From the sequence record MG748548: a stretch of 64,000 nucleotides of DNA; one strand, given 5' to 3'. The notes under the pieces are model-generated. The model was not told the origin of the DNA. It saw nothing but the letters and a program-made list of their open reading frames with translations, and did not search any database. The position numbers were made by a program, and so were the translations under genes. The DNA comes from Escherichia phage EP335. This document shows, one piece after another, positions 1 through 64,000 of this stretch; within the stretch, counting starts at the first letter, position 1, and every line of letters begins with the position of its first letter.

Positions 1-141
1 ATGAAATGTAAACATGATTACTATCTTCTTCGTAAAGCTTACGGGGATGAAAGAATACACGGGCTATACCTATCAACATGGAAATGTAAGGATTGTGGTA
101 AGCTACGGTTTAGTGAATGGATAGACAGACCGGGATGATAG
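1..141 (+). CDS. small Cys/His-rich (zinc-ribbon-like) protein, 46 aa; may be 5'-truncated by window edge
   Basis: ATG at 1, in-frame stop TGA at 139-141; CxH...CxxC pattern (MKCKH...WKCKDCG); below ORF-track size cutoff, translated by eye. Confidence 0.25.
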
Positions 142-250
142 TGCCTTAACGTGACATGGCCTTTACATGAGGTCCCCTTTATATCAGCGTACACGGGTTG
201 TCAATGATGACTACGCCTTTACGGGGTGGCCTTAATATGAGCGCCCCTTT

Positions 251-538
251 ATGTCTTCCCTTATTCAGAGGAGAATTAATATGGATTTTATCTTAGACTT
301 TTTATCAGAGGTGATTCCTCGGTTTCGCACTGAAAGATGTGCATTCACATTTGAAGATATGGGTGACGGGGAGTTAATCCTCACCTGTATTGGTCGCTTG
401 GTAGACCTAGATGATGACGAAGACTTCGATGCCACAATGGACGTAAGCGCCTTGGGTTGGCTTTACATGAGAGCTTTCCTGTCATTCAAAACAAACACAT
501 TTACTGATTATAGAAAAGAGGACACTGATAATGAATAA
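251..538 (+). CDS. hypothetical protein
   Basis: ORF track 95 aa; stop overlaps next start (ATGA-type junction at 531-538). Confidence 0.4.
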   Translation: MSSLIQRRINMDFILDFLSEVIPRFRTERCAFTFEDMGDGELILTCIGRLVDLDDDEDFDATMDVSALGWLYMRAFLSFKTNTFTDYRKEDTDNE

Positions 539-1049
539 CACAACAATCATCGCAGCACAGGCTATGGACTTAAACAACTACAACTCTGCTCTGTGTGGCT
601 CAGGCACTGCAACTAAACTGGTTAACGGAGAAGTTGTTACGGTGAATGGTCTTTACTCTCCGGATATTTATAGTGGCTCTATCCTCAAGCCAGAACACAA
701 GAATCCTTCTACACTGGAAGTTATTCAGTATGAATCTACCAAGCACAACAACTTGCCGGAACATGCACGACAGATGATCGAATGGATTGAAGAAGCAGAA
801 TATGAAATGCTGTACAACTATATGAACTCAAAAGATGAGTGGACTCGATTGGTAAGTGTTAATGAAGATGGTACAGAAAAGATTACGTGGATTCATAAAG
901 ACGAAGTGGTTAACGACGTGGTAGAAGATTACGAAAAATTTTTGGTCGGAGGGTTGGCTGAAGTTGAGAAGGGGTATGCAGTTCCTGTAGAATATGAAGG
1001 TGAACTTGTTGCTCTGAAGAAGATGTTTAACCTAAGCATCGATTGCTAA
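531..1049 (+). CDS. hypothetical protein
   Basis: ORF track 172 aa; followed by terminator hairpin. Confidence 0.5.
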   Translation: MNNTTIIAAQAMDLNNYNSALCGSGTATKLVNGEVVTVNGLYSPDIYSGSILKPEHKNPSTLEVIQYESTKHNNLPEHARQMIEWIEEAEYEMLYNYMNSKDEWTRLVSVNEDGTEKITWIHKDEVVNDVVEDYEKFLVGGLAEVEKGYAVPVEYEGELVALKKMFNLSIDC

Positions 1050-1057
1050 TTTGGTGT

Positions 1058-1086
1058 GCCTCTCGTAGTGGGAGGCTTTTTGTTAT
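1058..1086 (+). terminator. rho-independent terminator candidate
   Basis: stem gcctctc / gggaggc with 5-nt loop followed by tttttgtta. Confidence 0.45.
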
Positions 1087-1112
1087 AGTGGTAATGTAAG
1101 AAGGAGAGAAAC

Positions 1113-1583
1113 ATGTTTGGTGAAAAAGGAGAACTCACGCCTCTACAGGTAGCTGAGGTTACAGGAAGATTACCCGGAGTAACGGAAGAACTTGAATCCA
1201 AGGGTATGAACCCAAGCAATGGGAAGTTTCAAAAAGGAAATAAGTTTGGTAGACCAAAAGGTAGTAGAGGTAAACTTACTCAGCTTATGTTAGACCGAGT
1301 AGCTTCTAGTCATTTGTCTCCTGATGAAGTGTTAATTCAAATTTACGAAGACCCTAATATTCCGCCTGATCTTAGATTCAAGGCTGCATCAAAAGTCGCA
1401 GATCTAGTTTATCCTAAGGCAGCTTCTGTTGAAATTAAGATGGAGGATGAGAATGCAATTAATGAGGAAACGTTGAATGCACAAATCAAGGACTTCTTGA
1501 CCGGAGCTTTAGGTATTGATGTTATGCCTCCAGAAGACTCTGAGGACGCTGAAAAGGAGGAGGAAGCGGACGAGAGTAAATAA
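1113..1583 (+). CDS. terminase small subunit (putative)
   Basis: RBS aaggagag upstream; basic motif KGNKFGRPKGSRGK; acidic C-terminus; position immediately upstream of large terminase. Confidence 0.5.
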   Translation: MFGEKGELTPLQVAEVTGRLPGVTEELESKGMNPSNGKFQKGNKFGRPKGSRGKLTQLMLDRVASSHLSPDEVLIQIYEDPNIPPDLRFKAASKVADLVYPKAASVEIKMEDENAINEETLNAQIKDFLTGALGIDVMPPEDSEDAEKEEEADESK

Positions 1584-1651
1584 AGGAAACGGGGAGCTGT
1601 CGAAGATTCTTTTACAGTGTACCTCAGTATAGAGGGGAGGGTTCTTTTCGC

Positions 1652-1673
1652 GAGGGATCTCTCCCTTTTTTTA
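1652..1673 (+). terminator. hairpin plus T-run (attenuator/terminator-like) between terS and terL
   Basis: agggatctctccct stem-loop followed by ttttttt; lies in 5' part of track ORF 1617..3230, probably non-coding. Confidence 0.3.
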
Positions 1674-1688
1674 ATTTTTGGAGGAAGT

Positions 1689-3230
1689 ATGTCATTAGAT
1701 AAAGAAATATATGAAGCTCTCACTGGAGATAAACTAACAGTAGAGGAAAAGAAGCGTCTGTTAGGAATATTAAAAGAGCGAGATACATGGAGAAAGTATA
1801 ATAAGATTCTAGCTTTCAAAGCATACGACTTTCAGAAGAAGTTTTATGAGGCAGGACTGAAGCATCGCTTTAGGTTCCTGTGTGCTGCTAACCGTGTTGG
1901 TAAATCTTACAGCGAGGCATACGAGTTTGCTTGTCATGTCACAGGTCGCTACCCAACTTGGTGGACTGGATATAAATTTAAAAGACCTATCCTTGCATGG
2001 GCAGTCGGGATTACAGGGGATTCCACAAGAAAGGTTTTGCAAAAGGAATTGTTTGGCACACCTATTGGAAAAGATACAGATCTTATTGGTACAGGTGTGA
2101 TTCCTCGTGATGCTATTGTCATAGACACAATAGAACGAGATGGTAACAAGCTTCAGATCGTACAAATCAAACATCAAAACGAAAGGGGAGAGTTTGACGG
2201 CCTGAGCACATTAGAATTCCGTTCAACCCAACAGGGTGAACATACATTGATGGGTGCTACAGTTGATTATATTTGGCTGGACGAAGAAGATCCTTATGAA
2301 AGTATGGCAATCTTCTCTCAGTGTGTAACACGTACACTCACAACTAAAGGTTTAGTAACGATTACAGCTACACCAGAGAACGGTTTAACAGAGCTGGTGG
2401 ATAAGTTTATGAAAGGTGAAGGTGATGCAGATACAGGTTCTCTGTATTTCCAGAATGCTTCTTGGTGGGATGCACATGTTGACTTAGGTGGTCACATCTC
2501 AGACAAGGATATAAAAGACATGACCGAAGGTATTCCTGCTTGGCAGCTAGAGATGCGCTCCAAAGGTATGCCTCTGTTGGGTTCAGGTTTGATTTATGAT
2601 GTATCTGATGACTCAGTTAAGTGTGAACCATTCGATATCCCTGATACATGGAAACGTGTGTGTGCGGTTGATATCGGTATTGATCACCCTACTGCTGCTG
2701 TTTGGTCGGCTTACGATGCTAACACTGATACTATTTACATCTATGACTGCTATAGAGAAGGTGGTTACACTCCAGCTTACCATGCTCCGGCTATTAATGG
2801 TCGAGGACAGTGGATTCCGGTGGTGTTACCTCACGATGCTGACAATCTTGAGAAAGGTAGTGGTTCTTCAGTGGCCCAATTCTATAGGAATGCAGGGGTT
2901 AACGTACAATCTGAGACCTTCTACAACAAGATTGGAATGGATGGTAAAAAGAACTTCTTTGTAGAGCCGGGAATTACAGATATTCGTGAACGTATGATGT
3001 CAGGTCGATTCAAGATCTTTAATACTGCTTCCTGTGCTAAACTCTTTGAAGAAAAAGCACGATACCACCGTAAGGTCGGTAGGATTGTTAAAGAACATGA
3101 CGACTTGATGGATGCGATGCGCTATTCTGCTTGCTCCGTAACACATAGAGGTCGTAGTAAACACGATGCTAGCTACGGAAGTTCGTCGCTTTATCAAGAA
3201 AATATTAACAGATGGAATTCGAGTTACTAA
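1689..3230 (+). CDS. terminase large subunit
   Basis: internal ATG at 1689 preceded by ggagga; Walker A-like AANRVGKS, Walker B-like IWLDEEDP, C-terminal RNase-H-like nuclease region (AVDIGIDHP). Confidence 0.8.
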   Translation: MSLDKEIYEALTGDKLTVEEKKRLLGILKERDTWRKYNKILAFKAYDFQKKFYEAGLKHRFRFLCAANRVGKSYSEAYEFACHVTGRYPTWWTGYKFKRPILAWAVGITGDSTRKVLQKELFGTPIGKDTDLIGTGVIPRDAIVIDTIERDGNKLQIVQIKHQNERGEFDGLSTLEFRSTQQGEHTLMGATVDYIWLDEEDPYESMAIFSQCVTRTLTTKGLVTITATPENGLTELVDKFMKGEGDADTGSLYFQNASWWDAHVDLGGHISDKDIKDMTEGIPAWQLEMRSKGMPLLGSGLIYDVSDDSVKCEPFDIPDTWKRVCAVDIGIDHPTAAVWSAYDANTDTIYIYDCYREGGYTPAYHAPAINGRGQWIPVVLPHDADNLEKGSGSSVAQFYRNAGVNVQSETFYNKIGMDGKKNFFVEPGITDIRERMMSGRFKIFNTASCAKLFEEKARYHRKVGRIVKEHDDLMDAMRYSACSVTHRGRSKHDASYGSSSLYQENINRWNSSY

Positions 3231-3341
3231 TTGTGCAGGGGCGCTAGATTCGTAAGTTAACTAGGCGTGTACAAATCGAAGGGGAGGCTAAGGTCTCCCT
3301 TTAGTAATTCCTTCCCAGCTATCAACCGAGGGAGAGATTAG

Positions 3342-5585
3342 ATGGCTAAGAAGAATTTTAGTGAAGATGTATTGGATGAACTGCGCGTTGACCTTCAACG
3401 TCGATTCAACTACGCTCAAGGCTACGTAGATATCGCTGTAAAAGGCTATGCTCGTGAGGCTTGGGAATATTTTTATGGGAACCTTCCTGCTCCAGTTACA
3501 GCTGGCAGTTCTAGTTGGGTCGATCGTACAGTATGGGAATCAGTAAACGGTACACTCCAAGATATCATCAACGTATTCTGTTCAGGTGATGAAGCAGTGA
3601 CATTTGTAGCGGACAACCAAGCAGATAGTGATGCAGCTGACGTAGCAACTAAGCTCGTTAACCAAATCCTGTTGCGTGATAATCCGGGATACAATGTTAT
3701 TTCCTCAGCGGCACAAGAGTGTCTTGTCACTCGTAACTCTTTTATCAAATACTATTGGGATGAACAAACCTCCACTCAGACAGAAGAGGCAGAGGGCGTA
3801 CCTCCAGAAGCACTTGCTGCATATGTGCAGGGATTAGAGGCTGGCGGTCTTGAAGAGTTAGAAGTCTTTACCACTGATAATGATGACGGTACAGTGGACG
3901 TCAAGGTTAACTACAAACAAACAGTAAAACGTGTGAAGGTTGAGTATGTTCCTTCCGAACAAATCTTTGTAGATGAACATGCAACCAGTTTTGCTGATGC
4001 ACAATATTTCTGTCATCGTGTACGTCGCTCTAAAGAAGATCTCGTAGCTATGGGTTTCCCTAAAGATGAGATTGAAGCTTTTAACGATTGGACTGATACG
4101 ATGGACACTACCCAATCAACCGTTGCTTGGTCACGTACCGACTGGCGTCAGGATATAGACTCAGATATCGGTGTAGACACTGATGATATCGCTTCTATGG
4201 TTTGGGTTTATGAACACTACATCCGTACTGGTGTACTGGATAAGAATAAAGAATCAAAACTCTATCAGGTTATCCAAGCAGGTGAGCATATTCTCAGTTG
4301 TGAAGAAGTAACCAGTATTCCGTTCGTAACTTTCTGCCCGTACCCAATTCCGGGTTCATTCTATGGTCAGTCTGTCTATGACATTACGAAAGATATTCAA
4401 GATTTACGTACCGCACTAGTTCGTGGTTATATTGATAACGTAAACAATGCTAACTATGGTCGTTATAAAGCGATTGTAGGGGCGTATGACCGTCGTTCTT
4501 TGCTAGACAACCGTCCGGGTGGCGTTGTTGAAATGGAGCGTCAGGATGCGATTGATTTGTTCCCATACCACAATCTACCTCAGGGTATCGAGGGTCTGTT
4601 GGGAATGTCTGAAGAATTGAAAGAAACTCGTACAGGTGTCACTAAGCTCGGAATGGGTATTAACCCTGATGTGTTTAAGAATGACAACGCCTATGCTACT
4701 GTAGGCTTGATGATGAATGCAGCTCAGAACCGTCTCCGTATGGTGTGTCGTAACATTGCACACAATGGCATGGTTGAGTTAATGCGTGGAATCTACAACC
4801 TTATCAGAGAAAATGGTGAAACTCCTTTACAGGTTCAAACACCTCGTGGAATGGTTCAGGTAGATCCGAAACAGTTACCACCTCGTCATAATTTACAAGT
4901 TGTTGTAGCTATCTCTCCTAATGAGAAAGCAGAACGTGCACAGAAACTGATTAGTCTGAAACAGCTGATTTCTGCTGACCGACAGTTAGCACCTCTCTTT
5001 ACTCTGGAGCAAGATCGTTACATGACTGCACAGATCTTTGAGTTGATGGGAATTAAGGATACTCATAAATACTTAATGCCTCTTGAACAGTATCAGCCAC
5101 CGCAGCCATCTCCAATGGAAATTCTCCAGCTGGAAATGACTAAAGCTCAGGTTGAGAACGTACAGGCTTCTTCTCAGAAGATGATTGCTGATGCATTCGA
5201 CCAGCGTGAACGTACTACATTCGAACAGCAGAAAGCTGCCGATGAGTTCAGTCTGAAGCAGGAAGAGTTGCAGTTCAAGCAAGAAAATGCAGCAGATGTA
5301 ATGACCTTAGAGAATCGTAAGGAAGACAATAGTGCTACTCTGGAACAAGCTAAACACAAACTGTCTCTTCTTCAGCAGCAGGTTCGTCAGTATGAATCCG
5401 TACTGAAAGAACTACAGATGGTTATGGACCATCAGGTTGACCAAGAGAAGATTGTTGCTCAAGCACAGGTTCAGGATAAGACTTTGGAACTCCAAAAGAA
5501 AGAGTCAAATGTAACTAAGAAAGACCAACAGAAGACTCTAAAAGATTCTAGGATTCCTAACAGACGTCTTGGTAGTAAAAAATAA
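3342..5585 (+). CDS. portal protein (putative)
   Basis: 747 aa ORF immediately after terminase; gggagag RBS; Q-rich coiled-coil C-terminus; synteny terminase-portal-scaffold-capsid. Confidence 0.6.
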   Translation: MAKKNFSEDVLDELRVDLQRRFNYAQGYVDIAVKGYAREAWEYFYGNLPAPVTAGSSSWVDRTVWESVNGTLQDIINVFCSGDEAVTFVADNQADSDAADVATKLVNQILLRDNPGYNVISSAAQECLVTRNSFIKYYWDEQTSTQTEEAEGVPPEALAAYVQGLEAGGLEELEVFTTDNDDGTVDVKVNYKQTVKRVKVEYVPSEQIFVDEHATSFADAQYFCHRVRRSKEDLVAMGFPKDEIEAFNDWTDTMDTTQSTVAWSRTDWRQDIDSDIGVDTDDIASMVWVYEHYIRTGVLDKNKESKLYQVIQAGEHILSCEEVTSIPFVTFCPYPIPGSFYGQSVYDITKDIQDLRTALVRGYIDNVNNANYGRYKAIVGAYDRRSLLDNRPGGVVEMERQDAIDLFPYHNLPQGIEGLLGMSEELKETRTGVTKLGMGINPDVFKNDNAYATVGLMMNAAQNRLRMVCRNIAHNGMVELMRGIYNLIRENGETPLQVQTPRGMVQVDPKQLPPRHNLQVVVAISPNEKAERAQKLISLKQLISADRQLAPLFTLEQDRYMTAQIFELMGIKDTHKYLMPLEQYQPPQPSPMEILQLEMTKAQVENVQASSQKMIADAFDQRERTTFEQQKAADEFSLKQEELQFKQENAADVMTLENRKEDNSATLEQAKHKLSLLQQQVRQYESVLKELQMVMDHQVDQEKIVAQAQVQDKTLELQKKESNVTKKDQQKTLKDSRIPNRRLGSKK

Positions 5586-5594
5586 GGACACTGA

Positions 5595-5831
5595 ATGAAT
5601 ACACAACATCAATTCAATAAAGAGCATGCCGCCAGTTTGGCGGCTCTCAATCTTACAGGCAGTCTTGACGCAGCATTAGAGGCATTGAAAGAGAAACTCA
5701 TGAAAGAGATCGTATCAACCGAGCCTCATGAGAACAAGAAACGCGAAGATTGTTATCAAAAGTATAAAATGGTGGGTAGCTTAAAAGAGGTCATAAAAGC
5801 TGCTATCAATAGTGCAGGAGATGTTTCATAA
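5595..5831 (+). CDS. hypothetical protein
   Basis: ORF track 78 aa between portal and scaffold. Confidence 0.4.
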   Translation: MNTQHQFNKEHAASLAALNLTGSLDAALEALKEKLMKEIVSTEPHENKKREDCYQKYKMVGSLKEVIKAAINSAGDVS

Positions 5832-6913
5832 TGCCACAAGATAATTATATTGACCCGAACGATTTTAAATCTTTCCTCCAACTGGATGACCTGAAAGGTT
5901 CCTTCAAAGAAGAACTTGGTCGATTAGAATCTGAACAAGAGCCAGAAGTGGACATTGACGAAGACTTCCCTGAATCTCAGGCTGATGACTTCGACATTGA
6001 CACCGACCTTCTCGGCAAAGGCGATACGCTAGCGTTCGAAGATGAAGATGGATGGGAAGATGAAGAAGGAACGGAAGACGAAGCAGATGAGACTGATGAT
6101 GTTGTCGAGGATGACGAATCAGATGAGTCCAGTGATGCTGAACACGAAGAAACAGCTGACGAGGACGTAGACTACGAAGACGGCGACGTCTATGATGTTG
6201 ACTACGAAACCGTTATCACTCTTCCGGACGGTCGTGAAATGACAATCGAAGAATTGTCTAACGGCTACTTAACTGGTTCAGCAATGACCGAACGAGAAGA
6301 AACTCTCCAACGTCATGTTGAAGCTTTTGAAGAACGTGTTACAGGTTTGACGGATGTATTAGATTTGGCGTCTCTGGAAGCAGACCGTGTGATTGAAGAT
6401 TACAACGGCTTTGATTGGGACAAGCTCGCACAAGAAGATCCTCAGGCTTATGTAGAAAACAAACGTTTCTTAGAAAAATATGTAGCTCGTCGTCAGCAGC
6501 TGGAAGCAGCTCAGGCTAAGGCTAAACAGGAAGCGCAAGCTAAAGAAGAAGCTGTATTCCGCTCTAAGAGTGCTGAATGTGTTGCTATTCTGAAGCGTGA
6601 GATTCCTAATTGGGATGAGAATCTGTATCAGGGACTGATGCAATATGCAATTGATCTCGGTGCTACAGAGGAAGAAGTATTGCGGGAGAATCGTCCGTCT
6701 ATCTTCTTGGCTTTACATAAAGCATACCAATTTGATAAAGGTAAGCAACAGGTAATGGCTAAGATTAAGCGTCCGGGTGCTCCACGAAAAGTCGTGAAGT
6801 CTGATGCTTCTAAAGCTCGTACTTCCGGTAAGCCAGACAACGCTAAGGTTGCCAAGGCATTTGCAGAGGGTCGTATTCGTCATGAAGATGCATTTAAGTA
6901 TCTCGTAGATTAA
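5831..6913 (+). CDS. scaffolding protein (putative)
   Basis: highly acidic D/E-rich, coiled-coil A/K/Q-rich region; position directly upstream of major capsid gene. Confidence 0.5.
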   Translation: MPQDNYIDPNDFKSFLQLDDLKGSFKEELGRLESEQEPEVDIDEDFPESQADDFDIDTDLLGKGDTLAFEDEDGWEDEEGTEDEADETDDVVEDDESDESSDAEHEETADEDVDYEDGDVYDVDYETVITLPDGREMTIEELSNGYLTGSAMTEREETLQRHVEAFEERVTGLTDVLDLASLEADRVIEDYNGFDWDKLAQEDPQAYVENKRFLEKYVARRQQLEAAQAKAKQEAQAKEEAVFRSKSAECVAILKREIPNWDENLYQGLMQYAIDLGATEEEVLRENRPSIFLALHKAYQFDKGKQQVMAKIKRPGAPRKVVKSDASKARTSGKPDNAKVAKAFAEGRIRHEDAFKYLVD

Positions 6914-6954
6914 TCGACAAATTTATTTTTTAATAGTATAGGAGCTAACATAAC

Positions 6955-8028
6955 ATGGCAAATCCAACTTTATTTGTATCTTACGACCAGAACGGTAAAA
7001 AACTTTCCTTCGCTAACTGGATTTCTGTTCTGTCCCCGCAAGACACTCCGTTTGTGTCTATGACTGGTAAAGAGTCTATTAATCAGACTATTTTCAGCTG
7101 GCAGACCGACGCACTGGCAGCAGTTGATGCATCTAACGCACACATCGAAGGCTCTCGTGCTGATGATGGCGAAATGCAGCCGACTGTAATTAAATCGAAC
7201 GTTACTCAGATCCTGCGTAAAGTTGTTCGTGTATCCGATACCGCTAACACCACCGCTAACTACGGTCGTGGTCGTGAACTGATGTATCAGCTGGAGAAGA
7301 AAGGTAAAGAGATCAAGCGTGACCTCGAAAAAATCCTTCTGTCCGGTCAGGCTCGTACCGACGTGCTGGCTGACCAGTACCTGACTAACTCTGCAACTGA
7401 TCCTGATCTGGTTGGTAAGAATGACACCAATGCAGCTCGTAAGACTGGTGCTTTCCAGTTCCTGTGTGCTCACGGTGGTCTGACTGGTGCTTCTGGTTCT
7501 CAGGTTGTTGATAAAACTAAGAACGGTCCTGCTGACCCGGATACTGGTGCAGTAACTGTTAAAGTTGCACAGAATGCTTCTAACCCGACCACTAACGTTG
7601 GTTTTGATGAAGCTGATATCTTTGATATGACTCTGCAACTGTACACTGCTGGTTCTGAAGCTGATATTATCATGATCAACCCTGCTCATGCTAAGATCTT
7701 TGCTGCTCTTCAGGAAAACTCTGTTGGTTCTCGTCAGCGTATCTTTGAGAACACCAAGCAGTTCATCTATGAAGTTAACAGCATTACTGACCCGCTGGGC
7801 CAGAGCTACAAAATCATCGTTAACCGTTGGATGCCTACTGATGCAGTATACTTCTTCCGTAGTGCTGACTGGACTCAGATGGTCCTGCGTGCTCCGAAGC
7901 GTACTGAACTGGCTAAAGATGGTTCTTACGAGAAGTGGATGATTGAAATGGAAGTTGGTCTGCGTCACCGCAACCCTTATGCTTCCGGCGTTCTGTTCAC
8001 TGCTGCGGGAAAGGTAGTGGCGGCGTAA
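6955..8028 (+). CDS. major capsid protein
   Basis: 357 aa; aggag RBS; position after scaffold; long spurious antisense ORF across it suggests strongly biased codon usage; slippery site at its 3' end. Confidence 0.7.
   Translation: MANPTLFVSYDQNGKKLSFANWISVLSPQDTPFVSMTGKESINQTIFSWQTDALAAVDASNAHIEGSRADDGEMQPTVIKSNVTQILRKVVRVSDTANTTANYGRGRELMYQLEKKGKEIKRDLEKILLSGQARTDVLADQYLTNSATDPDLVGKNDTNAARKTGAFQFLCAHGGLTGASGSQVVDKTKNGPADPDTGAVTVKVAQNASNPTTNVGFDEADIFDMTLQLYTAGSEADIIMINPAHAKIFAALQENSVGSRQRIFENTKQFIYEVNSITDPLGQSYKIIVNRWMPTDAVYFFRSADWTQMVLRAPKRTELAKDGSYEKWMIEMEVGLRHRNPYASGVLFTAAGKVVAA
8007..8013 (+). other. candidate -1 programmed ribosomal frameshift slippery heptamer G_GGA_AAG
   Basis: GGGAAAG in X_XXY_YYZ register within last codons of capsid gene (..A-G-K-V-V-A-A-stop); -1 frame is open from 7947 through 9131. 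Confidence 0.5.
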
Positions 8029-9131
8029 CAGTAGATACCGTAACTGTTAGTCCTTCGTCGGTTGCAAGCCTTCCGACGGGGGCTACTCAGCAGTTTACAG
8101 CTACAGCAGAAATGAGTGACAGCTCCACAAGCACAACCGGATTTAATTGGTCCGTTGAGGGCGGTGGGGCTATTTCTGTTTCTGGGCTATATACTGCACC
8201 GAGTGCGTCGCAAGAAACCCCAGCAACTATTACGGCTACTAAAGGTGGTAAGGCAGGTACTGCTACAGTTCAGTCTGTTTTTGAACCTGCTACTATTGAA
8301 GCCAAAGCCAACATCACTGGTAAAGTAGGTGGAAGCACTACAGCCTTTACTACAATGTTTACAGCAACTAATTCTTCGGCAGAAGATTATTCTTTTGTTG
8401 TATCTCCAACATCAGCAGGAACTGTCAGTGCCGCAGGAGTTTTAACTTTAAGTAATGATGCAACTGGCACAGTTACTGTTAAAGCAACTCATAAAACTCA
8501 GTCAGGTGTTGAAGCCACTGTAACCTTTACGGGTGTTGTTGCTAAAGCTGCTATTACTGGAAAAACAGTCACAGGTAAAGTTGGTGGTGATGTGATTCCT
8601 TTCACGGACATGTTCACTAGTAACAAACCAGCATCAGAATTCAACTACGTGTTGACTCCGACTGGTGATGTAGGTGAAATTGACACTACTACAGGTGCAC
8701 TGACTCTCTTAGATGACCCTACAGACGAACTTATTAGTGTTAAAGCTACTCATAAAACTCAAACTTCTGTAACAGCAACCACTACAATCACAGCTACTCC
8801 GAAACTTACGGGCCTTGTTGCTTCTACTGTTTCTAATACTGTGGTCGTAGGTGCTACAGATAACCCTCTTGCTACAGACTCTATCACAATCACTGACTCC
8901 GCTCAACCGGGTGTAGTTCGTTTTGATGGTGTACCTCAGGGTTCAGTAGTTGGTGCTCTATCTTATGACACAGAAGGTACTGATGTAGGTTTGATGGAAG
9001 TTGATTTAACAGGTCAGGTGTTGACAATCACTTTATCAGCTCCGATTACCAGTGAAGATACTAAAATCTCAATCAGAACTAACCCAGCCTCCACAATATT
9101 CCGTACTTATGTTGTCAAGTCTGGTGCATAA
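8013..9131 (+). CDS. Ig-like (Big_2) domain extension, probably expressed as capsid-Ig fusion by -1 frameshift; independent start at ATG 8112 not excluded
   Basis: frame open upstream of ATG 8112 and already encodes Big_2-like sequence VTVSPSSVASLPTGATQQFTATA before the ATG; no clear SD before 8112; T/S/V-rich Ig-like repeats. Confidence 0.55.
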   Translation, partial: GSGGVTVDTVTVSPSSVASLPTGATQQFTATAEMSDSSTSTTGFNWSVEGGGAISVSGLYTAPSASQETPATITATKGGKAGTATVQSVFEPATIEAKANITGKVGGSTTAFTTMFTATNSSAEDYSFVVSPTSAGTVSAAGVLTLSNDATGTVTVKATHKTQSGVEATVTFTGVVAKAAITGKTVTGKVGGDVIPFTDMFTSNKPASEFNYVLTPTGDVGEIDTTTGALTLLDDPTDELISVKATHKTQTSVTATTTITATPKLTGLVASTVSNTVVVGATDNPLATDSITITDSAQPGVVRFDGVPQGSVVGALSYDTEGTDVGLMEVDLTGQVLTITLSAPITSEDTKISIRTNPASTIFRTYVVKSGA

Positions 9132-9136
9132 ACCTA

Positions 9137-9165
9137 AGCTGCCTTCGGGCGGCTTTTCTTGTTTT
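9137..9165 (+). terminator. rho-independent terminator (UUCG tetraloop hairpin)
   Basis: agctgcc-ttcg-ggcggct followed by tttcttgtttt. Confidence 0.6.
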
Positions 9166-9185
9166 AAGACCTATACATGACCAAG

Positions 9186-9197
9186 TGTAATGTATAT
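9186..9197 (+). promoter_or_regulatory. promoter-like motif GTGTAATGTATA
   Basis: conserved TAATGTATA-type motif about 35-40 nt upstream of ATG 9230; recurs at 26307, 35797 (+) and 35724, 46340 (-). Confidence 0.35.
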
Positions 9198-9229
9198 TCT
9201 TTGTCTACATACAACTAGGAGGACAATCT

Positions 9230-9976
9230 ATGGCGATGCCAGACGTTCAGTACCCAATTAATACCTACGGATGGCTTAAGAAGGCTGTGTCCCTCTGGGC
9301 TGACCGTGATGACCCTGAATTTGTTAATCAGATTCCGAACTTTATTAACTTTGCAGAAAAGGAAATCTATCGTAATTTACGTATTCCTCCTCTGGAAAAA
9401 GAAGTCTATTTAGATATTAAAGATGGTGTGGCTTTTATCCCACCAGATTACTTAGAAGCTCAGTGGATGATGAGATCTAAAGATGGTTTAATCTTCCGTG
9501 TAACCTCTCTTGAAGAAGTTGATTGGCTTAAGCGTAATAACTCAGTCAACCCCACTAATTGGAATCAAGGAGAAGTTGTCTTTGCTCGTTTGGGTAGTCG
9601 GTTTATCTTCTATCCTGCAATTGAAGCAGATACTCCAGTTTACCCTGATGATGGCAGCCCTGAGATTCCAGCAGAGAATGCGGTCATTCTTAGCTATTAT
9701 GCTGACCCACCAGAGTTCTGGGAAGATTCAGACACAAGCGCTATTCTTACTATAGCCCCAGAGCTTCTACTGTATTTTGCTTTACGTCATGCTTCCTTGT
9801 TTGTTCAGGATGACAATGCAGTTCAGAAGTGGTCTGCTTTAGGTAAAGCCATTCTTGATGAAGTTGTTGAGCAGAGTAAGAAAGCAGAATACTCAGGTTC
9901 ACCTTTAGTTATTCCTAACACGATTAGCCGTCTACATAGCTCTCGTGAAGTATATGGGATTCGTCGTTTTAGATAA
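9230..9976 (+). CDS. virion structural protein (putative head-tail/tail component)
   Basis: ORF track 248 aa; ggagg RBS; position between capsid and tail fibre genes. Confidence 0.45.
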   Translation: MAMPDVQYPINTYGWLKKAVSLWADRDDPEFVNQIPNFINFAEKEIYRNLRIPPLEKEVYLDIKDGVAFIPPDYLEAQWMMRSKDGLIFRVTSLEEVDWLKRNNSVNPTNWNQGEVVFARLGSRFIFYPAIEADTPVYPDDGSPEIPAENAVILSYYADPPEFWEDSDTSAILTIAPELLLYFALRHASLFVQDDNAVQKWSALGKAILDEVVEQSKKAEYSGSPLVIPNTISRLHSSREVYGIRRFR

Positions 9977-9985
9977 GGAGAGAAT

Positions 9986-12766
9986 ATGATCGTTTATAAT
10001 AACCAAGCACCTTCGGCTGTTAACAACGTTGGTCAGTTTGGTGCAACAGAAGGCTCTATCGGAGCCTATAAACAAGCTGCTGAATACGCAGCTGACTCTA
10101 AGTATTGGGCACTTTTAGCTGAGTCTAAATTTGGTACAGTTGATGACTTGATTGCTCAGGTTGAAATTCTGTACAAACAAGGTGTTCTATTAAAAGAAGA
10201 TATTGAAGACTTAAAACAAGACTTCATTGCACAAGATGCTCGTTTGATGAATCTCATTGCTCAAACTAACGCAGCCGTAGCTGATGCAAATAATGCAGTT
10301 GCTCTGATTAATCAGAAGCTTGTAGAAGTTCAACGCCAGCTGGATATTCTGTTGGGCATGACAGTCACCGTTACAACCCTCCCCCCAGGTTCTGAGGCCA
10401 CTGGTTCATTTAACAGCCAGACCGGTGAAATCAAACTTGGTATTCCTGAAGGTGAGAAAGGTGCAGATGGTTCTGTTACTGACCTATCTACTGCCCCTAC
10501 CGGTACACCAGAGCTGGGGGATATTGGTTTCTATGTAGACAAAGATGATAACACTGTTCATAAAACCTCTCTTGAAGCTATTGCAAACCTGATCCCATCT
10601 GTTCGCTCTGTTTCTATTAACGGCGGCCCTGCGCTTGATGGTGAAGTTGCTCTTACAATCAACAAAGAGACAGTAGGTCTTGGGAACGTTTTGAACGTGG
10701 CTCAATATAGTCGCCAAGAGATTAACGATAAGTTTGATAAAACAACTAAAACATACCAATCGAAAGCTGAAGCTGATGCAGATGCTCAATTTCGACAAGT
10801 GGGAGAGAAGGTTTTGGTGTGGGATTCAACTAAATATGAATTTTATACTGTTGCAGCTAATAAGACACTCACTCCAGTTAAAACGGAAGGCCGTATCCTG
10901 ACTGTTAACTCTCGTGCTCCTGATTCAACAGGTAATATTGATATCACAATTCCAACAGGAAACCCATCTTTGTATTTAGGTGAGATGGTGATGTTCCCTT
11001 ATGACCCAGCTAAAACTGTTTCATATCCGGGAGTTCTTCCTGCGGACGGTCGTCTTGTTCCGAAAGCAAACGCAGCAGACCTTGGACCCTCTTTAGTCAG
11101 TGGTCAATTGCCTGTAGTTTCTGAAACAGAGTGGCAAGCTGGTGCTCGTCAATATTTCTCTTGGGGTAAACTTGCTGATGGTATTAATGATGCAGATTCA
11201 ACCAACTTCATCAACATCCGTCTTCCTGATTGGACAGGTGGTGAGGCTATTCGCTCCCCTGACTCTGATAAAGATACTAACTACAAAGGTCGTGTTTTGT
11301 CTCAGGTTCCTTATATTGTTACGGTTAACGGTAAAGCTCCTGATGACACTAATGGGAATGTAGTTCTAACAGCAGCTAATGTTGGGGCAGCGTCTTCAGG
11401 TGCTAACTCTGATATCACGTCTCTCAATGGACTGACTACTCCTCTCTCTGTTGCCCAAGGCGGTACAGGTGTTACTGACATAGGATCTTTGCGTAGAGCG
11501 GCGTTGGTTCAGGGGGTTCTGTGTAATGATCAGGCTGGCCCTCAATCTTATAACAGCTATAGATCTCCTAACGGGGAGTATGCTTTCAAAGTGGATAACT
11601 CGGGGCTTGTTGCTTCTATTAATGCAGGGACGGAAGAAGTTGTACCTTTTGCTATAGAATCAGGTGGTACGGGAGCAACCACATTAAATGATGCTCGAAT
11701 TAGTTTAAATTTGGAGAGATTTTTACAGCCTAGCAATGAAACCATAGTTATGGCTCCTAGTAAATCTTCATATTTAACAATTTCAGACACCTCTTGGGGG
11801 GCTTATAGTTCTTCTGACTCATCATGGAGAGCTTTAGGGATAGGACAAGGTGGTACAGGAGCGACCTCTGAGGCTGCTGCTCGTGTCAATCTGAAGGTGG
11901 ATAAGCTTGTTCAAAGTTCAACAGACACAAAACTTCTGGATGGTTCAGGAGAACACACCTTCTTTATTACAGATGCAGATTGGGGGTATTTCAATAACTC
12001 CGATTCTTCTCGAATAGCTTTGCCGGTAATAAGTGGTGGTACAGGAGGGAAGACTCCAGCCGAAGGTTCTGAAAAACTAGGAGCTATGCACTATCAGTAT
12101 GGTCAATCGACTTTTTATGGTAGCGAAGATTTGCCAACAGGTATTGGCTTCTACAGTCAAGACGTTTCCCCGTTCCCCGGGGGTAATGGAGCACCCTACT
12201 CCTATGCAGAGATTATGACCATCTCTGAAGGAGGTCGTGGTGGGAATTGGTCTCAGATTGGTTTCTCTACCATCACCAAGCAAGCTCCTCGGTATCGTCA
12301 AAGAACTAATGACCCAGCTTTGATCACTAACTGGAGAGACTTCTTGGTCAGAGACTTAAACACAACTGTGGATGTTAACGGTTTTGTTAAAATAGCATCC
12401 CCTATTGTCAAGCTTAAACCAGACGGCTCCTCTGAAGTTAATGATCAAGCACAAGGCGTAATCACAGAAAGATTAGATGTTGGTGTTTATAAGATCTCTG
12501 GAGTTCTAGGTTTTAACTCCGACCCTTCTTGGGGTGGTAATGGGGGTGGATTCTCTATTCCTCAAAACTCTAATGGACTTCCTTTACTGTGGGTGGATTA
12601 TGAAGTGGATGAGATTGGTGATATAACCCTTAAGACTTACCACAGAGTTCACAGTGGGGTTCCTTCTTTTGCTAGTAATGAAAAAGAAGGGGTTGTTGAT
12701 GGAGAACCTGTTGACATTCCAGAGGGCCGTTGGGTAGATCTTCGTGTAGAGATGCCAACCGAGTAA
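9986..12766 (+). CDS. tail fibre protein with phage tail-fibre repeats
   Basis: 926 aa; repeated GGTG(A/V)T...AR.NL motifs (QGGTGVTD, SGGTGATTLNDARISLNL, QGGTGATSEAAARVNLK, SGGTGGKT); N-terminal coiled coil. Confidence 0.6.
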   Translation: MIVYNNQAPSAVNNVGQFGATEGSIGAYKQAAEYAADSKYWALLAESKFGTVDDLIAQVEILYKQGVLLKEDIEDLKQDFIAQDARLMNLIAQTNAAVADANNAVALINQKLVEVQRQLDILLGMTVTVTTLPPGSEATGSFNSQTGEIKLGIPEGEKGADGSVTDLSTAPTGTPELGDIGFYVDKDDNTVHKTSLEAIANLIPSVRSVSINGGPALDGEVALTINKETVGLGNVLNVAQYSRQEINDKFDKTTKTYQSKAEADADAQFRQVGEKVLVWDSTKYEFYTVAANKTLTPVKTEGRILTVNSRAPDSTGNIDITIPTGNPSLYLGEMVMFPYDPAKTVSYPGVLPADGRLVPKANAADLGPSLVSGQLPVVSETEWQAGARQYFSWGKLADGINDADSTNFINIRLPDWTGGEAIRSPDSDKDTNYKGRVLSQVPYIVTVNGKAPDDTNGNVVLTAANVGAASSGANSDITSLNGLTTPLSVAQGGTGVTDIGSLRRAALVQGVLCNDQAGPQSYNSYRSPNGEYAFKVDNSGLVASINAGTEEVVPFAIESGGTGATTLNDARISLNLERFLQPSNETIVMAPSKSSYLTISDTSWGAYSSSDSSWRALGIGQGGTGATSEAAARVNLKVDKLVQSSTDTKLLDGSGEHTFFITDADWGYFNNSDSSRIALPVISGGTGGKTPAEGSEKLGAMHYQYGQSTFYGSEDLPTGIGFYSQDVSPFPGGNGAPYSYAEIMTISEGGRGGNWSQIGFSTITKQAPRYRQRTNDPALITNWRDFLVRDLNTTVDVNGFVKIASPIVKLKPDGSSEVNDQAQGVITERLDVGVYKISGVLGFNSDPSWGGNGGGFSIPQNSNGLPLLWVDYEVDEIGDITLKTYHRVHSGVPSFASNEKEGVVDGEPVDIPEGRWVDLRVEMPTE

Positions 12767-12806
12767 ATAATATATGCTCCCTTCGGGGAGCTTTAAGGAG
12801 ATTTTA

Positions 12807-14996
12807 ATGTCTAGAGAATTAATGCCCAAATCTGGCATAATGATGCCTCATGTTGTTATTAACCGAGATGCTGCGGTGGTGGGTGTCTCAACTGTTGATG
12901 GTGTTGCTGGTGCGGTTAATCTGACTGATAAATATTTACAGAAAACAGATGCAGCTTCTACTTATTTAACTAGAGCCGAAGGTGCTACTAAAACTTTTGT
13001 AACAGATGCAATTGGACCTATCATGTCTGGTGCACTGTTTAAAGATGACCCTGTTGTTGCAAATGATGTAGCTTTCCGTTCAGGTGGAGCTAATGGTGTA
13101 GAATCTGTGGATATGATTAAAGTCACTCCAGAGAATACTATCAAACTTGGTAGTTATGCATCTTCTGTTCAGGGAGTAGAGATTCACTCAGCTGGTCGTC
13201 TTCAGGTTGTTGATCAGAATGACAGTGGTGTAGAAACTAAATACCCTGTTTATTCTAAACGGTATCGTCCTGAGATTGAAGATTTACCTTTTGCTGCAAT
13301 TGGGTCTTATGTTAAGGATTCTAAAGGTCGTACTATTGGTGTTACTCGTACTGGTATCAACTCTGATATCAAACAGCTTACACAGAAAGTCACATTTACT
13401 CAGCCTGTAACTGTAGCAGATGGTGTTGGGGACTACGATGCTGTAACAATGAGGCAGCTGCGTAATAGTGGTGGTGGCTCTGGTGGTCCTACCATGAGTG
13501 GTATTTCTAACTTTGGTATTGGTGATTTTCACCTACGTGACAGTCGTGCTTTCATCCCCGCTTTTGAGGTAGTCTCTGACGGGCAGCTTTTGAATCGCGC
13601 TGACTACCCTGATTTATGGGCTTATGCTCAACTCTTAACTCCAATCAGTGACGCTGCTTGGTTGGCGGATGCACAGCAGAGAGGTAAATACTCTACTGGT
13701 GATGGTACAACCACTTTCAGGGTTCCGGATAGAAACGGCGTACAAGCAGGATCTCTTAAAGAACTGTTTGCCCGTGGTGACGGTGGTAATTCTTCTAATA
13801 ACGGTATGATGTATGATGCAGCTCTTCCTAATATCGTGGGCTATACCGCACATACTCTGCTAACAGCGTCTAGCTCTCAAGGACAGGTGGCAACTGATGG
13901 AGCTTTCACTTCAACCACATCAACCCAAGGTGTATGGCCTGTTAGTGGGGGGGGTGGTCTTTATACTAACATTCGTTTTGATGCTAATCAATCTGATCCT
14001 ACCTATGGTAGATATGGAATTACATCAAACGTAATACCTCGTAACTTTATAGGTGTTTGGACTATTCGTGCGCATGGTGGTTTTACTGCTGCTAATACTT
14101 CTTGGTCTGTTATTGATAGTGACTCGACAGAGCCTGCATCCGGAACAGTTGTTAGGGGCGGTAGTGTCAAATCTGAATACAAGATTGGTACAAGCCCAAA
14201 ATATCAAGCATATCTTCAGGCATATGGGAAAATTGGTGGGTTAGCAATTGACCGAGGTGCAGTTCTATCAAACGGGGTACAGGAGTGGTTCTTTAATCAA
14301 GATGGGACTTTGTATTTCCCAGACGCAGAGACGCAAATTGGTACATTAAGGTCTGATGGCGCGTTACATATTAGCGCATACGTCAGGCCAAAGGATGTCG
14401 TTGTAAATCCATTAAACTCTGTTGGGGTTGCAGCTTCAGAAAGAAACGCCGTCAGAATGATCAACTACGCAAATGTACCAGAAGGGGGTTATATTAACTC
14501 AGTTGGTGGCGACTGGTATGATGGGAATTGGATGCTCGGCGGAGTCAGAAGTGGCACAACAGCATTGGACCGTGCGCAACTTAACATTTTGAATGGCATT
14601 GGCAGCAGCGCCTCGTATATATTTGGCTCTGATGGTATAGCAAGATGTCAAGAATGGAGAAGTACATCTGATGAACGGATTAAAAGCAATATTGAGCGTA
14701 TCAGTGATCCACTCTCCAAGATGAAAAACATCAAGGGGGTTACGTGGGTTCTGGAAACCAACGGCTCGGTAGGGTACGGATTCATCGCACAGGACGTAGA
14801 GAAGGATTTTCCTGAAGCTGTATCAGAAATAAAGGCTTCACCAGTCACTCTGCGAGACGGGTCTGTGTTGGACAATGTAAAGTCAGTTAACACCTCGGGA
14901 GTTGCTGCTGCGTTGCACCATGAAGCTATTCTTGAACTTATGAAGCAGGTTGAAGATCTTAAGAAAGAGGTGTCAGAGCTTAAGTCTAGTAAGTAA
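12807..14996 (+). CDS. tail fibre/tailspike with C-terminal intramolecular chaperone (peptidase S74-like) domain
   Basis: internal ATG 12807 with aaggag RBS; C-terminus SDERIKSNIE...GYGFIAQDVEK plus terminal coiled coil matches autoproteolytic chaperone domains of endosialidase/L-shaped fibres. Confidence 0.7.
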   Translation: MSRELMPKSGIMMPHVVINRDAAVVGVSTVDGVAGAVNLTDKYLQKTDAASTYLTRAEGATKTFVTDAIGPIMSGALFKDDPVVANDVAFRSGGANGVESVDMIKVTPENTIKLGSYASSVQGVEIHSAGRLQVVDQNDSGVETKYPVYSKRYRPEIEDLPFAAIGSYVKDSKGRTIGVTRTGINSDIKQLTQKVTFTQPVTVADGVGDYDAVTMRQLRNSGGGSGGPTMSGISNFGIGDFHLRDSRAFIPAFEVVSDGQLLNRADYPDLWAYAQLLTPISDAAWLADAQQRGKYSTGDGTTTFRVPDRNGVQAGSLKELFARGDGGNSSNNGMMYDAALPNIVGYTAHTLLTASSSQGQVATDGAFTSTTSTQGVWPVSGGGGLYTNIRFDANQSDPTYGRYGITSNVIPRNFIGVWTIRAHGGFTAANTSWSVIDSDSTEPASGTVVRGGSVKSEYKIGTSPKYQAYLQAYGKIGGLAIDRGAVLSNGVQEWFFNQDGTLYFPDAETQIGTLRSDGALHISAYVRPKDVVVNPLNSVGVAASERNAVRMINYANVPEGGYINSVGGDWYDGNWMLGGVRSGTTALDRAQLNILNGIGSSASYIFGSDGIARCQEWRSTSDERIKSNIERISDPLSKMKNIKGVTWVLETNGSVGYGFIAQDVEKDFPEAVSEIKASPVTLRDGSVLDNVKSVNTSGVAAALHHEAILELMKQVEDLKKEVSELKSSK

Positions 14997-15090
14997 TCTA
15001 GTAGCCCCTTCGGGGGCTTTAGTAGTAAGTATGTTCAAGAAGTAATGAAACTACTATATCACAAAAGGAATACACATAGGAGATACGAAG

Positions 15091-15309
15091 ATGAAAATGA
15101 TGAAACAAATCAGTTATGGGTTAGCTTGTGTTGCTACCGGTTTTGCTGTGTCAGTGGCTGTTCCTGTTAACGCAGTGCATCCTCTGGTAACACACCCTGC
15201 ACCAATTGAGAAGTTAAGTGCATCTTGTAAGCAGCGTACAATTCAGAATAATCTTGTGGTTATTTGTCCAGACTCTGATTCTAGTGCTCTGAGAAACATG
15301 CTTCAGTAA
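15091..15309 (+). CDS. small secreted or membrane-anchored protein (possible lysis accessory/holin-like)
   Basis: 72 aa; N-terminal hydrophobic segment ISYGLACVATGFAVSVAVPVNA with AxA-like cleavage site; immediately upstream of lysozyme; ggag RBS. Confidence 0.45.
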   Translation: MKMMKQISYGLACVATGFAVSVAVPVNAVHPLVTHPAPIEKLSASCKQRTIQNNLVVICPDSDSSALRNMLQ

Positions 15310-15340
15310 TTTAGGGCTAACTGGGAAGGGAGGTGAAAAA

Positions 15341-15832
15341 ATGGATAATGTCGCATTGCCACCGATACAGCTGAGCTTAAGCCCAGACGGGATGGAATTC
15401 ATCATGAAGCATGAAGGTATGAGAACTCGTGCTTACCAAGATTCCGCAGGTATCTGGACGATATGTGTTGGGGCTACGCGCGATATGAATGGGTATCCAG
15501 TTAGACAGGGATTAACGTATTCTATAGAGGATTGTCTAGCTCTGCTAGATAGAGACACACAAGACTCTGTTCGTGCCACTCAGAAAAATATTAGGGTTCC
15601 TTTGTTAACCCACGAGTTTGATGCTCTCACCTCTTTCAACTTCAACGTTGGTGGTGGGGCTTTATCAACTTCTAAACTTAGGAAAGTTATTAACGGAGAT
15701 GTAAAGGGTGATGTTTATTCTGAGTTCCTCCGTTGGGATAAAATTACAGTTAAAGGTAAGAAGATTAGCAGTCCGGGATTGAAGAATCGTAGAACTGCTG
15801 AAGCTGACCTTTACACTGAAGGTAAATACTAA
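15341..15832 (+). CDS. lysozyme (glycoside hydrolase family 24, T4-lysozyme-like)
   Basis: catalytic motif HEG(x7)D(x5)WTI(C/G)VG in MKHEGMRTRAYQDSAGIWTICVG. Confidence 0.8.
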   Translation: MDNVALPPIQLSLSPDGMEFIMKHEGMRTRAYQDSAGIWTICVGATRDMNGYPVRQGLTYSIEDCLALLDRDTQDSVRATQKNIRVPLLTHEFDALTSFNFNVGGGALSTSKLRKVINGDVKGDVYSEFLRWDKITVKGKKISSPGLKNRRTAEADLYTEGKY

Positions 15833-15843
15833 AAGGAGTTGTC

Positions 15844-16647
15844 ATGGCAGTAGAAACTAATGCTAACACAATTAATGACCTCAACCCCCTGTACCCTCGT
15901 GACAGGGATTATCTTTACGAAGGGGCGGCTCAGATTCGCCTCGTTAAACAAGTATTGCAGAACACTTTTCCAAACGTAACAGAACCAGTTCAATTGGACT
16001 CAGACTCTCTCAATATTCTGGCTAGCAAAGTTACTTTTACTGGTGACTCTATGGATGTTGGTGGGTTGATGATCAAGAATGCAACTCCGGGTACAGGTGA
16101 TAGAGATGTTGTCACTAAAGGCCAGATGGAAGCTTTCATGCAGAACTGGATGGCTAACAAAGTATTCAGGATTGGTTCTTACTATATCACTGAAGAAGAT
16201 ATTAACCCCGGTGATAGTTCTTCTCTTGGTTTTGGCTCTTGGGCTAAAGTGACTGGTGTTATTATGGGTTCTGGTGTAGTAAACCCTGACGGTTCTGTTC
16301 CTAATGCTCAGCGTGTTGAATTCCAAGCAGGTGGTACAGGTGGTCGTGTGTTTAACACTATCCGTGCTGATAACCTACCTCTTGTAACTATCAATGGCTC
16401 AAGCTTCTCTGTATCTAGTAACACTCACGGTCACAACATGGTGTTTGGTCGTGGTGACGCAAGTGGTCATAACAGCTCCCCTAACTGGTATAGTCCGGGT
16501 GGTGGTTATAGTCAGAGAACTGAAAATGATACACACTCTCACACAATCTCTGGTTCTGTATCTTTTGGTCGTGATGATGTTTCTCGTCAGCCAATTAATA
16601 CTTTACCACCTTTCCGATCTGCACACATCTGGAGACGTATTAGCTAA
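15844..16647 (+). CDS. tail-associated structural protein (putative)
   Basis: ORF track 267 aa; aaggag RBS; in tail gene block. Confidence 0.45.
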   Translation: MAVETNANTINDLNPLYPRDRDYLYEGAAQIRLVKQVLQNTFPNVTEPVQLDSDSLNILASKVTFTGDSMDVGGLMIKNATPGTGDRDVVTKGQMEAFMQNWMANKVFRIGSYYITEEDINPGDSSSLGFGSWAKVTGVIMGSGVVNPDGSVPNAQRVEFQAGGTGGRVFNTIRADNLPLVTINGSSFSVSSNTHGHNMVFGRGDASGHNSSPNWYSPGGGYSQRTENDTHSHTISGSVSFGRDDVSRQPINTLPPFRSAHIWRRIS

Positions 16648-16656
16648 GGAGGAATT

Positions 16657-19600
16657 ATGGCGTTATACCCTATAAAATCACTTGGGGCTGTCGGTGTTAT
16701 CGCTGATCAGGCACCAACTGATTTAGCACCTAACGCTTTCACCAACGCTATGAACGCTCGGTTTGTTGAGCAGAGAGTTTTTAAGACGGGGGGCAATGCC
16801 CCTCTTTCTTACGTGGAAGAAGACAAAGATCTGACTCCACTCTCTTTTGTCTCCATGCCTTTCGATTATTATAGCGCAGGAAATAGCTTCCTTGTAGTAG
16901 GTACAGATAAGAAGTTATATAAACTGACAGATGAAAGCTTAACTGATATCAGTCGTAAAGTTGCTACGGTAACTAAGAAAGCTTCTGCTATCATAAAGAT
17001 TTATCCAGTGGTCTCAAGGATTGTTCCTAAAGAGAGTACTATCACAATGAACTTTAACCAGACAAAAGAGTTAGAAGTTCAGGTTTTTCCAGAGGATGCT
17101 AATAATGCTAATCTGACTTGGGAAGTAAGTAACCCTTCTTATGCCAGTATTGCAGTAAATCCTACAGATTCTAAAAAAGCCACCCTCACTACATTATCTA
17201 CAGAAGGAACACTGTCCATTACTGTTTCCATTGAAGATGAATCTGTGACAGCTCAAATCTCCGTTAACATTGTTGATGGGGATACGGGTATCTTCTTGAG
17301 TCAAGACACAATCACAATTCGAAGAGGTGGTACAACAACTCTTACTGCTATCTCAGGTAAGACTCCTATCACTTGGATTAGTAGCAATGGTGGTGCTTTG
17401 TCTGTGACACCCAATGCCAATACACTAACTGCTGTTCTCAATGCCATGGGAGAAGGAACTTTTACTGTTACAGCTGATAATGGCTCTAAGTCTGCTACCT
17501 GTACAGTTAATGTGATACCTCAGATTGATTCTATTTCTCTGAGTCAGACAGATGTTCAGATGGATAGAGGGACTCAGTATGTTCTAACTGCAACAGTCAA
17601 CCCTGCTGATGCTCCTAATAAAGCAATCACTTGGACTTCTTCCAATCCTAATATTGCTACAGTATCAGGGACAAGCACAGAGGCTACAATTACTGGACTT
17701 CTGGCTGGGTTTACAGAGATTACAGCAGTAACAGAGGAAGGTAGTCGTTCAGCTGTTTGTACTGTTCGTGTCAACCTAGCAGGTAGAATGCTAAATACCA
17801 GAAGCCTAGCGATGGCTGCTAGTGCACCTCTAGTGGAAGAGTTCAAAGAGGAAGAAGAACCAGTTGTGCAGAATGAAGAAGTTGTTTACTTCATGTCTGA
17901 CTCTATGGGAATTGATACCTCTGGCATGGCTGAAGGCAATAACTTCTTTGACTACTCTAACGTATTTGATATGGAAGGTTTTGCTCGTGCTGCGGAGAAC
18001 TCAAGAGCTGCTCCTCTGACAAATGTGACACTAGATATTGTTGAAGCTTCTCTAGATGTAGGTGAAGAAATTGTCATAACTGCTACAGCAGCTCCAGAAG
18101 GGGATTACTCCTATCAGTGGGTTGTTGACAAGAGTGGTTATGTTTCTACTACCTCAACAACTGGAAGATCTTTGAAACTTACAGCTGTTCGTAAAGGCGA
18201 GATTAAAGTTACATGTACGGCGAGTCAGATGACTCAAAGAGACTACGATGCTTTTGATGATTACCCTTGGTATCATGCAGTAATCTCTAACTGTGCAGTA
18301 GCGACAACTCACTATGAAACTCCTCAGGTTAAAGAATTCGAATCTGAATACTTTACAGACCTTCCGGGCTGGGGTGAACAAACAATTGTTGATGGTGATG
18401 GGAACCCTTCTGTTCGTAAGTTTAACTGGAAGTGCGAAAGGGTTAGAGCTTTTAACAACAGATTGTTTGCTCTGAATATGAGGGAATCTAATGCCTCTGG
18501 TGTTACCACTCACTATCCTTTACGTCTTCGCTGGTCTAACTTTGCGAACGAGAACAAGGCTCCTACTTTGTGGGATGATTATGCTTACGATCGACTGACA
18601 ACTTCTGATCTTTCAGCGAACATTGTTGGGCAGACTGAAGCTCTTGAGAATGGTTATGCAGGGTATATTGATCTGGCTGACTCTAACGGTAGTTTGATTG
18701 ATGTTCTCCCTTTGAAAGATTACTTATTTGTTTACACCGAGTTTGAAACCTACATCGGTTCTCCTACTAACAACACATACCAGCCTCTGATGTTTAAGAA
18801 GCTGTTTAACGATTCAGGTATTCTTGCTCCTGAGTGTGTGGTTGAAGTAGAGGGTGGTCACTTTGTTGTAACACAGAACGATGTGATTCTTCATAACGGT
18901 GCATCTAAGAAATCTATTGCATCTAACCGTGTCAAGAACATGCTTATTAATGAAGTGTGTTTGGTAAACCCTCTAGCTACTAGAGTTCACTTGCACCAAG
19001 ATAAGAAAGAAGTTTGGGTCATGTATGTTGGGCCGGGAGAGCCGAAAGAAAGTTTTGCTTGTACGAAGGCTGCGGTCTGGAATTACGAGTTTGATACTTG
19101 GTCTTTCCGTACTATCCCGTATGCTCAATGTATTGGTCTTGTTGATCCTCCTGTTCTCGAAAGAGGTCCAGTGTGGACTGACTTCCAAACTATCACTTGG
19201 GACGACCCTGCTATTGATAAACTGGTGTGGAGAAAGGATGCAACTAACTTCCGTCAGAGAATTACTATCGTAGGCTCTTTCTTAAGGGGTTTCTATCAAG
19301 TAGATGTTGGTGCTTTGGATTATTTCTATGACAGAGCGAATGACAAAATAATAGAGCGCCCTCTGGAAATGAGGTTAGAGAGAACAGGGATTGATTTTGA
19401 TAACGTCACTAACGAATGGAATCAAAAACACATCAACCGGTTCAGACCTCAGACTACAGGTTCTGGTACGTATATCTTTGAAGCTGGAGGTAGTCAATTC
19501 TCTAACGAGTATGGTCACAACCACACAACTAAGAGTTATACGATTGGAGTTGATAGGCACGTAGCTGTGAGACTGAACCATCCATACCTATTCTATAATG

Positions 19601-19677
19601 TTATAGATAATGATGTTAACAGTAACGCAGCCATAAATGGGCTGACAATAGAGTTTAATGTTGGCGGTCGAAGATAA
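16657..19677 (+). CDS. large structural protein with Big_2 Ig-like domains
   Basis: 1006 aa; aaggagg RBS; repeated Big_2-like segments (ITWISSNGG, ITWTSSNPNIATVSG..ATITGLLAGFTEITAVT). Confidence 0.55.
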   Translation: MALYPIKSLGAVGVIADQAPTDLAPNAFTNAMNARFVEQRVFKTGGNAPLSYVEEDKDLTPLSFVSMPFDYYSAGNSFLVVGTDKKLYKLTDESLTDISRKVATVTKKASAIIKIYPVVSRIVPKESTITMNFNQTKELEVQVFPEDANNANLTWEVSNPSYASIAVNPTDSKKATLTTLSTEGTLSITVSIEDESVTAQISVNIVDGDTGIFLSQDTITIRRGGTTTLTAISGKTPITWISSNGGALSVTPNANTLTAVLNAMGEGTFTVTADNGSKSATCTVNVIPQIDSISLSQTDVQMDRGTQYVLTATVNPADAPNKAITWTSSNPNIATVSGTSTEATITGLLAGFTEITAVTEEGSRSAVCTVRVNLAGRMLNTRSLAMAASAPLVEEFKEEEEPVVQNEEVVYFMSDSMGIDTSGMAEGNNFFDYSNVFDMEGFARAAENSRAAPLTNVTLDIVEASLDVGEEIVITATAAPEGDYSYQWVVDKSGYVSTTSTTGRSLKLTAVRKGEIKVTCTASQMTQRDYDAFDDYPWYHAVISNCAVATTHYETPQVKEFESEYFTDLPGWGEQTIVDGDGNPSVRKFNWKCERVRAFNNRLFALNMRESNASGVTTHYPLRLRWSNFANENKAPTLWDDYAYDRLTTSDLSANIVGQTEALENGYAGYIDLADSNGSLIDVLPLKDYLFVYTEFETYIGSPTNNTYQPLMFKKLFNDSGILAPECVVEVEGGHFVVTQNDVILHNGASKKSIASNRVKNMLINEVCLVNPLATRVHLHQDKKEVWVMYVGPGEPKESFACTKAAVWNYEFDTWSFRTIPYAQCIGLVDPPVLERGPVWTDFQTITWDDPAIDKLVWRKDATNFRQRITIVGSFLRGFYQVDVGALDYFYDRANDKIIERPLEMRLERTGIDFDNVTNEWNQKHINRFRPQTTGSGTYIFEAGGSQFSNEYGHNHTTKSYTIGVDRHVAVRLNHPYLFYNVIDNDVNSNAAINGLTIEFNVGGRR

Positions 19678-19682
19678 CAACT

Positions 19683-19711
19683 AAGGGGCTTCGGCCCCTT
19701 TTCTTGTTTTT
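19683..19711 (+). terminator. rho-independent terminator (UUCG tetraloop hairpin)
   Basis: aaggggc-ttcg-gcccctt followed by ttcttgttttt. Confidence 0.55.
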
Positions 19712-19728
19712 AAACTTTGGAGGTACTT

Positions 19729-20739
19729 ATGGGTGCTGGAGGTTTTCGTAAGAATACTGGACGTAACAACACCACACTTCCCTACAACGTTGGGTTTCTC
19801 AACAGGGTAGAGGATACAGAAACGTATAACACTGCTGTCTATGATGAATTACAGAAAGTCAGTACAGCGACTAACCAAATGTTCCAAGCAATCGACGAGA
19901 TTCATGATGAGATTGATGTTCGTATCAAAGCTCTTAACGCAATGAATCTCCAGTTCGATGAGCTTGAGAATCGAATTACTACAGAGATTGAAACAGCTAT
20001 TGCAGACATTCAAACTCAAATGGGCAATCTATCTACGGATGATATTTGGGATAACTCAACGAATCCTCCTACTAAATTGAACGGTACGGTAGCTGGTATT
20101 AAAACTAGCATTGAAGGTAATGATTTAAAGATTCAAACTGTTCAAGGCATTGTGAATGAGCAAGGACAAGAGATTGCTTTAGTTCAAACAGAACTTACAA
20201 CTCAAGGTCAGAAGATTGTGGATGTTGATGGAAGGGTTACAACTGTACAGAACTCTCTTTCTCAATATATGAAGCTTACCGAATATGAAGCTACTTGGGG
20301 TGTGAACTCAAGTGTTAACGGTCGGTATGCAGGAGTTAAGTTAACTAACAACGGAACGAACAGTGCTTTCCAAGTAACTGCTCAGAAGTTTATTGTCGGT
20401 GATGGTAGCTCTGGTAACACCCCTTTCGTCTTTGAGAATGGTAGGGCTAGAATGGAGTTCGCTGATATAAAGAATGTCAACATCACAACTGCCATGATTG
20501 CTAATGCTCGTATCCAGTTTGCTCAGATTGATAATGTATGGATTCAAGATGGTCAGATTGCTAACCTAACAGCTAACAAGATTACTGCTGGTAGTATGTC
20601 CGGCTCTAACTGGAGACTTACAGTAGGTGGGGATTTTGTAATGGGCGGAACAGGTGGGGCACAGCTTTGGATGAATGGAAACAGAATTGATTTCTATGAT
20701 GGGAGTGGTGCTTTGAGAATTAGAATAGGGAGTTGGTGA
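19729..20739 (+). CDS. virion structural protein (putative tail/fibre-associated)
   Basis: ATG 19729 with ggagg RBS (track start 19717 is TTG); coiled-coil N-terminus. Confidence 0.45.
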   Translation: MGAGGFRKNTGRNNTTLPYNVGFLNRVEDTETYNTAVYDELQKVSTATNQMFQAIDEIHDEIDVRIKALNAMNLQFDELENRITTEIETAIADIQTQMGNLSTDDIWDNSTNPPTKLNGTVAGIKTSIEGNDLKIQTVQGIVNEQGQEIALVQTELTTQGQKIVDVDGRVTTVQNSLSQYMKLTEYEATWGVNSSVNGRYAGVKLTNNGTNSAFQVTAQKFIVGDGSSGNTPFVFENGRARMEFADIKNVNITTAMIANARIQFAQIDNVWIQDGQIANLTANKITAGSMSGSNWRLTVGGDFVMGGTGGAQLWMNGNRIDFYDGSGALRIRIGSW

Positions 20740-20740
20740 T

Positions 20741-21772
20741 ATGGCATATGGAATTTGGGCACAACCTGTAGGGCCGGGGCCAGCTGCCCCTGCTCCTCTC
20801 TTTATAGATAGCGGGAGTACTTTCCCTCAGATAAAGAATACCATAAGTGGTAGTTTCAACTTTAACGGCGGTGGGAGATCTTTCCCTATTAGTGGGTGGG
20901 ATGGTTCAGGTCAGATTGTTATTGTCCCAACAGGATCTCTTTGTTGGCAATGGGAAGTCCCACCTAACCTAGTACCAGATGTTTATTGTGTAAACAATAT
21001 CTACGTAGAGAACACCACATCATTTCGTGTCAACCTTAACCAGAACCCCGGAAGCAACCCTCTTTTCGATTGTGGTTTTAACGTTTACCAAATCTGGCCC
21101 AGAGCTGATAGGAACTACGGTATAACCTTTTCTAACACAGCGGATTACTTCTCTATCTCTGATGCTGGAGTTGTTGGTCAGTGTGTTTGGGCTTGGCAAG
21201 GAACAATAAACAATGCTTTACAAATTCCAGATATCGGTGGATTCTACATGCCTAACGCTGTGGTTTTTGCTAACTGGTCTGATGGTGGTTTAGGTCTATC
21301 TTACACTTCTGGTGACAGGGTTATACGTGTTTATCAAAACCGTCCATATATTAATGGAAACACTAACGAAGGTGGTTCTGTCTTTGCTAGGGTTGCTGTG
21401 TTTTGTAATGGTGCTGGAGTTCCTGAGCACAATGGTGGTTTGAATATTTACTCACCGGGAACTGCACAGTGTGTATTCTCGACAAATAGGACACCTTTTA
21501 CCATCGACAATTTTATAGGCTCTGGTGGGGGTAACACTGGAATGGCTTACCCTATGATACCTCTTTCCTCTGGTATTGGGGCTATAAAGGGTCAAGGAAG
21601 TGGTTGGAGATATCAGCAGATGAGATCTCATACAATGTCCGGTTCTAGTGTAGGAACGGGTTATGGGAGATATCTTTTCCAGTGGGATCAGAATTATGAT
21701 TTAGGGTCTGATACTGTGGTCAATTTATCTATACCTGTAATTAATGCAGCTAAAGTTTTTGCTGGTTTATAA
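20741..21772 (+). CDS. virion structural protein (putative)
   Basis: ORF track 343 aa; start overlaps upstream stop. Confidence 0.45.
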   Translation: MAYGIWAQPVGPGPAAPAPLFIDSGSTFPQIKNTISGSFNFNGGGRSFPISGWDGSGQIVIVPTGSLCWQWEVPPNLVPDVYCVNNIYVENTTSFRVNLNQNPGSNPLFDCGFNVYQIWPRADRNYGITFSNTADYFSISDAGVVGQCVWAWQGTINNALQIPDIGGFYMPNAVVFANWSDGGLGLSYTSGDRVIRVYQNRPYINGNTNEGGSVFARVAVFCNGAGVPEHNGGLNIYSPGTAQCVFSTNRTPFTIDNFIGSGGGNTGMAYPMIPLSSGIGAIKGQGSGWRYQQMRSHTMSGSSVGTGYGRYLFQWDQNYDLGSDTVVNLSIPVINAAKVFAGL

Positions 21773-21784
21773 CAAGGAGAGATT

Positions 21785-22579
21785 ATGGATAGGATTTTAG
21801 GAGTTTCAGAACTAGACCCACTGGTTCAACAAGCTGCTAAGAAGTATGGTATTCCTGCTGCTCTTGTTCATGCGGTCATTCAGAGGGAATCTAGTGGTAA
21901 GCCCTCTGCCGCTTCAGGAACAGGGCCAGTAGGGCTAATGCAGATTAGTAAAAGTTTGGCTAAAGATTATGGTTACAAACTAGAAGACCGTCTAGACCCA
22001 GCTAAGAATATTGACATGGGTGCTAGATATATCAAGGACAACTTAAAAGCATTTAATGGTGATGTAAGAAAGGCAATGGTAGGTTATTCAGAAGGGACTG
22101 GTGGTGCTAAGCAAATGTTTGCTGGTAAGAAAGGGTTCACCCCTCAAGCACTAGACTCCATGAACAACAAACACTTCCTCCCTTTCTTCAACCCTAATGA
22201 TGCAGCAAGACAGACAGCAAACCCTGTAGGAGCTTTACAGGAGGCTCAAGTTGTAGATCAATACAATCCATCAACACTAACTCGTGAGGGTGCTGCAAAC
22301 GCTCCTACACAGGCTGAGGTGATGGCTAGTAAGACAGGCGCTCTTGGTGGGAAACCTGCCGAGTTCTACGCTGAAGAAGTACAAGGTCAAGATCAACAAA
22401 GACCTCAGAACTTTGGGAATGCTGCACTTGCTGCTGCTGCAATGTTGGCTGGTAAAGTTCCTAACTCACAGACTGTTCAAAGAGCACATGCACCTACTGG
22501 AGCTTCCTCTAATTACAGTTCTCAAACTCAAGCGGTGCTCAGACGTTTAGCAAGCATCGGTACAGACATTTACAGGTAA
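21785..22579 (+). CDS. lytic transglycosylase (SLT domain) virion protein
   Basis: SLT motif AVIQRESSGKPSAASGTGPVGLMQIS; aaggagag RBS. Confidence 0.7.
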   Translation: MDRILGVSELDPLVQQAAKKYGIPAALVHAVIQRESSGKPSAASGTGPVGLMQISKSLAKDYGYKLEDRLDPAKNIDMGARYIKDNLKAFNGDVRKAMVGYSEGTGGAKQMFAGKKGFTPQALDSMNNKHFLPFFNPNDAARQTANPVGALQEAQVVDQYNPSTLTREGAANAPTQAEVMASKTGALGGKPAEFYAEEVQGQDQQRPQNFGNAALAAAAMLAGKVPNSQTVQRAHAPTGASSNYSSQTQAVLRRLASIGTDIYR

Positions 22580-22588
22580 GGAGGTTCT

Positions 22589-23635
22589 ATGTCTCTCTTC
22601 GGTTCTTCGGCTAAATCTAAAGTTACAGTATCGCCTTCTTCTCAAGTGGATGCTCTGTTACGTCAGATTGTTTCCAACGCTCAAGGAATGAATAAAGGTC
22701 AATTTGTTGGTCGTGAAATGGCAGGATTCAATCAGAATCAAAGTGCTGCTCTCTCAGGTTTGGCTAACTCTGATGTACAGAAACAATTGGCTGCTCTTTA
22801 TACGCCTCGTACTCAGCAAGGCTTAGACCAGATGAATACTCTGGCCCAGCGATATCAGAGTATGGCAAACGGTGGTGGTGTTACTGGTCAAGCTGTTAAT
22901 GATTATAGCAAATCCCTGAATAACTCGGCTCTTGCACAAGCCACAGGTAAAGCAGCTTCTAATGTATCTCTTGGCAATGGCTCTGATTCTGGTTCACTCC
23001 GTCGTGCTAGTGCTCAAGGTGCTGCTCTGGCTAGTGCAAACACTAACCTCTCTCGTAGTATAGATGGTAAGAACATGGGGATTAATAACCTCCAGAACAA
23101 TGAAGCTTTCCAACGTGGTATCCTAGGTGCTCAGACAGGTCTGGCTGGTCAGAATCTTAACTTGGGTGCACAAGGTGTTCAGGCTACTCAGCAAGCCATT
23201 CAGAATCAGCTCTTGGCTGGTAATCTGCAACAGCAGCAAGATCAGACTCAGGCTAACCTTAATTGGGAGAATGCTATTGGTAATCAACAGTTCGGTTGGA
23301 ATCAACTCAACAACCAGCTTAATGTACTTAACTCAGTAAGTCCTATGGCTGGGTACACAATCAAGAATGCACAACCCGGTGTTAGTCAAGGGCAGCAACT
23401 GCTTGGTGCAGGTATGACTGGACTAGGTATTGCAGGTCGCTTAGGTGCTTTCACTCCTAATGCTCAGACTCAGAATGCTTGGAACTCTTACAACGCTTCT
23501 GGTGGACAATCCGGTATGGCTGGTCCTATGATTGGTGGGTCTAACCTTTCTAATCAACAGAGTCAAAACAACTGGCTATCTACCGCAGGTAATAATATTT
23601 TAGGTGGTGTTCTTGGAGCATTCGGGGCTAACTAA
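22589..23635 (+). CDS. Q/N-rich virion protein with Gly-rich hydrophobic C-terminus (putative internal/ejection protein)
   Basis: 348 aa; aaggagg RBS; paralog of next gene (shared N-terminal M.LFG...GFN.NQ..AL). Confidence 0.5.
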   Translation: MSLFGSSAKSKVTVSPSSQVDALLRQIVSNAQGMNKGQFVGREMAGFNQNQSAALSGLANSDVQKQLAALYTPRTQQGLDQMNTLAQRYQSMANGGGVTGQAVNDYSKSLNNSALAQATGKAASNVSLGNGSDSGSLRRASAQGAALASANTNLSRSIDGKNMGINNLQNNEAFQRGILGAQTGLAGQNLNLGAQGVQATQQAIQNQLLAGNLQQQQDQTQANLNWENAIGNQQFGWNQLNNQLNVLNSVSPMAGYTIKNAQPGVSQGQQLLGAGMTGLGIAGRLGAFTPNAQTQNAWNSYNASGGQSGMAGPMIGGSNLSNQQSQNNWLSTAGNNILGGVLGAFGAN

Positions 23636-23647
23636 GGAGAAAACTTT

Positions 23648-24616
23648 ATGGCTTTATTCGGTGGTGGGGGTGGTTCTACTACCTCCAAAATGACAAGACC
23701 TGACTATATTCAGAGTTACATTGATCAATTAGTTAATCAAGTAAACAACACAAGTTCAGGCGATTATGTTTATCGAGAGAATGTAGGGTTTAATAATAAC
23801 CAGAACCAAGCTCTTAACGATCTTGCTCAATCTGGTGCCCTAGGTGCTCTCTCTTCTCAATATATGGATGCAGCTGGTCAAGGGTTAGGTTATATGGATA
23901 ATGCCTACCAAGGCTTTAATAACCTCTCCGGACAGGGGCCTATCTCAGCAGAACAGATTGGTGCTCTTGCTGGTGAACTCTACGACGATTCTGCTGTACA
24001 AGCAGCTATTACTGCTAACAACGAACAAACTCAACAGAGTCTGGCACGTAATGCTCTTCCTCAACTGGCTCAGCAATATGCTGGTCAACAAGGTTCTGGT
24101 GCTCGTATGGCTAAATCTTTTGCTCAGGGTGATGCTCTGAATCAGATGCAGAATACAGCAACCAACATTACTAACAGTGCTTATGACTCTGCTTTAGGAC
24201 AAGCTCAGAACATCCTCTCTGGAAACAGACAGAACCAAGCAGCTGCTCTTAGTGGACTCTCTAACATTGGTGGTAACTTGGCAGGCCTTGGTCAGCAAGG
24301 TGCTCAGTTGTCACAACAGCAATTAACTAATCAATGGGGTGCTGGTTTGCAGCAACAGCAACAGCAACAAGCCGGTTTGGATAATGCTTATCAGAATGCT
24401 CAGAACGCAGCTAATTGGGGATGGCAAGATATTAATAATCAACTAGGTGCAGCAGGCGTCCTTAATGGTGCTCTCGGAACGACTACAACTACTAAAACAA
24501 CTGGTGGCGGCGGTGGTTTCCTTGGTGGGGCAGCAAGTGGTGCAGCAGCTGGTTCAGCGTTTGGACCTTGGGGTGCATTAGCTGGTGGTGTTATTGGTGG
24601 CTTATCCTCTACCTAA
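23648..24616 (+). CDS. Q/N-rich virion protein paralog with glycine-zipper-like C-terminus
   Basis: 322 aa; aaggag RBS; C-terminus GGGGGFLGGAASGAAAGSAFGPWGALAGGVIGG. Confidence 0.5.
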   Translation: MALFGGGGGSTTSKMTRPDYIQSYIDQLVNQVNNTSSGDYVYRENVGFNNNQNQALNDLAQSGALGALSSQYMDAAGQGLGYMDNAYQGFNNLSGQGPISAEQIGALAGELYDDSAVQAAITANNEQTQQSLARNALPQLAQQYAGQQGSGARMAKSFAQGDALNQMQNTATNITNSAYDSALGQAQNILSGNRQNQAAALSGLSNIGGNLAGLGQQGAQLSQQQLTNQWGAGLQQQQQQQAGLDNAYQNAQNAANWGWQDINNQLGAAGVLNGALGTTTTTKTTGGGGGFLGGAASGAAAGSAFGPWGALAGGVIGGLSST

Positions 24617-24630
24617 CTAGGAGATTAATT

Positions 24631-26295
24631 ATGCAACAAACTTCATATGCGTACCTCCGTAGTCGAGACCCACGCAATCAGATTTATGGTGTAAGTCAGG
24701 GAGGGGCACAAGCCTCTCCTTATGTTCCTCGTCCTGCTTACCCACAAGCAGATATGTCTGTTTATACCCGTCCTAATATGGCTCCTGCTGGATTAGCTGG
24801 ATTGGTTTCTCAGGCTAATGAAGATCAAGAAGCAATGCTTGGTCCAAACAAACAAGTTGTTCAGGGTGCTAATATCCAACCTGATATTCCTAACGAAACT
24901 CCTGTAGCAGCCTCTCAGTCAGCTTCTCCGTTTGCTAACGATGAAAGCATGGTTGCTGCTGGCCTTTCTCCAGAAACTGCTTCTCAAGAGTTCTCAGACC
25001 CTCTACCGGTAAGTGTTCCTCCTAAACCGTTGGAACCTACTGATACAGAGTTTACTCAAGACCAAGTTAAACAGGCACAACAGGTTATGTCAACCCTTTC
25101 TTCCGGCTTACCTGAAGCTGAAGGTATGGCAGGTGCTTCTCGTAGCGCTGATCAAGAACGTGTTAACAAGGATTTAATGGAAGTGGCTAAGGCTAAGAAC
25201 CCGATGGAAGAGTGGGGTAAGTTACAGAAACAACCTTTCTATCAGAACTCTAGCTTCTATACAGGTTTGATGGGTGTAGGTCTTTCTATTATGTCAGGTA
25301 AGTCTCCTATTGAAGCTTTCCAGATTGGTTCTGGTATGGCTGCACAGGATGAGACTAAGAACCAACTTGAAGCTAACCGCGAATCTCTTATTGAACAGGG
25401 TTACTCTCCAGACTCAGTTGCTGCTGCAATTGCTACTGGTGACCCTTCTGCTCTGAAGATGCGTCAGATTAGTCCTCAAGAGAAACTTGCTTTGTCTGCT
25501 ATCGAAGATGAGAGAGCTAACCGTGAATGGGACAGACGCCAACAGGTTAGTGAGCAGTCTATGAGTCGTAGGATGGATGCAACTCGCCAAGCTGCTGAAC
25601 AACGTGCACAAGAACAGTTTGCTCGTCAGAAAGAGTTGATTGGGTATCGTGATCAAGTGAAAGCTGATCGTGCTGAACAAGCTGCTAAGAGTTTTAATTT
25701 TAACCCGAAAGAAGTTCGTCTTGCTCAGAACACAGCTGAAGGTACAGTTGCTAAGCAGTGGGCAGAGAAAGGTGGTCTGTTTAACCAGTCCCATAAAGAC
25801 TTGGACTTGGCAGATCAGGCAGTTAAAGATAAAGACTACCAGACAGCTCGTTCTGCTTACATGCAGGCTATCATGAACTCCGCAAGGGCTGAAATCGGTG
25901 CTACTCGTTCTCTGACTGAAGAAGACTTACGTCACTTTGCAGAAGACCCCTCAATCTTTGTTAAGGTTGGTAATACTTGGTCTCTGAAAGGTGGGTATCG
26001 TCCTACTGATGCTGCTCTTGCTTATGCTCGTAAGCAGGCAACCGTTGGTGCTACTTCAGCAATGAAGGGTGTTAAGGATGCTAAGAAAGCAACCATTGAA
26101 GCTTACGTTGGTTCTGGTATGGATAAGAAACGTGCTACTGCACTTGTTAACCGTGCGATACCTTCTGGTGGTTTCTATGACCCGTTAGGTACTTTTGAAT
26201 CACAGGCTGAGGAAGAGGTTGGTGGTGCTGCTACTAATCCACGCCTGAATGGTGCTCTTTCAGCTTCTGAAGATACTAGCTGGTTCACTCAATAA
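24631..26295 (+). CDS. virion protein (putative internal protein)
   Basis: ATG 24631 preceded by taggag; track ORF begins further upstream in overlap with previous gene. Confidence 0.45.
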   Translation: MQQTSYAYLRSRDPRNQIYGVSQGGAQASPYVPRPAYPQADMSVYTRPNMAPAGLAGLVSQANEDQEAMLGPNKQVVQGANIQPDIPNETPVAASQSASPFANDESMVAAGLSPETASQEFSDPLPVSVPPKPLEPTDTEFTQDQVKQAQQVMSTLSSGLPEAEGMAGASRSADQERVNKDLMEVAKAKNPMEEWGKLQKQPFYQNSSFYTGLMGVGLSIMSGKSPIEAFQIGSGMAAQDETKNQLEANRESLIEQGYSPDSVAAAIATGDPSALKMRQISPQEKLALSAIEDERANREWDRRQQVSEQSMSRRMDATRQAAEQRAQEQFARQKELIGYRDQVKADRAEQAAKSFNFNPKEVRLAQNTAEGTVAKQWAEKGGLFNQSHKDLDLADQAVKDKDYQTARSAYMQAIMNSARAEIGATRSLTEEDLRHFAEDPSIFVKVGNTWSLKGGYRPTDAALAYARKQATVGATSAMKGVKDAKKATIEAYVGSGMDKKRATALVNRAIPSGGFYDPLGTFESQAEEEVGGAATNPRLNGALSASEDTSWFTQ

Positions 26296-26302
26296 GACCT
26301 AA

Positions 26303-26318
26303 GTCCTGCCTTCTATAA
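26303..26318 (+). promoter_or_regulatory. promoter-like motif CTATAATGTATATAGG
   Basis: TATAAT hexamer inside TAATGTATATA motif about 45 nt upstream of ATG 26361. Confidence 0.35.
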
Positions 26319-26360
26319 TGTATATAGGGGGTAGGACATTTTTATTTATAAGGAGACGTT

Positions 26361-29300
26361 ATGGCTAACATTAAATCTTGGGAAGAAGCATCGAAAAGCC
26401 CCAAGTATATGAACGCAACTCCTGAGCAACAAGCTCAGTTGAGAGAGCAATACAAAGCGGCAGGTGGTACAATCCCTGAAGATAAGCCAGTACAACCACA
26501 ACAAGAAGAGCGTGGCTTAGTTGGTGAGTTCGCTCAGGGCGTATCTAATGCTATCGAATCTGGTGGAGCTAATATTGCAGCTAGTACCGCTCGTGGTTTA
26601 GGTGGTCTGGTTGAAATGGGTGAGAACGTTCTCGGTTCCCAAACAAGTTATGGTAAAAGAATTCAAGATAACGCAAAACAAGTATTAGAAAAGCGTATGG
26701 CTGGTATCGAGGATGGCTTTGGTAAGACTGCTGGGCAGTATGCTGGAGTGGCTGCTGATATTGGTTTGACGGTTGCTAACCCAGCTTTGGCTGCTGGTGT
26801 TATTGCGGGACGTGAAGCAGGTCGAGCTTATGCAGACCAGACCCCAGAAGAGGGAGAAGACAAGTCAGTGTTAGATGCTGCTCTTGTTGGTGGTGCTAAC
26901 TTTGCAGCTCAGAAGATTCTTCCGGGTTTTACAGGAACAGCTGAATCTACTTTAGGTCGTATTGGTCAGAGTGCTGCTTCTAACGCCGTGGCTGGCGCTA
27001 AGGGTGGTGCTCTCGTAGGTGCTGCTGAAGCTCAGAATAAGTATGGTGATGACACTACACTTGCCAATGTACTAGAAGGTGCAATTGATGAAGGTGTTGC
27101 TGGTGCTGCTTATGGTGGAGCTATCGGTGGTGTTCATGGTGCAATTAGTCGCCCTAGTCCTCAAGTGTTTGATAAGACTCCTGAGAATGTTAAGACTGAT
27201 ATCTCCGCTGAAGATGAAGCAATTCGTAGTGCGAAGAATGCTGATGAACTCCGTGAAGCTTACTCTCAAGCCGATACTGCTAACACAGCTTCCGCTCTTA
27301 ACCTGCTAGACCAGAACGATTTCCGTATTACAGATGCTGTGGCTATGGATTCTCCTGCTGCCCAACGTATCCTTAATACTGACCAGACTCGTGCTGAGAA
27401 AGCTGCTTCCTCTCTTACAGAGCGTTCTAATATTCCGGGTCTTAATCCTCTTGTTTCTCCAAGTAAGGTCAAGGGTAAAGCTTTTGCGGATAACGAACAT
27501 AACCAGAAGCAAGCCGTAGCAATGAAAGATGCAATGGCTGACTACACTAAAGACAACACCAAGGCTCTTAATGATGTTCTTGATAACCTAGACCGAGAGT
27601 TGAACGACCTTCGTGTTCGTGGTGACTTTACTGGTAGTGCTATTGACATTAAGAATCAGACTCGTAACGATCGTGATTTCATTGATGCTTACAAGAACTT
27701 CTATACTGAAGCAAACAGATTCAAAGCTCGTGATGGCGAAGACTTTAATAACTTTGTAGAGAAAGCTACTGAACTACAGAAACTTGCTGACAATGTTTCT
27801 CCAGAGATGAAGCAAGCTATTGGCGGTTTGAAGAAACTCAAAGGTATGCCTGAAGGTTTCAACCCTATCCAAGATGCCTTTACTCTGAACAACACAGCTA
27901 AACTAATGAGTAATCAAGACCGTGGTTGGACGACACTGACAGATGATGGTTTCCGTGAAGCCTCTTCTCCAAGCTTTGTTATGAACACCCTAGGTGCTGC
28001 TAAGTATGCTCTGAACCGCTTCTCTTCAGAGAGGGCTAGATCTCAACGTGCTCGACAGCAGGACTCAAACAGTGAAGCAATTCGCTCTTTGGCTCGTGGT
28101 GATTTAGAGGTTGCTCGTGCTCGAAGAGCAGCAGCAAAAGCACGCGAAGAAATGGAAGCCGAACCGGTTGTTGATGACGTCCAATTTAAGACGCAAGCTG
28201 ATGACCAAAATCAGGCTGGTTCTGAACCTTCTTCTCCAGCTACTGTGACGGAAGATTTCTCTCCTTCTCCAGCTCCTTTAACTGCTCGTGATTTGGTTGC
28301 TCAAAGACGTGCCATCCGACAGGCGGAACAACGCCGTGCAGAGGAAGAAGCGCAAGCTGCTCAGAATGCTCCAGTTGAACCAGAAGCTCCAGCAGAAACT
28401 TTACCTACGCGTAACCCTCTTGAGGAACGTAGAGTGCAAGAAGCTGAGATGGAACAACAGCGTGCAGCAGAAGAGGCTGCTAAAGCTCCTGAGACGCCCG
28501 TAGAAGAGTCTACAGCTAAAGCTGAGCCATTACCTGCTCGTGCTCCTAAAGCTCCTAAGGAAGCTGCTCCTGAGGTTAAACCGGCTACTGGTGTAGAACG
28601 TCTTGCTGCTATGTCAACAGCTGCTCGTCAGGCTACTAAAAACCGTGCTGAACGTTTTGCTCGTTCTCTGTATACTGCTGGTGCTAAAGCTAAAGCTACT
28701 GCGGAAAACTTCTTGGCTTACAAAGGGGACCCGAAAGAGTTAATGCGTCGTATCCGTCAGGAAGACCAAGCGAACAATGCTGCTCGTCATGAAGAGATGG
28801 CTCGCAACCAATTAACTTCTCAGCAAGGTATTGCAGCTGCTAAGTCTAACCGAGTTCGTTCTGCATTCTCCGATTGGGTTAAAGAACGTGGACTACCTTC
28901 TGAAATCGCCTCTAAAGCCCTGCGTGCTGAAGAACGTGGATTGGATGGTAACGTGTCAAGTCTAGACTCTCTGAAGCGTAGAGCTGAGCGTATGTATCAG
29001 AAAGAACGTGATGATGAGTTTGATAGAATGTATCGTGAAGCTCTGGAAGAAAACAAAGCTTTCGATAAGAACGATGCACCTAAGCTGAAAGACCAGAAGG
29101 CTGAGTTCCAGTCAGAGATTGATTCTCTGCTTGAGAGCGAACCTCTTCGTCCTGCTCAGAAAGATGCAATGCGTAAGATGATGAGTGATTTTGTTGATGG
29201 GAAGTTTAAAGCGGCTGAGAAAGCTGGAAGGGAAGAAGCTTTAGAGGTTGGTCAAATGAAGGATTTGTGGGATGGGTTTATTAATACCTACAATCGTGAA

Positions 29301-30782
29301 GTTGGCATGTTCAATAAAGCTAACAAGAACTCTCAGTATGAAGCAGCAGCTAAACATCTACAGGCTCGTGAAGAACGTCTTACCTCTTTACGTAACAGAG
29401 CAGAAGCTCGTGCTCAAGCGAAAGCTACAGCAGAAGCTGAACGTCAGTCACTCGAAGCGATTGCTGGTCAGAAGACTGAGATAGAGAAGATGTTTGATGA
29501 GTTACCTAAACCTGTCCGCGAGGCTCAGGAAAGTCGTACTCTGAAACAGCTTGCAGCTCACCATGATAAGAACTCCCCTGTTCCTCCAGAACGTTTCCGT
29601 AGTATTATCGAACGTATCCATAACGCAGAGTCAGACTACCTTGATCGTAAGCGTCGTCTCACTGATGCAGAGGAAGATGCTCGTGAAGCTAAGTGGAACA
29701 AGATGTATGAACAAGCAGAGGAGATGAACCGTAAGTTCGATATAGATGCTCGTGTATCCCGTGATAAGAGCCTCAAAGAAGCTCAGGAGCGACAGAATGA
29801 TCTCATGGCAGTACAACGCCAACGTGATGACATTCATAGCCGTCTGGTGCGTTCTATCGAAGATAAGGGCATCCCTAAAGCTGATGCTGAAGCATTTGCT
29901 GGTTCTTATATGGATAACCGTTATGCTCTTCTTGAAAAACCTATGACCCCTACCGAACACCAGAATGCTCGTGCACGTATTGAGTCCGATGTAGAGAAGT
30001 TTGCTAAGAAGTATGAAAGCTTGTCTCCTATTGAGAAAGACGTGGTTAAGATTACTGGTGATGTGGAAGGTAAACTGGATGGGTTGGATGCTGAGACTGT
30101 GAAGGCAGTTGAGGAAGCTAGGAAGGTTGACTCTGATATTAAGAAACTTCAGGACGAAGAGTTGGAAATGGAGAAAATCCGTTCAGCTTTACCTGATGAT
30201 GAAAAGTCTCAGGCAAATTCCGACATTCTGGAAAGCATCAAAAAGCAAGAAGATGAGTTTGCAGGGAAGGTTGAGAAGGCATTCTTGGAAGGCAAGGACT
30301 TGAAGGAACTGGCTAGTGTTGCAGAGGTTCTGGATAGGGTTCATGGTGCTGACAAGGCTGGGAACAACCGTAGATTTGTTCGTGCTCTACAGACTGCTGC
30401 TGACAACAAGAAGAAGTATGGGGATAATCCGGTAGCTTGGTTTAGTGCTGATGATTACTCTGCTATTGCTAAACTTGGTGCTGCATCAGCGGGCGGTAAC
30501 AAATCGAGAGCGTTGGAGAAGATCTTTGGTTCTACAGCAGATCAAGCTAAGGCTAAGCTTTTGGGGAGAGATGATGTAGCGAAGATGAGACGTGTGATTG
30601 AAGCGAATCCTGAAGTCAAGATTCCTTCTTACAAGACTACTACTCGTCAAGAGTATTTACAGTTCTTGGAGAAGTATAATGATGAGGGAGTGTTGAAAGT
30701 CAAACGTGGTTCTCTGTCTGACAAATTAGAAAGGAATAAGCGTCAAGCTAAACTCCGTGTTAGAGTTCGCTCGAAAGAGTAA
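26361..30782 (+). CDS. large virion protein (putative internal/DNA-ejection protein), 1473 aa
   Basis: aaggag RBS; long A/E/K/R-rich coiled-coil content; last gene of structural block. Confidence 0.5.
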   Translation: MANIKSWEEASKSPKYMNATPEQQAQLREQYKAAGGTIPEDKPVQPQQEERGLVGEFAQGVSNAIESGGANIAASTARGLGGLVEMGENVLGSQTSYGKRIQDNAKQVLEKRMAGIEDGFGKTAGQYAGVAADIGLTVANPALAAGVIAGREAGRAYADQTPEEGEDKSVLDAALVGGANFAAQKILPGFTGTAESTLGRIGQSAASNAVAGAKGGALVGAAEAQNKYGDDTTLANVLEGAIDEGVAGAAYGGAIGGVHGAISRPSPQVFDKTPENVKTDISAEDEAIRSAKNADELREAYSQADTANTASALNLLDQNDFRITDAVAMDSPAAQRILNTDQTRAEKAASSLTERSNIPGLNPLVSPSKVKGKAFADNEHNQKQAVAMKDAMADYTKDNTKALNDVLDNLDRELNDLRVRGDFTGSAIDIKNQTRNDRDFIDAYKNFYTEANRFKARDGEDFNNFVEKATELQKLADNVSPEMKQAIGGLKKLKGMPEGFNPIQDAFTLNNTAKLMSNQDRGWTTLTDDGFREASSPSFVMNTLGAAKYALNRFSSERARSQRARQQDSNSEAIRSLARGDLEVARARRAAAKAREEMEAEPVVDDVQFKTQADDQNQAGSEPSSPATVTEDFSPSPAPLTARDLVAQRRAIRQAEQRRAEEEAQAAQNAPVEPEAPAETLPTRNPLEERRVQEAEMEQQRAAEEAAKAPETPVEESTAKAEPLPARAPKAPKEAAPEVKPATGVERLAAMSTAARQATKNRAERFARSLYTAGAKAKATAENFLAYKGDPKELMRRIRQEDQANNAARHEEMARNQLTSQQGIAAAKSNRVRSAFSDWVKERGLPSEIASKALRAEERGLDGNVSSLDSLKRRAERMYQKERDDEFDRMYREALEENKAFDKNDAPKLKDQKAEFQSEIDSLLESEPLRPAQKDAMRKMMSDFVDGKFKAAEKAGREEALEVGQMKDLWDGFINTYNREVGMFNKANKNSQYEAAAKHLQAREERLTSLRNRAEARAQAKATAEAERQSLEAIAGQKTEIEKMFDELPKPVREAQESRTLKQLAAHHDKNSPVPPERFRSIIERIHNAESDYLDRKRRLTDAEEDAREAKWNKMYEQAEEMNRKFDIDARVSRDKSLKEAQERQNDLMAVQRQRDDIHSRLVRSIEDKGIPKADAEAFAGSYMDNRYALLEKPMTPTEHQNARARIESDVEKFAKKYESLSPIEKDVVKITGDVEGKLDGLDAETVKAVEEARKVDSDIKKLQDEELEMEKIRSALPDDEKSQANSDILESIKKQEDEFAGKVEKAFLEGKDLKELASVAEVLDRVHGADKAGNNRRFVRALQTAADNKKKYGDNPVAWFSADDYSAIAKLGAASAGGNKSRALEKIFGSTADQAKAKLLGRDDVAKMRRVIEANPEVKIPSYKTTTRQEYLQFLEKYNDEGVLKVKRGSLSDKLERNKRQAKLRVRVRSKE

Positions 30783-30790
30783 ACAAGAAA

Positions 30791-30825
30791 AGCCCCAACC
30801 GAAAGGAAGGGGCTTTATTTTTATC
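30791..30825. terminator. bidirectional rho-independent terminator at convergence of + and - transcription units
   Basis: agcccc...ggggct stem flanked by T-runs on both strands (tttatttttat on +, tttcttgttt on -). Confidence 0.6.
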
Positions 30826-30885
30826 TAAATTTTAGAAACCATCAAATTCGTCATACATCCCAATTTTCTTCATTCATACAACCTC

Positions 30886-31140
30886 CTAGATTAAGTCGTA
30901 ATATTGAATAATATCTTTCAGAGCAAAGTCACGAATCTGATCTTTCTCTGTATCATAGGCTGTCATAATCCAGCAAGGATTCCCGTCATTGTGATAAACG
31001 GAAACACCAACTGAAGTTCGGATAGGAATAACGGCGCGGTCTGCAACCTCACCTCTCCAATTACGATAGCGAAAGCGAAGAATTTGTTTCGTAGAGACTG
31101 GAGCATCAGTTGTTTCCTTTTTTAAATTGTTTTCTAGCAT
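30886..31140 (-). CDS. hypothetical protein
   Basis: track ORF 30886..31254 overlaps HNH gene by 149 nt; internal ATG 31140 gives 84 aa with smaller overlap. Confidence 0.3.
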   Translation of the reverse strand: MLENNLKKETTDAPVSTKQILRFRYRNWRGEVADRAVIPIRTSVGVSVYHNDGNPCWIMTAYDTEKDQIRDFALKDIIQYYDLI

Positions 31141-31507
31141 TATTTTCTTCTTGAGTTTTAGTCTTGTGACAAGGTTCTTTACAAAGCACTTGGAATCCGT
31201 GTTTCTCAACAAGTGCTCTCTGAATAATTTCATCCCAAGTAGCTTCATGGTCAATAGGGACCAGAGGTTCTATATGGTCAATAGCCATTTCTTTAACAGG
31301 GTGATCGTTGCCACACATAGCACATTGATAGTGCATTGCCAGCTTCCCTGTCTTGGGGTTTATCTTGCGTTCTGTTTGAGCATCTTTAAGAGCATCGAAC
31401 ATAGGCTTCCACTTCCTAGTCAGAGAACGAATCCCTGACTTGATGAAGGAATTGTATCGAGCTTCTGTCCAAGTGCCACTACAGCGAGTCTTCTCAACCT
31501 TCGCCAT
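31106..31507 (-). CDS. HNH endonuclease
   Basis: Cys/His motif HYQCAMCGNDHPVKEMAIDHIEP...H typical of HNH nucleases. Confidence 0.65.
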   Translation of the reverse strand: MAKVEKTRCSGTWTEARYNSFIKSGIRSLTRKWKPMFDALKDAQTERKINPKTGKLAMHYQCAMCGNDHPVKEMAIDHIEPLVPIDHEATWDEIIQRALVEKHGFQVLCKEPCHKTKTQEENNARKQFKKGNN

Positions 31508-31688
31508 AACCTACATCCATATCATCCTCCTGCCAGACTCGTTTGTTAACACGGTGACTAACCTTGTCAGCTTTAGGGATACGACCAGTACGTTGATCAA
31601 ACAGTTGGTGTTTAATCTTCTGATCTTTACGAGTTTCACGGTTAGGTGAAGTTTCATCATAAGTACGGTAGTTGAATTTATTACCCAT
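31494..31688 (-). CDS. small basic protein
   Basis: internal ATG 31688 with aagga RBS; K/R-rich 64 aa. Confidence 0.3.
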   Translation of the reverse strand: MGNKFNYRTYDETSPNRETRKDQKIKHQLFDQRTGRIPKADKVSHRVNKRVWQEDDMDVGYGEG

Positions 31689-32520
31689 TATCAATATCCT
31701 TATTCCAAATTTTATCAAGCCATGACCACTCGAAGAGGTCTTCTGGTGTTTGACCTACGAATAGGAGACGAGCATTCTCAAGCATCTTCTCTTCCCATTC
31801 TGTATCAAACTTCTTATAATATTCCATTCGCACTATATGATAAAGAGTCCACTTATCACTTACACCTTGTAAAAGGTTGATAGCGGCTTTCTTTCCAACC
31901 CCTTGACGACGGAGTTGTAACTTACCTCCCCACATAACTTCCTCACGTTCGCCACAACCGGGAATGTTATCTGTTCCATCACCAATGAGCATTTGATAAA
32001 AGAAGTTTTGCCAAGCAACCTCATCTGATACATAGTGAGGAGGAACCTCTTTCTGCCTTTCTCCACATGCCCACCGATAATGCCAACCGGGAGTTATCAG
32101 TAAATCTTTGTCTCGTGTACAGATGATGGTGTTCTTGTCAGTTCGCTGCCTTTCTGCTAATGCGTCATCAGCCTCTCTTCCGTAAACATCTATATACTCA
32201 TAATTGTTTTTAATGTAATCACCAACGTTCTGCCAGTGGAAAGGTCTTTCTCCCGGAGGTCGGTTGGCTTTGTATCCTTGCTGCTTTGCTACATCAAAAC
32301 GGAAGTTACCGCCTTCACTGAAATAGAAGACTGTCTTTCGACAGCCAGCGCGAGCAATGATTGTATCAAGTTTGTTTTGAAGTCGTTCAATTAGAAATCC
32401 ATAATCTACTGGTGTACGTCCTGTATCTAGGAAAGGATGCTCCTGAGTCAGAGCACCCACTTCGTATCGGAGAACATCAGCATCCACTAAAGCTACTTCA
32501 GGATACTTAACGTCTTCCAT
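31681..32520 (-). CDS. 5'-3' exonuclease / flap endonuclease (FEN-like)
   Basis: motifs VDADVLRY, YKANR, GREADDALA, DKDLLI, LIGDGTDNIPG. Confidence 0.8.
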   Translation of the reverse strand: MEDVKYPEVALVDADVLRYEVGALTQEHPFLDTGRTPVDYGFLIERLQNKLDTIIARAGCRKTVFYFSEGGNFRFDVAKQQGYKANRPPGERPFHWQNVGDYIKNNYEYIDVYGREADDALAERQRTDKNTIICTRDKDLLITPGWHYRWACGERQKEVPPHYVSDEVAWQNFFYQMLIGDGTDNIPGCGEREEVMWGGKLQLRRQGVGKKAAINLLQGVSDKWTLYHIVRMEYYKKFDTEWEEKMLENARLLFVGQTPEDLFEWSWLDKIWNKDIDNG

Positions 32521-32521
32521 A

Positions 32522-33113
32522 TTACTCCCCTAAAAGTTTACGAACTTCTTTCTTGAATGTTTCATACTCTTCAGGGTATTCAAACCCACACTCTAGCATT
32601 GCGTAGTGAACAACCTTAAGCAAGTCTTGAACCTTGTTCTTATCTTTGTGACGATAAGCATACTTAATCATGTTGCATTGCTGGAAATTGAGCTGAGGGT
32701 TATTTGCATAGAACATACTTAATCATGTTGCATTGCTGGAAATTGAGCTGAGGGTTATTTGCATAGAACTCAATAGGTTGAATTTTCTTAGAGTCAGGGT
32801 CGTAGTGAGCACCACCAACCATAACATCTAGTGCTGGACTTCTTTTGCTGGTTTGTTCAGTTGTATTCTTAAAACTGACCACAGGAACAGAAGAGTAAAC
32901 TATATACTCTTCCCCTACTGGTGGTTTTACTCTTAGTCCACGCATGGCATATTCAATCTTTATGTCAGCGGAACCTGAAGCGACCTCTTCAATAGATTTT
33001 CGATAGCTGTCAATAACTGCTCTTAGCATAGAGATTGTTTTGGTCATATCTTTTACTTTCTCATTCAGTACAACAATCTCTGATTCTTTGAAATCGAACA
33101 AATTCATTTCCAC
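32522..33113 (-). pseudogene. DUF3310-like phage protein split into two ORFs by a frameshifting 55-bp tandem duplication
   Basis: ORFs 32700..33113 and 32522..32716 both encode FYANNPQLNFQQCNMIKY across the two repeat copies; joined reading gives ~178 aa with motif AHY...IQPIEF...NMIKY.YR...DLLK..HY. Confidence 0.5.
32659..32768. repeat. perfect tandem direct repeat, 2 x 55 bp
   Basis: 32659-32713 and 32714-32768 identical (catacttaatcatgttgcattgctggaaattgagctgagggttatttgcatagaa). Confidence 0.85.
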
Positions 33114-33496
33114 TCTCCAATGATTTCCATATCAAATTTATCTCCTTTCTTCGTAAGGAGTATTGCCGGTTTATCTTTACTTTTCATGTACTCAAACATA
33201 TGCAGAGAGCCTCTTGACTCTCCATCCCAGAAGACTATCGCTGAGTCAGCATACTCTCCCATGTCTACGTTTCGAAGGATACCAGCTTTCTTTCCTAAGG
33301 TTGTCCAAGAAGGGATAAACCTTTTAATACCAAGGCCGTTATGCTTAGCAATAACCTCTCCATGAGAGTCTGGCCCTTTTGCTCCCCCTGATACAACTTC
33401 AGTGAAGAGCTTAGGTATCTCTTTCGGGAGTAAATCCCACATCTGAATAAAAGAAGGCCAGTCAATAGACCGGCTTCCTGCTATAATCACTTTCAT
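33104..33496 (-). CDS. Rossmann-fold SLOG/LOG-like protein (putative nucleotide-binding)
   Basis: MKVIIAGSR..., VVSGGAKGPD..., FWDGESRGS pattern resembles SLOG/LOG-type folds; assignment from motif memory only. Confidence 0.35.
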   Translation of the reverse strand: MKVIIAGSRSIDWPSFIQMWDLLPKEIPKLFTEVVSGGAKGPDSHGEVIAKHNGLGIKRFIPSWTTLGKKAGILRNVDMGEYADSAIVFWDGESRGSLHMFEYMKSKDKPAILLTKKGDKFDMEIIGEWK

Positions 33497-33497
33497 A

Positions 33498-34139
33498 TTA
33501 AGACCCTTGGAATTCTTCCTTGTCGAAGTGCTTCTCTACCACATACTCATACAGATCTTTATACTCTGCATAACGCCGATAGAAAGTCCCGTGTGAGATG
33601 CCTAGCTCTTTCTGAATAGAATCATGAGGGATACCTAAGAAGAGCATTGAGAACATGCTTGCGAGCTTCTGTGTGTCCATTGTATCACTCAAATCTTGGA
33701 AGAAGTAGAAGATACGAGATTCCATGAAAGGGTCCCCAACTGAATCATGCTTATTAACTGCATATTCCAGAGGACCTTCTGAGTAAATGTCAGGGTTGTT
33801 AAACATATCTGCTTCTGGAATAGCATAGATACGTCGATCACCAACTGTCTGTCGATTAGAACGGATAGACCAGATGATATTCTTCACACGATAGGTCATG
33901 TGCTCAATCTCTACTTCACCTTCCAGTAGAAGCTCTTCTTGCTTGGAATAGATAAAACGCCAAACATTAAGCAACACCTCTTGAGCTACATCCTCTGCTT
34001 CATGATAGTCACGAATGTCATACATAAAGAATTTGTGAACCACTTTCCAGTTCACCTTATAGAACTCATCGAAGGTTGGGAAGTATTTGATTGGAATACC
34101 GTGAATACGATATCGAGTAGGTGTTGTTTTCTTAGCCAC
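33498..34139 (-). CDS. phage-encoded sigma factor (sigma-70/ECF-like)
   Basis: region-2-like [15 protein letters not shown] and region-4 HTH-like [16 protein letters not shown]. Confidence 0.6.
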
Positions 34140-34169
34140 AAGTTATCCTTAACTTTGTTGGTTTTAAAT

Positions 34170-34376
34170 TTATACGCTGATCAAGTAAATAGCTGTTTCT
34201 GGGTTTGGTGTGTGTTGTTGTGGTGTTCCGGGGATACGAATCCACTCATCGTTTTCTGGTTCGTAATACAACCAAGCATCTGTGAATTTGAAAGTTCTTC
34301 CAAACACTTTATTATCATGTTCCCAAATTACGTGAACATTCCTAGTATCAGGTAATACTGTTTGCGCTCTAATCAT
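34170..34376 (-). CDS. hypothetical protein
   Basis: ORF track 68 aa. Confidence 0.4.
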   Translation of the reverse strand: MIRAQTVLPDTRNVHVIWEHDNKVFGRTFKFTDAWLYYEPENDEWIRIPGTPQQHTPNPETAIYLISV

Positions 34377-34633
34377 TGGATACCTCTTTCTTTTAGAGCC
34401 TCTATTAACCCGTTGTGGTTAGCAGCACACTCTGTATATTGGTCTTGATACCACTCTAGTGTCGTTGATAGTGCAACACCTTGTGGGCCTTCTAGCATCG
34501 GTAAATCTACCCTACACTCAGCTTTTAGGTTTGCTGGTAAGGGCATTAATTGCCTGCTGTTGTCGCTCATTGAACAGCTTGACGTACTTATCACTAGCGC
34601 AAACATTATAAAAAACTGGCTTAGTCTTTTCAT
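34373..34633 (-). CDS. o-spanin candidate (Rz1-like lipoprotein), overlapping i-spanin gene in another frame
   Basis: signal peptide ending ...ALVISTSSC (Cys20), Pro-rich mature part; 5' end embedded in 3' end of upstream gene. Confidence 0.45.
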   Translation of the reverse strand: MKRLSQFFIMFALVISTSSCSMSDNSRQLMPLPANLKAECRVDLPMLEGPQGVALSTTLEWYQDQYTECAANHNGLIEALKERGIQ

Positions 34634-34868
34634 AGTGCATCTCTTTGTAAACTGTCTCAGTGTTCTTCTTCCAATCTGATAGACCGTTGAGAACTCTCAT
34701 AGCAACCTCATCAGCTGCTTTGTTTCTCTCTATCTCTAATTCTTGCTGATGTTTCTCTTTGTCCAGATTATTACTATCTGTTTGATATTCGTTAAACTTC
34801 ATACCACCAAAGAACACAAGAGCTGAAAAGACGATGAACCCTAAGTTATCACTTAACGTGTTTTGCAT
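34518..34868 (-). CDS. i-spanin candidate (Rz-like)
   Basis: ATG 34868 with ggaga RBS; N-terminal TM segment LGFIVFSALVFFGG then charged coiled-coil periplasmic domain. Confidence 0.5.
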   Translation of the reverse strand: MQNTLSDNLGFIVFSALVFFGGMKFNEYQTDSNNLDKEKHQQELEIERNKAADEVAMRVLNGLSDWKKNTETVYKEMHYEKTKPVFYNVCASDKYVKLFNERQQQAINALTSKPKS

Positions 34869-34880
34869 ATTATCTCCAAC

Positions 34881-34903
34881 GAAAAAAGCCACCCGAAGGT
34901 GGC
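34881..34903 (-). terminator. rho-independent terminator (UUCG tetraloop) on minus strand
   Basis: minus-strand gccacc-ttcg-ggtggc followed by ttttttc, immediately downstream of gene ending 34927. Confidence 0.45.
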
Positions 34904-34926
34904 TAAACTATTACAAGGAGAGATAC

Positions 34927-35667
34927 TTAGAATGGAGATTCGTCTTCTTCAAAAGTAGACTCAGGCTCACGATCGATAGTAGGGATAGAAGCAACCGGCT
35001 CTTTCTGCTCGTTCTCAGAAGCCTTAGTGACTTCACGACCAGCGAGAGGAATGTTCTTAGCGTCATTAGCTTGGGTAAGCAGGTTACGCTGGAATGGGAA
35101 GATTACCTGATAAGCAGCTACGTTATCATCTGTTTCAGCATACGGTTCGAAGAAGACCAGAGGACTGCGAGCAGCAGCAACAGCTTCACGATACTTGGTA
35201 GGAATCGGAGTAATCTGTTTGATAGAGTTCTTAACTTCACCAGCTTTGTTGGTGTAAGAGTTGATTAGAACGTTTACAGGCTGACCTAACAGCATTTCTT
35301 TAAACCAAGCCAAATCACCTTTCAGTGCTTGGATGCTAGGGTCAACCATCTTAATTAGGTTGAGAATACCAGAGTTCTTAGCTCGTGGGTTTACATCGAA
35401 GCTCTTAAACTGACATGCAGGGCGCGGGTCAAGAGCATTGCCTTCAGAGTCCTTACCGGTTGCATCAACACCAATCAGCTCAAACGCCAAGTCCATACGG
35501 AAAGCTGGGTTCTTAGGAGTAACTGCTTTAGTCTTAGGGTCAACCCAAGGGTCACGATTGTGAACACCAAGACCAACAACACGAACGATACGAGCTTCGT
35601 ACTCACCATCAGGGATTACGTCGTAGTTGGATTTACGGGAAACGGACATAGTTGGGATAGAAGACAT
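34927..35667 (-). CDS. single-stranded DNA-binding protein (putative)
   Basis: 246 aa with acidic C-terminal tail ending EEDESPF, characteristic of SSB C-termini; located in replication block. Confidence 0.45.
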   Translation of the reverse strand: MSSIPTMSVSRKSNYDVIPDGEYEARIVRVVGLGVHNRDPWVDPKTKAVTPKNPAFRMDLAFELIGVDATGKDSEGNALDPRPACQFKSFDVNPRAKNSGILNLIKMVDPSIQALKGDLAWFKEMLLGQPVNVLINSYTNKAGEVKNSIKQITPIPTKYREAVAAARSPLVFFEPYAETDDNVAAYQVIFPFQRNLLTQANDAKNIPLAGREVTKASENEQKEPVASIPTIDREPESTFEEDESPF

Positions 35668-35721
35668 ATTTTAATTTCCTTATTTAATTTAAGATTGTTG
35701 CTCACTTTGAGCGGTTATGTA

Positions 35722-35736
35722 TAGTATACATTACAC
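35722..35736 (-). promoter_or_regulatory. promoter-like motif GTGTAATGTATAC (minus orientation)
   Basis: reverse complement of 35722-35736; in 415-bp AT-rich intergenic region upstream of minus-strand gene starting 35667. Confidence 0.3.
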
Positions 35737-35981
35737 CTATACCGATAAGGGTGCTATATAGTATAAGCAGTAGTGGTAGTAGATATTGACTACTAGTAAT
35801 GTATATATTGTATAGATGATAATTCTATTGCAGGCTTGTATATTGGGCAATTCTCAGAATCCCTTGCAAGTACCGAAGGGCAGGAGACACCTGCGAGATA
35901 AAAATAGAGAATTAAGGAATCCTTGATTTAGGTTGTAGGGACTCCTAGGGACTTTGATTCTCTATTTAAAAGAAATATTAA

Positions 35982-36089
35982 TTACTTACTACCTAAATAG
36001 TTAACTAACTTACTTAAAACCTTTTCAATAAGAATTGCTAAAAGGATAATTCCTAAGAAAGCTAATAAGAGAAAGGCATAAGTTACCAT
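35982..36089 (-). CDS. unannotated 35-aa single-TM peptide
   Basis: MVTYAFLLLAFLGIILLAILIEKVLSKLVNYLGSK; ATG 36089 overlaps stop of upstream ORF; ggaatgatgga upstream. Confidence 0.3.
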   Translation of the reverse strand: MVTYAFLLLAFLGIILLAILIEKVLSKLVNYLGSK

Positions 36090-36334
36090 TCCATCATTCC
36101 TTTTAATCTAGATTCTTCTACTATTCGCTGATAGAGTAAGTTAGACTCAGCTTGATCTTTTAACATTTTACTGTATTGATCTCTGAGACTATCTTTATAA
36201 ACAACAGGTGGTTTAAATAGTGATGATACTTTGTTCTTTTCTTCTTTCATCAAAAGTCTTCCTAATCTCTTGCAGAGATACAGCTTTAAAGTTGATTTGT
36301 TCCATCGAGGTACAGAAGTATCTCCAATCATCAA
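36083..36334 (-). CDS. hypothetical protein (true start probably internal)
   Basis: track ORF overlaps 3' end of phosphoesterase gene by 120 nt in another frame. Confidence 0.25.
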   Translation of the reverse strand: MMIGDTSVPRWNKSTLKLYLCKRLGRLLMKEEKNKVSSLFKPPVVYKDSLRDQYSKMLKDQAESNLLYQRIVEESRLKGMMEW

Positions 36335-36719
36335 TCACATGATTGTGAGTATGAGCATAGATGTTGAACTTCCCTCTCATTTCATCAGCGTGAATGGGAA
36401 TGTGAGTCACCCAAAACTCTTTGTACTTGAAGTCACCTGATACAGTTCTGAACACTTTCATAATCTGTGGTAACAAATCCAGTCTGTCATGATTCCCTAA
36501 GACAAGATGCTTCTCGCCTTTAATCTCATAGATGATATCCAGTGCATATGGTTCAAACACCCAATCACCAGTGAAGAAAGTCTTATCTCGTTTAGTCACA
36601 TGGTCAAACGCTGAAAGAACTGCTTTATCGTGCTCTTCAATACTACCAAACTGTTTACGAAACTTGCAGATATTACGATGACCTAAGTGACCATCTCCTG
36701 CGAAATATACTTCAGCCAT
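36213..36719 (-). CDS. calcineurin-like metallophosphoesterase (Ser/Thr phosphatase-like)
   Basis: motifs GDGHLG, TGDWV, LGNHD, HTHNH. Confidence 0.7.
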   Translation of the reverse strand: MAEVYFAGDGHLGHRNICKFRKQFGSIEEHDKAVLSAFDHVTKRDKTFFTGDWVFEPYALDIIYEIKGEKHLVLGNHDRLDLLPQIMKVFRTVSGDFKYKEFWVTHIPIHADEMRGKFNIYAHTHNHVIDDWRYFCTSMEQINFKAVSLQEIRKTFDERRKEQSIITI

Positions 36720-36728
36720 AAAGACCTC

Positions 36729-36929
36729 TTAGATTGTGCAACCATCACACACGAAATCCCCACTCAGGGATTCTTGTAATAAACGACTTTGTTCATCAGA
36801 GACTAACTGATTAACAACTTTCTGTAACTCTAACAGTTGATCAAAATCTATATATCCCCCTTCCTCAAGAACGTTAGTTTCAATCCCCCATAAAGGTGAT
36901 GGCATGTTTCTGCTTGCATTAAAAATCAT
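36729..36929 (-). CDS. hypothetical protein
   Basis: track ORF starts at TTG 36950; internal ATG 36929 has aaggaaa RBS. Confidence 0.35.
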   Translation of the reverse strand: MIFNASRNMPSPLWGIETNVLEEGGYIDFDQLLELQKVVNQLVSDEQSRLLQESLSGDFVCDGCTI

Positions 36930-36940
36930 CGTATGTTTCC

Positions 36941-37084
36941 TTATGTCCAAGATTTAGCTTTTACTTCAACGTAGGTTTTAACTTCACCTTTCAGAACCTC
37001 TTGAGAAGCGATAGCGCTTTCTTCAGAGTGGTGTACAACAGTAATTACTTTCTTCCCAATCTTATAAGTATGAACCCAAATCAT
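36941..37084 (-). CDS. unannotated small ORF, 47 aa
   Basis: ATG 37084 overlaps TGA of upstream gene (ATGA); translated by eye MIWVHTYKIGKKVITVVHHSEE... Confidence 0.3.
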   Translation of the reverse strand: MIWVHTYKIGKKVITVVHHSEESAIASQEVLKGEVKTYVEVKAKSWT

Positions 37085-37287
37085 TTAACTTCCTCAATAT
37101 CAACTAGTTCAAAACTTCCTATTTCTTCAAGCTGGATAATCTCTTTAACCTTCTCAACAGCTTTAATAGGGTTTTCTTCTTCTACAACTTTACACCCTGA
37201 CACTTCGAGACTGCCTGTTCCACGAAGGTATAGATTTAACTTATAGATCACTTTGTAATATTTCATCGTATTCCCAATTTCTTTCAT
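37081..37287 (-). CDS. hypothetical protein
   Basis: ORF track 68 aa. Confidence 0.35.
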   Translation of the reverse strand: MKEIGNTMKYYKVIYKLNLYLRGTGSLEVSGCKVVEEENPIKAVEKVKEIIQLEEIGSFELVDIEEVK

Positions 37288-37420
37288 AATATCCAGAGTT
37301 GTAGTTTAGGGCGCATTTCTCAGCCTCTTCTATGTCATCTGTGTTTAGGATATTAACCCAACCACCAACTTCATCAAAACCCTCTTCTTCTTCATTAAAC
37401 CATACGCTGTATTTCTTCAT
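37241..37420 (-). CDS. small acidic protein
   Basis: ATG 37420 (track start 37441 is TTG); D/E-rich MKKYSVWFNEEEEGFDE... Confidence 0.35.
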   Translation of the reverse strand: MKKYSVWFNEEEEGFDEVGGWVNILNTDDIEEAEKCALNYNSGYYERNWEYDEILQSDL

Positions 37421-37596
37421 CTTGATAAGACTCTTCCCCAATCCTTGATGTAACAGCGACCATCAACCCACTTGGTCTCTGATTTAAACTCTTGAGAGAT
37501 TCTTGTTTCACAGTCTTCTTTACTGTAATCACCAAGCATCTCCATCACACAAATAAACAGAGCTATACCAATGGCCCACAGAATTAATTTCTTCAT
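37417..37596 (-). CDS. unannotated small membrane protein, 59 aa
   Basis: MKKLILWAIGIALFICVMEM... N-terminal TM; ATGA overlaps at both ends (37593-37596 and 37417-37420). Confidence 0.35.
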   Translation of the reverse strand: MKKLILWAIGIALFICVMEMLGDYSKEDCETRISQEFKSETKWVDGRCYIKDWGRVLSR

Positions 37597-37985
37597 CGAA
37601 TCACCAAAGGCTCATCAGAATACACAGGAGCTGCTATTTCTACAGGAGGTGCTGCTCTGAGGTCATTAAGTCTTACACCTTTTAGCATTCCATCTAGATG
37701 GTCCATTTTAGGAATTCCAACAGGGAAGTCGTCAATCCAAATATCTACAAAGAAACCAAGCTGACGACACACATCATCCTTCTGTACGCCGTTACAAAAG
37801 ATAATAGGAATCTGCAAGCACTCTGCATCAATCTTAATGTCGTGGTTGTCGTACCCATTAGGCTCTGCAAAGCGATAAGTTACGAATCGTACATCATAAC
37901 CCTTCGACTGCATTAATGCTACCACAGAACGCCACAACTCTTTATCAGAGGTGTAGGTATCATCGTAATCTAAACCAATGTTCAT
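37593..37985 (-). CDS. HAD-like phosphatase/nucleotidase (putative)
   Basis: N-terminal DxDxT-like motif IGLDYDDTYT and later DIWIDD. Confidence 0.35.
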   Translation of the reverse strand: MNIGLDYDDTYTSDKELWRSVVALMQSKGYDVRFVTYRFAEPNGYDNHDIKIDAECLQIPIIFCNGVQKDDVCRQLGFFVDIWIDDFPVGIPKMDHLDGMLKGVRLNDLRAAPPVEIAAPVYSDEPLVIR

Positions 37986-37997
37986 ATCTAATCCTTA

Positions 37998-38026
37998 GAC
38001 AAGAAAAGCCGCCCGAAGGCAGCTTT
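37998..38026 (-). terminator. rho-independent terminator (UUCG tetraloop); 27-nt copy of terminator at 9137
   Basis: minus-strand aagctgccttcgggcggcttttcttgt identical to plus-strand 9136-9162. Confidence 0.5.
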
Positions 38027-38031
38027 TTAGT

Positions 38032-38229
38032 TTATGCTTCTTGTTCTTCTGGCTCTTCAGCATTCAGCTGTTCCAGCCGATCATTCTCAATACTCAGATC
38101 GATAACTACACCAGTAAGCTCTACTACAGCCTGACGCAGTGCATCTTTACCCATCGAGTTAACTTGGGTCAGGAAGAATGCTTTACCTTCTTCGGTGGAT
38201 AGGGTTTCTTTAAGTTCAATAGGGGTCAT
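38032..38229 (-). CDS. small acidic protein
   Basis: ORF track 65 aa, E-rich C-terminus. Confidence 0.4.
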   Translation of the reverse strand: MTPIELKETLSTEEGKAFFLTQVNSMGKDALRQAVVELTGVVIDLSIENDRLEQLNAEEPEEQEA

Positions 38230-38576
38230 TTATTATCTCTCATAAATTCGGGTTACTGTACCACCCGCAGCTTCTACTTGAGCTACGAATGAATCACGCT
38301 CTTCGTCTGTATAAACCAGCTCATTCAGGAACGTCCCTTCAGAGTCTTGGTACAGGATGTTCCACTTAGGCAGGGGCTTACGAATCAAGTCCATCATTCT
38401 TTATCCTCCCGTTCTTTCCACAGTTGGGCTAGTTCTAAATAATACTCAGCTTCTTCAGTGCGTCCTTGTTCTTTACAGACACTGTACTGACGGAAGCACC
38501 AATCTGAAGGTTGCTCTTCCACTTCCTTGTCTCCTTGAGAAGTAATCAATAAGACTACTTCATTTGTTTTTCCAAT

Positions 38577-38768
38577 TCACTCTGCCATTTGAGGAATCTC
38601 TAGATGCTTTATAGAGAAACTTTTATTTGGGAAAGTCTTTATTAGCCAAGCTGCTTCTTGGATAGCTTTGTTTTCTTTCTCGTAAATACAAAGCCTAGCA
38701 TCCAAGGAAACAATTCTCCCGGTTTCACTGACGACTACCCATGTTTTATATGTGTAAGTAGGTGTCAT
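38577..38768 (-). CDS. hypothetical protein
   Basis: ORF track 63 aa. Confidence 0.4.
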   Translation of the reverse strand: MTPTYTYKTWVVVSETGRIVSLDARLCIYEKENKAIQEAAWLIKTFPNKSFSIKHLEIPQMAE

Positions 38769-39140
38769 TTATTTCTCCAACACTGAGATACTGTACCAAT
38801 TGTGTAAGGTTTTTCTAACCCAAGCAATGCGTTTAGGGTTTTTGTGATGAGAGCCTGTGTAACGTTCTCTGTGGTATGTGTCACAACCGAAAGGGTATAC
38901 CGGGTCCTCAAACCCTTCGTGTTCAAACATATACGTCAGGTCATTAAAGTCTATATGTTTTGTGAAGAAGTAATAGCTTTTATAACAACGGTAGTTGAAA
39001 CACAAACCGTGCTCAGGACTGAACCATTTTGGGTATTCGTCTGTCTGAGAGATGTTATAATACTGGAGGAGGAAATCCTCCATCCCCCTTTCTTTGGCAA
39101 TACATCTTAGTGTTCGGTACATAATGTTACTCTGCTTCAT
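38769..39140 (-). CDS. hypothetical Cys/aromatic-rich protein
   Basis: ORF track 123 aa. Confidence 0.45.
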   Translation of the reverse strand: MKQSNIMYRTLRCIAKERGMEDFLLQYYNISQTDEYPKWFSPEHGLCFNYRCYKSYYFFTKHIDFNDLTYMFEHEGFEDPVYPFGCDTYHRERYTGSHHKNPKRIAWVRKTLHNWYSISVLEK

Positions 39141-39149
39141 TGTGAATTC

Positions 39150-40997
39150 TCAGTGTGTGTGATTCCAGTTTAATCCAATCTGACAATCAGATGCCAGAGG
39201 GCATTCCATCTTGAGATACTCACCAGCTTTCTTAACACAAAGCTCTGTAAGTTCTTTTAGTTTTTGTGCATCATTACGGTGAACAGAGAACTGCCCTTCA
39301 TCGTGCATGTCAATAACCTTCGCACAACGAACACTATCACGCTCAATCCACTTGTTAAGGAAAAGCATGGCATACTTCATAACAATCGCACCAGCACTCT
39401 GTAAGAGTGTATTCAGTGCTTTATGAACCATAACCTTACCTGTTGCGTCACGTCTCATTGTAATACGACGACCATCAACACCCAAGATATAACCTTGAGC
39501 TGCTTTCTCTGTCATACGCTCAATAAGAATTGCAATACAAGGATTCTCTGCCAAGAAACGTGTTCTCATTACTGAACCTTCTTCAGAGCCTCCACCAACA
39601 ATAGAACCAAGCTTAGCATCACCTGCTCCGTAGTTGAACGCATAGATAAACGTCTTAGCGTTGTCACGAGTAGGAAGACCAGCAAGTCTCTGGTTGTGGG
39701 AGTGGATATCACCTTCTAATAGAATGTCACGATACATAACAGCAGAAGCTAAACCACGTTCAGCTAATGCTTTCTTACCAGCGTTACCTTCTGCAATTGC
39801 TTCAGCAAGCATGTCTCTACACTCTTTAATGAGGTAGTGAGCAAGCATACGAAGTTCTAATCCAGAACCATCATAACCTAGGAAGAGTTCTCTACCAGCT
39901 GGTACATAATACTTATACAGCCCTACTGGTTTGTCTTTCTTTCCGGGTTTTCCACGTTCGTAGATAACGTTTGTATTTTTTCGTAAGTAACACCCATCAG
40001 GGATATTGTTGGTAATGATGAAAGGATAGTTATGACTATCATCTGTGGAGTAGTTAGATTGAAATAAACTCCTACACTCGTGACCAAACAGACCGCGAGA
40101 AGGAATATTAACAACAATGCGATGTTTAAAACGAAATGTCGGAGTAGCGCAGCTATTAGCTTCCGCTGAGAGTTTACCATCTGGACGTTCCTTATCAATC
40201 AGTCCATTAATCAAGCCTAGTCTGTGAGCCGCTACAACACGTCTCTTAAGCAGACTTCCCACTTTACCTAGATCACCCTCAAGACCTTCTTCAAGAGTCT
40301 CTTCGAGGTTTGTAGGAGCTGTGGGCCACTTGTTCGAAGTAGCTAATGCTCTCTTAATTTCATCAAAGGTTACAGGTTTCTTCCTGTTAGGGTTTAAACC
40401 TAAACCAAAGACATAAGCCTTCATGTAGTTGACAGTTTTGTGACGAAAGTGCTTATCCAAGAACTTCTTGATATCAGCATCAACCATCTGAGCTGTCTGT
40501 CGCTCTTTCTCATTGCCACGCATCCAAGAGTTGTACCATTCTTGATACGTTCCACACTTACGCATGGCTCGCTTAATCTCAAATGTGTTCCAAGGCTTCT
40601 TAGATGTATTAAATTCTGGAGGAAGAAAACCTTCATCCATCAGTGCTTCTTTAACTCGTGCATCCTTTGATGGGTCAAAGTCAACATACTCAACACAAGT
40701 AAAAGCTCCACCAATATCTTCTCTCTTTAACCCCACTCTGTCGCAATATAATTGAGGCCACTTCTGAAGAGCACCAGTCTTCTTAAAGGGTTTCATGTAA
40801 GTAGAACCATCAACCCTCATCTTAGGTAACAGAGGAATCAGCTCTCTGTCGATGTTAACGATAATCTCTCTGAGAAGGTGAACATACCACCGTGCATTCC
40901 TCCGATTAAAGTTGACACCACTCTTCGCTTGCTTTGAAATTATATCAGCGACAGTCATCTCCGTTAAGAACGGAAGTACATCAGGGTTCTCCATCAC
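39150..40997 (-). CDS. DNA polymerase, family A, polymerase domain only
   Basis: motif A DGSGLELRMLAHY, motif B RDNAKTFIYAFNYGAGDAKLG, motif C VIDMHDEGQF; no 3'-5' exonuclease motifs in N-terminus. Confidence 0.85.
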   Translation of the reverse strand: MMENPDVLPFLTEMTVADIISKQAKSGVNFNRRNARWYVHLLREIIVNIDRELIPLLPKMRVDGSTYMKPFKKTGALQKWPQLYCDRVGLKREDIGGAFTCVEYVDFDPSKDARVKEALMDEGFLPPEFNTSKKPWNTFEIKRAMRKCGTYQEWYNSWMRGNEKERQTAQMVDADIKKFLDKHFRHKTVNYMKAYVFGLGLNPNRKKPVTFDEIKRALATSNKWPTAPTNLEETLEEGLEGDLGKVGSLLKRRVVAAHRLGLINGLIDKERPDGKLSAEANSCATPTFRFKHRIVVNIPSRGLFGHECRSLFQSNYSTDDSHNYPFIITNNIPDGCYLRKNTNVIYERGKPGKKDKPVGLYKYYVPAGRELFLGYDGSGLELRMLAHYLIKECRDMLAEAIAEGNAGKKALAERGLASAVMYRDILLEGDIHSHNQRLAGLPTRDNAKTFIYAFNYGAGDAKLGSIVGGGSEEGSVMRTRFLAENPCIAILIERMTEKAAQGYILGVDGRRITMRRDATGKVMVHKALNTLLQSAGAIVMKYAMLFLNKWIERDSVRCAKVIDMHDEGQFSVHRNDAQKLKELTELCVKKAGEYLKMECPLASDCQIGLNWNHTH

Positions 40998-41009
40998 CCT
41001 CTCCTTTTA

Positions 41010-41387
41010 TTATCGGTATAGTAAATCTGTAAACGCTTGGTTGTCTGCTATTACGTCCAAAGCCTCATCCGTGCTAGGAACTTCAGTTTCTTCCACTTGG
41101 TACGCAACCTCACGTACACGGAAAGCTCTTGCAGGAACCCTAAAGCCAGCATGTCTCTCCATAACATCTTTCTGAACCTGTGCAAGCTTCATACCCCACA
41201 CTTCTTCATAAAGCTCTGGATGTTTATTACTAATAACTACATACTGACGATGTACGGACTTCGACTCTCTGACCTTAGCTAATAACTCATTAAACAAGTC
41301 TAACTCTTCTTCAGAGAGCGCATCTACAACGTCTTCCCACTTCTCTACACAGAAGCGGTGGGCATGTCTGATAGGAAGTGACATCAT
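41010..41387 (-). CDS. hypothetical protein
   Basis: ORF track 125 aa. Confidence 0.45.
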   Translation of the reverse strand: MMSLPIRHAHRFCVEKWEDVVDALSEEELDLFNELLAKVRESKSVHRQYVVISNKHPELYEEVWGMKLAQVQKDVMERHAGFRVPARAFRVREVAYQVEETEVPSTDEALDVIADNQAFTDLLYR

Positions 41388-41642
41388 TTACCCCTTAGGA
41401 AAAGGAAGAAGATTCTCTACTGCAACACGATAAACCTTTTCTACGTTTTTGTTTTTATAGGAGATGAACTTGCCATCAGCACCACGAAGGATTACATTAG
41501 TGCGAGCAGTCTTCGGGTTCTGGGAAATCTGACCAGCAATGATAGATGCATTAAGTGCGTTCTCAGCGTAGTTAGTAAACTTCCACTTAACAAGTTTATT
41601 GGCAATTGAATCGATAATGGTTACAGTTTTTACGATAGACAT
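41388..41642 (-). CDS. hypothetical protein
   Basis: ORF track 84 aa. Confidence 0.45.
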   Translation of the reverse strand: MSIVKTVTIIDSIANKLVKWKFTNYAENALNASIIAGQISQNPKTARTNVILRGADGKFISYKNKNVEKVYRVAVENLLPFPKG

Positions 41643-41711
41643 AATTTCTTACCTAAGAAGTTTAATTTGGTTTATATAAAAGAAAAGGCCACCCAAACGG
41701 GTAGCCTCTGA

Positions 41712-42026
41712 TTAACTAGAGCTTAAAGCTCCTTTGCGACCGCCAGCTGATTTTCCAGCGCGATCTCCACTTTTGCCGCCAGCTGAACGATTTCCGCTGA
41801 CTGTCTCAACACGTAAATTGCTTGACGCATTAGAGCCTCCTGATTTAATGGCTCGTTTGTGTCCGACATCTTTACCTTTGAGTGCAGATTTTCCAACGCG
41901 TTTTTCAACGATGCGACGTGCACGGTGGCGCTGAGCATCTCCGCTCTTACTTCCAATTCCCGTTTCACCTCTTGCGATGGCTGTACGTCTTTCTTGTGCA
42001 TAATCTCTTTTAGCCTTATCAGTCAT
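41712..42026 (-). CDS. small basic low-complexity protein (G/K/R/S-rich)
   Basis: aaggag RBS 7 nt upstream of ATG 42026 supports this frame over overlapping ORF 41723..42001. Confidence 0.5.
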   Translation of the reverse strand: MTDKAKRDYAQERRTAIARGETGIGSKSGDAQRHRARRIVEKRVGKSALKGKDVGHKRAIKSGGSNASSNLRVETVSGNRSAGGKSGDRAGKSAGGRKGALSSS

Positions 42027-42084
42027 TTACAACTCCTTAATATATCAGTGTACACTAAGGAGTATACATTATGAGAGGGTAGCT

Positions 42085-42825
42085 TTAGTTGCCATCCTTC
42101 TCCATAGCTTTAACGATTGCTTTACAGAAACCAGAACGAACAATATCATCCGAGTCACCATCAACAATATCAGCGAACTCATACAGATCGTGCTCGTCAA
42201 TGAACTCGGTAGCCCAAGTAAGACCACTCTCTCGACCTTTCATATCGTGCTGGTTAGTGTCACCCATGCAGAACAGCTGGGATGTTTCACCCAAGCGAGT
42301 CATAATAGAGAATGCTTCATCTTTGGTTGTATTCTGGAACTCATCCACAATAACAATGGCATCATTGAAAGAGCGACCACGGAGATATTCCAGAGGTACG
42401 AACTCAATATTACCGTTACCAAGCTGGCATTCATAGAAACCTTTACCATACCGCTGAGTGATTACATCAACAATAGGCATTAGGTACGGTTCGAACTTAT
42501 CACGAAGCCCACCCGGAAGTAGTCCAAGAGAGTTACCCATGCCAACAGAAGGTCGGCTAATGATAATCTTTTGAATCTTACCGCTCTTCAGTGCATCAAT
42601 GACAGTAGAGGTGATGACGAACGTCTTACCACAGCCCGCAGGAGCGTCTGTGAACACCACTTGTTTAGTCTTGATAGCATTGAGCAGCTCAGATTGAAAC
42701 TGATTCTGAGGGACCACTGGCTTCGCTAAAACAACCTCTTCATATTCACGCTTACCCTTCTTGGTGACTAAGGCTTCACGACGTAAATCTTTACGAGACT
42801 CTCTACGGGACTGTCTACGGCTCAT
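42085..42825 (-). CDS. phoH: PhoH-like ATPase
   Basis: P-loop DAPAGCGKTF, motifs YLRGRSFNDAIVIVDEFQN and GDTNQHD. Confidence 0.8.
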   Translation of the reverse strand: MSRRQSRRESRKDLRREALVTKKGKREYEEVVLAKPVVPQNQFQSELLNAIKTKQVVFTDAPAGCGKTFVITSTVIDALKSGKIQKIIISRPSVGMGNSLGLLPGGLRDKFEPYLMPIVDVITQRYGKGFYECQLGNGNIEFVPLEYLRGRSFNDAIVIVDEFQNTTKDEAFSIMTRLGETSQLFCMGDTNQHDMKGRESGLTWATEFIDEHDLYEFADIVDGDSDDIVRSGFCKAIVKAMEKDGN

Positions 42826-43007
42826 TTGCGCTCTCCTAGCTCTTCGTAATTAAATACAGAGGTTCGACAATCTTTACATGTTGTTGTATAGACCCGAACA
42901 TTAATGAACTTCTTGTTCTTCCCTTTGGTGGGTGAGCCTTTAGCAAGCTCACTAATAACCTTAGAACTCAGGTTTAGGTTTGTGCCCTCGCATTTAGAGC
43001 ACTTCAC
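42822..43007 (-). CDS. small zinc-ribbon protein
   Basis: CSKCEG...CKDC pattern, 61 aa. Confidence 0.4.
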   Translation of the reverse strand: MKCSKCEGTNLNLSSKVISELAKGSPTKGKNKKFINVRVYTTTCKDCRTSVFNYEELGERK

Positions 43008-43170
43008 TCAGGCTCACCAACAGTAACTTCCCATACAACTTGAGAGATGATATTGTTGATCTGTTTGATTTGCTCGTGAGTCAGTTGCATGCCTTTCATT
43101 TTCCGAGAGGCATTACTTCGTGCTCTTCGCTGACGGTAGAAGTTATTCTTCTTAACAGAGTGTAAGCTAC

Positions 43171-43416
43171 TCATTTCACAAGCTCCACTTCTTCAATGCT
43201 GTACCCTTCATAATCCCACTCATCTCCCCAATAACTCTCCTTACCTTCGAGAAGTGATTCAATAACTCGCTCACGGTGTTTATCTGGAATAGGAAGACTT
43301 TCTAAATCCTTGCGTTCAGGGGGTGATAGAAAAACTTTGACAGCATAGGAGTAATCAGAACTCCCTTCCATCTCTCCTGCAAGTTTTGTTAAGACGAAAC
43401 ATTTAGATGCAGTCAT
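43171..43416 (-). CDS. hypothetical protein
   Basis: ORF track 81 aa. Confidence 0.4.
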   Translation of the reverse strand: MTASKCFVLTKLAGEMEGSSDYSYAVKVFLSPPERKDLESLPIPDKHRERVIESLLEGKESYWGDEWDYEGYSIEEVELVK

Positions 43417-43634
43417 TTCACAACCTTAAACTTAAATGTTGTTGGGTGGTAGTAGTGTAACCTGTTTATTGTATGCTTAGTCTCATGATACAGGATACAA
43501 GAGTGGCACATTGAATGGTGCAAACAGGTTACTGGATTACGTTTGAAATTGGCAATAAGCTTCCGCTTGTTACAGAAGCTACATGTTTTGTGTAAGTCCA
43601 TTAACTCTCCAGAGTTTTCCTTAGAGCTGACCAA
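43413..43634 (-). CDS. small Cys/His-rich protein
   Basis: ORF track 73 aa (CSFC...CLHHSMCHSC). Confidence 0.35.
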   Translation of the reverse strand: MVSSKENSGELMDLHKTCSFCNKRKLIANFKRNPVTCLHHSMCHSCILYHETKHTINRLHYYHPTTFKFKVVK

Positions 43635-44257
43635 GAAATTGGGTAGAGTTTAGCCATCTCTTCATCTAATGACTGAGCAAACAGTCGAACTTCATACTGA
43701 GCATGGGATGATAGTCGTTGACGACACAATTCAAACCAGCCATACAAACTACCAGTCCATACCCACTCAGTAATCATCCCCTGAGGAAGAACAAAGCGAG
43801 CTTGCTCTGGTGCAACAAATTCAATTAATTTGTCATAGGCTGCCAGTGAAGCCTCATACGCATTATTGATTAGCATTAATGCTTCGGCTCGTTCTCCGTT
43901 GACAAGCTGTGTCCCTGAACCTGCATGGAGGTCCGAAGGTCTCGCAAAAATCTCTTTAGGGATGAAGACTTCAACTGCTCCATCTTTATACCGCCGGGAC
44001 ATTTCGTTCCACGAGAATCCAACCTGATGTTTTTGTAGTTGACGAGCTATTGCAATTGGAGCTTTACATCGAAAAGATACTTGAGGGTGTCTGAACGGAG
44101 TACAGTGTTTCTCTCTGGCAAGAAAGTTGATTAATCGAGTATCACGATCATTCAAATCACCCTCTCGCACAACACCGAAAGAAACTCTTGCAGCATTAAC
44201 AACTGTTTTATCACTACCCATAGCTTCAATCAATGTTGCCTTCAATTGTTCATTCAT
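43601..44257 (-). CDS. thyX: flavin-dependent thymidylate synthase ThyX-like
   Basis: ThyX-type signature region ARQLQKHQVGFSWNEMSRRY (SxxxxSxRY present; canonical RHR replaced by KHQ) and C-terminal ARFVLPQG...GWFELCRQRL..HAQYEVR. Confidence 0.65.
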   Translation of the reverse strand: MNEQLKATLIEAMGSDKTVVNAARVSFGVVREGDLNDRDTRLINFLAREKHCTPFRHPQVSFRCKAPIAIARQLQKHQVGFSWNEMSRRYKDGAVEVFIPKEIFARPSDLHAGSGTQLVNGERAEALMLINNAYEASLAAYDKLIEFVAPEQARFVLPQGMITEWVWTGSLYGWFELCRQRLSSHAQYEVRLFAQSLDEEMAKLYPISWSALRKTLES

Positions 44258-44732
44258 ACTTCAACTTCTCCTTGTTATAAGCAATCTCTGCTTCCTCTGG
44301 AGTGTGGAAAGTTCCCAAATGTTTAGTCTTTCCGCCAACTCCGATGATAGCTCTGAATTTTGTACCACTCGCCGTCTCTCTGATATAGACACCCATTGGG
44401 AGCTTTCCAGCTTTTCCGGCTCTGTTATATTGTTTCCTGTTATGACAGTTTGTAGATGGGTCAACATCTCTTAGGTTTTTAAGAGAGTCATCCAGTTTAA
44501 TCTGGTTGATATGATCAATCTCAAACTCAGGCATCTTTCCATAAGAGAAAAACCAAGCTAAACGACAAGCTCTGTAAGATTTTCCTTCGTAATAAATATA
44601 CCTGTAACCTAGTGTAGAGATACACCCAGCAATATTCCCAGCCACCCGTCTACCTTTGGTATTCTTCCACCGAAAGATTCCAGTTTCAGGGTCATAAGAC
44701 AGGTCTTCTTTTATCTTGTCAGTTAATATCAA
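44250..44732 (-). CDS. HNH homing endonuclease with AP2-type DNA-binding domain
   Basis: HNH motif EIDHINQIKLDDSLKNLR...NCHN and AP2-like GVYIRETASGTKFRAIIGVGGKTKHLGTFHTPEEAEIAY. Confidence 0.7.
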   Translation of the reverse strand: MILTDKIKEDLSYDPETGIFRWKNTKGRRVAGNIAGCISTLGYRYIYYEGKSYRACRLAWFFSYGKMPEFEIDHINQIKLDDSLKNLRDVDPSTNCHNRKQYNRAGKAGKLPMGVYIRETASGTKFRAIIGVGGKTKHLGTFHTPEEAEIAYNKEKLKYE

Positions 44733-44994
44733 AAGCTGTTACCAAGAAAGATTTCAGGTTTGCTTCAGTCTGCATACCAGATAAGCTATAATGTGCACCG
44801 CTGTTACGGTTAGGTACGATGAAAGCAGGAATACTTCGTACACCGTATTCGATAGCTCGATCACGACCATTGCCTTCGAGGATGTTAACCTCTTCAACTT
44901 CTAGGTTAAGCTCTTCAGCTAATTTGTTGAGGGTAGGGGCCATTGCTTTGCAAGGAGCACACTGATTACTATAAAACTTAATAACTTTATTCAT
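44719..44994 (-). CDS. thioredoxin-like protein
   Basis: CxxC active site in FYSNQCAPCKAMAPTLNKLAEE. Confidence 0.6.
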   Translation of the reverse strand: MNKVIKFYSNQCAPCKAMAPTLNKLAEELNLEVEEVNILEGNGRDRAIEYGVRSIPAFIVPNRNSGAHYSLSGMQTEANLKSFLVTAFDIN

Positions 44995-45167
44995 TCACTC
45001 TTCCCATTTACAAACAGCTCAAGATGTCGCTTGGTAGTGGGGACTACGATATAGTCCTTGTAGCCATGAGACTTAGCAAGCTCTTCTGCTATCTTTTTGG
45101 TAGCACCTAATGCTACTACACATCGGCACACGATGATTGTGTGCGCTTTGTATTCATCTTTGTTCAT
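44991..45167 (-). CDS. unannotated small ORF, 58 aa
   Basis: translated by eye (MNKDEYKAHTIIVCRCVVALGATKK...); stop TGA overlaps ATG of thioredoxin gene (ATGA). Confidence 0.35.
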   Translation of the reverse strand: MNKDEYKAHTIIVCRCVVALGATKKIAEELAKSHGYKDYIVVPTTKRHLELFVNGKSE

Positions 45168-45174
45168 AAAAACC

Positions 45175-45360
45175 TTAAGCAGTGATCAGGTGGAGGATAA
45201 ACGGGATGACTACAGAGATGATAACCCAAGCAACAGATGCGATTTGAATTTCAGCTTTCTTGTCAGGAGTTTCTTCAATAAGTTTCTTGCTACCATAATA
45301 AACACCTCCGCCAATGAGAAGTGCCCAAATACTCCAAATGATTGCTGATAACATATTCAA
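45175..45360 (-). CDS. small membrane protein with two TM segments (holin-like candidate)
   Basis: 61 aa; hydrophobic segments AIIWSIWALLIGGGVYY and VAWVIISVVIPFILHLI. Confidence 0.45.
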   Translation of the reverse strand: MNMLSAIIWSIWALLIGGGVYYGSKKLIEETPDKKAEIQIASVAWVIISVVIPFILHLITA

Positions 45361-45412
45361 TTCCTTATAAATAAGTTCGCCCTACCTCGGATTAGGAGAC
45401 AGGGCGGAGGTT

Positions 45413-46000
45413 TTAGTATGAGACGTCACTAGAGTGTGACATGTTACTTTTAACGAAGTAGCAATACTTGCCTAACCCTTCGTTGATTTCTTGGAGCATG
45501 CTCTGGTCAACTGGATACTCGCTCAAACATCCATCGAACTCATCCATTTTGTCAATCATGCACATTAAAGACATGCACATATCAGAGAGCATACCATCCA
45601 TATCTAGGTCTGCATTTCCTTCAGAGAACCAAGAGTGTGATAGGTAGTTAGAAGCAGTTGCATCCACCTTAATACAGTGGAAACGCATACGTTCAGCTAT
45701 CCGATCACCTGTCTCACGAGCATAATCTTCAAGCTCATCAAACATTCCATGAACACCCTGAAATCCTGCACCAGATACGTTCCAGTGATAATTCTTAGCT
45801 TTGATATGCAAGAGTTCTAAATTAGCTTGAATACCGCATAGAATGTGTTCTAGGCTGTTTCCACTAATCATCCCTTGCATACGCTCTAAACGGGAGATAG
45901 AAGAGTCTGTTTCACGTAATACATCACGGAAAGAAGTCTCTTTTGTTAGAGTTGGTAGGTCGAAAACATTGTGATTAGGCATTAGGATTCTCTCCATCAA
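45413..46000 (-). CDS. dps: Dps/ferritin-like protein
   Basis: Dps signature LHIKAKNYHWNVSGAGFQGVHGMFDELEDYARETGDRIAERM. Confidence 0.7.
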   Translation of the reverse strand: MMERILMPNHNVFDLPTLTKETSFRDVLRETDSSISRLERMQGMISGNSLEHILCGIQANLELLHIKAKNYHWNVSGAGFQGVHGMFDELEDYARETGDRIAERMRFHCIKVDATASNYLSHSWFSEGNADLDMDGMLSDMCMSLMCMIDKMDEFDGCLSEYPVDQSMLQEINEGLGKYCYFVKSNMSHSSDVSY

Positions 46001-46304
46001 GTTCTACTGAGTTCGCAACATTGCGTGTAATGTTATCCATTACCTGTTGGGTGATAACGATGCAGTTCTGTGGGTCAACCGACTTAGAACGTCCCATCTC
46101 AGGGTCATACACTTTAACGCGCTTTGCTGTAGAACCAGTTACCTGTAACACCTTGAGAAGATAACCCTGATTCCCGATAGACCATGCAACAACATCACGA
46201 TTCTTGATGAATCGACCAAGCATATCACGATGATAGAACTGCTGCATAACCTTTGATTTATTAATCTCTTCGGCTGGCGGAGCCACTTTACTCAAATCTA
46301 ACAT
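45975..46304 (-). CDS. hypothetical protein
   Basis: ORF track 109 aa; overlaps Dps start. Confidence 0.35.
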   Translation of the reverse strand: MLDLSKVAPPAEEINKSKVMQQFYHRDMLGRFIKNRDVVAWSIGNQGYLLKVLQVTGSTAKRVKVYDPEMGRSKSVDPQNCIVITQQVMDNITRNVANSVELDGENPNA

Positions 46305-46335
46305 TTCACTCTCTCCTGTTCAATACAATATTCTT

Positions 46336-46350
46336 ATACTGTATATACAT
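46336..46350 (-). promoter_or_regulatory. promoter-like motif AATGTATATACAG (minus orientation)
   Basis: reverse complement of 46336-46350; about 35-45 nt upstream of minus-strand gene start 46304. Confidence 0.3.
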
Positions 46351-46376
46351 TTGAGAGTGATCATATCTACTACCAA

Positions 46377-46583
46377 CTAGTAGAAAACTGCTTTGGATAT
46401 AAAAGAGCCAGTATTAGGGTCCTCATGCCATCGATGCATAGTGACTTTTGAGATAACCTTGCAAGCTTTCAAGTTTTTCTTGGTGAGACGAGCTTCTTCT
46501 CTGGTGTTGAATAACTTGATGGTATCTTTACCCACACGCTCTTCTACTCTCCACACTATTCGTATAGCCCACATCTTTTTCAT
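46377..46583 (-). CDS. small protein, paralog family A (member 3)
   Basis: 68 aa; shares MKK.W.V.I...TRE.AR..KKNLK...Y pattern with two upstream neighbours. Confidence 0.45.
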   Translation of the reverse strand: MKKMWAIRIVWRVEERVGKDTIKLFNTREEARLTKKNLKACKVISKVTMHRWHEDPNTGSFISKAVFY

Positions 46584-46798
46584 TAGTAATGTACCTTTCC
46601 GCTGATATAAATACGGCCTGAGGTATACTCATAGCCCTTGAGGATTTTGACAGAGGAAACACTATTCATCCCACTGAGAGATTTCTTAAGATTACGTGAA
46701 CCCTCTCGTGTTTTCTGATAGGTCATGGTTGTATTACCATTATCCCACTCTATCTTAACTATCCAAATTCTTTTCATAAGACCTGCTCTCTTTACCAT
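46583..46798 (-). CDS. small protein, paralog family A (member 2)
   Basis: 71 aa (internal start MKRIW possible); ATGA overlap with neighbour. Confidence 0.45.
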   Translation of the reverse strand: MVKRAGLMKRIWIVKIEWDNGNTTMTYQKTREGSRNLKKSLSGMNSVSSVKILKGYEYTSGRIYISGKVHY

Positions 46799-46995
46799 TA
46801 GTAGTACACCTTGCTATTGGCGAAAAAAGCACCTTCGCTATTCACAATAGCTTTTCCTAATGTAACCTTGTTAAGTCTAAAAGTAGACTTGTATTGATTT
46901 TTGACCCTACGTGCGTGATCTCGAGTCTTAACAAAATCTACAGCTACCAAGTCTCCAGTCATGTTATCATGTACACGAACAATCCACTTTTTCAT
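46798..46995 (-). CDS. small protein, paralog family A (member 1)
   Basis: 65 aa MKKWIVRV...; ATGA overlap with neighbour. Confidence 0.45.
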   Translation of the reverse strand: MKKWIVRVHDNMTGDLVAVDFVKTRDHARRVKNQYKSTFRLNKVTLGKAIVNSEGAFFANSKVYY

Positions 46996-47529
46996 TTACA
47001 CACCCTTAGAAGCAACAACACCTTCGCTACCATTGTAGCGACCTTTAACTGCATAGGAATGCTCACCAGCATGTGAATGCTCAAACATCACCATCTGACC
47101 GACACGCATACCAGCACGAACCCGTAAGCTGTGGTGCTTGGTTACGTTATGGAACTCAAATGTCAGCTTGCTATTGTTAAACCCAGCGTCTGCCCAACCA
47201 GCGTGCAAGTGGTTCAAGCCACAACGAGCCATTGAAGATCGTAGAACAAACAAGCTGGAGATGTTATCTGGGAGGTTGAACTCTTCCATTGAGTGAGCCA
47301 AGAAGAATTGTCCCGGAGTGATGATAATGCCATCTTCAGGGATTTTTACTTCTTTCCACTTGAGGTTTTCTTTCGCATCAATGTCAACAATCCCATCAGC
47401 CTGTTCTTCAATAAGGATAGTATCACCAACACGGATATCCACACTAGCAGCGTTAACATACTTATGCTCCGCATCCAGAAAACCGTTGTCGATAACGTCG
47501 TGTAATTCCATGCTTCCTAATAAACTCAT
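46996..47529 (-). CDS. dcd: dCTP deaminase / dUTPase-superfamily protein
   Basis: motif SSMARCGLNHLHAGWADAGFNNSKLTFEFHN...GMRVGQMVMF. Confidence 0.7.
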   Translation of the reverse strand: MSLLGSMELHDVIDNGFLDAEHKYVNAASVDIRVGDTILIEEQADGIVDIDAKENLKWKEVKIPEDGIIITPGQFFLAHSMEEFNLPDNISSLFVLRSSMARCGLNHLHAGWADAGFNNSKLTFEFHNVTKHHSLRVRAGMRVGQMVMFEHSHAGEHSYAVKGRYNGSEGVVASKGV

Positions 47530-47543
47530 TCTTATTCCTTATG

Positions 47544-48824
47544 TTAATCTGCGATACTGTCGCTTTCGTCCATCCAGACTGGACTGTTAACCTGTCCTAG
47601 ACGACGAGCTGATGTTTCGTTAATAGAGTTAACCCCTGCTGTGCGAGGGTTTGTGTACCACGGTCGAGCTATGGTGCCCTCTCGAATCACTTGGTTCGTT
47701 TCGACATGCCATCTGTTTGATACCGTGTTGGCTCCGAAGTTACCACCCGCCCCACCACTAACAGGTACAGCTTGAGCTGGTTGGTTTACTCGGTTAGTTC
47801 CTGCCCCAAAGGCTGCTGCAAATTCAGACACACGTGCATCAAATGAAGAACGAACACGCTGAGTAGGTGATATATCATTTCGTGTATCTACTGCACGAGG
47901 CATAGCCCAAGTATCATCTGTTGAGATATCAGGGGTAGGCTCTTGCTCTAGAGGTTGAAGATTAGCTGTCCATTGACTATTCAGTATACGATAGAAATCT
48001 GCACCATAACCACTTCGGATAACATCCTCTCTGACACCAAAGAAGCGACTGATATCCCCACCGATTCGGGCTAGTTTGTCATTGTATGCAGGTATGATTA
48101 TTCCACCCTCTGTCACTAAATCAGAGACACGACTTGTTGTAAGTGGTGAAGTGATCCAACAATAATAATCAGTAATGTGACCATCGTATCCGAAGAATGC
48201 AATCTCTGCATCAGGCCATTTCTTGTGGACATATGCCACTTCACGGTTAGAACAAACAGGGATTGCACCTGTTTCAGTCATTGCATAGAAGCCGTCAGAA
48301 GAGAACCAAAGTGAATCTAGTGCTAAGAATCCACGACACACGCTCGGGAAAGTAGCAGCCAGCGCCCCAAGTGAGGTAGGTTCATTGAACATTAACTGAA
48401 TCTTTGCACCCTGATAATTAATCTCTAGGATATCTACAAAATTCAAAGAAGACCCAGGGGCATATTGATTATTACTTCGTCCAATATCCTGCTCAATGAG
48501 AAGAGATCTTGTTTCAACACCATGAGCCTCTGCCCACTCTTTGAAATCTTCAAGGAACAAGCGAGCCTTAGCTCGCCACATCGACCGATCAATTACAGAC
48601 TGTCTCGGCAATCCACCCTCTGTAGTGATGAGAAAGATATCAATGTCGTGAGGTTCACGCGTCTGAAAGATTGCATCCCTAACAGCACCACCTGCAATGA
48701 TAGGGTACACACCATCAGGGATTAAACGGTTTGCAATCAACTCGTTAATTAACGTAAGACCAGACACAAGCTGCGGACTATCATCAATCCGTCGACGAAT
48801 TAGTGCATTAGGGATATTATACAT
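47544..48824 (-). CDS. Pol-beta superfamily nucleotidyltransferase with CCA-adding-enzyme-like head motif and G/N/A-rich C-terminal region
   Basis: IIAGGAVRDAIFQTREPHDIDIF (GGxVRD ... DxD); C-terminal ~120 aa low complexity. Confidence 0.55.
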   Translation of the reverse strand: MYNIPNALIRRRIDDSPQLVSGLTLINELIANRLIPDGVYPIIAGGAVRDAIFQTREPHDIDIFLITTEGGLPRQSVIDRSMWRAKARLFLEDFKEWAEAHGVETRSLLIEQDIGRSNNQYAPGSSLNFVDILEINYQGAKIQLMFNEPTSLGALAATFPSVCRGFLALDSLWFSSDGFYAMTETGAIPVCSNREVAYVHKKWPDAEIAFFGYDGHITDYYCWITSPLTTSRVSDLVTEGGIIIPAYNDKLARIGGDISRFFGVREDVIRSGYGADFYRILNSQWTANLQPLEQEPTPDISTDDTWAMPRAVDTRNDISPTQRVRSSFDARVSEFAAAFGAGTNRVNQPAQAVPVSGGAGGNFGANTVSNRWHVETNQVIREGTIARPWYTNPRTAGVNSINETSARRLGQVNSPVWMDESDSIAD

Positions 48825-49373
48825 TTACATTTTCCAATATAAAGATGGGGGGTCATTTGGGTCAAAGTTTGCAATATGACAAAGATATTTATAAACCTTA
48901 ACCGTTAAGTTTACGTCCTGTTCACAATAAGTAAACATGTCCTCTGTAAAGGCATCCCATGCTTCTTCCTGTTCACCGTAATCGCCCTTAAGCTCTTCTA
49001 AGAACTCACCCCATTGCTTTAAGCCATGACCTCTTGGGCCATGTCTAGGGTCGCCTTTCGGATACTCAGGACTGTCACCAATACGGTCAGGTTTAAGATA
49101 CCGACTCAGACATAAAGTGTCTAGGACGTTGAATTTGTATTTGATTAATTTCGGATATACTTTCTTCAGAGCTGGAAGGTCGAAGTCAATAATATTATGA
49201 CCTACAACAATATCAGCCTCTGTAAGTTTCTTGATACCCTCTTCAATCTGGTGAGGACGAAATCCCCACCGTTCACCAGTTGCTATATCGAAGATAAAGA
49301 TACACCATACGTTTGTGATATTGTCGTACAGTGCATCACTCTCAATATCAAATGCGTAGACTTTCTTTACCAC
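48825..49373 (-). CDS. stand-alone 3'-5' exonuclease (DnaQ-like DEDDy)
   Basis: Exo I FDIESD, Exo [11 protein letters not shown], Exo III YCEQDV; sits directly after primase-helicase as in T7 gene 4 / gene 5 order. Confidence 0.75.
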
Positions 49374-51157
49374 GGGCTTTTCTCTCCATCTTGAGCAAGA
49401 AGTGATGCTGCATCCTCTCCATTTGTCAGCGAGAATGGATTTTCTTCATCAATTTCATGATCTTCACGCTCAAGCAACCGTCCCGTCTCTCCTACATACT
49501 TCGTATAGCACACCCCTGTTTGTCCATAGTTACGCTCTTTGAGGAGTCGTATAATGGATAGGTTCTTAGCCAGACCATCTGCTTGTTTGTCACGTTCAAA
49601 ACCGATGATACATTGACACCAACGCATAAGAGAACGAGAACCAGTAAACTGTACCTCTCGAACCTGACCACCTTCTTCATGAGGTGCACCACCTGCCGGA
49701 GCATTAAGATGAGATAGCACGAATGCTGTGAAGTTTAATTCTTGACACATACCAGCAAGCTCTGAAGCAATCTTACTGATTTCAGTGTTAATCTCTGAAG
49801 GTGTTAAATGGGATACCAGAGCGGTAATGTTATCAAGGATGATAAACTTACACTGGTTTTCAACAACCCAGAAACGGATACACTGTTTAATGTCGGCCCA
49901 TTCATTCTGACCAAAGTTATCATAGAGGAAGAATTTATCTGCATATCGAAGAGCTTCGTTACGCAATGTATCTTCATCATACTCAACATCAGGTCTGTGG
50001 AAAGGAATAGATGCTGACTTACCTGCAATATTCTTAACGGACATTCCGACCTTCTCTTCCAAGAAGAATCCACCACCATTAAAACCATGCTCAAGACAAA
50101 GCCAAGCAACCAGTTCATGTGCAATCAATGTTTTACCAGAGCCTACACCTCCACCAATTGCTACCATCTCTCCCCAACGAATACCGTAGGTCATCTCATT
50201 AAGAGTCTTCCACGGATATGGGATACCCCACTCTGCTTTCTTCAGAGCATCATCTAAGCAATCAAAAACAGTTACAGCACCAGCTGGGGATTCCCGCTTC
50301 GCTGAATATTTAAGAATGTTAAACAACTCCTGACCACGACCAGAGAGGAGCATATCATTCGCATCTTTAAGCTCTTTCTCAACACCGTTGTACTGGAAAG
50401 AACCTTTAGGAATACGAGCAAACTTCACATGGGGGAACAGAGCACGCCCTTTGGTAAGAGCAATCTCACCAGCATCATCGTTGTCCATACAGAGAACAAC
50501 CTCTTCAAAACCATTCAAGAACTCACGGTTGCGAGATAAAACGGAAGAGATTGACCCTGCACCGAAGGGTAAAGAGACGCACGCTGGTTTAATATTTGTT
50601 GCATTTGTAAAAGCTGTAAGAACATGGAAACCAGACATGCAAGACAAAGGGTCTTCAAAGATGAAGAGCTTCTTATTGTACACATCTCCACGTTTAGCCT
50701 GTGCCATACCAAACAAATCAGCTTCTTTCACACTACCGATGTAATAAAACTTTTTACTATCAAGTAGTTTAACCTCATAACCAACAATGTTTCCATCACG
50801 TTCACGAGGGAAGAAGTAACTGTCTGGTGTCTGACCATCAGTTTGACTGAGACCGATACGACATTCAAAACGCTCTGATACAGCTTTAGGGATTAATCGA
50901 CGAGTGAGTTCTCCTTGAGGTAACTCCAAGCAATCATCCAAGACTTCTCGAAGTTCTTCAGGGGACAGCTCTTTCTTTTCGTTTGGTGTAGGTGTCGTGC
51001 CTTTCTCAAAGACTTCGTAATTACCACACCGGTTACAACTACCCCACTCTTCACCGGATTCCTCATTACGGAAGAGAATCATGTGATTGTGGGTTTTATC
51101 ACGACCATGAGAGATGCACTCTTTACAGCCTGTATCTCCCAAAATGATCTTTGACAT
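49367..51157 (-). CDS. DNA primase-helicase (T7 gp4-like)
   Basis: N-terminal zinc ribbon CKEC...[22 protein letters not shown], Walker [10 protein letters not shown], Walker B FIILDN. Confidence 0.85.
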
Positions 51158-51194
51158 GCTCTATCCTCCTTGGATTCTCCTTGAGCAAACTACC

Positions 51195-51404
51195 TTACTT
51201 ATAAAAACTTCGAATCATGTCCCAGATTTCTTCCTGCTGGACCCTAAAGAAAGCTAAACGTGTCGATGTACGTTCAATAAATTCTTCACTATGCTTTTCT
51301 CTATCTAGCATACTGACAAGCTTTTCATATTTATTGATCTTCCATCGCATTTTTAAATAGTCTGATTCCAGTGTCCTTAACCTCTGACACTCAATCAAAC
51401 CCAT
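51195..51404 (-). CDS. hypothetical protein
   Basis: ORF track 69 aa. Confidence 0.4.
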   Translation of the reverse strand: MGLIECQRLRTLESDYLKMRWKINKYEKLVSMLDREKHSEEFIERTSTRLAFFRVQQEEIWDMIRSFYK

Positions 51405-51823
51405 TAGTTATCCTCTGACAGATAAAGAGACCAGTCACCAGATTCAACCAGCTCATCCTGCTCTTCATCGATGTGATAAATCCAAGCAGTGATAGTTTCA
51501 CCACTATCCATTACAACTTCGATAGGAGTACGCTTATAGAAAGTGTGTGGGTTGTCATTACCGCGATGCCCTTCCAGCATATCATAAGCACCCTCAACAC
51601 CATCCATATCCGTCTTAAATACTTCAACACGAACAGGTTTACCGTTGCTGTTGTGTTCCAGAGAAACACTTGGGAAGTATGAACCACCGTAGCGGTACAA
51701 GTTGTAGTTTTCTTTAGTGAAGCCTTCACCAATTGATTCAGCACCTGCACGAGCATTCACTCGGAAGTTGGCCTGACCAGTGCGAAGAGAACCGTAAGTT
51801 GCTACATAAATTACTTCTGACAT
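51404..51823 (-). CDS. gamma-glutamyl cyclotransferase-like (AIG2/GGCT family) protein
   Basis: N-terminal YVATYGSLRTG motif typical of AIG2/GGCT fold. Confidence 0.5.
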   Translation of the reverse strand: MSEVIYVATYGSLRTGQANFRVNARAGAESIGEGFTKENYNLYRYGGSYFPSVSLEHNSNGKPVRVEVFKTDMDGVEGAYDMLEGHRGNDNPHTFYKRTPIEVVMDSGETITAWIYHIDEEQDELVESGDWSLYLSEDN

Positions 51824-51824
51824 T

Positions 51825-52034
51825 TTAAATACCTTTCCAATCGTTCATGATTTTTTCAATATAAGCACACTGTTGATCAGTGGCACCTGTTACAAATATT
51901 TCACACCCTAACTGTTCACAGAAAGGATTGAGTATTAAGATTTGAGATTTACCATATGAGTGATGCTCTCTGTAAATAACACAACCAGCATCCCAAACTG
52001 AATCTAATGCCTTACTTAACCTTTTGTGTTTCAT
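51825..52034 (-). CDS. hypothetical protein
   Basis: ORF track 69 aa. Confidence 0.35.
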   Translation of the reverse strand: MKHKRLSKALDSVWDAGCVIYREHHSYGKSQILILNPFCEQLGCEIFVTGATDQQCAYIEKIMNDWKGI

Positions 52035-52090
52035 ACAGTCTCCAGTTAATCCGAACTAGCCTCCTCTTTCGAAGAAGCTAGAGCAGATTG

Positions 52091-52273
52091 CTATGCTGTG
52101 AAGTTTTTGATTACACCGCAAATAACATCTGTTTCAAACGTACCCACCAGAACATCGTCTCGGTAGAAATTAATCGCTTTACCATCTCGGTTAAAGTGAT
52201 CTGCTTCAATGAGCATAGATTGTACCTGACCATCTGGGGTGGAGGTTCGAAAGATGACGTTATACTGACTCAT
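52091..52273 (-). CDS. hypothetical protein
   Basis: ORF track 60 aa. Confidence 0.3.
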   Translation of the reverse strand: MSQYNVIFRTSTPDGQVQSMLIEADHFNRDGKAINFYRDDVLVGTFETDVICGVIKNFTA

Positions 52274-52512
52274 AAAGAAGTTACTCCCTTATCTTCTTGA
52301 GCGATAGAGATGATACGACTCACACACTGCATTGAGTACTCATCACCACGCTTTAGGAACGTTACGATAGCAGAGAATTGATTACCAATCATCCGCTCAT
52401 TTGTAATACCGAACTCTTTGCAGAGTTCTTTCAGTTTGCTACGAGAACCAATAATCAGAGGTTCTTTTTCTTCAGTCATTCCACGACTAATCAAATCTTC
52501 AATAGACAACAT
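52270..52512 (-). CDS. hypothetical protein
   Basis: ORF track 80 aa. Confidence 0.35.
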   Translation of the reverse strand: MLSIEDLISRGMTEEKEPLIIGSRSKLKELCKEFGITNERMIGNQFSAIVTFLKRGDEYSMQCVSRIISIAQEDKGVTSL

Positions 52513-52535
52513 AATTCCATTCCTTGGGGGTTTAA

Positions 52536-53753
52536 TTAAAAGTTTACTGCTTCACCATCAACGGTAGTTACTGATGCAAGACGACGAACACGGCCAATCT
52601 GTTCACGACTGATTGGAGTATTCCAACCAGAGCGATAGAAGTTGCGACCACAGAAGAACACAACAACATTAGAAGCAATCCGTCCGTAGTTACGATCAGG
52701 GTGATTGATGTTAGCAAGATAATAACCACGGGTCAAGTTTGCATTTTCGTTGATATGCCGAGCATTTGGTGCAGTTGTTTCAGCTTGCATCATTTCAGGA
52801 ACATCTTCTACGATAGGCTCAACCGTAGGTTCATCACCAGCTAAAGCAAAGTTCTCATCAGCAGCCTCTTCTGCATCATCTTCCAGCTCCACAGTTTCCT
52901 GAATAACTGGCAGAGGGTATGCTACACGATACTCAGGGTTTTGACCACGGAGAGATTCAACATACTGCAAGAAGTTGTGCTGGTAAGTTTCCAGAGTTGT
53001 ACCAGTCAGGCCCGGAGCGGTATTAACTTCTAACACCCACGCTTCCTCACCTTTACTGATAAGATCAACAGCACCAAAGTTAAGACCGAGTGCTTGTACT
53101 GCTTTGTGCGCTTGAATTAGAACCTGATCAGGTGGTGAATCATTAAAAGAGTTGGAATAAACCCAACCAGTGTGGTGATTACGAACATCTTCACGATAGT
53201 CAGGGTTATCACGATACCCATTACGACGAATCTTCTTCTGGACGTAAGTAATAACACCTTCAAAAACATGCACACGCCATTCACGACGTGGACCAGTGAT
53301 TGCTTTTGTATACAGAGGAGCCTCAGCAACACCCTCACGAGGAAGACGAACAGTGATGCCTTCACCAGAGTGACCATTAAGTACACCACGTTCGTAAACA
53401 ATACTGTTTTGGTTCCAGTTAAGTGCTTCATCTCGGTTAGTGGTATACTCAACAGTCTTGACTTCCGCAAGACGCATGGCATTGAAAGCTGCAACCTTGT
53501 TAGCCGCACGATTCAATGCTGCTACGTTGTTCAGAACCGTTGCACCTTCGAAGAAGGATTCTTGATAACGACGGTTTCCATAGTTGATAATCACGTCACC
53601 AGAACGAGCACGGAATCGGCTGGTTCCATCAGACAGAAGAGCCATTGCGTTGGCATTGATTCGGTTGTCACGGAGATGTTGATTCAAGCTGGATACCAGA
53701 GCATTAACAGAATCAGAAGGGCCATAAGGGAGAACACGGATACGAGTAGTCAT
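52536..53753 (-). CDS. ATP-grasp family ligase with ~130-aa C-terminal extension
   Basis: ATP-grasp hallmark WVLEVNTAPGLTG near residue 260; acidic linker then extra C-terminal domain. Confidence 0.55.
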   Translation of the reverse strand: MTTRIRVLPYGPSDSVNALVSSLNQHLRDNRINANAMALLSDGTSRFRARSGDVIINYGNRRYQESFFEGATVLNNVAALNRAANKVAAFNAMRLAEVKTVEYTTNRDEALNWNQNSIVYERGVLNGHSGEGITVRLPREGVAEAPLYTKAITGPRREWRVHVFEGVITYVQKKIRRNGYRDNPDYREDVRNHHTGWVYSNSFNDSPPDQVLIQAHKAVQALGLNFGAVDLISKGEEAWVLEVNTAPGLTGTTLETYQHNFLQYVESLRGQNPEYRVAYPLPVIQETVELEDDAEEAADENFALAGDEPTVEPIVEDVPEMMQAETTAPNARHINENANLTRGYYLANINHPDRNYGRIASNVVVFFCGRNFYRSGWNTPISREQIGRVRRLASVTTVDGEAVNF

Positions 53754-53755
53754 TT

Positions 53756-53989
53756 TTAGATACCTTTAAGTTTAAGAATTTCGTTGCGAGTACGTTGGAT
53801 ACGTTCTTCAAGAGTATGATAATCAAAGATGCACATCTCTTCTGCTTCATCAGAAGGTGCATCCATTAAACCCATAGCAATCGGATACACCTTTCGCTGT
53901 TCCGTTGTCATGTCCTGTAGCCGGAGTCGTTGATACTCCAGCAGGGTAATTTTCGGCTTGTTAGTTTCCTTGCTTGACATGAGGCTCAA
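53756..53989 (-). CDS. hypothetical protein
   Basis: ORF track 77 aa. Confidence 0.35.
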   Translation of the reverse strand: MSLMSSKETNKPKITLLEYQRLRLQDMTTEQRKVYPIAMGLMDAPSDEAEEMCIFDYHTLEERIQRTRNEILKLKGI

Positions 53990-54194
53990 CCTTGATACCT
54001 TTCAGTTTCACATAGTCAGCCAGCACGTTGTTAATAACTGTTGGGAAAGGAATCTCAACAGGTGCATTAACTAACCCACCAATACCCTCTTGCATCCACT
54101 TCTGGATTGCACGAAGGTTATCACATCCTGTGCTTGTCATTGGAATACGGCGAGTGGTTACAACGTTATCCAACATCATCTTACGAATTTCCAT
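53961..54194 (-). CDS. hypothetical protein
   Basis: ORF track 77 aa. Confidence 0.35.
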   Translation of the reverse strand: MEIRKMMLDNVVTTRRIPMTSTGCDNLRAIQKWMQEGIGGLVNAPVEIPFPTVINNVLADYVKLKGIKVEPHVKQGN

Positions 54195-54204
54195 AATACA
54201 CCTC

Positions 54205-56223
54205 TTAATTATGACCTTTACAGTGCACTGAATCGCACACCACTTGATTGGTATTGTTTAGTGTGCAGAGTTCTGCATCACGCCACGGAATCTTTTTAAA
54301 ACAGACTGCACAAAACCCAAGAGTAGACCAGAGGGCTTTTGTGAAGGTTGCTGATCGGTTTCCATCGAAGGACGCAACTGTTCTGGTAATTGAGACTTTT
54401 GACTCACGAAAGGTTTCCGCTGCTGGAGCGGGTTCCTCCTTTGGGGTAGTCACTGCAATAGCATAAACACCACCCCAACGCTTCTCAATGTAAGCACCGA
54501 ACACATCTTCCAGAGTGATTTCACTCTTACGTTTGGTTGAGGATTCCATGACAATCATGTTGTCCAGAATCTTTTGATCAACACGAAGAGCTACTTCAGG
54601 ACGTCGAGCACTTGTTGTATCAACATACTTGGTCCAAACATAACCCTCTTTCAGAGTGACTTGAGTTGCTTGCTTCTTTGCTTTATTAGCACAGATTTTA
54701 CAAACATCGTCACCACGAAGTTTACTGAACTCTTCATCAAATTCAAAGTCAGACTTCACTTCGCCGCACACTGAACAAACGCCGATAGGAATCTCATCCT
54801 CTTCAACGTCTTCCACTTGCTTCTGGATAGAATCAAAACAAGCTTTATGCCAATATGCTTGGTATGCGAAGATCGCACTTGGTGCTTCTTTCCAGTCAAT
54901 GTGCTTATCACATCCACCACAATCACCGTGGGAATGGGCTTCCCAGAACTTACGAGTGATAGTCACCCCATTCTTGCTGACAAAACTATCCTCTGCATCA
55001 AAAGGGATATCATCATCGAAATCAGCTGTAGTGCTTTCCGGCTCCTTTTTCGACAAGTCAAAGAAGTGACCAGAGATCAACACCAAACGAATCATGCTAT
55101 TAACTTCAGAGATACAGCCAACCGTACCACGGTAAACCATATGCTTGTTCTTAAGAGCAGCTTCGTAATCAGTTTGCAGGATGTTATGAACATCACCCTC
55201 AATATACTCTTGAGCTTTGTCATCATAAATATAACCAACCATCTTACCGCGATCGGTATCTTTATAACAAACAAACTCGTGAGGAATAATATCAACCTGC
55301 ATATCACGACGGACATCAACACCTTTGTCAGAGGCGATCTTGTTTTGTTTCAAGATTGCTTCACGACGACGTACATCACCTGCGGTTACGCCGGGCTTTC
55401 TTTGCTCGTCGCTGTTCCCGTTTACGTAACTTTTTGTCACGCTTGAGTGATTGTTGCTGTAGCTGTTCGAGTAATAACTTCCCCAACGCGTTGCTACCGT
55501 AAAAACCGGGAGTTCATGTACGACCTCCTCTACCAAAGTCATCTTGTTGTCAGAAACATCAAAGATGTACTCTGTACCGACTTTACACTCAAAGTGCTCA
55601 TCAATTCGGTTCTTGTGGCTCTTAGAACGCTGAAGAATCCACATTAGCATCGCTTCTTCTGAAGCACCAAACCATGAAGTTCCCAGACGGGCCAGATGGA
55701 AAGGACGTTCATCGTTACGAATGATGTGAAGACGGTTATCACTTGCATCATGCCAGATTAGAGTGAATGCACCATCCAACTTCTGAATAGTCTCTGCTGC
55801 ACCAATCTTGTTAATAGAGTGGCAGATGTTCTCACTATCAACCTCAAAAGCCTTACTGTCAGGCAGAAGGTCTTGATCAACTAAGGTTCCGTTATGAACC
55901 AGAGTAATATTTCCGTGAGAGAATGGGTGAGCGTTACGTGAGTTAATAGCGCCTTTCGTAGCATGTCGGCTGTGACCAACAATCCATGAAGGAGGCACTG
56001 TGTAATTAGTAAGGCCAGTTGTCAGCTCGGTGTACTCTTTCTGTAACATGAAAGCATAGGAAGGCAGTGCTTCTTTGTAAGAGAACACAGATCTTTCGCT
56101 TTTACGCTGACCGAAAATACCAGTTGAGTGTTGACCACGAAATACACCAGCATAAAGAAGCTGGTTGTAAATATCTAAGTCATAACTTGAGAGGCTTCCA
56201 CCTGCTAATACGATACCACAAAT
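54205..56223 (-). CDS. class-II (Ntn) glutamine amidotransferase domain protein with Cys-rich C-terminal domain; probable non-canonical ATT start
   Basis: in-frame upstream sequence K-I-CGIVLAGG...HSRHATKG...NAHPF...VHNG; Cys codon 56218-56220 preceded by ATT with aggtgga 7 nt upstream; track start is GTG 56088. Confidence 0.6.
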   Translation of the reverse strand: MCGIVLAGGSLSSYDLDIYNQLLYAGVFRGQHSTGIFGQRKSERSVFSYKEALPSYAFMLQKEYTELTTGLTNYTVPPSWIVGHSRHATKGAINSRNAHPFSHGNITLVHNGTLVDQDLLPDSKAFEVDSENICHSINKIGAAETIQKLDGAFTLIWHDASDNRLHIIRNDERPFHLARLGTSWFGASEEAMLMWILQRSKSHKNRIDEHFECKVGTEYIFDVSDNKMTLVEEVVHELPVFTVATRWGSYYSNSYSNNHSSVTKSYVNGNSDEQRKPGVTAGDVRRREAILKQNKIASDKGVDVRRDMQVDIIPHEFVCYKDTDRGKMVGYIYDDKAQEYIEGDVHNILQTDYEAALKNKHMVYRGTVGCISEVNSMIRLVLISGHFFDLSKKEPESTTADFDDDIPFDAEDSFVSKNGVTITRKFWEAHSHGDCGGCDKHIDWKEAPSAIFAYQAYWHKACFDSIQKQVEDVEEDEIPIGVCSVCGEVKSDFEFDEEFSKLRGDDVCKICANKAKKQATQVTLKEGYVWTKYVDTTSARRPEVALRVDQKILDNMIVMESSTKRKSEITLEDVFGAYIEKRWGGVYAIAVTTPKEEPAPAAETFRESKVSITRTVASFDGNRSATFTKALWSTLGFCAVCFKKIPWRDAELCTLNNTNQVVCDSVHCKGHN

Positions 56224-56297
56224 TTTCTAATCCACCTGAAGGGTAAACCCTTTCATCTAATTAACCTTTAGTTGTGCCCCTTTCGAGGCACCCATTG

Positions 56298-57398
56298 TTA
56301 CAGCAGTCGTTCTAACTGAATTTCCAAGTGATCTGGAATATATTCAGTGACGTTGTTATCGGAGACGCCAGATTCACGCATCATGTTGAGCATGCTACGA
56401 ATCTGTCCTTCTGTTGCTTCACGAGTTTCACTAATCTCTGTTTCATACAGAGCCATGATCTCGTTATGAACATCTTGAGCATTACCACGGACATATCCGA
56501 GGAAGCCATAGAAGTCAGACATATCACGAAGGGATACAACTACCGACCCACTATTATCAAGAGTTTGTAAACGAATACGCCCAACCTGACGGACAGAACG
56601 ATTACGACAGAACAGGATATCACGAGCCAGACGATAACCACTATCAAGATCTTCGTGTCTTGGGGTGTAGTCTAGAGGTAGGTGAGGGAGCATAGGGTCA
56701 AAACGAACCCTGTTAAGCATCTCAACAAACTCTTCATTGTCCATCTCTGCATTTTCAACTGCTAATTTCTTAAGAACCAAGAAGCGGTTTACCAGATTTA
56801 ACAGCTGACCTTTCTTCCACTTAGGCTCTGAGATACGGAACTCAACAGAACCGAACTGAGCCAGAGGAAGTAGGTTAAGTGATGTGTACTTATCCCAACG
56901 ATCAACAATGTGTCGGAAGAAGTTCTCACCTTCGTAGTTAAATGCTTCAGAAGCATTCATTACTTGAGCCTGCACTACCGCAAAAGCAGGACAGAAATTA
57001 CTACGGTAACGGTGATAACCAGAGCACTTAAACATCAATGCTTCATAGAAAGTCCACCCAAGGATAACTTTCTTAACGATATTGCTATCAGCATCTCGCA
57101 TATCCATATGAACGTGAGTGGAACAGCGCCAAGTCCCTTCTGCTTCGGACTCCATCACTGCCTCACTCAGATTGTTGATAGCGTCAAACAGTTCTACACC
57201 ATTGTAAGGGCGAGAACAGACCATTTCACATCCGTTGCGAAGCGAGCCATCCTCTGTACATTCCCACATATCTGCTTCGATATGATCGTCACCTTCAAGC
57301 TCCAGCTCAATACCAATACCGCATTGGAATGCGATACTCGGATGTGCTTCACTCAGACGATTACTACGGTATCCAAAAGCTTGCGCTACAGTTGTCAT
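56298..57398 (-). CDS. amidoligase-like (glutamine-synthetase-fold COOH-NH2 ligase) candidate
   Basis: N-terminal G.E.E strand motif FQCGIGIELELEG and His/Glu-rich core; assignment tentative. Confidence 0.4.
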   Translation of the reverse strand: MTTVAQAFGYRSNRLSEAHPSIAFQCGIGIELELEGDDHIEADMWECTEDGSLRNGCEMVCSRPYNGVELFDAINNLSEAVMESEAEGTWRCSTHVHMDMRDADSNIVKKVILGWTFYEALMFKCSGYHRYRSNFCPAFAVVQAQVMNASEAFNYEGENFFRHIVDRWDKYTSLNLLPLAQFGSVEFRISEPKWKKGQLLNLVNRFLVLKKLAVENAEMDNEEFVEMLNRVRFDPMLPHLPLDYTPRHEDLDSGYRLARDILFCRNRSVRQVGRIRLQTLDNSGSVVVSLRDMSDFYGFLGYVRGNAQDVHNEIMALYETEISETREATEGQIRSMLNMMRESGVSDNNVTEYIPDHLEIQLERLL

Positions 57399-58009
57399 AA
57401 CGACTCCACTAACTCCACAGTGTATTGGTTAAAATCACTTTGAATATGCTTGAACACATCAAGCAGTTGTACGGTCTGACGACCACGGCTGTCATGTCCA
57501 GCACCGAGAAGCACGCGACCAACGTGTGCTCCTTTATAATAAACAAGACCATCGGAAGGGTTGATGAAGATAAAGCGAGTCAACAAACCTTCAAAAGATG
57601 GATTAAACAGGTTATAAACCATCTCACCGGAGATGTTACGACCAAGAGAAGTTACGCCACGGAGTTTGTTACCCATCAACCCCTTAGCTCGCTGACGAAC
57701 TGGATTGATATGGGTCCAACTTACCATGTTACGACCATGTTGAAGATAACCAACATCAGGGGATTCCAGAATCAGGTTAGGGTTGAACACTCCAATCTGA
57801 ACTGTTGTACGGTTAAACCCTGAGTCTGTTTTAACCCAACGCTCTGCTTCGAACATCAAAGCCATCTCTGCTTCGTGAGAGAAGTCATCACGAGAGAACT
57901 CGCCTTGTTGGAATACGTTCATAACAAACAATGGGATGTTTAAGTTCCCACGTCTTTCAGCAATCCATGTCCCACAATAGTAATGAGAGAAGTCAGTTAC
58001 TAAGCTCAC
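57395..58009 (-). CDS. hypothetical protein in amidoligase cluster
   Basis: ORF track 204 aa, GTG start; 4-nt overlap with upstream gene. Confidence 0.45.
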   Translation of the reverse strand: MSLVTDFSHYYCGTWIAERRGNLNIPLFVMNVFQQGEFSRDDFSHEAEMALMFEAERWVKTDSGFNRTTVQIGVFNPNLILESPDVGYLQHGRNMVSWTHINPVRQRAKGLMGNKLRGVTSLGRNISGEMVYNLFNPSFEGLLTRFIFINPSDGLVYYKGAHVGRVLLGAGHDSRGRQTVQLLDVFKHIQSDFNQYTVELVESL

Positions 58010-58018
58010 GATAACCCC

Positions 58019-58906
58019 TTACGCTACCTGTAAACGTTTCAAGAACACATCTGCTTCACGAACATCGTTGGTGTTGATGATCTGGTGCAGCTTTTCAATC
58101 GGAAGGCGAGAGTGGAGGCCCATCAAGAACTCCATGTCGCTGTTTTGTACAACCTTGTCAACTTGATCATACACAAATTGACGATCTTCTTTCTTGCCAA
58201 TCCAGAAGTTTGACAGAGAGCGATACTCAATGCCATAAGGTTTGTAACGGATTGCGGATGCTTTACCGTATAGCTCTTTACGACGAGCATCACCGTCCAT
58301 CAGAACAGCAGGCAATGACAGGAAGTAATCACACAGAACGCCCAGCATCATCTGAACCTTCTTATTCACATCCAGAGAGCCAGTGACACCGATATGCACA
58401 TGACCGCCTGCTGTACGCAAGCCCTTGTTCTCTGAAGTTGGGGAAGCATTCTTTTGACCAGTGAATGCGTTGAAGTCTGGAGTACAACCAAACACGAAAG
58501 CGGACGGATGGAATGATTCCAATTCTTCTTTAGAGAAGATATGAGAACTTACACCCAGAGCCGCTTCCATGTCCTGTTTCTTCAGAACTTCGTTGGTAAG
58601 ATCAATACCACGCTGAACGTTGTCATTAAACGCTTCAAAACCTTGTTGTGGGTTGATATCAAATTCAGCAAGAACGTTGTCTTCTTGGAGACGAACATCC
58701 TTAGCCAGATCGATTTTATTTTCTTTAGAACAGCCCAGCTTTCCAGCAACAGAGGTGATGATGCCAGAAGAAGTACGAACAAACATTTCAGGGTCAGTGC
58801 CGATTAAAAAGATGCGCTTAGTCATTGTAGTATTCCACCAATTCTTTAAAGAGGGATGTGATTGTTTCTTTGTTGCTCTCTGTACTAGAGTCACAACGAC
58901 TTTCAA
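58019..58906 (-). CDS. hypothetical protein in amidoligase cluster (possible second ligase-like enzyme)
   Basis: ORF track 295 aa; internal start MTKRIFLIGTDPEMF plausible. Confidence 0.45.
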   Translation of the reverse strand: MKVVVTLVQRATKKQSHPSLKNWWNTTMTKRIFLIGTDPEMFVRTSSGIITSVAGKLGCSKENKIDLAKDVRLQEDNVLAEFDINPQQGFEAFNDNVQRGIDLTNEVLKKQDMEAALGVSSHIFSKEELESFHPSAFVFGCTPDFNAFTGQKNASPTSENKGLRTAGGHVHIGVTGSLDVNKKVQMMLGVLCDYFLSLPAVLMDGDARRKELYGKASAIRYKPYGIEYRSLSNFWIGKKEDRQFVYDQVDKVVQNSDMEFLMGLHSRLPIEKLHQIINTNDVREADVFLKRLQVA

Positions 58907-59747
58907 TACGTTCTAAGAAACCATTTACACTGATGTTAGAAATCTTTTCATCAAGAGATGAACGTTTCCAACCAGTGCTCATAGACCAAACTCTCAAAAA
59001 GGTACTCATTGAAGAGTACATCTCTGCGTTTTGGTTTCGACGACGAGCAATACGACGAAGGGCTGCACGGTCATGGTTTCGGATATACCCTGATGTGTTA
59101 TCACCTTCTCCAACTTTGTTTTGCAACCAAACATCGGTTGAAAACTCATCTGTATTGCAAATGATCGGAAGAAATGCAAATGCTGGTAAGTCGTGCGGTA
59201 AGTAGATAGATGTTGATTCATCAGTGGAATCATTAACTCTATCAAAGTTAAGCTCCCCAAAGAAATCCTTACTTACCCCAGCAAGAGCTAGAGCTAATCC
59301 AACACGACGACGGAATAGCCATTCTTCTCTATCATCAACTCCCTCTGAAAGAAAATCCATAGATTCATACTCGCAATCGAGATAACTACGGAAAGTCATT
59401 AGTCCTGTAAAAACTTTATCTGCTGCGTGTTCACGAAGATCAACCTCTACACTATTAGCAGAAGTGATTGTGAACATATCTTTGTACATAGAACAGGAGT
59501 TTAGTACATCAGCAGTATCCAACAAATGAGACTCAATCTCATCCATGTTGCAGTGAGGCCAGTAGTTAATCTTACCCATGTGTGCTGTGAAGTTATCTAA
59601 GCTGGTTCGATTACTCAGGCCATTAATATCACGAGTGCTGAAGTTGTGCATAGAGTTGTGGATACCGAAACAGACTCGGCTCGTAAAACTCTGCTCACCC
59701 ACCATATCACTAACTTCTACAGGAGCTAATGTTGTGGAAATTGCCAT
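58818..59747 (-). CDS. hypothetical protein in amidoligase cluster
   Basis: ORF track 309 aa. Confidence 0.45.
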   Translation of the reverse strand: MAISTTLAPVEVSDMVGEQSFTSRVCFGIHNSMHNFSTRDINGLSNRTSLDNFTAHMGKINYWPHCNMDEIESHLLDTADVLNSCSMYKDMFTITSANSVEVDLREHAADKVFTGLMTFRSYLDCEYESMDFLSEGVDDREEWLFRRRVGLALALAGVSKDFFGELNFDRVNDSTDESTSIYLPHDLPAFAFLPIICNTDEFSTDVWLQNKVGEGDNTSGYIRNHDRAALRRIARRRNQNAEMYSSMSTFLRVWSMSTGWKRSSLDEKISNISVNGFLERIESRCDSSTESNKETITSLFKELVEYYND

Positions 59748-59759
59748 TGTCTTTAACCT

Positions 59760-60953
59760 TTAATTTCCTAAGAAAAGTTTCGTGAGAATTGAATCCCACT
59801 CCGTACTAGGCAGTACATCAAAACTGCTATTATTTGACAGATTCGACTGTTGAAAGTGGCGAATCATTGTGTAAGTATTAACACGGTCATTGCCAAATCG
59901 AGTATACAACAACTCATTTCGAGTCTTGTCTGATAGGGAAATAGCTTTGGCAAAAGCTACAATCAGCATAGGCTCTTTGAGGGCACGATCTTGAAGGGCT
60001 TCCGGTTGAAGAATAGGTAAGAACATTGAGTTGTTTACATACAGCTCATGCTCTTCGTGTCCGGGAACGTCATACCAAACACTCGAATAGTCTTCATCAC
60101 GGAAATGTCCTTCACCAGCCATATATGACGGTTGACGCCACGCAGTCTGGCGAGGTTCTGCCATATTAGCTCCGATGCCCACTGTGTACAGTGTTACAGG
60201 GAACAGGCAGTTATCGTATTCATTACCAGTAAAGGCAACTCGTACTTCGCCAAACAGATTCTCTTTTGCGTTAATCAATCGAGAATAGGCAAGAGCTTGT
60301 AACGGAGACCAATCGTCCATAAAGAGCTTATCAAGGAAAGTCCACACATTTGCTTGCTCATCTTCTTGATAAAACAGACGATTAACCATAAGATAGAACA
60401 GGCAACGATCAGCAGGCACTGGTTCAGATACATCTTCTGTTACCACACCCATAAAACCTTTTTCATGCCAAACAAGACATGAAGGACGATCTTTATCCAT
60501 GAAAGCTTCAAGTGCTTCCATAACTGACTTGACAGTTACATCAGGTCGTTCACGATATTCAGCCCAAAGCTCAACTGCGTTCTTAGGCTTTTCATCCCCT
60601 ACATCAGCGTGATAGAAAGCATATTGGAAGGAGATGATGTTGTTGCTCCCATCCTTTCCACGCATAGGGATATGGGTTCCAGAGTTCCAGATAATACGAA
60701 TATCTTCCATTGACATTAAACTGCTTAGGAGTTCATCGCTGCCAGAGCTTTGCATCAAGCTATAGCTGCTATCCCAAACATGGACATACTGCGTCCAGCC
60801 TTCATTGGCTTCGTAGGTAATGGGGTCGTAATAATCACTATCTTCGTCACAATCATCACCACCGTGGTAGTTGCTGTGCTGAAGAAAGCCATAGCAAGGA
60901 GGCCAGACTGTTACTACATTGTCCTGCTTATCCTGCAATGTTACTGGAAACAT
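59760..60953 (-). CDS. hypothetical protein in amidoligase cluster
   Basis: ORF track 397 aa. Confidence 0.45.
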   Translation of the reverse strand: MFPVTLQDKQDNVVTVWPPCYGFLQHSNYHGGDDCDEDSDYYDPITYEANEGWTQYVHVWDSSYSLMQSSGSDELLSSLMSMEDIRIIWNSGTHIPMRGKDGSNNIISFQYAFYHADVGDEKPKNAVELWAEYRERPDVTVKSVMEALEAFMDKDRPSCLVWHEKGFMGVVTEDVSEPVPADRCLFYLMVNRLFYQEDEQANVWTFLDKLFMDDWSPLQALAYSRLINAKENLFGEVRVAFTGNEYDNCLFPVTLYTVGIGANMAEPRQTAWRQPSYMAGEGHFRDEDYSSVWYDVPGHEEHELYVNNSMFLPILQPEALQDRALKEPMLIVAFAKAISLSDKTRNELLYTRFGNDRVNTYTMIRHFQQSNLSNNSSFDVLPSTEWDSILTKLFLGN

Positions 60954-60964
60954 TTTGAAACCTC

Positions 60965-61327
60965 TTATTGTTGTTTGATCAACTCAACGGACTTACGGAT
61001 GTAAAGAATATCACGGAAGTTACGGTAGTTGTTCATGAATTGATGCTTCTGGAACTCCGCTTCAAGCAGAGATTCTTTGGCACTTTCATAACTCTTACGG
61101 GCAAGATACACAACCCGCTCTGGTAATACGTTTGCACGACGGATGATATACTTGTGAGCTTTCATATTGCTCTGCTCACGAGATATCTTACTTTTCGCTA
61201 CCGTAATGCCATTTGCAAGCCAAACAAGCTCTTGCTCAAGCTCTTCGTTGGACATTCCACCGAGGTTTGATGCAACCTTGTTCAGAGTTTCAATGTTAAC
61301 GTTGCCCTTGATGGGACGTGTATTCAT
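60965..61327 (-). CDS. hypothetical protein
   Basis: ORF track 120 aa; aggag RBS. Confidence 0.4.
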   Translation of the reverse strand: MNTRPIKGNVNIETLNKVASNLGGMSNEELEQELVWLANGITVAKSKISREQSNMKAHKYIIRRANVLPERVVYLARKSYESAKESLLEAEFQKHQFMNNYRNFRDILYIRKSVELIKQQ

Positions 61328-61330
61328 ACC

Positions 61331-61487
61331 TACTCCTGTTGTTTACACTCACCAATAACCCACTGATAAGAAGTGGATTGACCTGAAAAGAAACACTGAA
61401 TAAATCCAGACGTTCTCTGCGTTACCAGTGCTAGTGCACATATCACTACCGCTGCTGCTAGCAGTTTCATATCTAATTTAGACATAT
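61331..61487 (-). CDS. unannotated small secreted protein, 51 aa
   Basis: MSKLDMKLLAAAVVICALALVTQRTSG... signal-peptide-like N-terminus; gagaggaaa RBS. Confidence 0.35.
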
Positions 61488-61504
61488 TTCCTCTCTTTGA
61501 ATTT

Positions 61505-61529
61505 AAAAAAGGACTCTCCGAAAAGAGCC
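61505..61529 (-). terminator. rho-independent terminator candidate (UUCG loop)
   Basis: minus-strand ggctct-ttcg-gagagtc followed by tttttt. Confidence 0.4.
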
Positions 61530-61718
61530 AAGCTTTAAATACAAAAAGATATTACCCAATATCTGTGGATAACCTGCTCTTAAAATATCTATCCGACGGA
61601 TGTTCGAGGATTGTTCCTCTCCCTAGCATCGGCCCCATACGGGAAATATATTAAGATTAGGTTAGTTGAGTCAGAATGACTCACATAGCCCTCCGAAGGG
61701 AAGGCTATAAATGTCACT

Positions 61719-61961
61719 CTATTTATCCCCACCAAAGGCGAGGTAGGCATCTCTGATTTCAGTAACCTGTGAATCAGGTTTGAATGCAGACAAATGTCCT
61801 GTGTTCAGGTTAACTGCGTTGGCAGGGATGATGCAACCCTCTACTTTAGTATCAGGGATTTTCATGTAGTAACTTGAAAAGTGCTCTGCTGAGAAAACTT
61901 CTCCAACAGTGATATCACTAATCTTCGCTAGAACATCCTTAGCTGGTTGCCCTATTTTCAT
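61719..61961 (-). CDS. small protein, paralog family B
   Basis: 80 aa; ISDITVGEVF...YYMKI...AVNLNTG motif shared with neighbours. Confidence 0.45.
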   Translation of the reverse strand: MKIGQPAKDVLAKISDITVGEVFSAEHFSSYYMKIPDTKVEGCIIPANAVNLNTGHLSAFKPDSQVTEIRDAYLAFGGDK

Positions 61962-62194
61962 TACTCACCTTTCTTAGCACGGTCTTTGGCAGTTTTACCA
62001 GTGCGGATACGATGGGAAACGTTAACCAGAGTGCCACCTTCAATAATGGTAACGCTCTTGTTCTTGGCAATGTCAAACACAGACTTCTCTGTGCCACCCA
62101 AGCGAATCTGCTTAGGCTCGCTGAAGGTTTGAGTGGACTTGGATTGGATGTTGAACGGCTGACGGATTGCATCGATTGCGCTTACTTTACTCAT
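61961..62194 (-). CDS. small protein (weak family B resemblance)
   Basis: internal ATG 62194 with aggag RBS. Confidence 0.4.
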   Translation of the reverse strand: MSKVSAIDAIRQPFNIQSKSTQTFSEPKQIRLGGTEKSVFDIAKNKSVTIIEGGTLVNVSHRIRTGKTAKDRAKKGE

Positions 62195-62228
62195 AGGGGA
62201 ATAGCTCCTAAAAATCATGACTGCGCAG

Positions 62229-62240
62229 AGGGAATTCCCT
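62229..62240. promoter_or_regulatory. perfect 12-bp palindrome AGGGAATTCCCT (operator-like)
   Basis: between minus-strand terminator hairpin and RBS of gene starting 62194. Confidence 0.3.
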
Positions 62241-62244
62241 ACGC

Positions 62245-62268
62245 AAAAACGACGCTAAAAGAAGCGTC
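62245..62268 (-). terminator. rho-independent terminator candidate
   Basis: minus-strand gacgct-tctttt-agcgtc followed by gttttt. Confidence 0.45.
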
Positions 62269-62427
62269 ACAGTAGTTGAAAAGAGGTACAGAAACAGGGG
62301 TTATTTAGCTACCTTTTTCTGACCGTTTACGAACCAGATAATTGAACCGTCAGGCTGTCGTTGACCGAAGCCTTTCATGGTTAGCATGTCTTCCGAAAAC
62401 TCTTTAAAAGTAATCACTTACTTACCC

Positions 62428-62673
62428 TTACATTGGAGTTAATATAATCTCTGCTTTGGCATACTTAACACCGACTTCAAGATTGTCAGCAACAGGACGA
62501 GGTTTGCCTGTACCCAAATTAACTGCTCTGCGATATCCTCCGGATACAGTCATCATCAAATAGATGGTGCTGCTGTCATCTTCTTTTAAAGTGAAGATAT
62601 CAGCGGTTGACAGATCTTTAACAAAGAGTTTCTTTTCTTCTTCGTGACGAACCTTGATATGTATTGTGCTCAT
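62428..62673 (-). CDS. small protein, paralog family B
   Basis: 81 aa; VKDLSTADIF...IYLMMTV...AVNLGTG. Confidence 0.45.
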   Translation of the reverse strand: MSTIHIKVRHEEEKKLFVKDLSTADIFTLKEDDSSTIYLMMTVSGGYRRAVNLGTGKPRPVADNLEVGVKYAKAEIILTPM

Positions 62674-62675
62674 AC

Positions 62676-62927
62676 CTACTCCTGAACCACGGACATACGA
62701 ATCATTTCTACCGGAGTGTCACCCTTCATAACACCCAGCACGCCAGTCAGAAGGTTAACTGTAGTAATCCAGTCTTTTTCTACAGAGATTTTGCTGGATA
62801 CATTGGCAACACGCATATGATACTGAGGTGATGCTGAACCTCGCTGAATTACGAAAGGGTTTCCGGGGATGATAGTATCCAGTGGATAAGTGTTATCTTT
62901 AACCTTGGGGATAATTTTCATTAGCAA
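62676..62927 (-). CDS. small protein, paralog family B
   Basis: 83 aa; LDTIIPGNPF...YHMRV...TVNLLTG. Confidence 0.45.
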   Translation of the reverse strand: MLMKIIPKVKDNTYPLDTIIPGNPFVIQRGSASPQYHMRVANVSSKISVEKDWITTVNLLTGVLGVMKGDTPVEMIRMSVVQE

Positions 62928-63190
62928 CCACTCACTAAAAGTTCAGCTGATACAGGGACAACATGGCACGTAGAATCTGGTGCTGTTACCAATCCATCAC
63001 ACAGACGAAGGGCTAAGGTACGTCCACTTTTTACGGACACATTAGGAGTATTGTGAACAAAGCCTTTAACATAGAGGGTGTCGCTGTCTGGGTGCTTGAA
63101 CACCGCTCCATTTTCTAAGGACTCGAGTCGGACACGATCTGTTCTGTTGGTAATTTTCACATTAACCCTTAACAACCTTAGCTTCAACAT
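62921..63190 (-). CDS. small protein, paralog family B
   Basis: 89 aa; LESLENGAVF...LYVKGF. Confidence 0.45.
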   Translation of the reverse strand: MLKLRLLRVNVKITNRTDRVRLESLENGAVFKHPDSDTLYVKGFVHNTPNVSVKSGRTLALRLCDGLVTAPDSTCHVVPVSAELLVSGC

Positions 63191-63407
63191 TGACAGGATA
63201 AACCTTCATGCCATCAACAGGGGCACTCAGTTCGCCATTTTCCAGTTTAACACACACAATACGACCGAGAGGTGGCTCAATCCAAGACGTCTTATCTGTT
63301 GTACATACCATGTGAATAGGTCCACATGACTCTTTTCTGAAGGTGTCTCCGCTTTTTAACTCGGACAGCTTTACAGTTTTAGTAGGACTAACATCATTAA
63401 CTTTCAT
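63162..63407 (-). CDS. small protein, paralog family B
   Basis: internal ATG 63407; LSELKSGDTF... Confidence 0.4.
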   Translation of the reverse strand: MKVNDVSPTKTVKLSELKSGDTFRKESCGPIHMVCTTDKTSWIEPPLGRIVCVKLENGELSAPVDGMKVYPVNVEAKVVKG

Positions 63408-63408
63408 A

Positions 63409-63639
63409 TTATTTACCCTGAATAATAAGTTTAGACTCGAACATCTCAACAGTATTGGATTGAGGGACTGGATAGAAAATTTCTTTGGAGTTCTGAACAC
63501 CCATTGCAGAGTGGTCTCCTATTTTCATCCAGAACTTAGGGGCTATGCTGTCACCAGTAAAACGGAAAACATCTCCATTCTCTAAGTCAGAGAAGGTCTT
63601 GGAGGGTTCTTTGCTTTTTGGTACTTGCTCAAAGTTCAT
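63409..63639 (-). CDS. small protein, paralog family B
   Basis: 76 aa; FSDLENGDVF...FWMKI. Confidence 0.45.
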   Translation of the reverse strand: MNFEQVPKSKEPSKTFSDLENGDVFRFTGDSIAPKFWMKIGDHSAMGVQNSKEIFYPVPQSNTVEMFESKLIIQGK

Positions 63640-63647
63640 CTTGATTC

Positions 63648-63971
63648 CTATTTAAGTTTAAGGCTGATATTAAGGTGCATACACGCCCTGTTCTGTACAG
63701 CGGCATAACTTCTACCGAGCATGTCTGCCATTCTCTGAATAGGCATGAATCCAGCATTACGAATAACAAACTGATCTTCTTCTTCCGTCCACTTGACACG
63801 TAGAGTAGCTCTGGAAATTTTGAATTTAGTACAAGCTGTGTTAACAGCATTCTCTGTAACATTCATAATCAAAGCTATCTCAGGGATAGAGTATTCTTTG
63901 ATCAACCGTCTAAGATTCTCGATTTGCATCGGAGTCCATATGGTTCTTCTGGCTTTCATCTCACCACCCAT
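63648..63971 (-). CDS. DNA-binding protein with two Myb/SANT-like HTH repeats (putative early regulator)
   Basis: two W-containing repeats RRTIWTPMQIENLRRLI... and RVKWTEEEDQFVIRNAG... Confidence 0.45.
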   Translation of the reverse strand: MGGEMKARRTIWTPMQIENLRRLIKEYSIPEIALIMNVTENAVNTACTKFKISRATLRVKWTEEEDQFVIRNAGFMPIQRMADMLGRSYAAVQNRACMHLNISLKLK

Positions 63972-64000
63972 GTCTACTTTTAACTAGGATGCCATCAATT

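Follow-up and report, generated by a model that had tools for sequence, protein, structure and literature searches.

The region at 43601–47529 of the window (the whole 64-kb stretch of DNA analysed) holds dTTP-precursor (thymidine-nucleotide) supply genes of a Kuravirus (phiEco32-like) coliphage, and is ordinary for that group. Taken as a whole, it is very probably best explained by a dTMP-making ThyX of ordinary function from a clade marked by KHQ, next to a mobile HNH-AP2 gene that homes on thyX.

A Kuravirus nucleotide-supply region

Nucleotide matches to the region came from 97 phage records at ∼80–84% identity, nearly all of them Escherichia or Shigella Kuravirus. Gene order was common to the window, phiEco32, Ptacy1532, ShigP1, YW01 and Bas90. 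The following features were mapped:

43601–44257, minus strand: thyX, flavin-dependent thymidylate synthase of the virus-borne K-H-Q...S-R-R-Y clade, 218 aa (Pfam Thy1, TIGR02170)
44250–44732, minus strand: free-standing HNH-AP2 homing endonuclease gene, 160 aa, TTG start (HNH_3, phrog_99 and profile hits)
44719–44994, minus strand: thioredoxin-like protein (trx), 91 aa, CAPC active site (Pfam Thioredoxin 2.2e-13)
44991–45360, minus strand: two small ORFs, 58 aa (phrog_19504) and 61 aa, membrane-like (phrog_9296), by PHROG matches
45413–46000, minus strand: Dps/ferritin-like protein, start codon uncertain (Pfam Ferritin 4.4e-08; phrog_3636 3.3e-53)
45975–46995, minus strand: 109-aa ORF (phrog_10984), then three tandem small paralogues (phrog_4939), by PHROG matches
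46377–46583, 46583–46798 and 46798–46995, minus strand: the phrog_4939 paralogues, by PHROG matches
46996–47529, minus strand: dCTP deaminase (dcd), 177 aa, possibly a bifunctional dCTP deaminase-dUTPase (Pfam DCD 6.3e-35)
47544–48824, minus strand: nucleotidyltransferase-like gene of the same gene string, beyond the region first noted (phrog_12715 6.3e-161)

The thyX, HNH, trx and dcd ORFs, whose domain matches are well outside chance expectation, are all on the minus strand, in a region that is part of the leftward replication and nucleotide-metabolism gene string of the Kuravirus genome. The first-pass annotation had described thyX, trx and dcd as a cluster; they are indeed co-directional within this string, but they form no tight operon, with eight other ORFs between trx and dcd. 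One of these, the 58-aa ORF, was shared by the window and Ptacy1532 and missing from the other genomes compared. Another encodes the Dps/ferritin-like protein, matched by phrog_3636 over residues 44–189; the annotation of its phiEco32 homologue reads Dps-family DNA-binding protein.

The thioredoxin-like protein scored under the NCBIfam equivalog cut-offs, and its gene had a dN/dS of ∼0.2. It probably reduces disulfides in general, with host ribonucleotide reductase as one likely client, and would be linked only loosely to thymidylate supply. Dcd exceeded the cut-off of the NCBIfam profile TIGR02274 dCTP_deam (109 bits, cut-off 92.8), its Ser/Arg, Asp and Glu motifs line up with those of solved enzymes, and dcd dN/dS was 0.04. 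The nearest solved sequences were 4xjc (6.8e-15) and 2qxx (3.3e-14), with 1xs1 far behind (9e-07). We take 2qxx/4a6a and 4xjc to be the bifunctional dCTP deaminase-dUTPases of M. tuberculosis and B. halodurans, and the window Dcd may possibly be bifunctional too. The nucleotidyltransferase-like gene, flagged by Humolli et al. as a possible DNA-modification enzyme (PMC11990801), matched in Pfam only the head of PolyA_pol (E = 0.096), and a PDB sequence search with it gave no match.

The KHQ-type ThyX

The window ThyX matched Pfam Thy1 at 7.7e-44, covering positions 1–190 of 191, and at 126.5 bits exceeded the cut-off (87.9) of the NCBIfam thyX equivalog TIGR02170. Its nearest solved relative was T. 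thermophilus ThyX (6j61, E 6.4e-30). KHQ had been read in the first-pass annotation as standing in place of RHR, and alignment with the characterised enzymes bore this out: K76, H77 and Q78 align with R78, H79 and R80 of T. maritima ThyX, and also with the T. thermophilus RHR. One residue is added ahead of the Ser, giving KHQX8S, and the published signature RHRX7S (PMC2826268) is not literally matched; the rest of the signature is present, its S..NE.S.RY part reading SWNEMSRRY. All 11 of the T. maritima residues S30, H53, R74, Q75, N85, E86, S88, R90, Y91, R147 and R174 are kept. The only changes among mapped residues are R78K, R80Q and G89R, plus the one-residue insertion.

The first-pass annotation had stated that the RHR residues contact substrate, in agreement with the literature: canonical Arg-78 and Arg-80, described as conserved, hydrogen-bond dUMP (PMC3498832), and R78 faces flavin N1/C2=O, with H53 in a stacking contact with folate or flavin (PMC11940539). 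Activation of dUMP is assigned to R174, and help with methylene transfer to S88, R90 and Y91 (PMC8316439).

KHQ characterises a large ThyX clade restricted to viruses and does not make the window gene unusual. It is present in 115 of the 120 closest homologues, and relatives of the window ThyX occur in 257 phage records at E ≤ 1e-45. Among the top 150 cluster representatives at 50% identity, those that matched the motif included no RHR, and the variant motif was kept in homologues down to ∼40% identity. The first-pass annotation had named a common, active KHQ variant as evidence against its reading; the variant is indeed common, and probably active. Phages of unrelated families carry this clade, and the only partner genes constant among them are those of replication and nucleotide metabolism. 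From cellular genomes it is essentially absent: a scan of 185,579 species genomes with two narrow patterns gave five hits, all on tiny or MAG contigs. No argument can therefore be drawn from cells that rely on such an enzyme alone for thymidylate. Inteins sit in the KHQ-region motif of some homologues, and inteins typically insert at sites critical for function.

The two parts of the signature covary, RHR occurring with S[GA]RY in 5/5 sequences and K[HY]x with SRRY in 4/4. Position 89 is Arg in 207 of 215 relatives, and six more have Arg at position 87. The Arg lost at position 80 thus appears to be regained at position 89 (SGRY to SRRY), apparently in compensation. We infer this role for Arg88 of the window ThyX from covariation and one structural remark; in PBCV-1 ThyX the residue-89 side chain can sit in the dUMP phosphate pocket (PMC3498832). 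Position 89 lies in the same active-site loop, adjoining that pocket, and Lys76 retains positive charge towards the reduced flavin. With an Arg relocated to position 89 and Lys76 keeping the flavin-facing charge, the window ThyX is most likely a normal thymidylate synthase whose phosphate clamp has been rearranged. The phage dCTP deaminase would convert dCTP to dUTP, or straight to dUMP if bifunctional; otherwise host Dut would complete the step. ThyX would then methylate dUMP to dTMP with FAD, methylene-tetrahydrofolate and a reductant, and host kinases would take dTMP to dTTP. The net effect would be more dTTP for replicating a phage genome of 42–43% G+C (host G+C is ∼51%).

Altered specificity, which the first-pass annotation had thought conceivable from KHQ, is not the best reading, because of the apparently compensating Arg at position 89 and the conservation of the other mapped residues. 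It would have ThyX make a non-canonical C5-modified deoxyuridylate, such as the 5-hydroxymethyl-dUMP that would form if water were captured by the exocyclic methylene intermediate. This nucleotide would enter phage DNA and explain restriction resistance in Gordonclarkvirinae. Such an intermediate does exist in the ThyX mechanism (PMC8989533), the clade is virus-restricted, and R78 and R80, contacts to dUMP and reduced flavin, are both changed (PMC3498832, PMC11940539). Moreover, striking resistance to restriction-modification systems, by a mechanism not yet known, is reported for Gordonclarkvirinae, and Humolli et al. suspect that the phage DNA is covalently modified, with the dcd and nucleotidyltransferase genes involved (PMC11990801). 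The window shows no depletion of sites for the systems tested (EcoRV 32, EcoKI 6, EcoP1 102). However, T-containing palindromes (PstI, SacI, KpnI and BamHI sites, CCWGG) are strongly avoided, which argues that restriction enzymes do see this DNA, and we found no literature report of modified bases in Kuravirus. The residues kept include those with catalytic or cofactor-stacking roles (R174, S88, R90, Y91, H53), and the charge appears relocated (R80 to R89) rather than lost. T4-like, T7-like, Chaseviridae and other phages carry ThyX of this type, and no kinase or transferase accompanies it consistently. Within the 64-kb window nothing is homologous to the syntenic Bas90 dNMP kinase, so an altered product would need acceptance by host kinases. 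We consider altered chemistry very unlikely, and an altered ThyX product an unlikely explanation of restriction resistance in Kuravirus-type phages. It is also doubtful that the product is dTMP but K76, Q78 and R88 shift flavin/NADPH binding, oxygen sensitivity or kinetics, perhaps even coupling ThyX to the neighboring thioredoxin in place of NADPH. R78, which stabilises the anionic reduced flavin, is Lys here, and a thiol-disulfide oxidoreductase gene is near or next to thyX in Kuravirus, 7-11-like phages and Barba phages; but Lys for Arg is a conservative change, the Trx/Grx linkage is missing in Chaseviridae, Xanthomonas DES1, Vibrio V05, Roseobacter CRP-207 and Aeromonas PS, and in Barba phages adjoining ribonucleotide reductase genes account for it. 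We know of no thioredoxin-dependent ThyX. That the gene is a decaying or inactive remnant, as deviation at two of three RHR positions from the published signature might suggest, is scarcely credible and is contradicted by the conservation data: thyX is full length and over the equivalog cut-off, its dN/dS of 0.057–0.066 indicates purifying selection, the protein is 91–96% identical across Kuravirus despite ∼82% nucleotide identity, and the variant motif is itself conserved and, in some homologues, intein-targeted.

The HNH-AP2 gene and the 5′ part of thyX

An HNH-AP2 gene inserted between thyX and trx was noted at first pass, and was confirmed along with its overlaps, with thyX at 44250–44257 (8 nt) and with trx at 44719–44732 (14 nt). 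The 14-nt figure holds if translation begins at the TTG; no other in-frame start codon occurs before residue 66. The single protein sequence matched Pfam HNH_3 (6.8e-07) and phrog_99 (7.5e-55), but gave no AP2 match in Pfam; the architecture emerged from a 42-sequence profile, which matched the AP2 domains of WRI1 (2.2e-08), TEM1 (5e-04) and ERF096 (3e-03) and the HNH of I-HmuI (1.4e-07). Precomputed PF00847 and PF13392 assignments occur together on about one-quarter of full-length homologues. D73, H74, N86, N95 and N98 are invariant in the 42 homologues, the AF2 model has a pLDDT of 87, and dN/dS was 0.04–0.06.

To call the region "interrupted" was an overstatement. The gene sits between trx and thyX, upstream of thyX, and all coding sequences are intact. 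The thyX ribosome-binding site (AAGGAG) falls within the 3′ end of the HNH gene, and the last five trx codons differ between HNH-carrying and HNH-less genomes. The comparison with HNH-less relatives proposed at first pass located the insertion point: the gene is missing from phiEco32 and Bas90, and phiEco32 has a 15-nt trx-thyX spacer there. Five Kuravirus records have HNH copies 95–97% identical at the same site, and the slot hosts at least four HNH lineages, the window type and three further divergent ones. A linked tract was mapped by identity comparisons:

44030–44257, minus strand: 5′ part of thyX (∼codons 1–75), endonuclease-linked allele, co-conversion/recoded tract and candidate target

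Identity over this tract was 0.88–0.94 to HNH-carrying but 0.72–0.85 to HNH-less relatives, and equal further away. Identity matrices for thyX split by endonuclease lineage in the 5′ 210 nt only, and both lineages tested (ShigP1/Ptacy1532 type, ES17/YW01 type) have a recoded 5′ allele of their own. Between ShigP1 and phiEco32, pS was 0.90 in codons 2–70 and 0.07 in codons 101–218; the remainder of thyX is 94–97% identical across HNH carriers and non-carriers. A recoded 5′ end tied to each tested lineage points to homing aimed at thyX. The HNH-AP2 protein would most likely target the 5′ third of thyX, by a nick or a cut, in phages without the HNH gene; recombinational repair from the carrier would copy the gene together with ∼200–230 bp of adjoining thyX, and synonymous recoding of the tract would shield the carrier from its own endonuclease.

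Recombination from a distant donor, without ongoing homing, could also produce a diverged tract, and the HNH gene might now be a domesticated resident with the thyX divergence recording an old event. Purifying selection on the HNH gene would also suit a domesticated function, as would its provision of the thyX ribosome-binding site. Against this are its sporadic presence among syntenic, closely related genomes, the four divergent lineages at one slot, the coupling of both examined lineages to their own thyX alleles, and the intact catalytic residues. We regard loss of mobility as improbable.

Comparison with known systems

The annotated thyX-trx-dcd regions of phiEco32 (phi32_64, phi32_65, phi32_72) and Bas90 (Bas90_0061, 0062, 0069) have the order and orientation of the window. 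Kuravirus proteins are 91–96% (ThyX) and 93–94% (Dcd) identical to those of the window, although nucleotide identity of phiEco32 and other Kuravirus is only ∼82–85%; phiEco32 and Bas90 lack both the HNH gene and the extra 58-aa ORF.

T. maritima TM0449 (PDB 1kq4/1o26) and T. thermophilus 6j61 share the full-length domain of the window ThyX (E 4.7e-24 and 6.4e-30), but have RHRX7S where the window protein, from a clade almost confined to viruses, has KHQX8S. The bifunctional enzymes 2qxx/4a6a and 4xjc align with the window Dcd in the motifs of the trimeric dUTPase-like fold and in the catalytic Glu motif, at a similarity of only ∼E 1e-14; the phage enzyme may also hydrolyse dUTP.

I-HmuI of Bacillus phage SPO1 (PDB 1u3e) and the HNH-AP2 group share an HNH (ββα-Me) core with conserved D-H...N...N. 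I-HmuI is an intron-encoded nicking enzyme, whereas the window HNH gene is free-standing in an intergenic spacer, and its protein has a DNA-binding module unlike that of I-HmuI; as in the HNH-AP2 group, its C-terminal domain matches AP2/ERF DNA-binding domains. Free-standing phage homing endonucleases such as the T4 Seg and Mob proteins co-convert flanking markers. The enzyme families differ, GIY-YIG there and HNH_3-AP2 here, where homing is proposed. Like them, the window HNH gene is intergenic, lies beside a conserved nucleotide-metabolism gene and is sporadic among relatives, and its thyX flank, dense in synonymous differences, is co-inherited with it.

Layout of the thyX–trx–dcd region

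The 3.9-kb region containing the nucleotide-metabolism genes has matches in 97 phage records, nearly all of them Escherichia/Shigella phages of the genus Kuravirus (Gordonclarkvirinae, phiEco32-like), with nucleotide identity of ∼80–84% for the best full-length matches. Gene order in phiEco32, Ptacy1532, ShigP1, YW01 and the BASEL phage SkaterBoy Bas90 (curated) is the same as in the window. This level of identity, with the common gene order, marks the window as a new, moderately diverged Kuravirus. Genes for dTTP precursors cluster here together with a free-standing HNH-AP2 homing endonuclease gene, an arrangement already present and annotated in close relatives. The four principal genes of the region are listed here.

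Principal genes of the region, with their best family matches
43601-44257, minus strand: thyX, ThyX; Pfam Thy1 7.7e-44, NCBIfam thyX equivalog 126.5 bits (cut-off 87.9)
44250-44732, minus strand: HNH gene, HNH-AP2 endonuclease; Pfam HNH_3 6.8e-07, phrog_99 7.5e-55
44719-44994, minus strand: trx, thioredoxin-like protein; Pfam Thioredoxin 2.2e-13, CAPC active site
46996-47529, minus strand: dcd, dCTP deaminase; Pfam DCD 6.3e-35, TIGR02274 109 bits (cut-off 92.8)

An ORF check reproduced the coordinates, the minus strand and the 14-nt and 8-nt overlaps of the HNH gene with its neighbors, all as given in the first-pass annotation. That annotation had also described a dTTP-supply module. The clustering of thyX, trx and dcd in one direction stands, within a leftward string of replication and nucleotide-metabolism genes (G+C 0.41–0.43), but there is no compact dTTP operon, since eight other ORFs separate trx from dcd: among them two small ORFs, a Dps/ferritin-like gene, a 109-aa ORF and three tandem small paralogues. 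The paralogues (46377-46995, minus strand; 68, 71 and 65 aa) all belong to phrog_4939, with stop and start codons abutting or overlapping by 1 nt; Ptacy1532 has four copies, and the segment 46601-46720 is only ∼53–55% identical to relatives.

The window Dcd scores 109 bits with TIGR02274 and 121 bits with PF22769, and its Ser/Arg, Asp and Glu motifs align with those of solved enzymes. The nearest solved sequences are 4xjc and 2qxx (E ∼1e-14), from B. halodurans and M. tuberculosis, both bifunctional dCTP deaminase-dUTPases; 1xs1, the monofunctional E. coli Dcd, is behind (9e-07). The phage Dcd may be monofunctional or might make dUMP directly. The trx product has the thioredoxin fold (PF00085, 50.5 bits, cut-off 23.5) and a CxxC motif, CAPC, at residues 12–15. 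It scores below the NCBIfam TrxA equivalog cut-offs and so is a thioredoxin-family protein, not a TrxA orthologue. The annotation of Bas90 shows no ribonucleotide reductase within its first 50 kb. The tie of trx to dTTP supply is loose.

Two other loci were noted. A Cys/His-rich small ORF (43413-43634, minus strand) overlaps the thyX 3′ end; from its PHROG match its real start is likely the ATG at 43601, a 1-nt overlap with the thyX stop codon. Relatives have different small genes at this position, one annotated ‘anti-restriction nuclease’ (ShigP1, YW01, Bas90); we did not carry that name over to the window, where the ORF matches only phrog_15951, with function unassigned in PHROG. Further away, a direct duplication of ∼54 nt splits a DUF3310-like gene at 32522-33113: the ORF at 32700-33113 (minus strand) ends in ...FYANNPQLNFQQCNMIKY, and the next, at 32522-32716 (minus strand), begins MFYANNPQLNFQQCNMIKY.... 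This is the position of the 297-aa ‘dNMP kinase’ of Bas90, a protein for which tblastn gave no match in the whole window.

A ThyX variant shared across a viral clade

ThyX of the window matches PF02511 over its full length with 150.2 bits (cut-off 24.8) and exceeds the cut-off of the TIGR02170 equivalog. The classical ThyX signature is RHRX7S (Myllykallio 2002, as quoted in PMC2826268). Taken literally it is absent; the window has KHQX8S, combining R78K, R80Q and a one-residue insertion (T. maritima ThyX numbering, used hereafter unless the window is named). In pairwise alignments with solved ThyX structures, K76-H77-Q78 of the window falls onto R78-H79-R80 in the T. maritima enzyme, and an additional residue precedes the serine. 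The substitution of KHQ for RHR reported in the first-pass annotation was therefore real, and its statement that the RHR residues touch substrate agrees with the literature: Arg78 and Arg80 form hydrogen bonds to dUMP (PMC3498832), and R78 is directed at N1/C2=O of the reduced flavin (PMC11940539). The other mapped residues are kept: S30, H53, R74, Q75, N85, E86, S88, R90, Y91, R147 and R174. They include R174, which activates dUMP, and S88, R90 and Y91, which help methylene transfer (PMC8316439), as well as H53, which stacks on folate or flavin (PMC11940539); R174, S88, R90, Y91 and H53 are R181, S87, R89, Y90 and H51 of the window. By sequence, the protein is filed in the ThyX homology family, outside the classical signature.

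The KHQ motif is shared by 115 of the 120 nearest homologues, with identity as low as 52%, and the remaining five vary elsewhere within the motif. Representatives of 50%-identity clusters were compared as well: in the best 150 (39–55% identical), no motif-matched sequence has RHR, and the motif there is K/R-H/S-Q/K/T/V. ThyX relatives occur in 257 phage records from many hosts (tblastn, E≤1e-45), and the variant motif was seen directly in one of these, Rheinheimera phage Barba25A, and in two more distant phages. The phage groups include Grimontviridae (7-11-like), Chaseviridae (phiEcoM-GJ1), a T4-like Schizotequatrovirus, a T7-like Aeromonas phage, and phages of Roseobacter and Xanthomonas. 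With the deviation extending across the clade, RHRX7S is too narrow for these viruses. To look for cells relying on a KHQ-type ThyX, two narrow clade-specific peptide patterns were run against 185,579 species genomes of bacteria and archaea; only five matches came back, on very small or MAG contigs. Within the reach of such patterns, the KHQ clade looks restricted to viruses. Literature searches found no characterised member of the KHQ/SRRY clade.

The loss of Arg80 appears to covary with a second site in the same active-site loop. In an alignment of nine sequences across an identity gradient, those with RHR (T. maritima, T. thermophilus, Thermus phage G20c, mycobacteriophage CharlieB and Rhodobacter phage RcExplorer) all keep position 89 small (SGRY or SARY), and those lacking Arg80 (the window, Barba25A, Bacillus phage Taylor and Streptomyces phage TomSawyer) are all SRRY. 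Arg is at position 89, Arg88 of the window, in 207 of 215 motif-matched relatives, with Arg at position 87 in six more. In PBCV-1 ThyX the side chain of residue 89 is able to fill the dUMP phosphate pocket (PMC3498832). From this covariation and the one remark in the literature, we infer that an arginine has been relocated from position 80 to 89 within the loop; Lys76 of the window would retain the flavin-facing charge.

KHQ is a clade-wide ThyX variant, apparently compensated, and does not point to a new specificity of the phage enzyme. The first-pass annotation had called altered specificity conceivable from the motif, and had named a common, active KHQ as what would count against that; common it is, by the count in the closest homologues. 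More generally, a large viral clade departs both from RHRX7S and from the published family-wide conservation of Arg78 and Arg80. Motif filters would throw out phage ThyX sequences, and the apparent relocation of the arginine offers natural variants to enzymologists probing these residues.

Two further observations concern the clade. In four KHQ-type homologues (P0122, P0134, P0210 and P0228) an intein splits the signature itself, its insertion point lying between KHQxGF and SWNE, as in ...KHQSGF/CLTGDTQ...VVHN/SWNERSMRY (slashes at the intein borders). Inteins inserted in a motif are typical of critical sites. The Barba phages are nearly identical otherwise, but in two of them a KHK-type thyX is swapped at the same locus for a 303-aa, extremely divergent ThyX-like gene (Rheinheimera phage Barba5S 1885-2796), whose motif is THRSFSRNAQSSRA and whose TIGR02170 score of 38 bits is below the cut-off. 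We considered this allelic replacement as evidence of functional equivalence, but it is uninformative, since the replacing gene is an even more divergent ThyX-like sequence.

Selection on thyX, its product and restriction sites

The thyX gene is under purifying selection, with dN/dS of 0.057–0.066 against phiEco32, ShigP1, Ptacy1532 and Bas90; the same relatives gave 0.036–0.040 for dcd, 0.17–0.25 for trx and 0.04–0.06 for the HNH gene. ThyX is 91–96% identical across Kuravirus. A decaying thyX is excluded by these values and by the inteins inside the motif in distant homologues.

In one alternative that we weighed, the virus-only K-H-Q/S-R-R-Y ThyX would differ in function from cellular ThyX: it would make a non-canonical C5-substituted deoxyuridylate or use another redox partner, and in Gordonclarkvirinae would feed an as yet undetected DNA modification and hence restriction resistance. 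That resistance is unexplained (PMC11990801), and Humolli et al. speculated on a modification tied to the dCTP deaminase and neighboring nucleotidyltransferase genes (PMC11990801). Site counts lend the idea something: EcoRV sites, with 32 in the window, are over-represented 2.3-fold, and EcoKI (6) and EcoP1 (102) sites are near expectation in the whole window, so the sites of the systems that Humolli et al. tested are not avoided and their resistance puzzle stands. Against it, many T-containing sites are strongly avoided, which argues that window DNA is a substrate for such enzymes. PstI (0 against 18 expected), SacI (0 against 18), KpnI (0 against 7) and BamHI (0 against 9) sites are absent from the window; CCWGG occurs twice against ∼87 expected and ScaI three times against 20. 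Over the whole window StuI, NcoI, SalI and ScaI sites reach at most 0.15 of the expected number and GATC 0.53, in contrast to the over-represented HpaI (2.1-fold) and PvuII (1.95-fold) sites. This very uneven avoidance itself bears on the unexplained resistance (PMC11990801).

Other evidence also weighs against an altered product. The mapped catalytic residues are intact, and the same ThyX type occurs in unrelated phage families where its constant partners are only replication and nucleotide-metabolism genes. With no homologue of the 297-aa Bas90 kinase in the window (tblastn), host kinases would have to handle the product, as far as the 64 kb extend. Literature searches found no phage ThyX homologue with another product, and no paper on Kuravirus DNA that gives its nucleoside composition or its restriction digests. 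We therefore regard an altered ThyX product as very improbable and prefer the reading of an apparently compensated, clade-wide ThyX variant. Were the product altered after all, that would matter for the restriction resistance of these phages, which are used in therapy.

Two related leads were dropped. Conserved linkage of thyX to a Trx or Grx gene, a possible hint of an alternative reductant, is seen in Kuravirus, 7-11-like and Barba phages but is absent from five other lineages, and in the Barba phages adjacent RNR genes explain it. A tie between KHQ-type ThyX and the restriction resistance of Gamaleyavirus failed on taxonomy: Gamaleyavirus is N4-like, and the ThyX-carrying phiEcoM-GJ1 belongs to Chaseviridae.

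Directly upstream of dcd, at 47544-48824 (minus strand), lies the gene for a 426-aa nucleotidyltransferase-like protein (phrog_12715, 6e-161) with a GGAVRD...DIDIF motif. It has no sequence match in the PDB, and the Pfam PolyA_pol head is marginal (E=0.096); there are no tRNA genes in the window. A DNA-modification role for this gene was suspected by Humolli et al. (PMC11990801).

The homing endonuclease at the trx–thyX junction

The product of the HNH gene is an HNH (ββα-Me) nuclease by its match to PF13392 (29.3 bits, cut-off 24.8). A profile of 42 homologues matches I-HmuI (1u3e) at 1.4e-07 over residues 38–111, with D73, H74, N86, N95 and N98 invariant, and matches plant AP2/ERF domains over residues 104–156: WRI1 at 2.2e-08, TEM1 at 5e-04 and ERF096 at 3e-03, the AP2 matches, ERF1 included, ranging from 2.2e-08 to 0.07. 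The single sequence does not reach Pfam AP2, but homologues carry PF00847. An AF2 model is confident (pLDDT 87.3); Foldseek returned no significant E-value for it, with AP2 domains as top matches. These profile matches uphold the HNH-AP2 architecture proposed in the first-pass annotation. Many phages carry members of this family (1,537 records, E≤1e-10). We placed the start at the TTG at 44732, the only plausible one since the first in-frame ATG does not come before residue 66; close relatives use the GTG one codon downstream. The thyX ribosome-binding site AAGGAG falls within the end of the HNH gene.

Insertion of the gene between trx and thyX, also proposed from the sequence alone, is confirmed by relatives: phiEco32 and Bas90, which lack it, have a 15-nt spacer there. 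HNH genes 95–97% identical occupy the slot in the window, ShigP1, Ptacy1532, pEC-N1203-2Af.1, TH06 and PGN6866. A lineage of ∼70% identity is in the same slot, immediately 5′ of thyX, in Bas87, EK010, E20-1 and ECBP2, and one of ∼41% in Bas86; SU7 carries the latter type, the slot being confirmed for Bas86 only. The third divergent lineage is at the slot in ES17 and YW01.

Close relatives show presence/absence polymorphism at this fixed site and co-conversion of its flank. By sliding identity, the first ∼230–300 nt of the window thyX are 88–94% identical to HNH carriers and 72–85% to HNH-less relatives; further from that tract the window is equidistant from both. The 3′ two-thirds of thyX are 94–97% identical among ShigP1, Ptacy1532, ES17, YW01, phiEco32 and Bas90, whereas the 5′ 210 nt split strictly by endonuclease lineage, with 97–100% identity within and 71–78% between. 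Between ShigP1 and phiEco32, 43 of 48 synonymous sites differ in codons 2–70 (pS 0.90, pN 0.088), compared with 6 of 81 in codons 101–218 (pS 0.07); the recoded tract leaves the protein almost unchanged. In the lineage to which the window belongs, it runs up to the conserved sequence that codes for KHQ.

This thyX 5′ mosaic is the pattern expected from homing aimed at thyX. In phages that lack the endonuclease, the HNH-AP2 enzyme would cut the 5′ region of thyX; repair would then copy the endonuclease gene along with an immune, recoded thyX segment. Each of the two endonuclease lineages tested goes with a synonymously recoded thyX 5′ end.

The junction varies in other ways. ES17 and YW01 have TTG at the usual thyX ATG, and the depositors' thyX is 12 codons shorter, from the internal Met of MGSD; in this lineage endonuclease insertion may have altered thyX translation initiation. 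A second small indel polymorphism adjoins the slot, a 58-aa ORF (phrog_19504; 44991-45167, minus strand) between trx and the next conserved small ORF; of the genomes compared, the window and Ptacy1532 alone have it, and phiEco32, ShigP1 and Bas90 lack it.

With at least four endonuclease lineages at one site, the Gordonclarkvirinae trx–thyX junction is a clear natural homing-endonuclease hotspot. At the adjoining dcd–nucleotidyltransferase–replication locus, homing-endonuclease insertions are likewise the only synteny breaks described by Humolli et al. (PMC11990801).

Follow-up and report, generated by a model that had tools for sequence, protein, structure and literature searches.

Escherichia phage EP335 encodes what is predicted to be a genuine, catalytically competent mini-ferritin of the Dps family, and its most likely role, one that we consider probable, is the removal of Fe2+ and H2O2 during infection, which would protect replicating phage DNA and the enzymes of nucleotide synthesis. 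The window, that is, the whole stretch of 64,000 nucleotides analyzed here (sequence record MG748548), belongs to a Nieuwekanaalvirus (Gordonclarkvirinae, Mtkvariviridae) that is about 95% identical to the phages KBNP1711 and KarlSchell_Bas89. The identification of this gene product as a phage Dps is already known: it has been annotated since 2008 in phiEco32 (gp67, recorded under phi32_67 as "DNA binding protein, member of the Dps family") and is mentioned in the papers on phages SU10 and Privateer. Elsewhere in GenBank, most of the labels read "DNA binding protein", many read "integrase", and one reads "ferric iron binding protein". A literature search found no study of the function or structure of any phage Dps, the C3 clade included. 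What is added here is a residue-level check of the active site, the fold, the mode of selection, the differences in the tails and the pore region, and the unit formed by a promoter, a partner gene, the Dps gene and a hairpin. The features of the window that bear on the argument are the following.

43601..44257, minus strand: flavin-dependent thymidylate synthase ThyX (PHROG 85, E=9e-61)
44719..44994, minus strand: thioredoxin (Pfam PF00085, E=2e-13; PHROG 22; synteny)
45378..45406, minus strand: terminator-like hairpin (11-bp stem, 7-nt loop) with a U-rich stretch after it, 7 nt past the Dps stop codon
45413..45982, minus strand: Dps-family gene, 189 amino acids plus stop, 21.5 kDa, pI 4.75 (open reading frame, Shine-Dalgarno sequence, orthologue starts)
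45683..45796, minus strand: ferroxidase-centre block, residues 63-100 of the Dps protein, with K63, H66, W67, H78, D82, D93, E97, R98 and R100
45845..45982, minus strand: N-terminal extension of 46 amino acids, specific to Gordonclarkvirinae in alignments, net charge -2
45975..46304, minus strand: gene for a basic protein of 109 amino acids, phrog_10984, pI 8.8 (open reading frame and PHROG match)
45983..46000, minus strand: in-frame extension upstream of the Dps gene, with TTG at 46000 and ATG at 45997, inside the upstream gene
46342..46352, minus strand: motif AAATGTATATA, one mismatch from the motif of the phiEco32 phage sigma factor (gp36), tAATGTATAtA
46342..46376, minus strand: promoter region upstream of the gene pair, near-invariant in five Gordonclarkvirinae
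46996..47529, minus strand: dCTP deaminase (PHROG 1663, E=8e-59; synteny)

The longest open reading frame at the locus, 45413..46000 on the minus strand, is uninterrupted and encodes 195 amino acids from a TTG start. A preliminary description of the window had assigned a phage-encoded Dps-like ferritin to positions 45413-46000 and had quoted the signature KNYHWNVSGAGFQGVHGMFDELEDY...DRIAERM, and this exact string is present in the translation of the reading frame. The frame itself is real and lies on the minus strand, a strand that the description had left unstated, but its upstream boundary probably has to be moved, position 46000 being an in-frame TTG. Translation probably begins with the ATG at 45982 and yields a protein of 189 amino acids (MPNHNVFDLP...), because it is preceded, 7 nt upstream, by the Shine-Dalgarno sequence GGAGAG and because the orthologues start at the equivalent position, with MHNN or MHKN in phiEco32, SU7, KBNP1711 and metagenomic sequences. 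The stretch 45983..46000 is probably not translated, given that it falls inside the upstream gene and that the orthologues begin at the equivalent of 45982; in the Bas89 record, the annotated start is the ATG equivalent to 45997.

The assignment to the Dps family is borne out by profile, sequence and structure comparisons alike. Among the checks proposed in the preliminary description was a search with ferritin and Dps profiles, and in this search the Pfam Ferritin family (PF00210) is matched above its curated cut-off (33.7 bits versus 24.5, E=4e-8), with the alignment restricted to residues 58-101; the same profile is matched by all 22 family members and is the sole Pfam match of the phage protein. 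PHROG 3636 is matched over the full length of the protein (E=3e-53). In a phmmer search against the PDB sequences, Dps structures are retrieved over residues 47-180 (E=1e-10), with Dps2 of Mycobacterium smegmatis at the top; every significant match is a Dps, and the non-Dps entries all have E values above 0.1. The AlphaFold2 model, built with 22 homologues, has a pLDDT of 81.7 overall and of 86-97 in the core, and displays the Dps topology, namely a four-helix bundle (helices A, 44-68; B, 74-101; C, 128-153; and D, 157-179) with a short helix in the BC loop (110-115) and without a fifth, C-terminal helix (E). Among the best 50 Foldseek matches of this model in the PDB, all are Dps proteins, with a probability of 1.00, and the superposition on M. 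smegmatis Dps2 gives an rmsd of 1.3 Å over 134 residues. The predicted fold thus matches Dps structures alone, and not those of another four-helix-bundle family, the outcome that had been named as fatal to the identification. In classical ferritins and bacterioferritins, the di-iron site is located within a single subunit and a fifth helix is present at the C-terminus. Membership in a classical 24-mer ferritin, bacterioferritin or other four-helix-bundle family was rejected because the fifth helix is absent and because Dps proteins are the best matches in both sequence and structure.

Within this family, the phage protein is a divergent member, as indicated by the restriction of the Pfam alignment to residues 58-101 and by NCBIfam scores far under the cut-offs. 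The equivalog model of the E. coli-type Dps (NF006975) gives 34.5 bits, far below its cut-off of 114, so that the protein belongs to the superfamily or family but is not an equivalog of the host Dps. An exhaustive profile search yields 5674 relatives at E<=1e-3 and just 7 at E<=1e-30, a distribution in which the phage proteins form a small divergent clade of a very large family. The label "integrase" carried by many GenBank records was rejected as well, there being no recombinase domain and Ferritin being the only Pfam match; the correction has practical weight, since safety screens for phage therapy reject carriers of integrases.

In sequence and model, the ferroxidase centre is complete. The nine listed residues of the block from K63 to R100 occupy columns that are invariant in an alignment that includes E. 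coli Dps, and seven of them correspond one to one to E. coli residues (K63, H66, W67, H78, D82, D93 and E97 to K48, H51, W52, H63, D67, D78 and E82, respectively). The alignment that the preliminary description had called for reveals no loss: H66, W67, H78, D82, D93 and E97 are the same in every phage homologue, including the distant ones from Privateer, SE131, GAP52 and LAh_8, and with the Dps fold and every ferroxidase-centre residue in place, the original reading of the protein as a phage-encoded Dps-like ferritin stands. Among 138 diverse Dps representatives, H66, W67, H78, D93 and E97 are conserved in 133-137, whereas the positions of K63 and D82 are variable; the protein also fits the PROSITE pattern H-[FW]-x-[IV]-x-G-x5-[LV]-H-x3-[DE]. 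In the alignments and the model, H66 and H78 from one subunit and D93 and E97 from its twofold partner are predicted to form an inter-subunit ferroxidase centre, with W67, K63 and D82 nearby. Since both halves of this interface site are conserved, the protein would be expected to form at least dimers.

In Dps proteins, a ferritin-like threefold pore lined by acidic residues admits the iron. The region around the start of helix D, the E. coli D141 region, which presumably contributes to this pore, is altered. Tyr156 replaces the Asp that is found in 118 of the 138 Dps representatives (E. coli D141), Asp159 stands where 108 of the 138 have Thr (E. coli T144), and Ser161 corresponds to E. coli D146; E155 and E165 lie nearby. 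Farther along, Tyr175 replaces a Trp that is conserved in 122 of the 138 proteins (E. coli W160). Given the substitutions at Tyr156 and Tyr175, iron uptake may differ from that of other Dps proteins. The phage protein further contains 6 Cys and 14 Met residues, none of them invariant.

The closest solved structure is that of M. smegmatis Dps2 (PDB 2Z90, 4M32-35 and 8HWZ), which shares 27-28% identity with the phage protein, the four-helix bundle with the BC helix, and a near-identical block, HWNV.G..F...H...DEL.D.ARE..D.IAERMR. The phage protein differs from it in its N-terminal extension, which is longer and unrelated, in its short C-terminal tail with a final Tyr, in the 6 Cys and 14 Met residues, and in the altered pore-region motif. 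The identity to E. coli Dps (MG1655) is 19% overall, with the ferroxidase residues aligned one to one. Among phages, Bas89_0061 is 99.5% identical to the protein from the window, and the orthologues in phiEco32, SU10 (CDS67) and SU7 are 81-83% identical; phiEco32 gp67, SU10 CDS67 and Bas89_0061 occupy the same locus, with the gene for the 109-amino-acid protein upstream and those for thioredoxin and ThyX downstream, and show no essential difference from the gene described here. The proteins from more distant phages (Privateer gp068, SE131, GAP52_062 and the Aeromonas LAh phages) are 33-41% identical and have the same ferroxidase residues and the same nucleotide-metabolism neighbourhood; in contrast to the protein from the window, they are only 146-156 amino acids long, carry short basic N-terminal tails and no C-terminal tail, and retain the Asp or Asn in the pore region, and their genes often lie beside those for NrdD and NrdG.

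The core of the protein is under strong purifying selection, with dN/dS values of 0.03-0.05 in pairwise comparisons with phiEco32, in which dS is saturated. A pseudogene or relic is ruled out by these values. Recent capture from a host was likewise rejected, in view of the 19% identity to E. coli Dps and of a GC content that is not anomalous (41.1% against 42.9%). Both findings favour a phage gene of long standing that has been passed on vertically over one acquired recently. The allele in the window is of the Bas89 type and is separated from the KBNP1711 allele by a dN of 0.13 with saturated dS; the two alleles have thus diverged although the genomes are about 95% identical overall.

The lysine-bearing N-terminal tail of E. 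coli Dps binds DNA, and a basic N- or C-terminal tail is a trait of the DNA-binding subset of Dps proteins, not of every Dps. The N-terminal extension of the Gordonclarkvirinae proteins comprises two conserved elements, the M-H/P-N-x-N-V-F-D-L-P motif at the extreme N-terminus and an S-I-S-R-L-E-x-M helix, together with a hypervariable linker; it is modeled by AlphaFold2 with low confidence, with a helix at residues 28-40, and its dN/dS is about 0.3-0.4 versus 0.03-0.05 in the core. Compared with the E. coli tail, which has a net charge of +2, it is longer and has a net charge of -2. The phage protein as a whole is acidic, with a net charge of -15, and the basic DNA-binding tail is absent, the extension containing no lysine cluster and the C-terminal tail (MSHSSDVSY) having a net charge of -1. 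Direct, nonspecific coating of DNA is therefore unlikely to be the main activity of this acidic protein. An N-terminal capsid-targeting peptide shared with other phage proteins was considered and rejected, no other open reading frame of the window having an N-terminal FDLP-like motif.

Directly upstream, the stop codon of the gene for the 109-amino-acid basic protein overlaps the Dps start by 8 nt, which makes translational coupling of the two genes likely. The partner has no match in Pfam, NCBIfam or PADLOC, is basic across lineages (pI 8.8-10.1), and is more conserved than Dps, with a mean identity of 82% and a dN/dS of 0.02-0.05. In Privateer, LAh_8, GAP52 and a metagenomic phage of 65-82 kb, its homologues immediately precede the Dps gene and overlap it; in SE131, the partner gene is located about 1.3 kb upstream of Dps and adjoins the thioredoxin gene. 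In the phage collection, the partner is present in 129 records and Dps in 133, with essentially the same host distribution. This co-occurrence could be explained by vertical co-inheritance alone, both being core genes of the C3 podophages. The AlphaFold2 model of the partner (pLDDT 64.5) consists of a helix and a small five-stranded beta-barrel, for which Foldseek returns weak, generic small-barrel matches (Tudor, KOW, PWWP and the integrase C-terminal domain; best E about 0.01), and none at E<=0.001.

The pair is set in a conserved transcriptional and genomic context. The predicted promoter falls within the 72-nt gap upstream of the pair and is near-invariant even though the synonymous sites of the flanking genes are saturated; a promoter is annotated at the same site in SU7, and according to the SU10 paper, the first middle gene, CDS68, is preceded by a sigma70 promoter that carries this motif. 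The hairpin that follows the Dps gene was found by a terminator scan and has a predicted RNA folding energy of -16.8 kcal/mol (z = -3.8); its stem is kept in five phages. Thioredoxin is a core gene of the C3 podophages and is always found near Dps and the partner; ThyX adjoins Dps in SE131 and in the metagenomic phage L012. The other neighbours include a nucleotidyltransferase and T7-like replisome genes, and related phages add NrdD and NrdG, an ATP-cone protein or thymidine kinase to the neighbourhood. The pair is thus flanked by a middle promoter and a hairpin, both conserved, in the cluster for dNTP synthesis. A PADLOC search for defence and anti-defence genes gave no match for Dps, its partner or the two small open reading frames downstream.

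The Dps gene was detected in 96 Gordonclarkvirinae records and in 37 records of more distant phages, mostly other C3 podophages. Dps is present in essentially all podophages of the C3 morphotype, always in the cluster for dNTP synthesis and replication. In the SU10 paper, CDS67 (with a DPS domain), CDS68 and thioredoxin are among only eight middle genes common to all C3 phages. Dps genes of gut phages have been described by Benler et al. (PMC8008677), who do not mention the C3-podophage clade. The phages in which that study found a Dps and proposed tolerance of oxidative stress during infection, namely "Gratiaviridae", "Flandersviridae" and Lactobacillus phages, represent unrelated lineages with anaerobic or Gram-positive hosts.

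The location of the gene in the dNTP-synthesis and replication cluster, behind a middle-gene promoter, fits the role suggested in the preliminary description, in which the protein might protect replicating DNA or manipulate the iron or redox state. The SU10 orthologue belongs to the middle block downstream of the first middle promoter and is produced during infection, as mass spectrometry of lysate preparations has shown. Under the scenario that we consider probable, the promoter would be read by the host sigma70 and the phage sigma factor, so that the gene for the 109-amino-acid protein and Dps would be transcribed at the early-to-middle switch as a coupled pair bounded by the hairpin. The Dps dimers would assemble into 12-mer cages, in the manner of the hollow dodecamers with 23 symmetry that are characteristic of Dps, and Fe2+ would be bound at the dimer interfaces, oxidized preferentially by H2O2 and stored as a ferric mineral, such that both Fenton reagents are removed; Dps proteins prefer H2O2 over O2 for the oxidation of Fe2+. 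The beneficiaries would be the naked replicating phage DNA and redox-sensitive enzymes, namely ThyX, thioredoxin and, in the relatives, NrdD and NrdG. The flavin of ThyX can leak H2O2, and NrdD and NrdG are sensitive to O2. Furthermore, phiEco32 shuts off host (sigma70) transcription. A Dps supplied by the phage itself would matter because, with host transcription shut off, the OxyR-controlled dps gene of the host could not be induced. That oxidative stress does occur during infection is indicated by YerA41, a phage whose lytic infection can induce the host dps, catalase and peroxiredoxin (PMC7354516). Counting against the protective role, most phages do without Dps, and phages of the Kuravirus type lack the O2-sensitive NrdD that accompanies Dps in the relatives.

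Alternatively, the protein might act mainly by binding or condensing DNA, either that of the phage or the host nucleoid, perhaps tethered by the basic partner, with iron chemistry being secondary. The family name and the "DNA binding protein" annotations in GenBank point in this direction, as do the short basic N-terminal tails of the Dps proteins from distant C3 phages (net charge +3 in Privateer, +2 in SE131 and +2 in GAP52) and the partner itself, which is basic and has a predicted small barrel with a weak resemblance to folds of the KOW, Tudor, PWWP and integrase C-terminal types, several of them known for nucleic-acid binding. However, the pI of 4.75, the net charge of -15, the net negative extension devoid of a lysine cluster and the neutral to acidic C-terminal tail are hard to reconcile with such a role, a purely architectural function leaves the invariance of the ferroxidase residues unexplained, and the model of the partner has low confidence (pLDDT 64.5, no Foldseek match at E<=0.001); we regard this alternative as unlikely. 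Somewhat less likely still is a two-component unit in which the acidic ferroxidase cage is held by the partner on phage DNA or on the T7-like replisome, with the M-H-N-N-V-F-D-L-P N-terminus and the ...D-V-S-Y C-terminal tail perhaps serving as docking peptides; in a variant of this scheme, the same terminal peptides may instead load Dps into the prolate capsid. If true, the two-component Dps would be a replication-coupled "Fenton shield" that has lost its own DNA-binding tail.

We assign a similarly low probability to the use of the cage as an iron reservoir, which would take up host iron either to supply iron-dependent enzymes of the phage or the host or to deprive host processes of it, and not to prevent oxidative damage. 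Ferroxidase activity and iron storage would serve this purpose equally well, related phages encode the Fe-S activase NrdG along with NrdD beside Dps, and one record is labeled "ferric iron binding protein"; yet no iron-requiring enzyme was recognized in the replication cluster of this phage, a bfd-like partner for iron release is absent, and a short lytic cycle leaves little time to store iron and then release it. Nor do the tail fibres contain HxH iron-binding arrays, and for that reason a "Ferrojan horse" link, whereby Dps would deliver iron to the fibres, was rejected. Finally, packaging of Dps in or on the prolate head, where it could organize or protect DNA or enter the next cell, is in our judgment very improbable. 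In favour of this possibility, mass spectrometry of Privateer virions that had been purified on CsCl step and equilibrium gradients revealed the Dps homologue, although its function is called unverified in that paper (PMC7881722), and CDS67 was detected in SU10 phage preparations, also by mass spectrometry, with 35.8% coverage. In addition, a Foldseek search against viral models found domains of the Dps fold within proteins that come from uncultured phages and are annotated as prohead protease, a combination for which the literature search found no paper, and the terminal motifs are conserved and lineage-specific. However, the SU10 sample was only precipitated with PEG and also contained DNA polymerase and thioredoxin, CDS67 is not among the structural proteins listed in the SU10 cryo-EM study, and the gene belongs to the middle (replication) block rather than to the late (structural) block. 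Moreover, a dodecamer of roughly 9 nm presumably could not exit via the tail, Privateer, the sole phage with CsCl evidence, lacks the terminal motifs, and the N-terminal motif recurs in no other open reading frame of the window.

The removal of Fe2+ and H2O2 by a Dps-family mini-ferritin hence remains the reading that we favor. Dps is kept in every known C3 podophage with a prolate head, across hosts from Escherichia, Salmonella, Cronobacter, Proteus and Aeromonas, and its retention under strong purifying selection suggests that the control of iron and peroxide constrains lytic replication in the C3 lineage. Because Bas89, the Dps of which is nearly identical to that from the window, infects E. 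coli K-12 with a restored O-antigen (PMC11990801), knock-outs are feasible, and the phage Dps would be a tractable example of oxidative-stress protection supplied by a phage.

The Dps gene and the basic 109-aa partner gene whose end overlaps its start are flanked by two non-coding elements:

46342-46376, minus strand: promoter region containing AAATGTATATA
45975-46304, minus strand: 109-aa basic partner protein, phrog_10984, overlapping the Dps start by 8 nt
45378-45406, minus strand: hairpin with an 11-bp stem, right after the Dps stop codon

Across five Gordonclarkvirinae, the promoter region and the hairpin are near-invariant, in contrast to the adjacent genes, in which synonymous sites are saturated. 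The partner (phrog_10984) is more strongly conserved than Dps, shares its phyletic distribution, and is encoded directly 5' of it in at least four lineages of C3 (prolate-headed) podophages. The partner is predicted to adopt a fold consisting of a helix and a small five-stranded β-barrel.

The genome of EP335 is approximately 95% identical to that of KBNP1711, and likewise to that of Bas89. The Dps allele (45413-45982) is 99.5% identical to that of Bas89 and distant from that of KBNP1711 (dN 0.13, with dS saturated); the partner, compared as protein, shares 92.7% identity with its KBNP1711 counterpart. Judging from these sequence comparisons, the Dps locus is a site of allelic mosaicism among EP335, KBNP1711 and Bas89.

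Small ORFs lie on both sides of this region:

46377-46995, minus strand: three small ORFs in tandem (68, 71 and 65 aa), all matching phrog_4939
45175-45360, minus strand: 61-aa ORF, phrog_9296, just 3' of the hairpin

Each of the phrog_4939 ORFs ends at the C-terminus in V-x-Y, and the trio appears to have arisen by local triplication; it lies where the early region ends, directly 5' of the middle promoter. The only Pfam matches of the phrog_9296 ORF are weak and of the transmembrane type, which suggests that its product is a small membrane protein.

Other genes in the window include the following:

44250-44732, minus strand: HNH endonuclease, phrog_99, between the ThyX and thioredoxin genes and overlapping both
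46996-48824, minus strand: dCTP deaminase, then a 426-aa nucleotidyltransferase
about 52500-61000, minus strand: enzyme gene cluster, placed by homology to KBNP1711 gp080-gp091

The HNH gene is absent from the ThyX-thioredoxin site in both Bas89 and KBNP1711; in Bas89, an HNH gene instead adjoins the dCTP deaminase gene. The HNH genes here are mobile homing endonucleases of variable position. The BASEL paper (PMC11990801) suggests that the dCTP deaminase and the nucleotidyltransferase may be the basis of a DNA modification that accounts for this subfamily's resistance to restriction. The cluster, annotated as encoding a γ-glutamyl cyclotransferase, an S6-glutaminyl-transferase-like ATP-grasp enzyme, a GlmS-like aminotransferase, an amidoligase and a COOH-NH2 ligase, resembles a module for the formation of peptide or amide bonds, located in the early region. 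A scan of positions 1-64000 with ARAGORN yielded neither tRNA nor tmRNA genes.

Dps domains also occur in longer phage proteins. Among the profile-search relatives of the phage Dps, a 406-aa protein (P0079) combines a Dps domain with a C-terminal DUF6321, a module common to many phage proteins of differing lengths, and a 777-aa protein (P0094) contains two Dps domains in tandem. Long proteins of uncultured Caudovirales annotated as "prohead protease" contain Dps-fold domains as well (BFVD matches A0A6J7XDU5, A0A6J7WPK9 and A0A6J7WIS1); a literature search for a link between Dps and prohead proteases found no paper.

In many GenBank records of Gordonclarkvirinae, including IME267, ES17, 172-1, IMEP8 and the original KBNP1711 submission, the Dps gene is labeled "integrase". 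The gene product contains no recombinase domain, and we therefore reject this identity; the label on the Dps orthologues is an annotation error that has been propagated, and it could matter in the screening of phages for therapy.

What the first reader, a model, noticed from the sequence alone, without database searches (positions are those of the whole stretch)
51404..61327. Ten-kb minus-strand cluster of amide-bond-forming enzymes with five unassigned partner proteins
Consecutive same-strand genes encode a GGCT/AIG2-like protein (YGSL motif), an ATP-grasp ligase (WVLEVNTAPG) with an extra C-terminal domain, a class-II glutamine amidotransferase (CGIV...NAHPF...VHNG) fused to a Cys-rich domain, and a GS-fold amidoligase candidate (GIELELEG), followed by 204-, 295-, 309-, 397- and 120-aa proteins with no motif I can assign. 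Together these are the ingredients for ATP-dependent, glutamine-fed peptide or amide ligation, which has no obvious role in replication or virion assembly. I recall comparable gene neighbourhoods being predicted in phiEco32-like phages as peptide-tagging or metabolite-synthesis systems, but the substrate and role are uncharacterised as far as I know. Candidate roles are modification of a virion or host protein, synthesis of a small molecule, or counter-defence.
Basis: partly seen in the sequence, partly recalled or inferred. Interest (0 to 1): 0.8.

Follow-up and report, generated by a model that had tools for sequence, protein, structure and literature searches.

The report
Known phage three-ligase amide-bond module
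This gene cluster is real, but it is the already-described "phiEco32/LUZ24-type" phage module of three ATP-dependent amide-bond ligases, a glutamine-splitting enzyme and a gamma-glutamyl-removing enzyme; it is very widespread in phages and nobody has yet shown what it does.

Summary
Window 51404-61327 (minus strand) carries one tightly packed gene string in a Nieuwekanaalvirus coliphage, 97.6% identical to Bas89/KBNP1711.

The "unassigned" 295-aa protein is a third ligase, COOH-NH2 ligase type 2 (PF14395), with a true length of 268 aa.

The same module sits next to primase/helicase or other replication genes in LUZ24, Privateer, Aeromonas, Salinivibrio, crAss-like and cyanophage genomes. Its marker ligase is in 315 phage records and about 4,500 protein clusters. 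The literature since 2009 calls it a putative peptide-synthesis or peptidoglycan-modification cassette. It has not been tested in any paper I could search.

What I did not find in the papers I could read:
- The 397- and 309-aa proteins are fast-evolving paralogs with an invariant N-terminal Cys in a C-[FYW]-G motif, present as a pair in most lineages sampled.
- The 204-aa protein is a confident double small-beta-barrel.
- The small ORF after the amidotransferase is DUF7195.
- The amidotransferase starts at ATT, behind a conserved hairpin and mini-ORF.

Best reading: a cytoplasmic, glutamate/glutamine-centred pathway that adds and trims amide bonds. The acceptor is unknown. DNA modification is unlikely.

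The parts
60965..61327 (-). 120-aa basic, probably coiled-coil protein (PHROG 11370). It sits upstream of the first X-family gene.
   Evidence: ORF and PHROG hit. It is 85.8% identical to phiEco32 gp89. A weak homolog lies directly upstream of X1 in metagenome contig L010 (E = 3e-5). Separate ~120-130-aa proteins in Privateer, BUCT695 and L009 lie just upstream of the X genes, directly or one small gene away. Whether it belongs to the module is uncertain.
59760..60953 (-). X1: 397-aa acidic protein, a paralog of X2, with an N-terminal PPCYG motif
   Evidence: No Pfam, NCBIfam or PDB hit. Alignment A1 has invariant C, G, R, W and R columns shared with X2. It is only 46% identical to phiEco32 gp88, while the enzymes are 66-80% identical.
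58818..59747 (-). X2: 309-aa acidic protein, a paralog of X1, with an N-terminal VCFG motif (Cys26)
58019..58825 (-). COOH-NH2 ligase type 2 (GCS2-like carboxylate-amine ligase), 268 aa
   Evidence: PF14395 scores 30.9 bits against a cut-off of 25, and PHROG 3815 gives E = 2e-113 from residue 28. It is 40-52% identical to LUZ24 gp16 and Privateer gp092. tblastn finds it in 315 phage records, and a representative search finds 4,482 clusters at 50% identity.
57395..58009 (-). X3: 204-aa protein made of two small beta-barrels. Its stop overlaps the Amidoligase_2 start (ATGA).
56298..57398 (-). Amidoligase_2 (glutamine-synthetase-like amidoligase), 366 aa
   Evidence: PF12224 scores 25.7 bits against a cut-off of 22, and PHROG 7469 gives E = 2e-146. 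Homologs are present in LUZ24, Privateer, BUCT695 and CW02. The family motifs appear in the crAss-like and cyanophage proteins.
56227..56256 (-). Conserved leader: a 9-codon mini-ORF (MKGFTLQVD*) containing the hairpin AAGGG-TTTA-CCCTT (56252-56239) and the Shine-Dalgarno AGGTGG (56237-56232). Its stop lies 3 nt before the ATT start.
   Evidence: Sequence. About 55 nt are nearly invariant in phiEco32, Aeromonas phage BUCT695 and contig L009, while the flanks diverge. One stem pair changes A-T to G-C in L009. No Rfam family matches.
54205..56223 (-). Class-II (Ntn) glutamine amidotransferase domain (residues 1-~225), a variable middle region, and repeated Cys-rich (CxxC) motifs; 672 aa, ATT start
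   Evidence: GATase_6 scores 53.2 bits. Cys1, R-G, GH.R..G, A.P, HNGT, DS and RP are conserved in the eight phage homologs; Cys1 is missing only where BUCT695's annotated start truncates the protein. ATG-TGT occupies the same position in LUZ24, Privateer and L010. The CxxC repeats are conserved in four phages. It scores far below the GlmS, PurF, AsnB and EgtC cut-offs.
53961..54194 (-). DUF7195 small protein (77 aa), conserved immediately downstream of the amidotransferase
   Evidence: PF23825 scores 63.9 bits. The same family sits in the same position in LUZ24 gp20, Privateer 088, BUCT695 gp043, L009, L010 and L011.
53756..53989 (-). 77-aa ORF of unknown function (homolog of phiEco32 gp81)
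   Evidence: 57% identity. No family hit. It was not found outside the Kuravirus-like phages.
52536..53753 (-). RimK-like ATP-grasp ligase (residues ~1-290) with an extra C-terminal domain (338-405)
   Evidence: PHROG 2599 gives E = 9e-177, and PHROG 20552 covers residues 338-405. The best named relatives are MptN and RimK-family alpha-L-glutamate ligases and Ddl, all below cut-off. Homologs are present in all eight phages.
52270..52512 (-). 80-aa homolog of phiEco32 gp79 (an RNA-polymerase-binding transcription regulator). It is interleaved in the cluster but is not part of the chemistry.
   Evidence: It is 70.7% identical to phi32_79. The gp79 function is as described in PMC8948821.
52091..52273 (-). 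60-aa ORF of unknown function (homolog of phiEco32 gp78)
   Evidence: 36% identity. No family hit.
51825..52034 (-). 69-aa Cys-rich ORF that is absent from Bas89
   Evidence: The 51836-52044 segment has no counterpart in Bas89. No family hit.
51404..51823 (-). GGCT/AIG2-like gamma-glutamyl cyclotransferase, 139 aa
   Evidence: PF06094 scores 63.2 bits against a cut-off of 22.8, and PHROG 2520 gives E = 2e-43. Homologs are present in six of the eight phages.
51195..51404 (-). 69-aa ORF (homolog of phiEco32 gp76), the last gene before primase/helicase (49367-51157)

Best explanation
This is the phiEco32/LUZ24-type phage amidoligase module. I read it as a soluble cytoplasmic set of enzymes that makes and then trims glutamate-type (gamma-glutamyl or isopeptide-like) amide bonds. 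In relatives it is made early in infection, or as a middle-class gene in phiEco32.

Proposed steps, all inferred from the known chemistry of each fold:
1. Three ATP-dependent carboxylate-amine ligases of three different folds each activate a carboxylate as an acyl-phosphate and join it to an amine. They are the RimK-like ATP-grasp, the GS-like Amidoligase_2 and the GCS2-like COOH-NH2 ligase.
2. The Ntn-type amidotransferase has an intact glutamine pocket. Either it feeds ammonia from glutamine to a ligase (most plausibly the GS-like one), or it cleaves a gamma-glutamyl amide.
3. The GGCT protein removes a gamma-glutamyl group as 5-oxoproline.

The logic resembles three known 'add a gamma-glutamyl handle, then take it off' pairs: EgtA/EgtC, PuuA/PuuD and BtrJ/BtrG.

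The non-catalytic partners probably hold, carry or select the acceptor. These are the X1/X2 pair with its invariant Cys, the X3 double barrel, DUF7195, and the Zn-ribbon-like repeats on the amidotransferase.

My estimates:
- Chemistry class: about 0.75.
- Final product a short peptide-like or amine conjugate made from ubiquitous small substrates (amino acids, polyamine or muropeptide-type peptide): about 0.45.
- A protein tag: about 0.3.
- Nucleic acid: less than 0.1.
For: Shown here:
- The family assignments.
- The glutamine-pocket residues (Cys1, Arg, Asn-Gly, Asp) are conserved in eight distant phage homologs.
- The enzyme families recur together in eight phage lineages spanning several families: the COOH-NH2 ligase, amidotransferase and ATP-grasp in all eight by phmmer, Amidoligase_2 and GGCT in six, with Amidoligase_2 motifs also visible in the other two.
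- The crAss-like, Salinivibrio and cyanophage versions add a Peptidase_C26-type (gamma-glutamyl hydrolase family) class-I amidotransferase-like protein.
- The genes are tightly packed or overlapping, with no internal gp36-type promoter.
- No protein has a signal peptide or transmembrane segment by hydropathy.

From papers:
- The proteins are made during infection. SU10 proteomics lists them among early gene products. The HP1 cassette is transcribed immediately.

Supporting an adaptor or specificity role for the partners:
- X1 and X2 evolve about twice as fast as the enzymes.
- The accessory domains differ between lineages.
Against: No substrate, product or phenotype is known. None of the proteins has a solved relative detectable by sequence. 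The ATP-grasp is below Pfam and NCBIfam cut-offs for every named family. The fold and role of X1/X2 remain unknown. The gamma-glutamyl 'handle' analogy rests on my knowledge of EgtA/EgtC, PuuA/PuuD and BtrJ/BtrG, not on a test here. The window's module lacks the Peptidase_C26 member.
Confidence: 0.5

Rival explanations
1. Peptidoglycan-precursor modification. This is the reading in the literature. The ligases build or alter stem-peptide-like linkages (gamma-glutamyl, D-Ala-D-Ala-like) on cytoplasmic precursors. The amidotransferase and GGCT degrade or amidate them. The result changes the cell wall to exclude superinfecting phages or to prepare for lysis.
For: The idea is attributed to Iyer 2009 and Hardies 2013. 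The ATP-grasp has weak similarity to D-Ala-D-Ala ligase. From my own knowledge, the hosts of module-bearing phages share the same kind of peptidoglycan stem peptide. A SleB-type cell-wall hydrolase lies a few genes upstream in Privateer and in contig L009.
Against: It has not been tested in any paper I could find. There is no Mur-ligase domain, no signal peptide and no membrane protein in the module. Ddl scores are far below cut-off. The cell-wall hydrolase neighbour is absent from the window.
Confidence: 0.15
2. Peptide tagging of a protein. The ligases add glutamate or a short peptide to a side chain or terminus of a host or phage protein, in the manner of RimK or Pup. X1/X2 would be the acceptor or carrier, through the conserved Cys. 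The amidotransferase and GGCT would act as editing or removal enzymes.
For: The named relatives of the ATP-grasp include RimK-family ligases, though the best-scoring one, MptN, acts on a cofactor. The module carries non-catalytic binding modules: the X3 double barrel and the CxxC repeats. X1 and X2 are fast-evolving and acidic. Cys is invariant in a variable N-terminal arm.
Against: No small tag protein with a conserved C-terminal Gly-Gly, Gln or Glu is present. The preprint on the Pa223 cryo-EM structure, a module-bearing Bruynoghevirus, never uses the words modification, isopeptide or extra density. This is weak evidence. From my knowledge, characterised members of the GGCT, GCS2 and GS-like families act on small molecules.
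Confidence: 0.25
3. DNA or nucleotide hypermodification. The module decorates a base with an amino-acid-derived group, which would explain the restriction resistance of Gordonclarkvirinae.
For: The module sits directly beside replication genes in most of the lineages examined. BASEL reports strong restriction-modification resistance with no known modification pathway. EcoRV (32) and EcoRI (11) sites are present in the window, so site loss does not explain resistance to those enzymes.
Against: No base-transfer, hydroxymethylase, kinase or glycosylase-type enzyme is present in the cluster. DNA of the LUZ24-like phage U17, which carries the module, was cut by 11 of 16 restriction enzymes. Native nanopore reads of the Vicosavirus Rembedalsseter, a close relative of the module-bearing UFV-P2, showed only a nick-associated motif. 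Strong avoidance of many palindromes in the window implies that its DNA is exposed to restriction enzymes.
Confidence: 0.06
4. An unrelated collection of ordinary metabolic genes, as the database names suggest (GlmS, RimK), with no joint function.
For: GenBank and PHROG product names read 'L-glutamine-D-fructose-6-phosphate aminotransferase' and 'ribosomal protein S6 glutaminyl transferase'.
Against: GlmS scores 40.5 bits against a cut-off of 381, and the match covers only the amidotransferase domain, with no SIS domains. RimK-family scores 26.8 against 143. The enzyme families co-occur in eight lineages with conserved order.
Confidence: 0.02

Closest known systems
phiEco32/LUZ24-type phage amidoligase cassette (Iyer et al. 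2009 Mol Biosyst; Hardies et al. 2013 J Virol; the context given for Pfam PF14395 and PF12224)
   Same: The same five enzyme families in the same order, next to primase/helicase. phiEco32 gp77-gp89 are the direct orthologs at 36-86% identity.
   Different: Nothing essential differs; this is an instance of it. I could not read the two source papers. I therefore cannot say whether they already noted the X1/X2 paralogy, the X3 fold or DUF7195.
EgtA/EgtC of ergothioneine biosynthesis (a GCS-type gamma-glutamyl ligase plus a class-II amidotransferase-like amidohydrolase). From my knowledge.
   Same: It pairs a GCS2-like ligase with an Ntn amidotransferase-fold protein that can remove a gamma-glutamyl group. 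EgtC is among the weak NCBIfam hits (17 bits).
   Different: There are no EgtB, EgtD or EgtE homologs, and scores are far below cut-off. The phage protein carries large extra C-terminal regions.
PuuA/PuuD (a GS-like gamma-glutamyl-putrescine synthetase plus a class-I amidotransferase-like hydrolase) and BtrJ/BtrG (an ATP-grasp plus a GGCT-fold enzyme, using gamma-glutamyl as a protecting group in butirosin synthesis). From my knowledge.
   Same: The fold pairings match: GS-like with Peptidase_C26 in the crAss-like, CW02 and cyanophage versions, and ATP-grasp with GGCT in the window.
   Different: No sequence-level membership was shown. No acyl carrier protein or polyamine-pathway genes are present. 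The window lacks the class-I member.
RimK / LysX-LysW / MptN family of alpha-L-glutamate ligases
   Same: These are the best named relatives of the ATP-grasp.
   Different: Scores are far below the family cut-offs. There is no LysW-like carrier with a conserved acidic C-terminus.
MurT/GatD lipid II amidation complex. From my knowledge.
   Same: It also couples a glutaminase to an ATP-dependent ligase to amidate a glutamate carboxylate.
   Different: MurT is a Mur-ligase-fold protein and GatD is a class-I amidotransferase. Neither fold is present here.

Membership tests
phiEco32-type phage amidoligase module | COOH-NH2 ligase type 2 (PF14395) | tested here: met
   30.9 bits against a cut-off of 25. 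PHROG 3815, E = 2e-113.
phiEco32-type phage amidoligase module | GS-like Amidoligase_2 (PF12224) | tested here: met
   25.7 bits against a cut-off of 22. PHROG 7469, E = 2e-146.
phiEco32-type phage amidoligase module | Class-II amidotransferase with an N-terminal Cys nucleophile | tested here: met
   GATase_6 scores 53.2 bits. Cys follows the ATT start. The pocket residues are conserved.
phiEco32-type phage amidoligase module | RimK-like ATP-grasp ligase | tested here: met
   PHROG 2599, E = 9e-177. It is 32-43% identical to the LUZ24 and Privateer ATP-grasp proteins. Pfam scores are below cut-off.
phiEco32-type phage amidoligase module | GGCT/AIG2 protein | tested here: met
   PF06094 scores 63.2 bits against a cut-off of 22.8.
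phiEco32-type phage amidoligase module | Conserved co-occurrence and order in unrelated phages | tested here: met
   Eight phage loci and four contigs.
GlmS (the database product name) | Full-length match including the two SIS domains, above the curated cut-off | tested here: not met
   NF001484 scores 40.5 bits against 381, and only residues 2-194 match. Pfam finds no SIS domain.
RimK, ribosomal protein S6 glutamate ligase (the database product name) | Score above the family cut-off | tested here: not met
   TIGR00768 scores 26.8 against 143.4, and PRK10446 scores 19.3 against 331.
Pup/ubiquitin-like or LysW-type carrier tagging systems | A small tag or carrier protein with a conserved C-terminal Gly-Gly, Gln or Glu next to the ligase | tested here: not met
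   The C-termini of the small ORFs are not conserved between phages. The one conserved small protein is DUF7195.
Phage DNA hypermodification pathways | A base- or nucleotide-acting enzyme (hydroxymethylase, kinase, transglycosylase, pyrophosphorylase-type transferase) in the cluster | tested here: not met
   No such domain was found in Pfam, NCBIfam or PHROG scans.
Phage DNA hypermodification pathways | Non-canonical bases in virion DNA | not testable with these tools
   Only indirect evidence is available. U17 DNA was cut by 11 of 16 enzymes, and native nanopore reads of Rembedalsseter were normal.
Class-I amidotransferase / Peptidase_C26 (considered for the 204-aa protein) | Profile similarity and the Cys-His-Glu motifs | tested here: not met
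   hhalign probability is 0.1%. The AF2 model is a double beta-barrel, not a flavodoxin-like fold.

The most novel reading that the evidence does not exclude
The X1/X2 pair would be a previously undescribed kind of protein carrier or catalyst. Its invariant Cys, on a variable N-terminal arm, would hold a growing acyl or peptidyl group as a thioester. The three ligases and two trimming enzymes would then build a gamma-glutamyl-containing product on it. That would be a phage-encoded peptide assembly line independent of both ribosomes and NRPS. Its product would disarm a broadly conserved host function, possibly contributing to the unexplained restriction and defence resistance of Gordonclarkvirinae.
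Probability: 0.1. Interest if true: 0.85.

Novelty: already known. Interest (0 to 1): 0.42.

Why it matters
The module is one of the most widespread multi-gene enzyme sets in tailed phages that still has no known function. Its marker ligase is in 315 phage records and about 4,500 clusters at 50% identity. It occurs in phages of Escherichia, Pseudomonas, Vibrio, Aeromonas, Rhizobium and cyanobacteria, and in crAss-like phages from human faeces.

It costs 8-10 kb of a 45-77 kb genome, and in relatives it is expressed early in infection. It therefore probably matters for infection.

The window's phage is nearly identical to BASEL phage Bas89, which grows on engineered E. coli K-12. That makes the question experimentally approachable. 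The finding itself adds no new kind of system.

Tried and rejected
- **X1/X2 family identity.** Pfam on 16 members, an A1 profile against PDB sequences and NCBIfam all gave nothing.
- **X2 homologs.** Homolog searches returned only 5-6 proteins. I should have raised the E-value limit.
- **X3 as a class-I amidotransferase.** Rejected.
- **X3 as a split-off version of the N-terminal extensions on the crAss-like and cyanophage amidoligases.** No profile signal. Only a short motif resemblance.
- **X3 against the amidotransferase middle region and the ATP-grasp C-terminal domain.** No relation.
- **Single-sequence searches of the four enzymes against PDB.** Nothing useful.
- **The afdb50 fold library.** Not available.
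- **Source papers.** Iyer 2009 and Hardies 2013 could not be read. The paper cap stopped a check of Kuravirus DNA digestibility.
- **Literature searches for an experimental study of the module.** None found.
- **The gp36-type promoter motif TAATGTATA.** Absent inside the cluster.
- **Rfam.** No match for the leader element.

Full report
**What is there.** The window comes from a Gordonclarkvirinae podophage, genus Nieuwekanaalvirus. Region 51404-61327 is 97.6% identical to Escherichia phage KarlSchell_Bas89 and 96.6% identical to KBNP1711.

On the minus strand, from 61327 down to 51195, sixteen ORFs are packed with gaps of 1-74 nt or short overlaps. No TAATGTATA (gp36-type) promoter lies inside the cluster. 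The next gene downstream is the primase/helicase at 49367-51157.

- GGACT/AIG2: 63.2 bits.
- Class-II amidotransferase: GATase_6, 53.2 bits.
- Amidoligase_2: 25.7 bits.
- RimK-like ATP-grasp: PHROG 2599, E = 9e-177. Pfam scores are below cut-off.

The 295-aa "unassigned" ORF is the COOH-NH2 ligase type 2 (PF14395). Its real start is the ATG at 58825. The module therefore has three carboxylate-amine ligases of three different folds.

The amidotransferase begins at ATT (56223-56221), directly before the nucleophile Cys. LUZ24, Privateer and contig L010 have ATG-TGT at the same position.

The database product names are over-annotations. GlmS scores 40.5 bits against a cut-off of 381 and matches only the amidotransferase domain. 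RimK-family scores 26.8 against 143.

**Conservation.** The same gene families recur together in all of these:
- phiEco32 gp77-89;
- Pseudomonas LUZ24 gp14-23, and UFV-P2;
- Proteus Privateer;
- Aeromonas BUCT695;
- Salinivibrio CW02;
- the crAss-like phage cr108_1;
- cyanophage Lbo-JY46;
- metagenomic contigs L009, L010 and L012;
- a UFV-P2-like element in the Pseudomonas tolaasii chromosome.

In most of them the module sits directly beside primase/helicase or other replication genes. The COOH-NH2 ligase is found in 315 phage records. It matches 4,482 protein clusters at 50% identity at E up to 1e-3, and nearly all of the 150 best-scoring ones listed are stand-alone proteins of about 260 aa.

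The crAss-like, CW02 and cyanophage versions add a Peptidase_C26-type class-I amidotransferase-like protein.

**The unassigned proteins.**

*X1 and X2 (397 and 309 aa).* These are paralogs.
- phmmer joins the two Privateer and two BUCT695 proteins into one family.
- hhalign links that family to the window's 309-aa protein at E = 8e-5.
- A ten-sequence alignment of X1 and X2 members has invariant Cys26, Gly28, Arg120, Trp207 and Arg223.
- A C-[FYW]-G motif follows a variable 15-37-residue N-terminal arm in nearly every member I looked at. That includes the LUZ24, crAss-like and cyanophage pairs.
- I found no counterpart among the CW02 module genes.
- They have no Pfam, NCBIfam or PDB relative.
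- They are acidic.
- They are only 46-48% identical to their phiEco32 orthologs, against 66-80% for the enzymes.
- The X2 structure prediction was too weak to interpret.

*X3 (204 aa).* It gave a confident model (pLDDT 91.9) of two small beta-barrels. The barrels resemble only generic SH3/Tudor/KOW/Sm folds. A structural match to CW02 gp8 in the same gene position shows that X3 reaches beyond the lineages found by sequence. Its stop codon overlaps the Amidoligase_2 start.

*The 77-aa ORF after the amidotransferase.* It is DUF7195. It is conserved in that position in LUZ24, Privateer, BUCT695 and three contigs.

*The 120-aa protein.* It is basic and highly conserved within Kuravirus-like phages. 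It has only position-equivalent counterparts elsewhere.

*The 80-aa ORF.* It is the homolog of phiEco32 gp79, a transcription regulator that merely sits inside the cluster.

**Mechanism.** All five recognisable enzyme families work on glutamate or glutamine.
- From my knowledge, characterised members of the three ligase folds activate a carboxylate with ATP and join it to an amine.
- The amidotransferase keeps every residue of the glutamine pocket in eight distant homologs. It can therefore bind a glutamine or gamma-glutamyl moiety, either to release ammonia or to cleave a gamma-glutamyl amide.
- GGCT and Peptidase_C26 remove gamma-glutamyl groups.

From my knowledge, each ligase fold here has a characterised partnership with one of these removal folds: EgtA/EgtC, PuuA/PuuD and BtrJ/BtrG. 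I therefore read the module as a cytoplasmic add-and-trim pathway for gamma-glutamyl-type amide bonds. This chemistry is inferred from family membership. It is not shown.

No protein has a signal peptide or membrane segment. The proteins are made during infection in relatives.

**Which acceptor?**

| Reading | For | Against |
|---|---|---|
| Peptidoglycan-precursor modification (the published guess) | Compatible with the universality of the target | No specific support found here |
| Protein tagging | Accessory binding modules and the fast-evolving X pair | No tag protein |
| DNA modification | Position beside replication genes; unexplained restriction resistance of this subfamily; EcoRV and EcoRI sites retained in the window | No base-acting enzyme in the cluster; U17 DNA digestible; Rembedalsseter native nanopore reads unremarkable; heavy palindrome avoidance in the window |

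**Novelty.** The cluster is an instance of a module predicted in 2009 and repeatedly noted since. It lies in a genome nearly identical to published ones. Its function is still unknown. I could not read the two source papers. I therefore cannot claim the X1/X2 paralogy, the X3 fold, the DUF7195 linkage or the ATT-leader element as new. I did not find them in the papers I could search.

Noticed in passing
window 56205-56262 (minus strand): The amidotransferase uses an ATT start. It is preceded by an AGGTGG Shine-Dalgarno, a hairpin (AAGGG-TTTA-CCCTT) and an in-frame 9-codon mini-ORF whose TAG stop lies 3 nt before the ATT. About 55 nt are nearly invariant in phiEco32, Aeromonas phage BUCT695 and contig L009 while the flanks diverge. 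L009 carries a compensatory A-T to G-C change in the stem. This looks like a translational control element, possibly working by termination-reinitiation. No Rfam family matches.
   Followed up: partly
whole window (counts over 1-64000): GC-containing palindromes are strongly avoided. Twelve of the 64 hexamer palindromes are absent, including GGATCC, CTGCAG, GGTACC and GAGCTC. CCWGG occurs 2 times against 77 expected, and GATC 133 against 240. AT-rich sites are not depleted: GATATC 32, AAGCTT 32 and GTTAAC 34 against about 20 expected.
   Followed up: partly
window 52270-52512 (minus strand): [quoted passage not shown]
   Followed up: partly
window 51836-52044, ~54200 and ~58805, compared with L001 (Bas89): Bas89 carries three extra HNH endonuclease genes relative to the window. 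One is after the primase, one is between the amidotransferase and DUF7195, and one is at the 5' end of the COOH-NH2 ligase gene, annotated as a split (intron-containing) CDS. The window in turn has a 69-aa Cys-rich ORF (51825-52034) that Bas89 lacks.
   Followed up: partly
window 56274-56291 (minus strand): A GC-rich stem-loop (GUGCCUC-GAAA-GGGGCAC) lies right after the Amidoligase_2 stop. It has no U-run. It is shared with phiEco32 but not with BUCT695 or L009. Its role is unknown.
   Followed up: no
L004 10274 (BUCT695 gp042); L003 11177 (Privateer gp089): The public annotations mis-set the amidotransferase start. BUCT695 loses the ATT-Cys N-terminus. Privateer adds 13 residues upstream of the Met-Cys.
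   Followed up: yes
L010 1634-4179; L008 2754-6963: PRPP synthetase and nicotinate/nicotinamide phosphoribosyltransferase genes lie a few kb upstream of the module in a metagenomic phage contig and in cyanophage Lbo-JY46. Privateer also encodes such genes. This may be no more than a shared early-gene region.
   Followed up: no
L003 4978-5400; L009 679-1104: A SleB-type cell-wall hydrolase (PF07486) is encoded a few genes upstream of the module in Privateer and in contig L009. That is an unusual place for a lysis enzyme. It has no counterpart upstream in the window.
   Followed up: no
window 61512-61529 and 62221-62270 (minus strand): Terminator-like hairpins with T-runs lie upstream of the cluster, in the gaps before the 51-aa ORF and before 62218. 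They may mark a transcript boundary between the early small-ORF region and the module.
   Followed up: no
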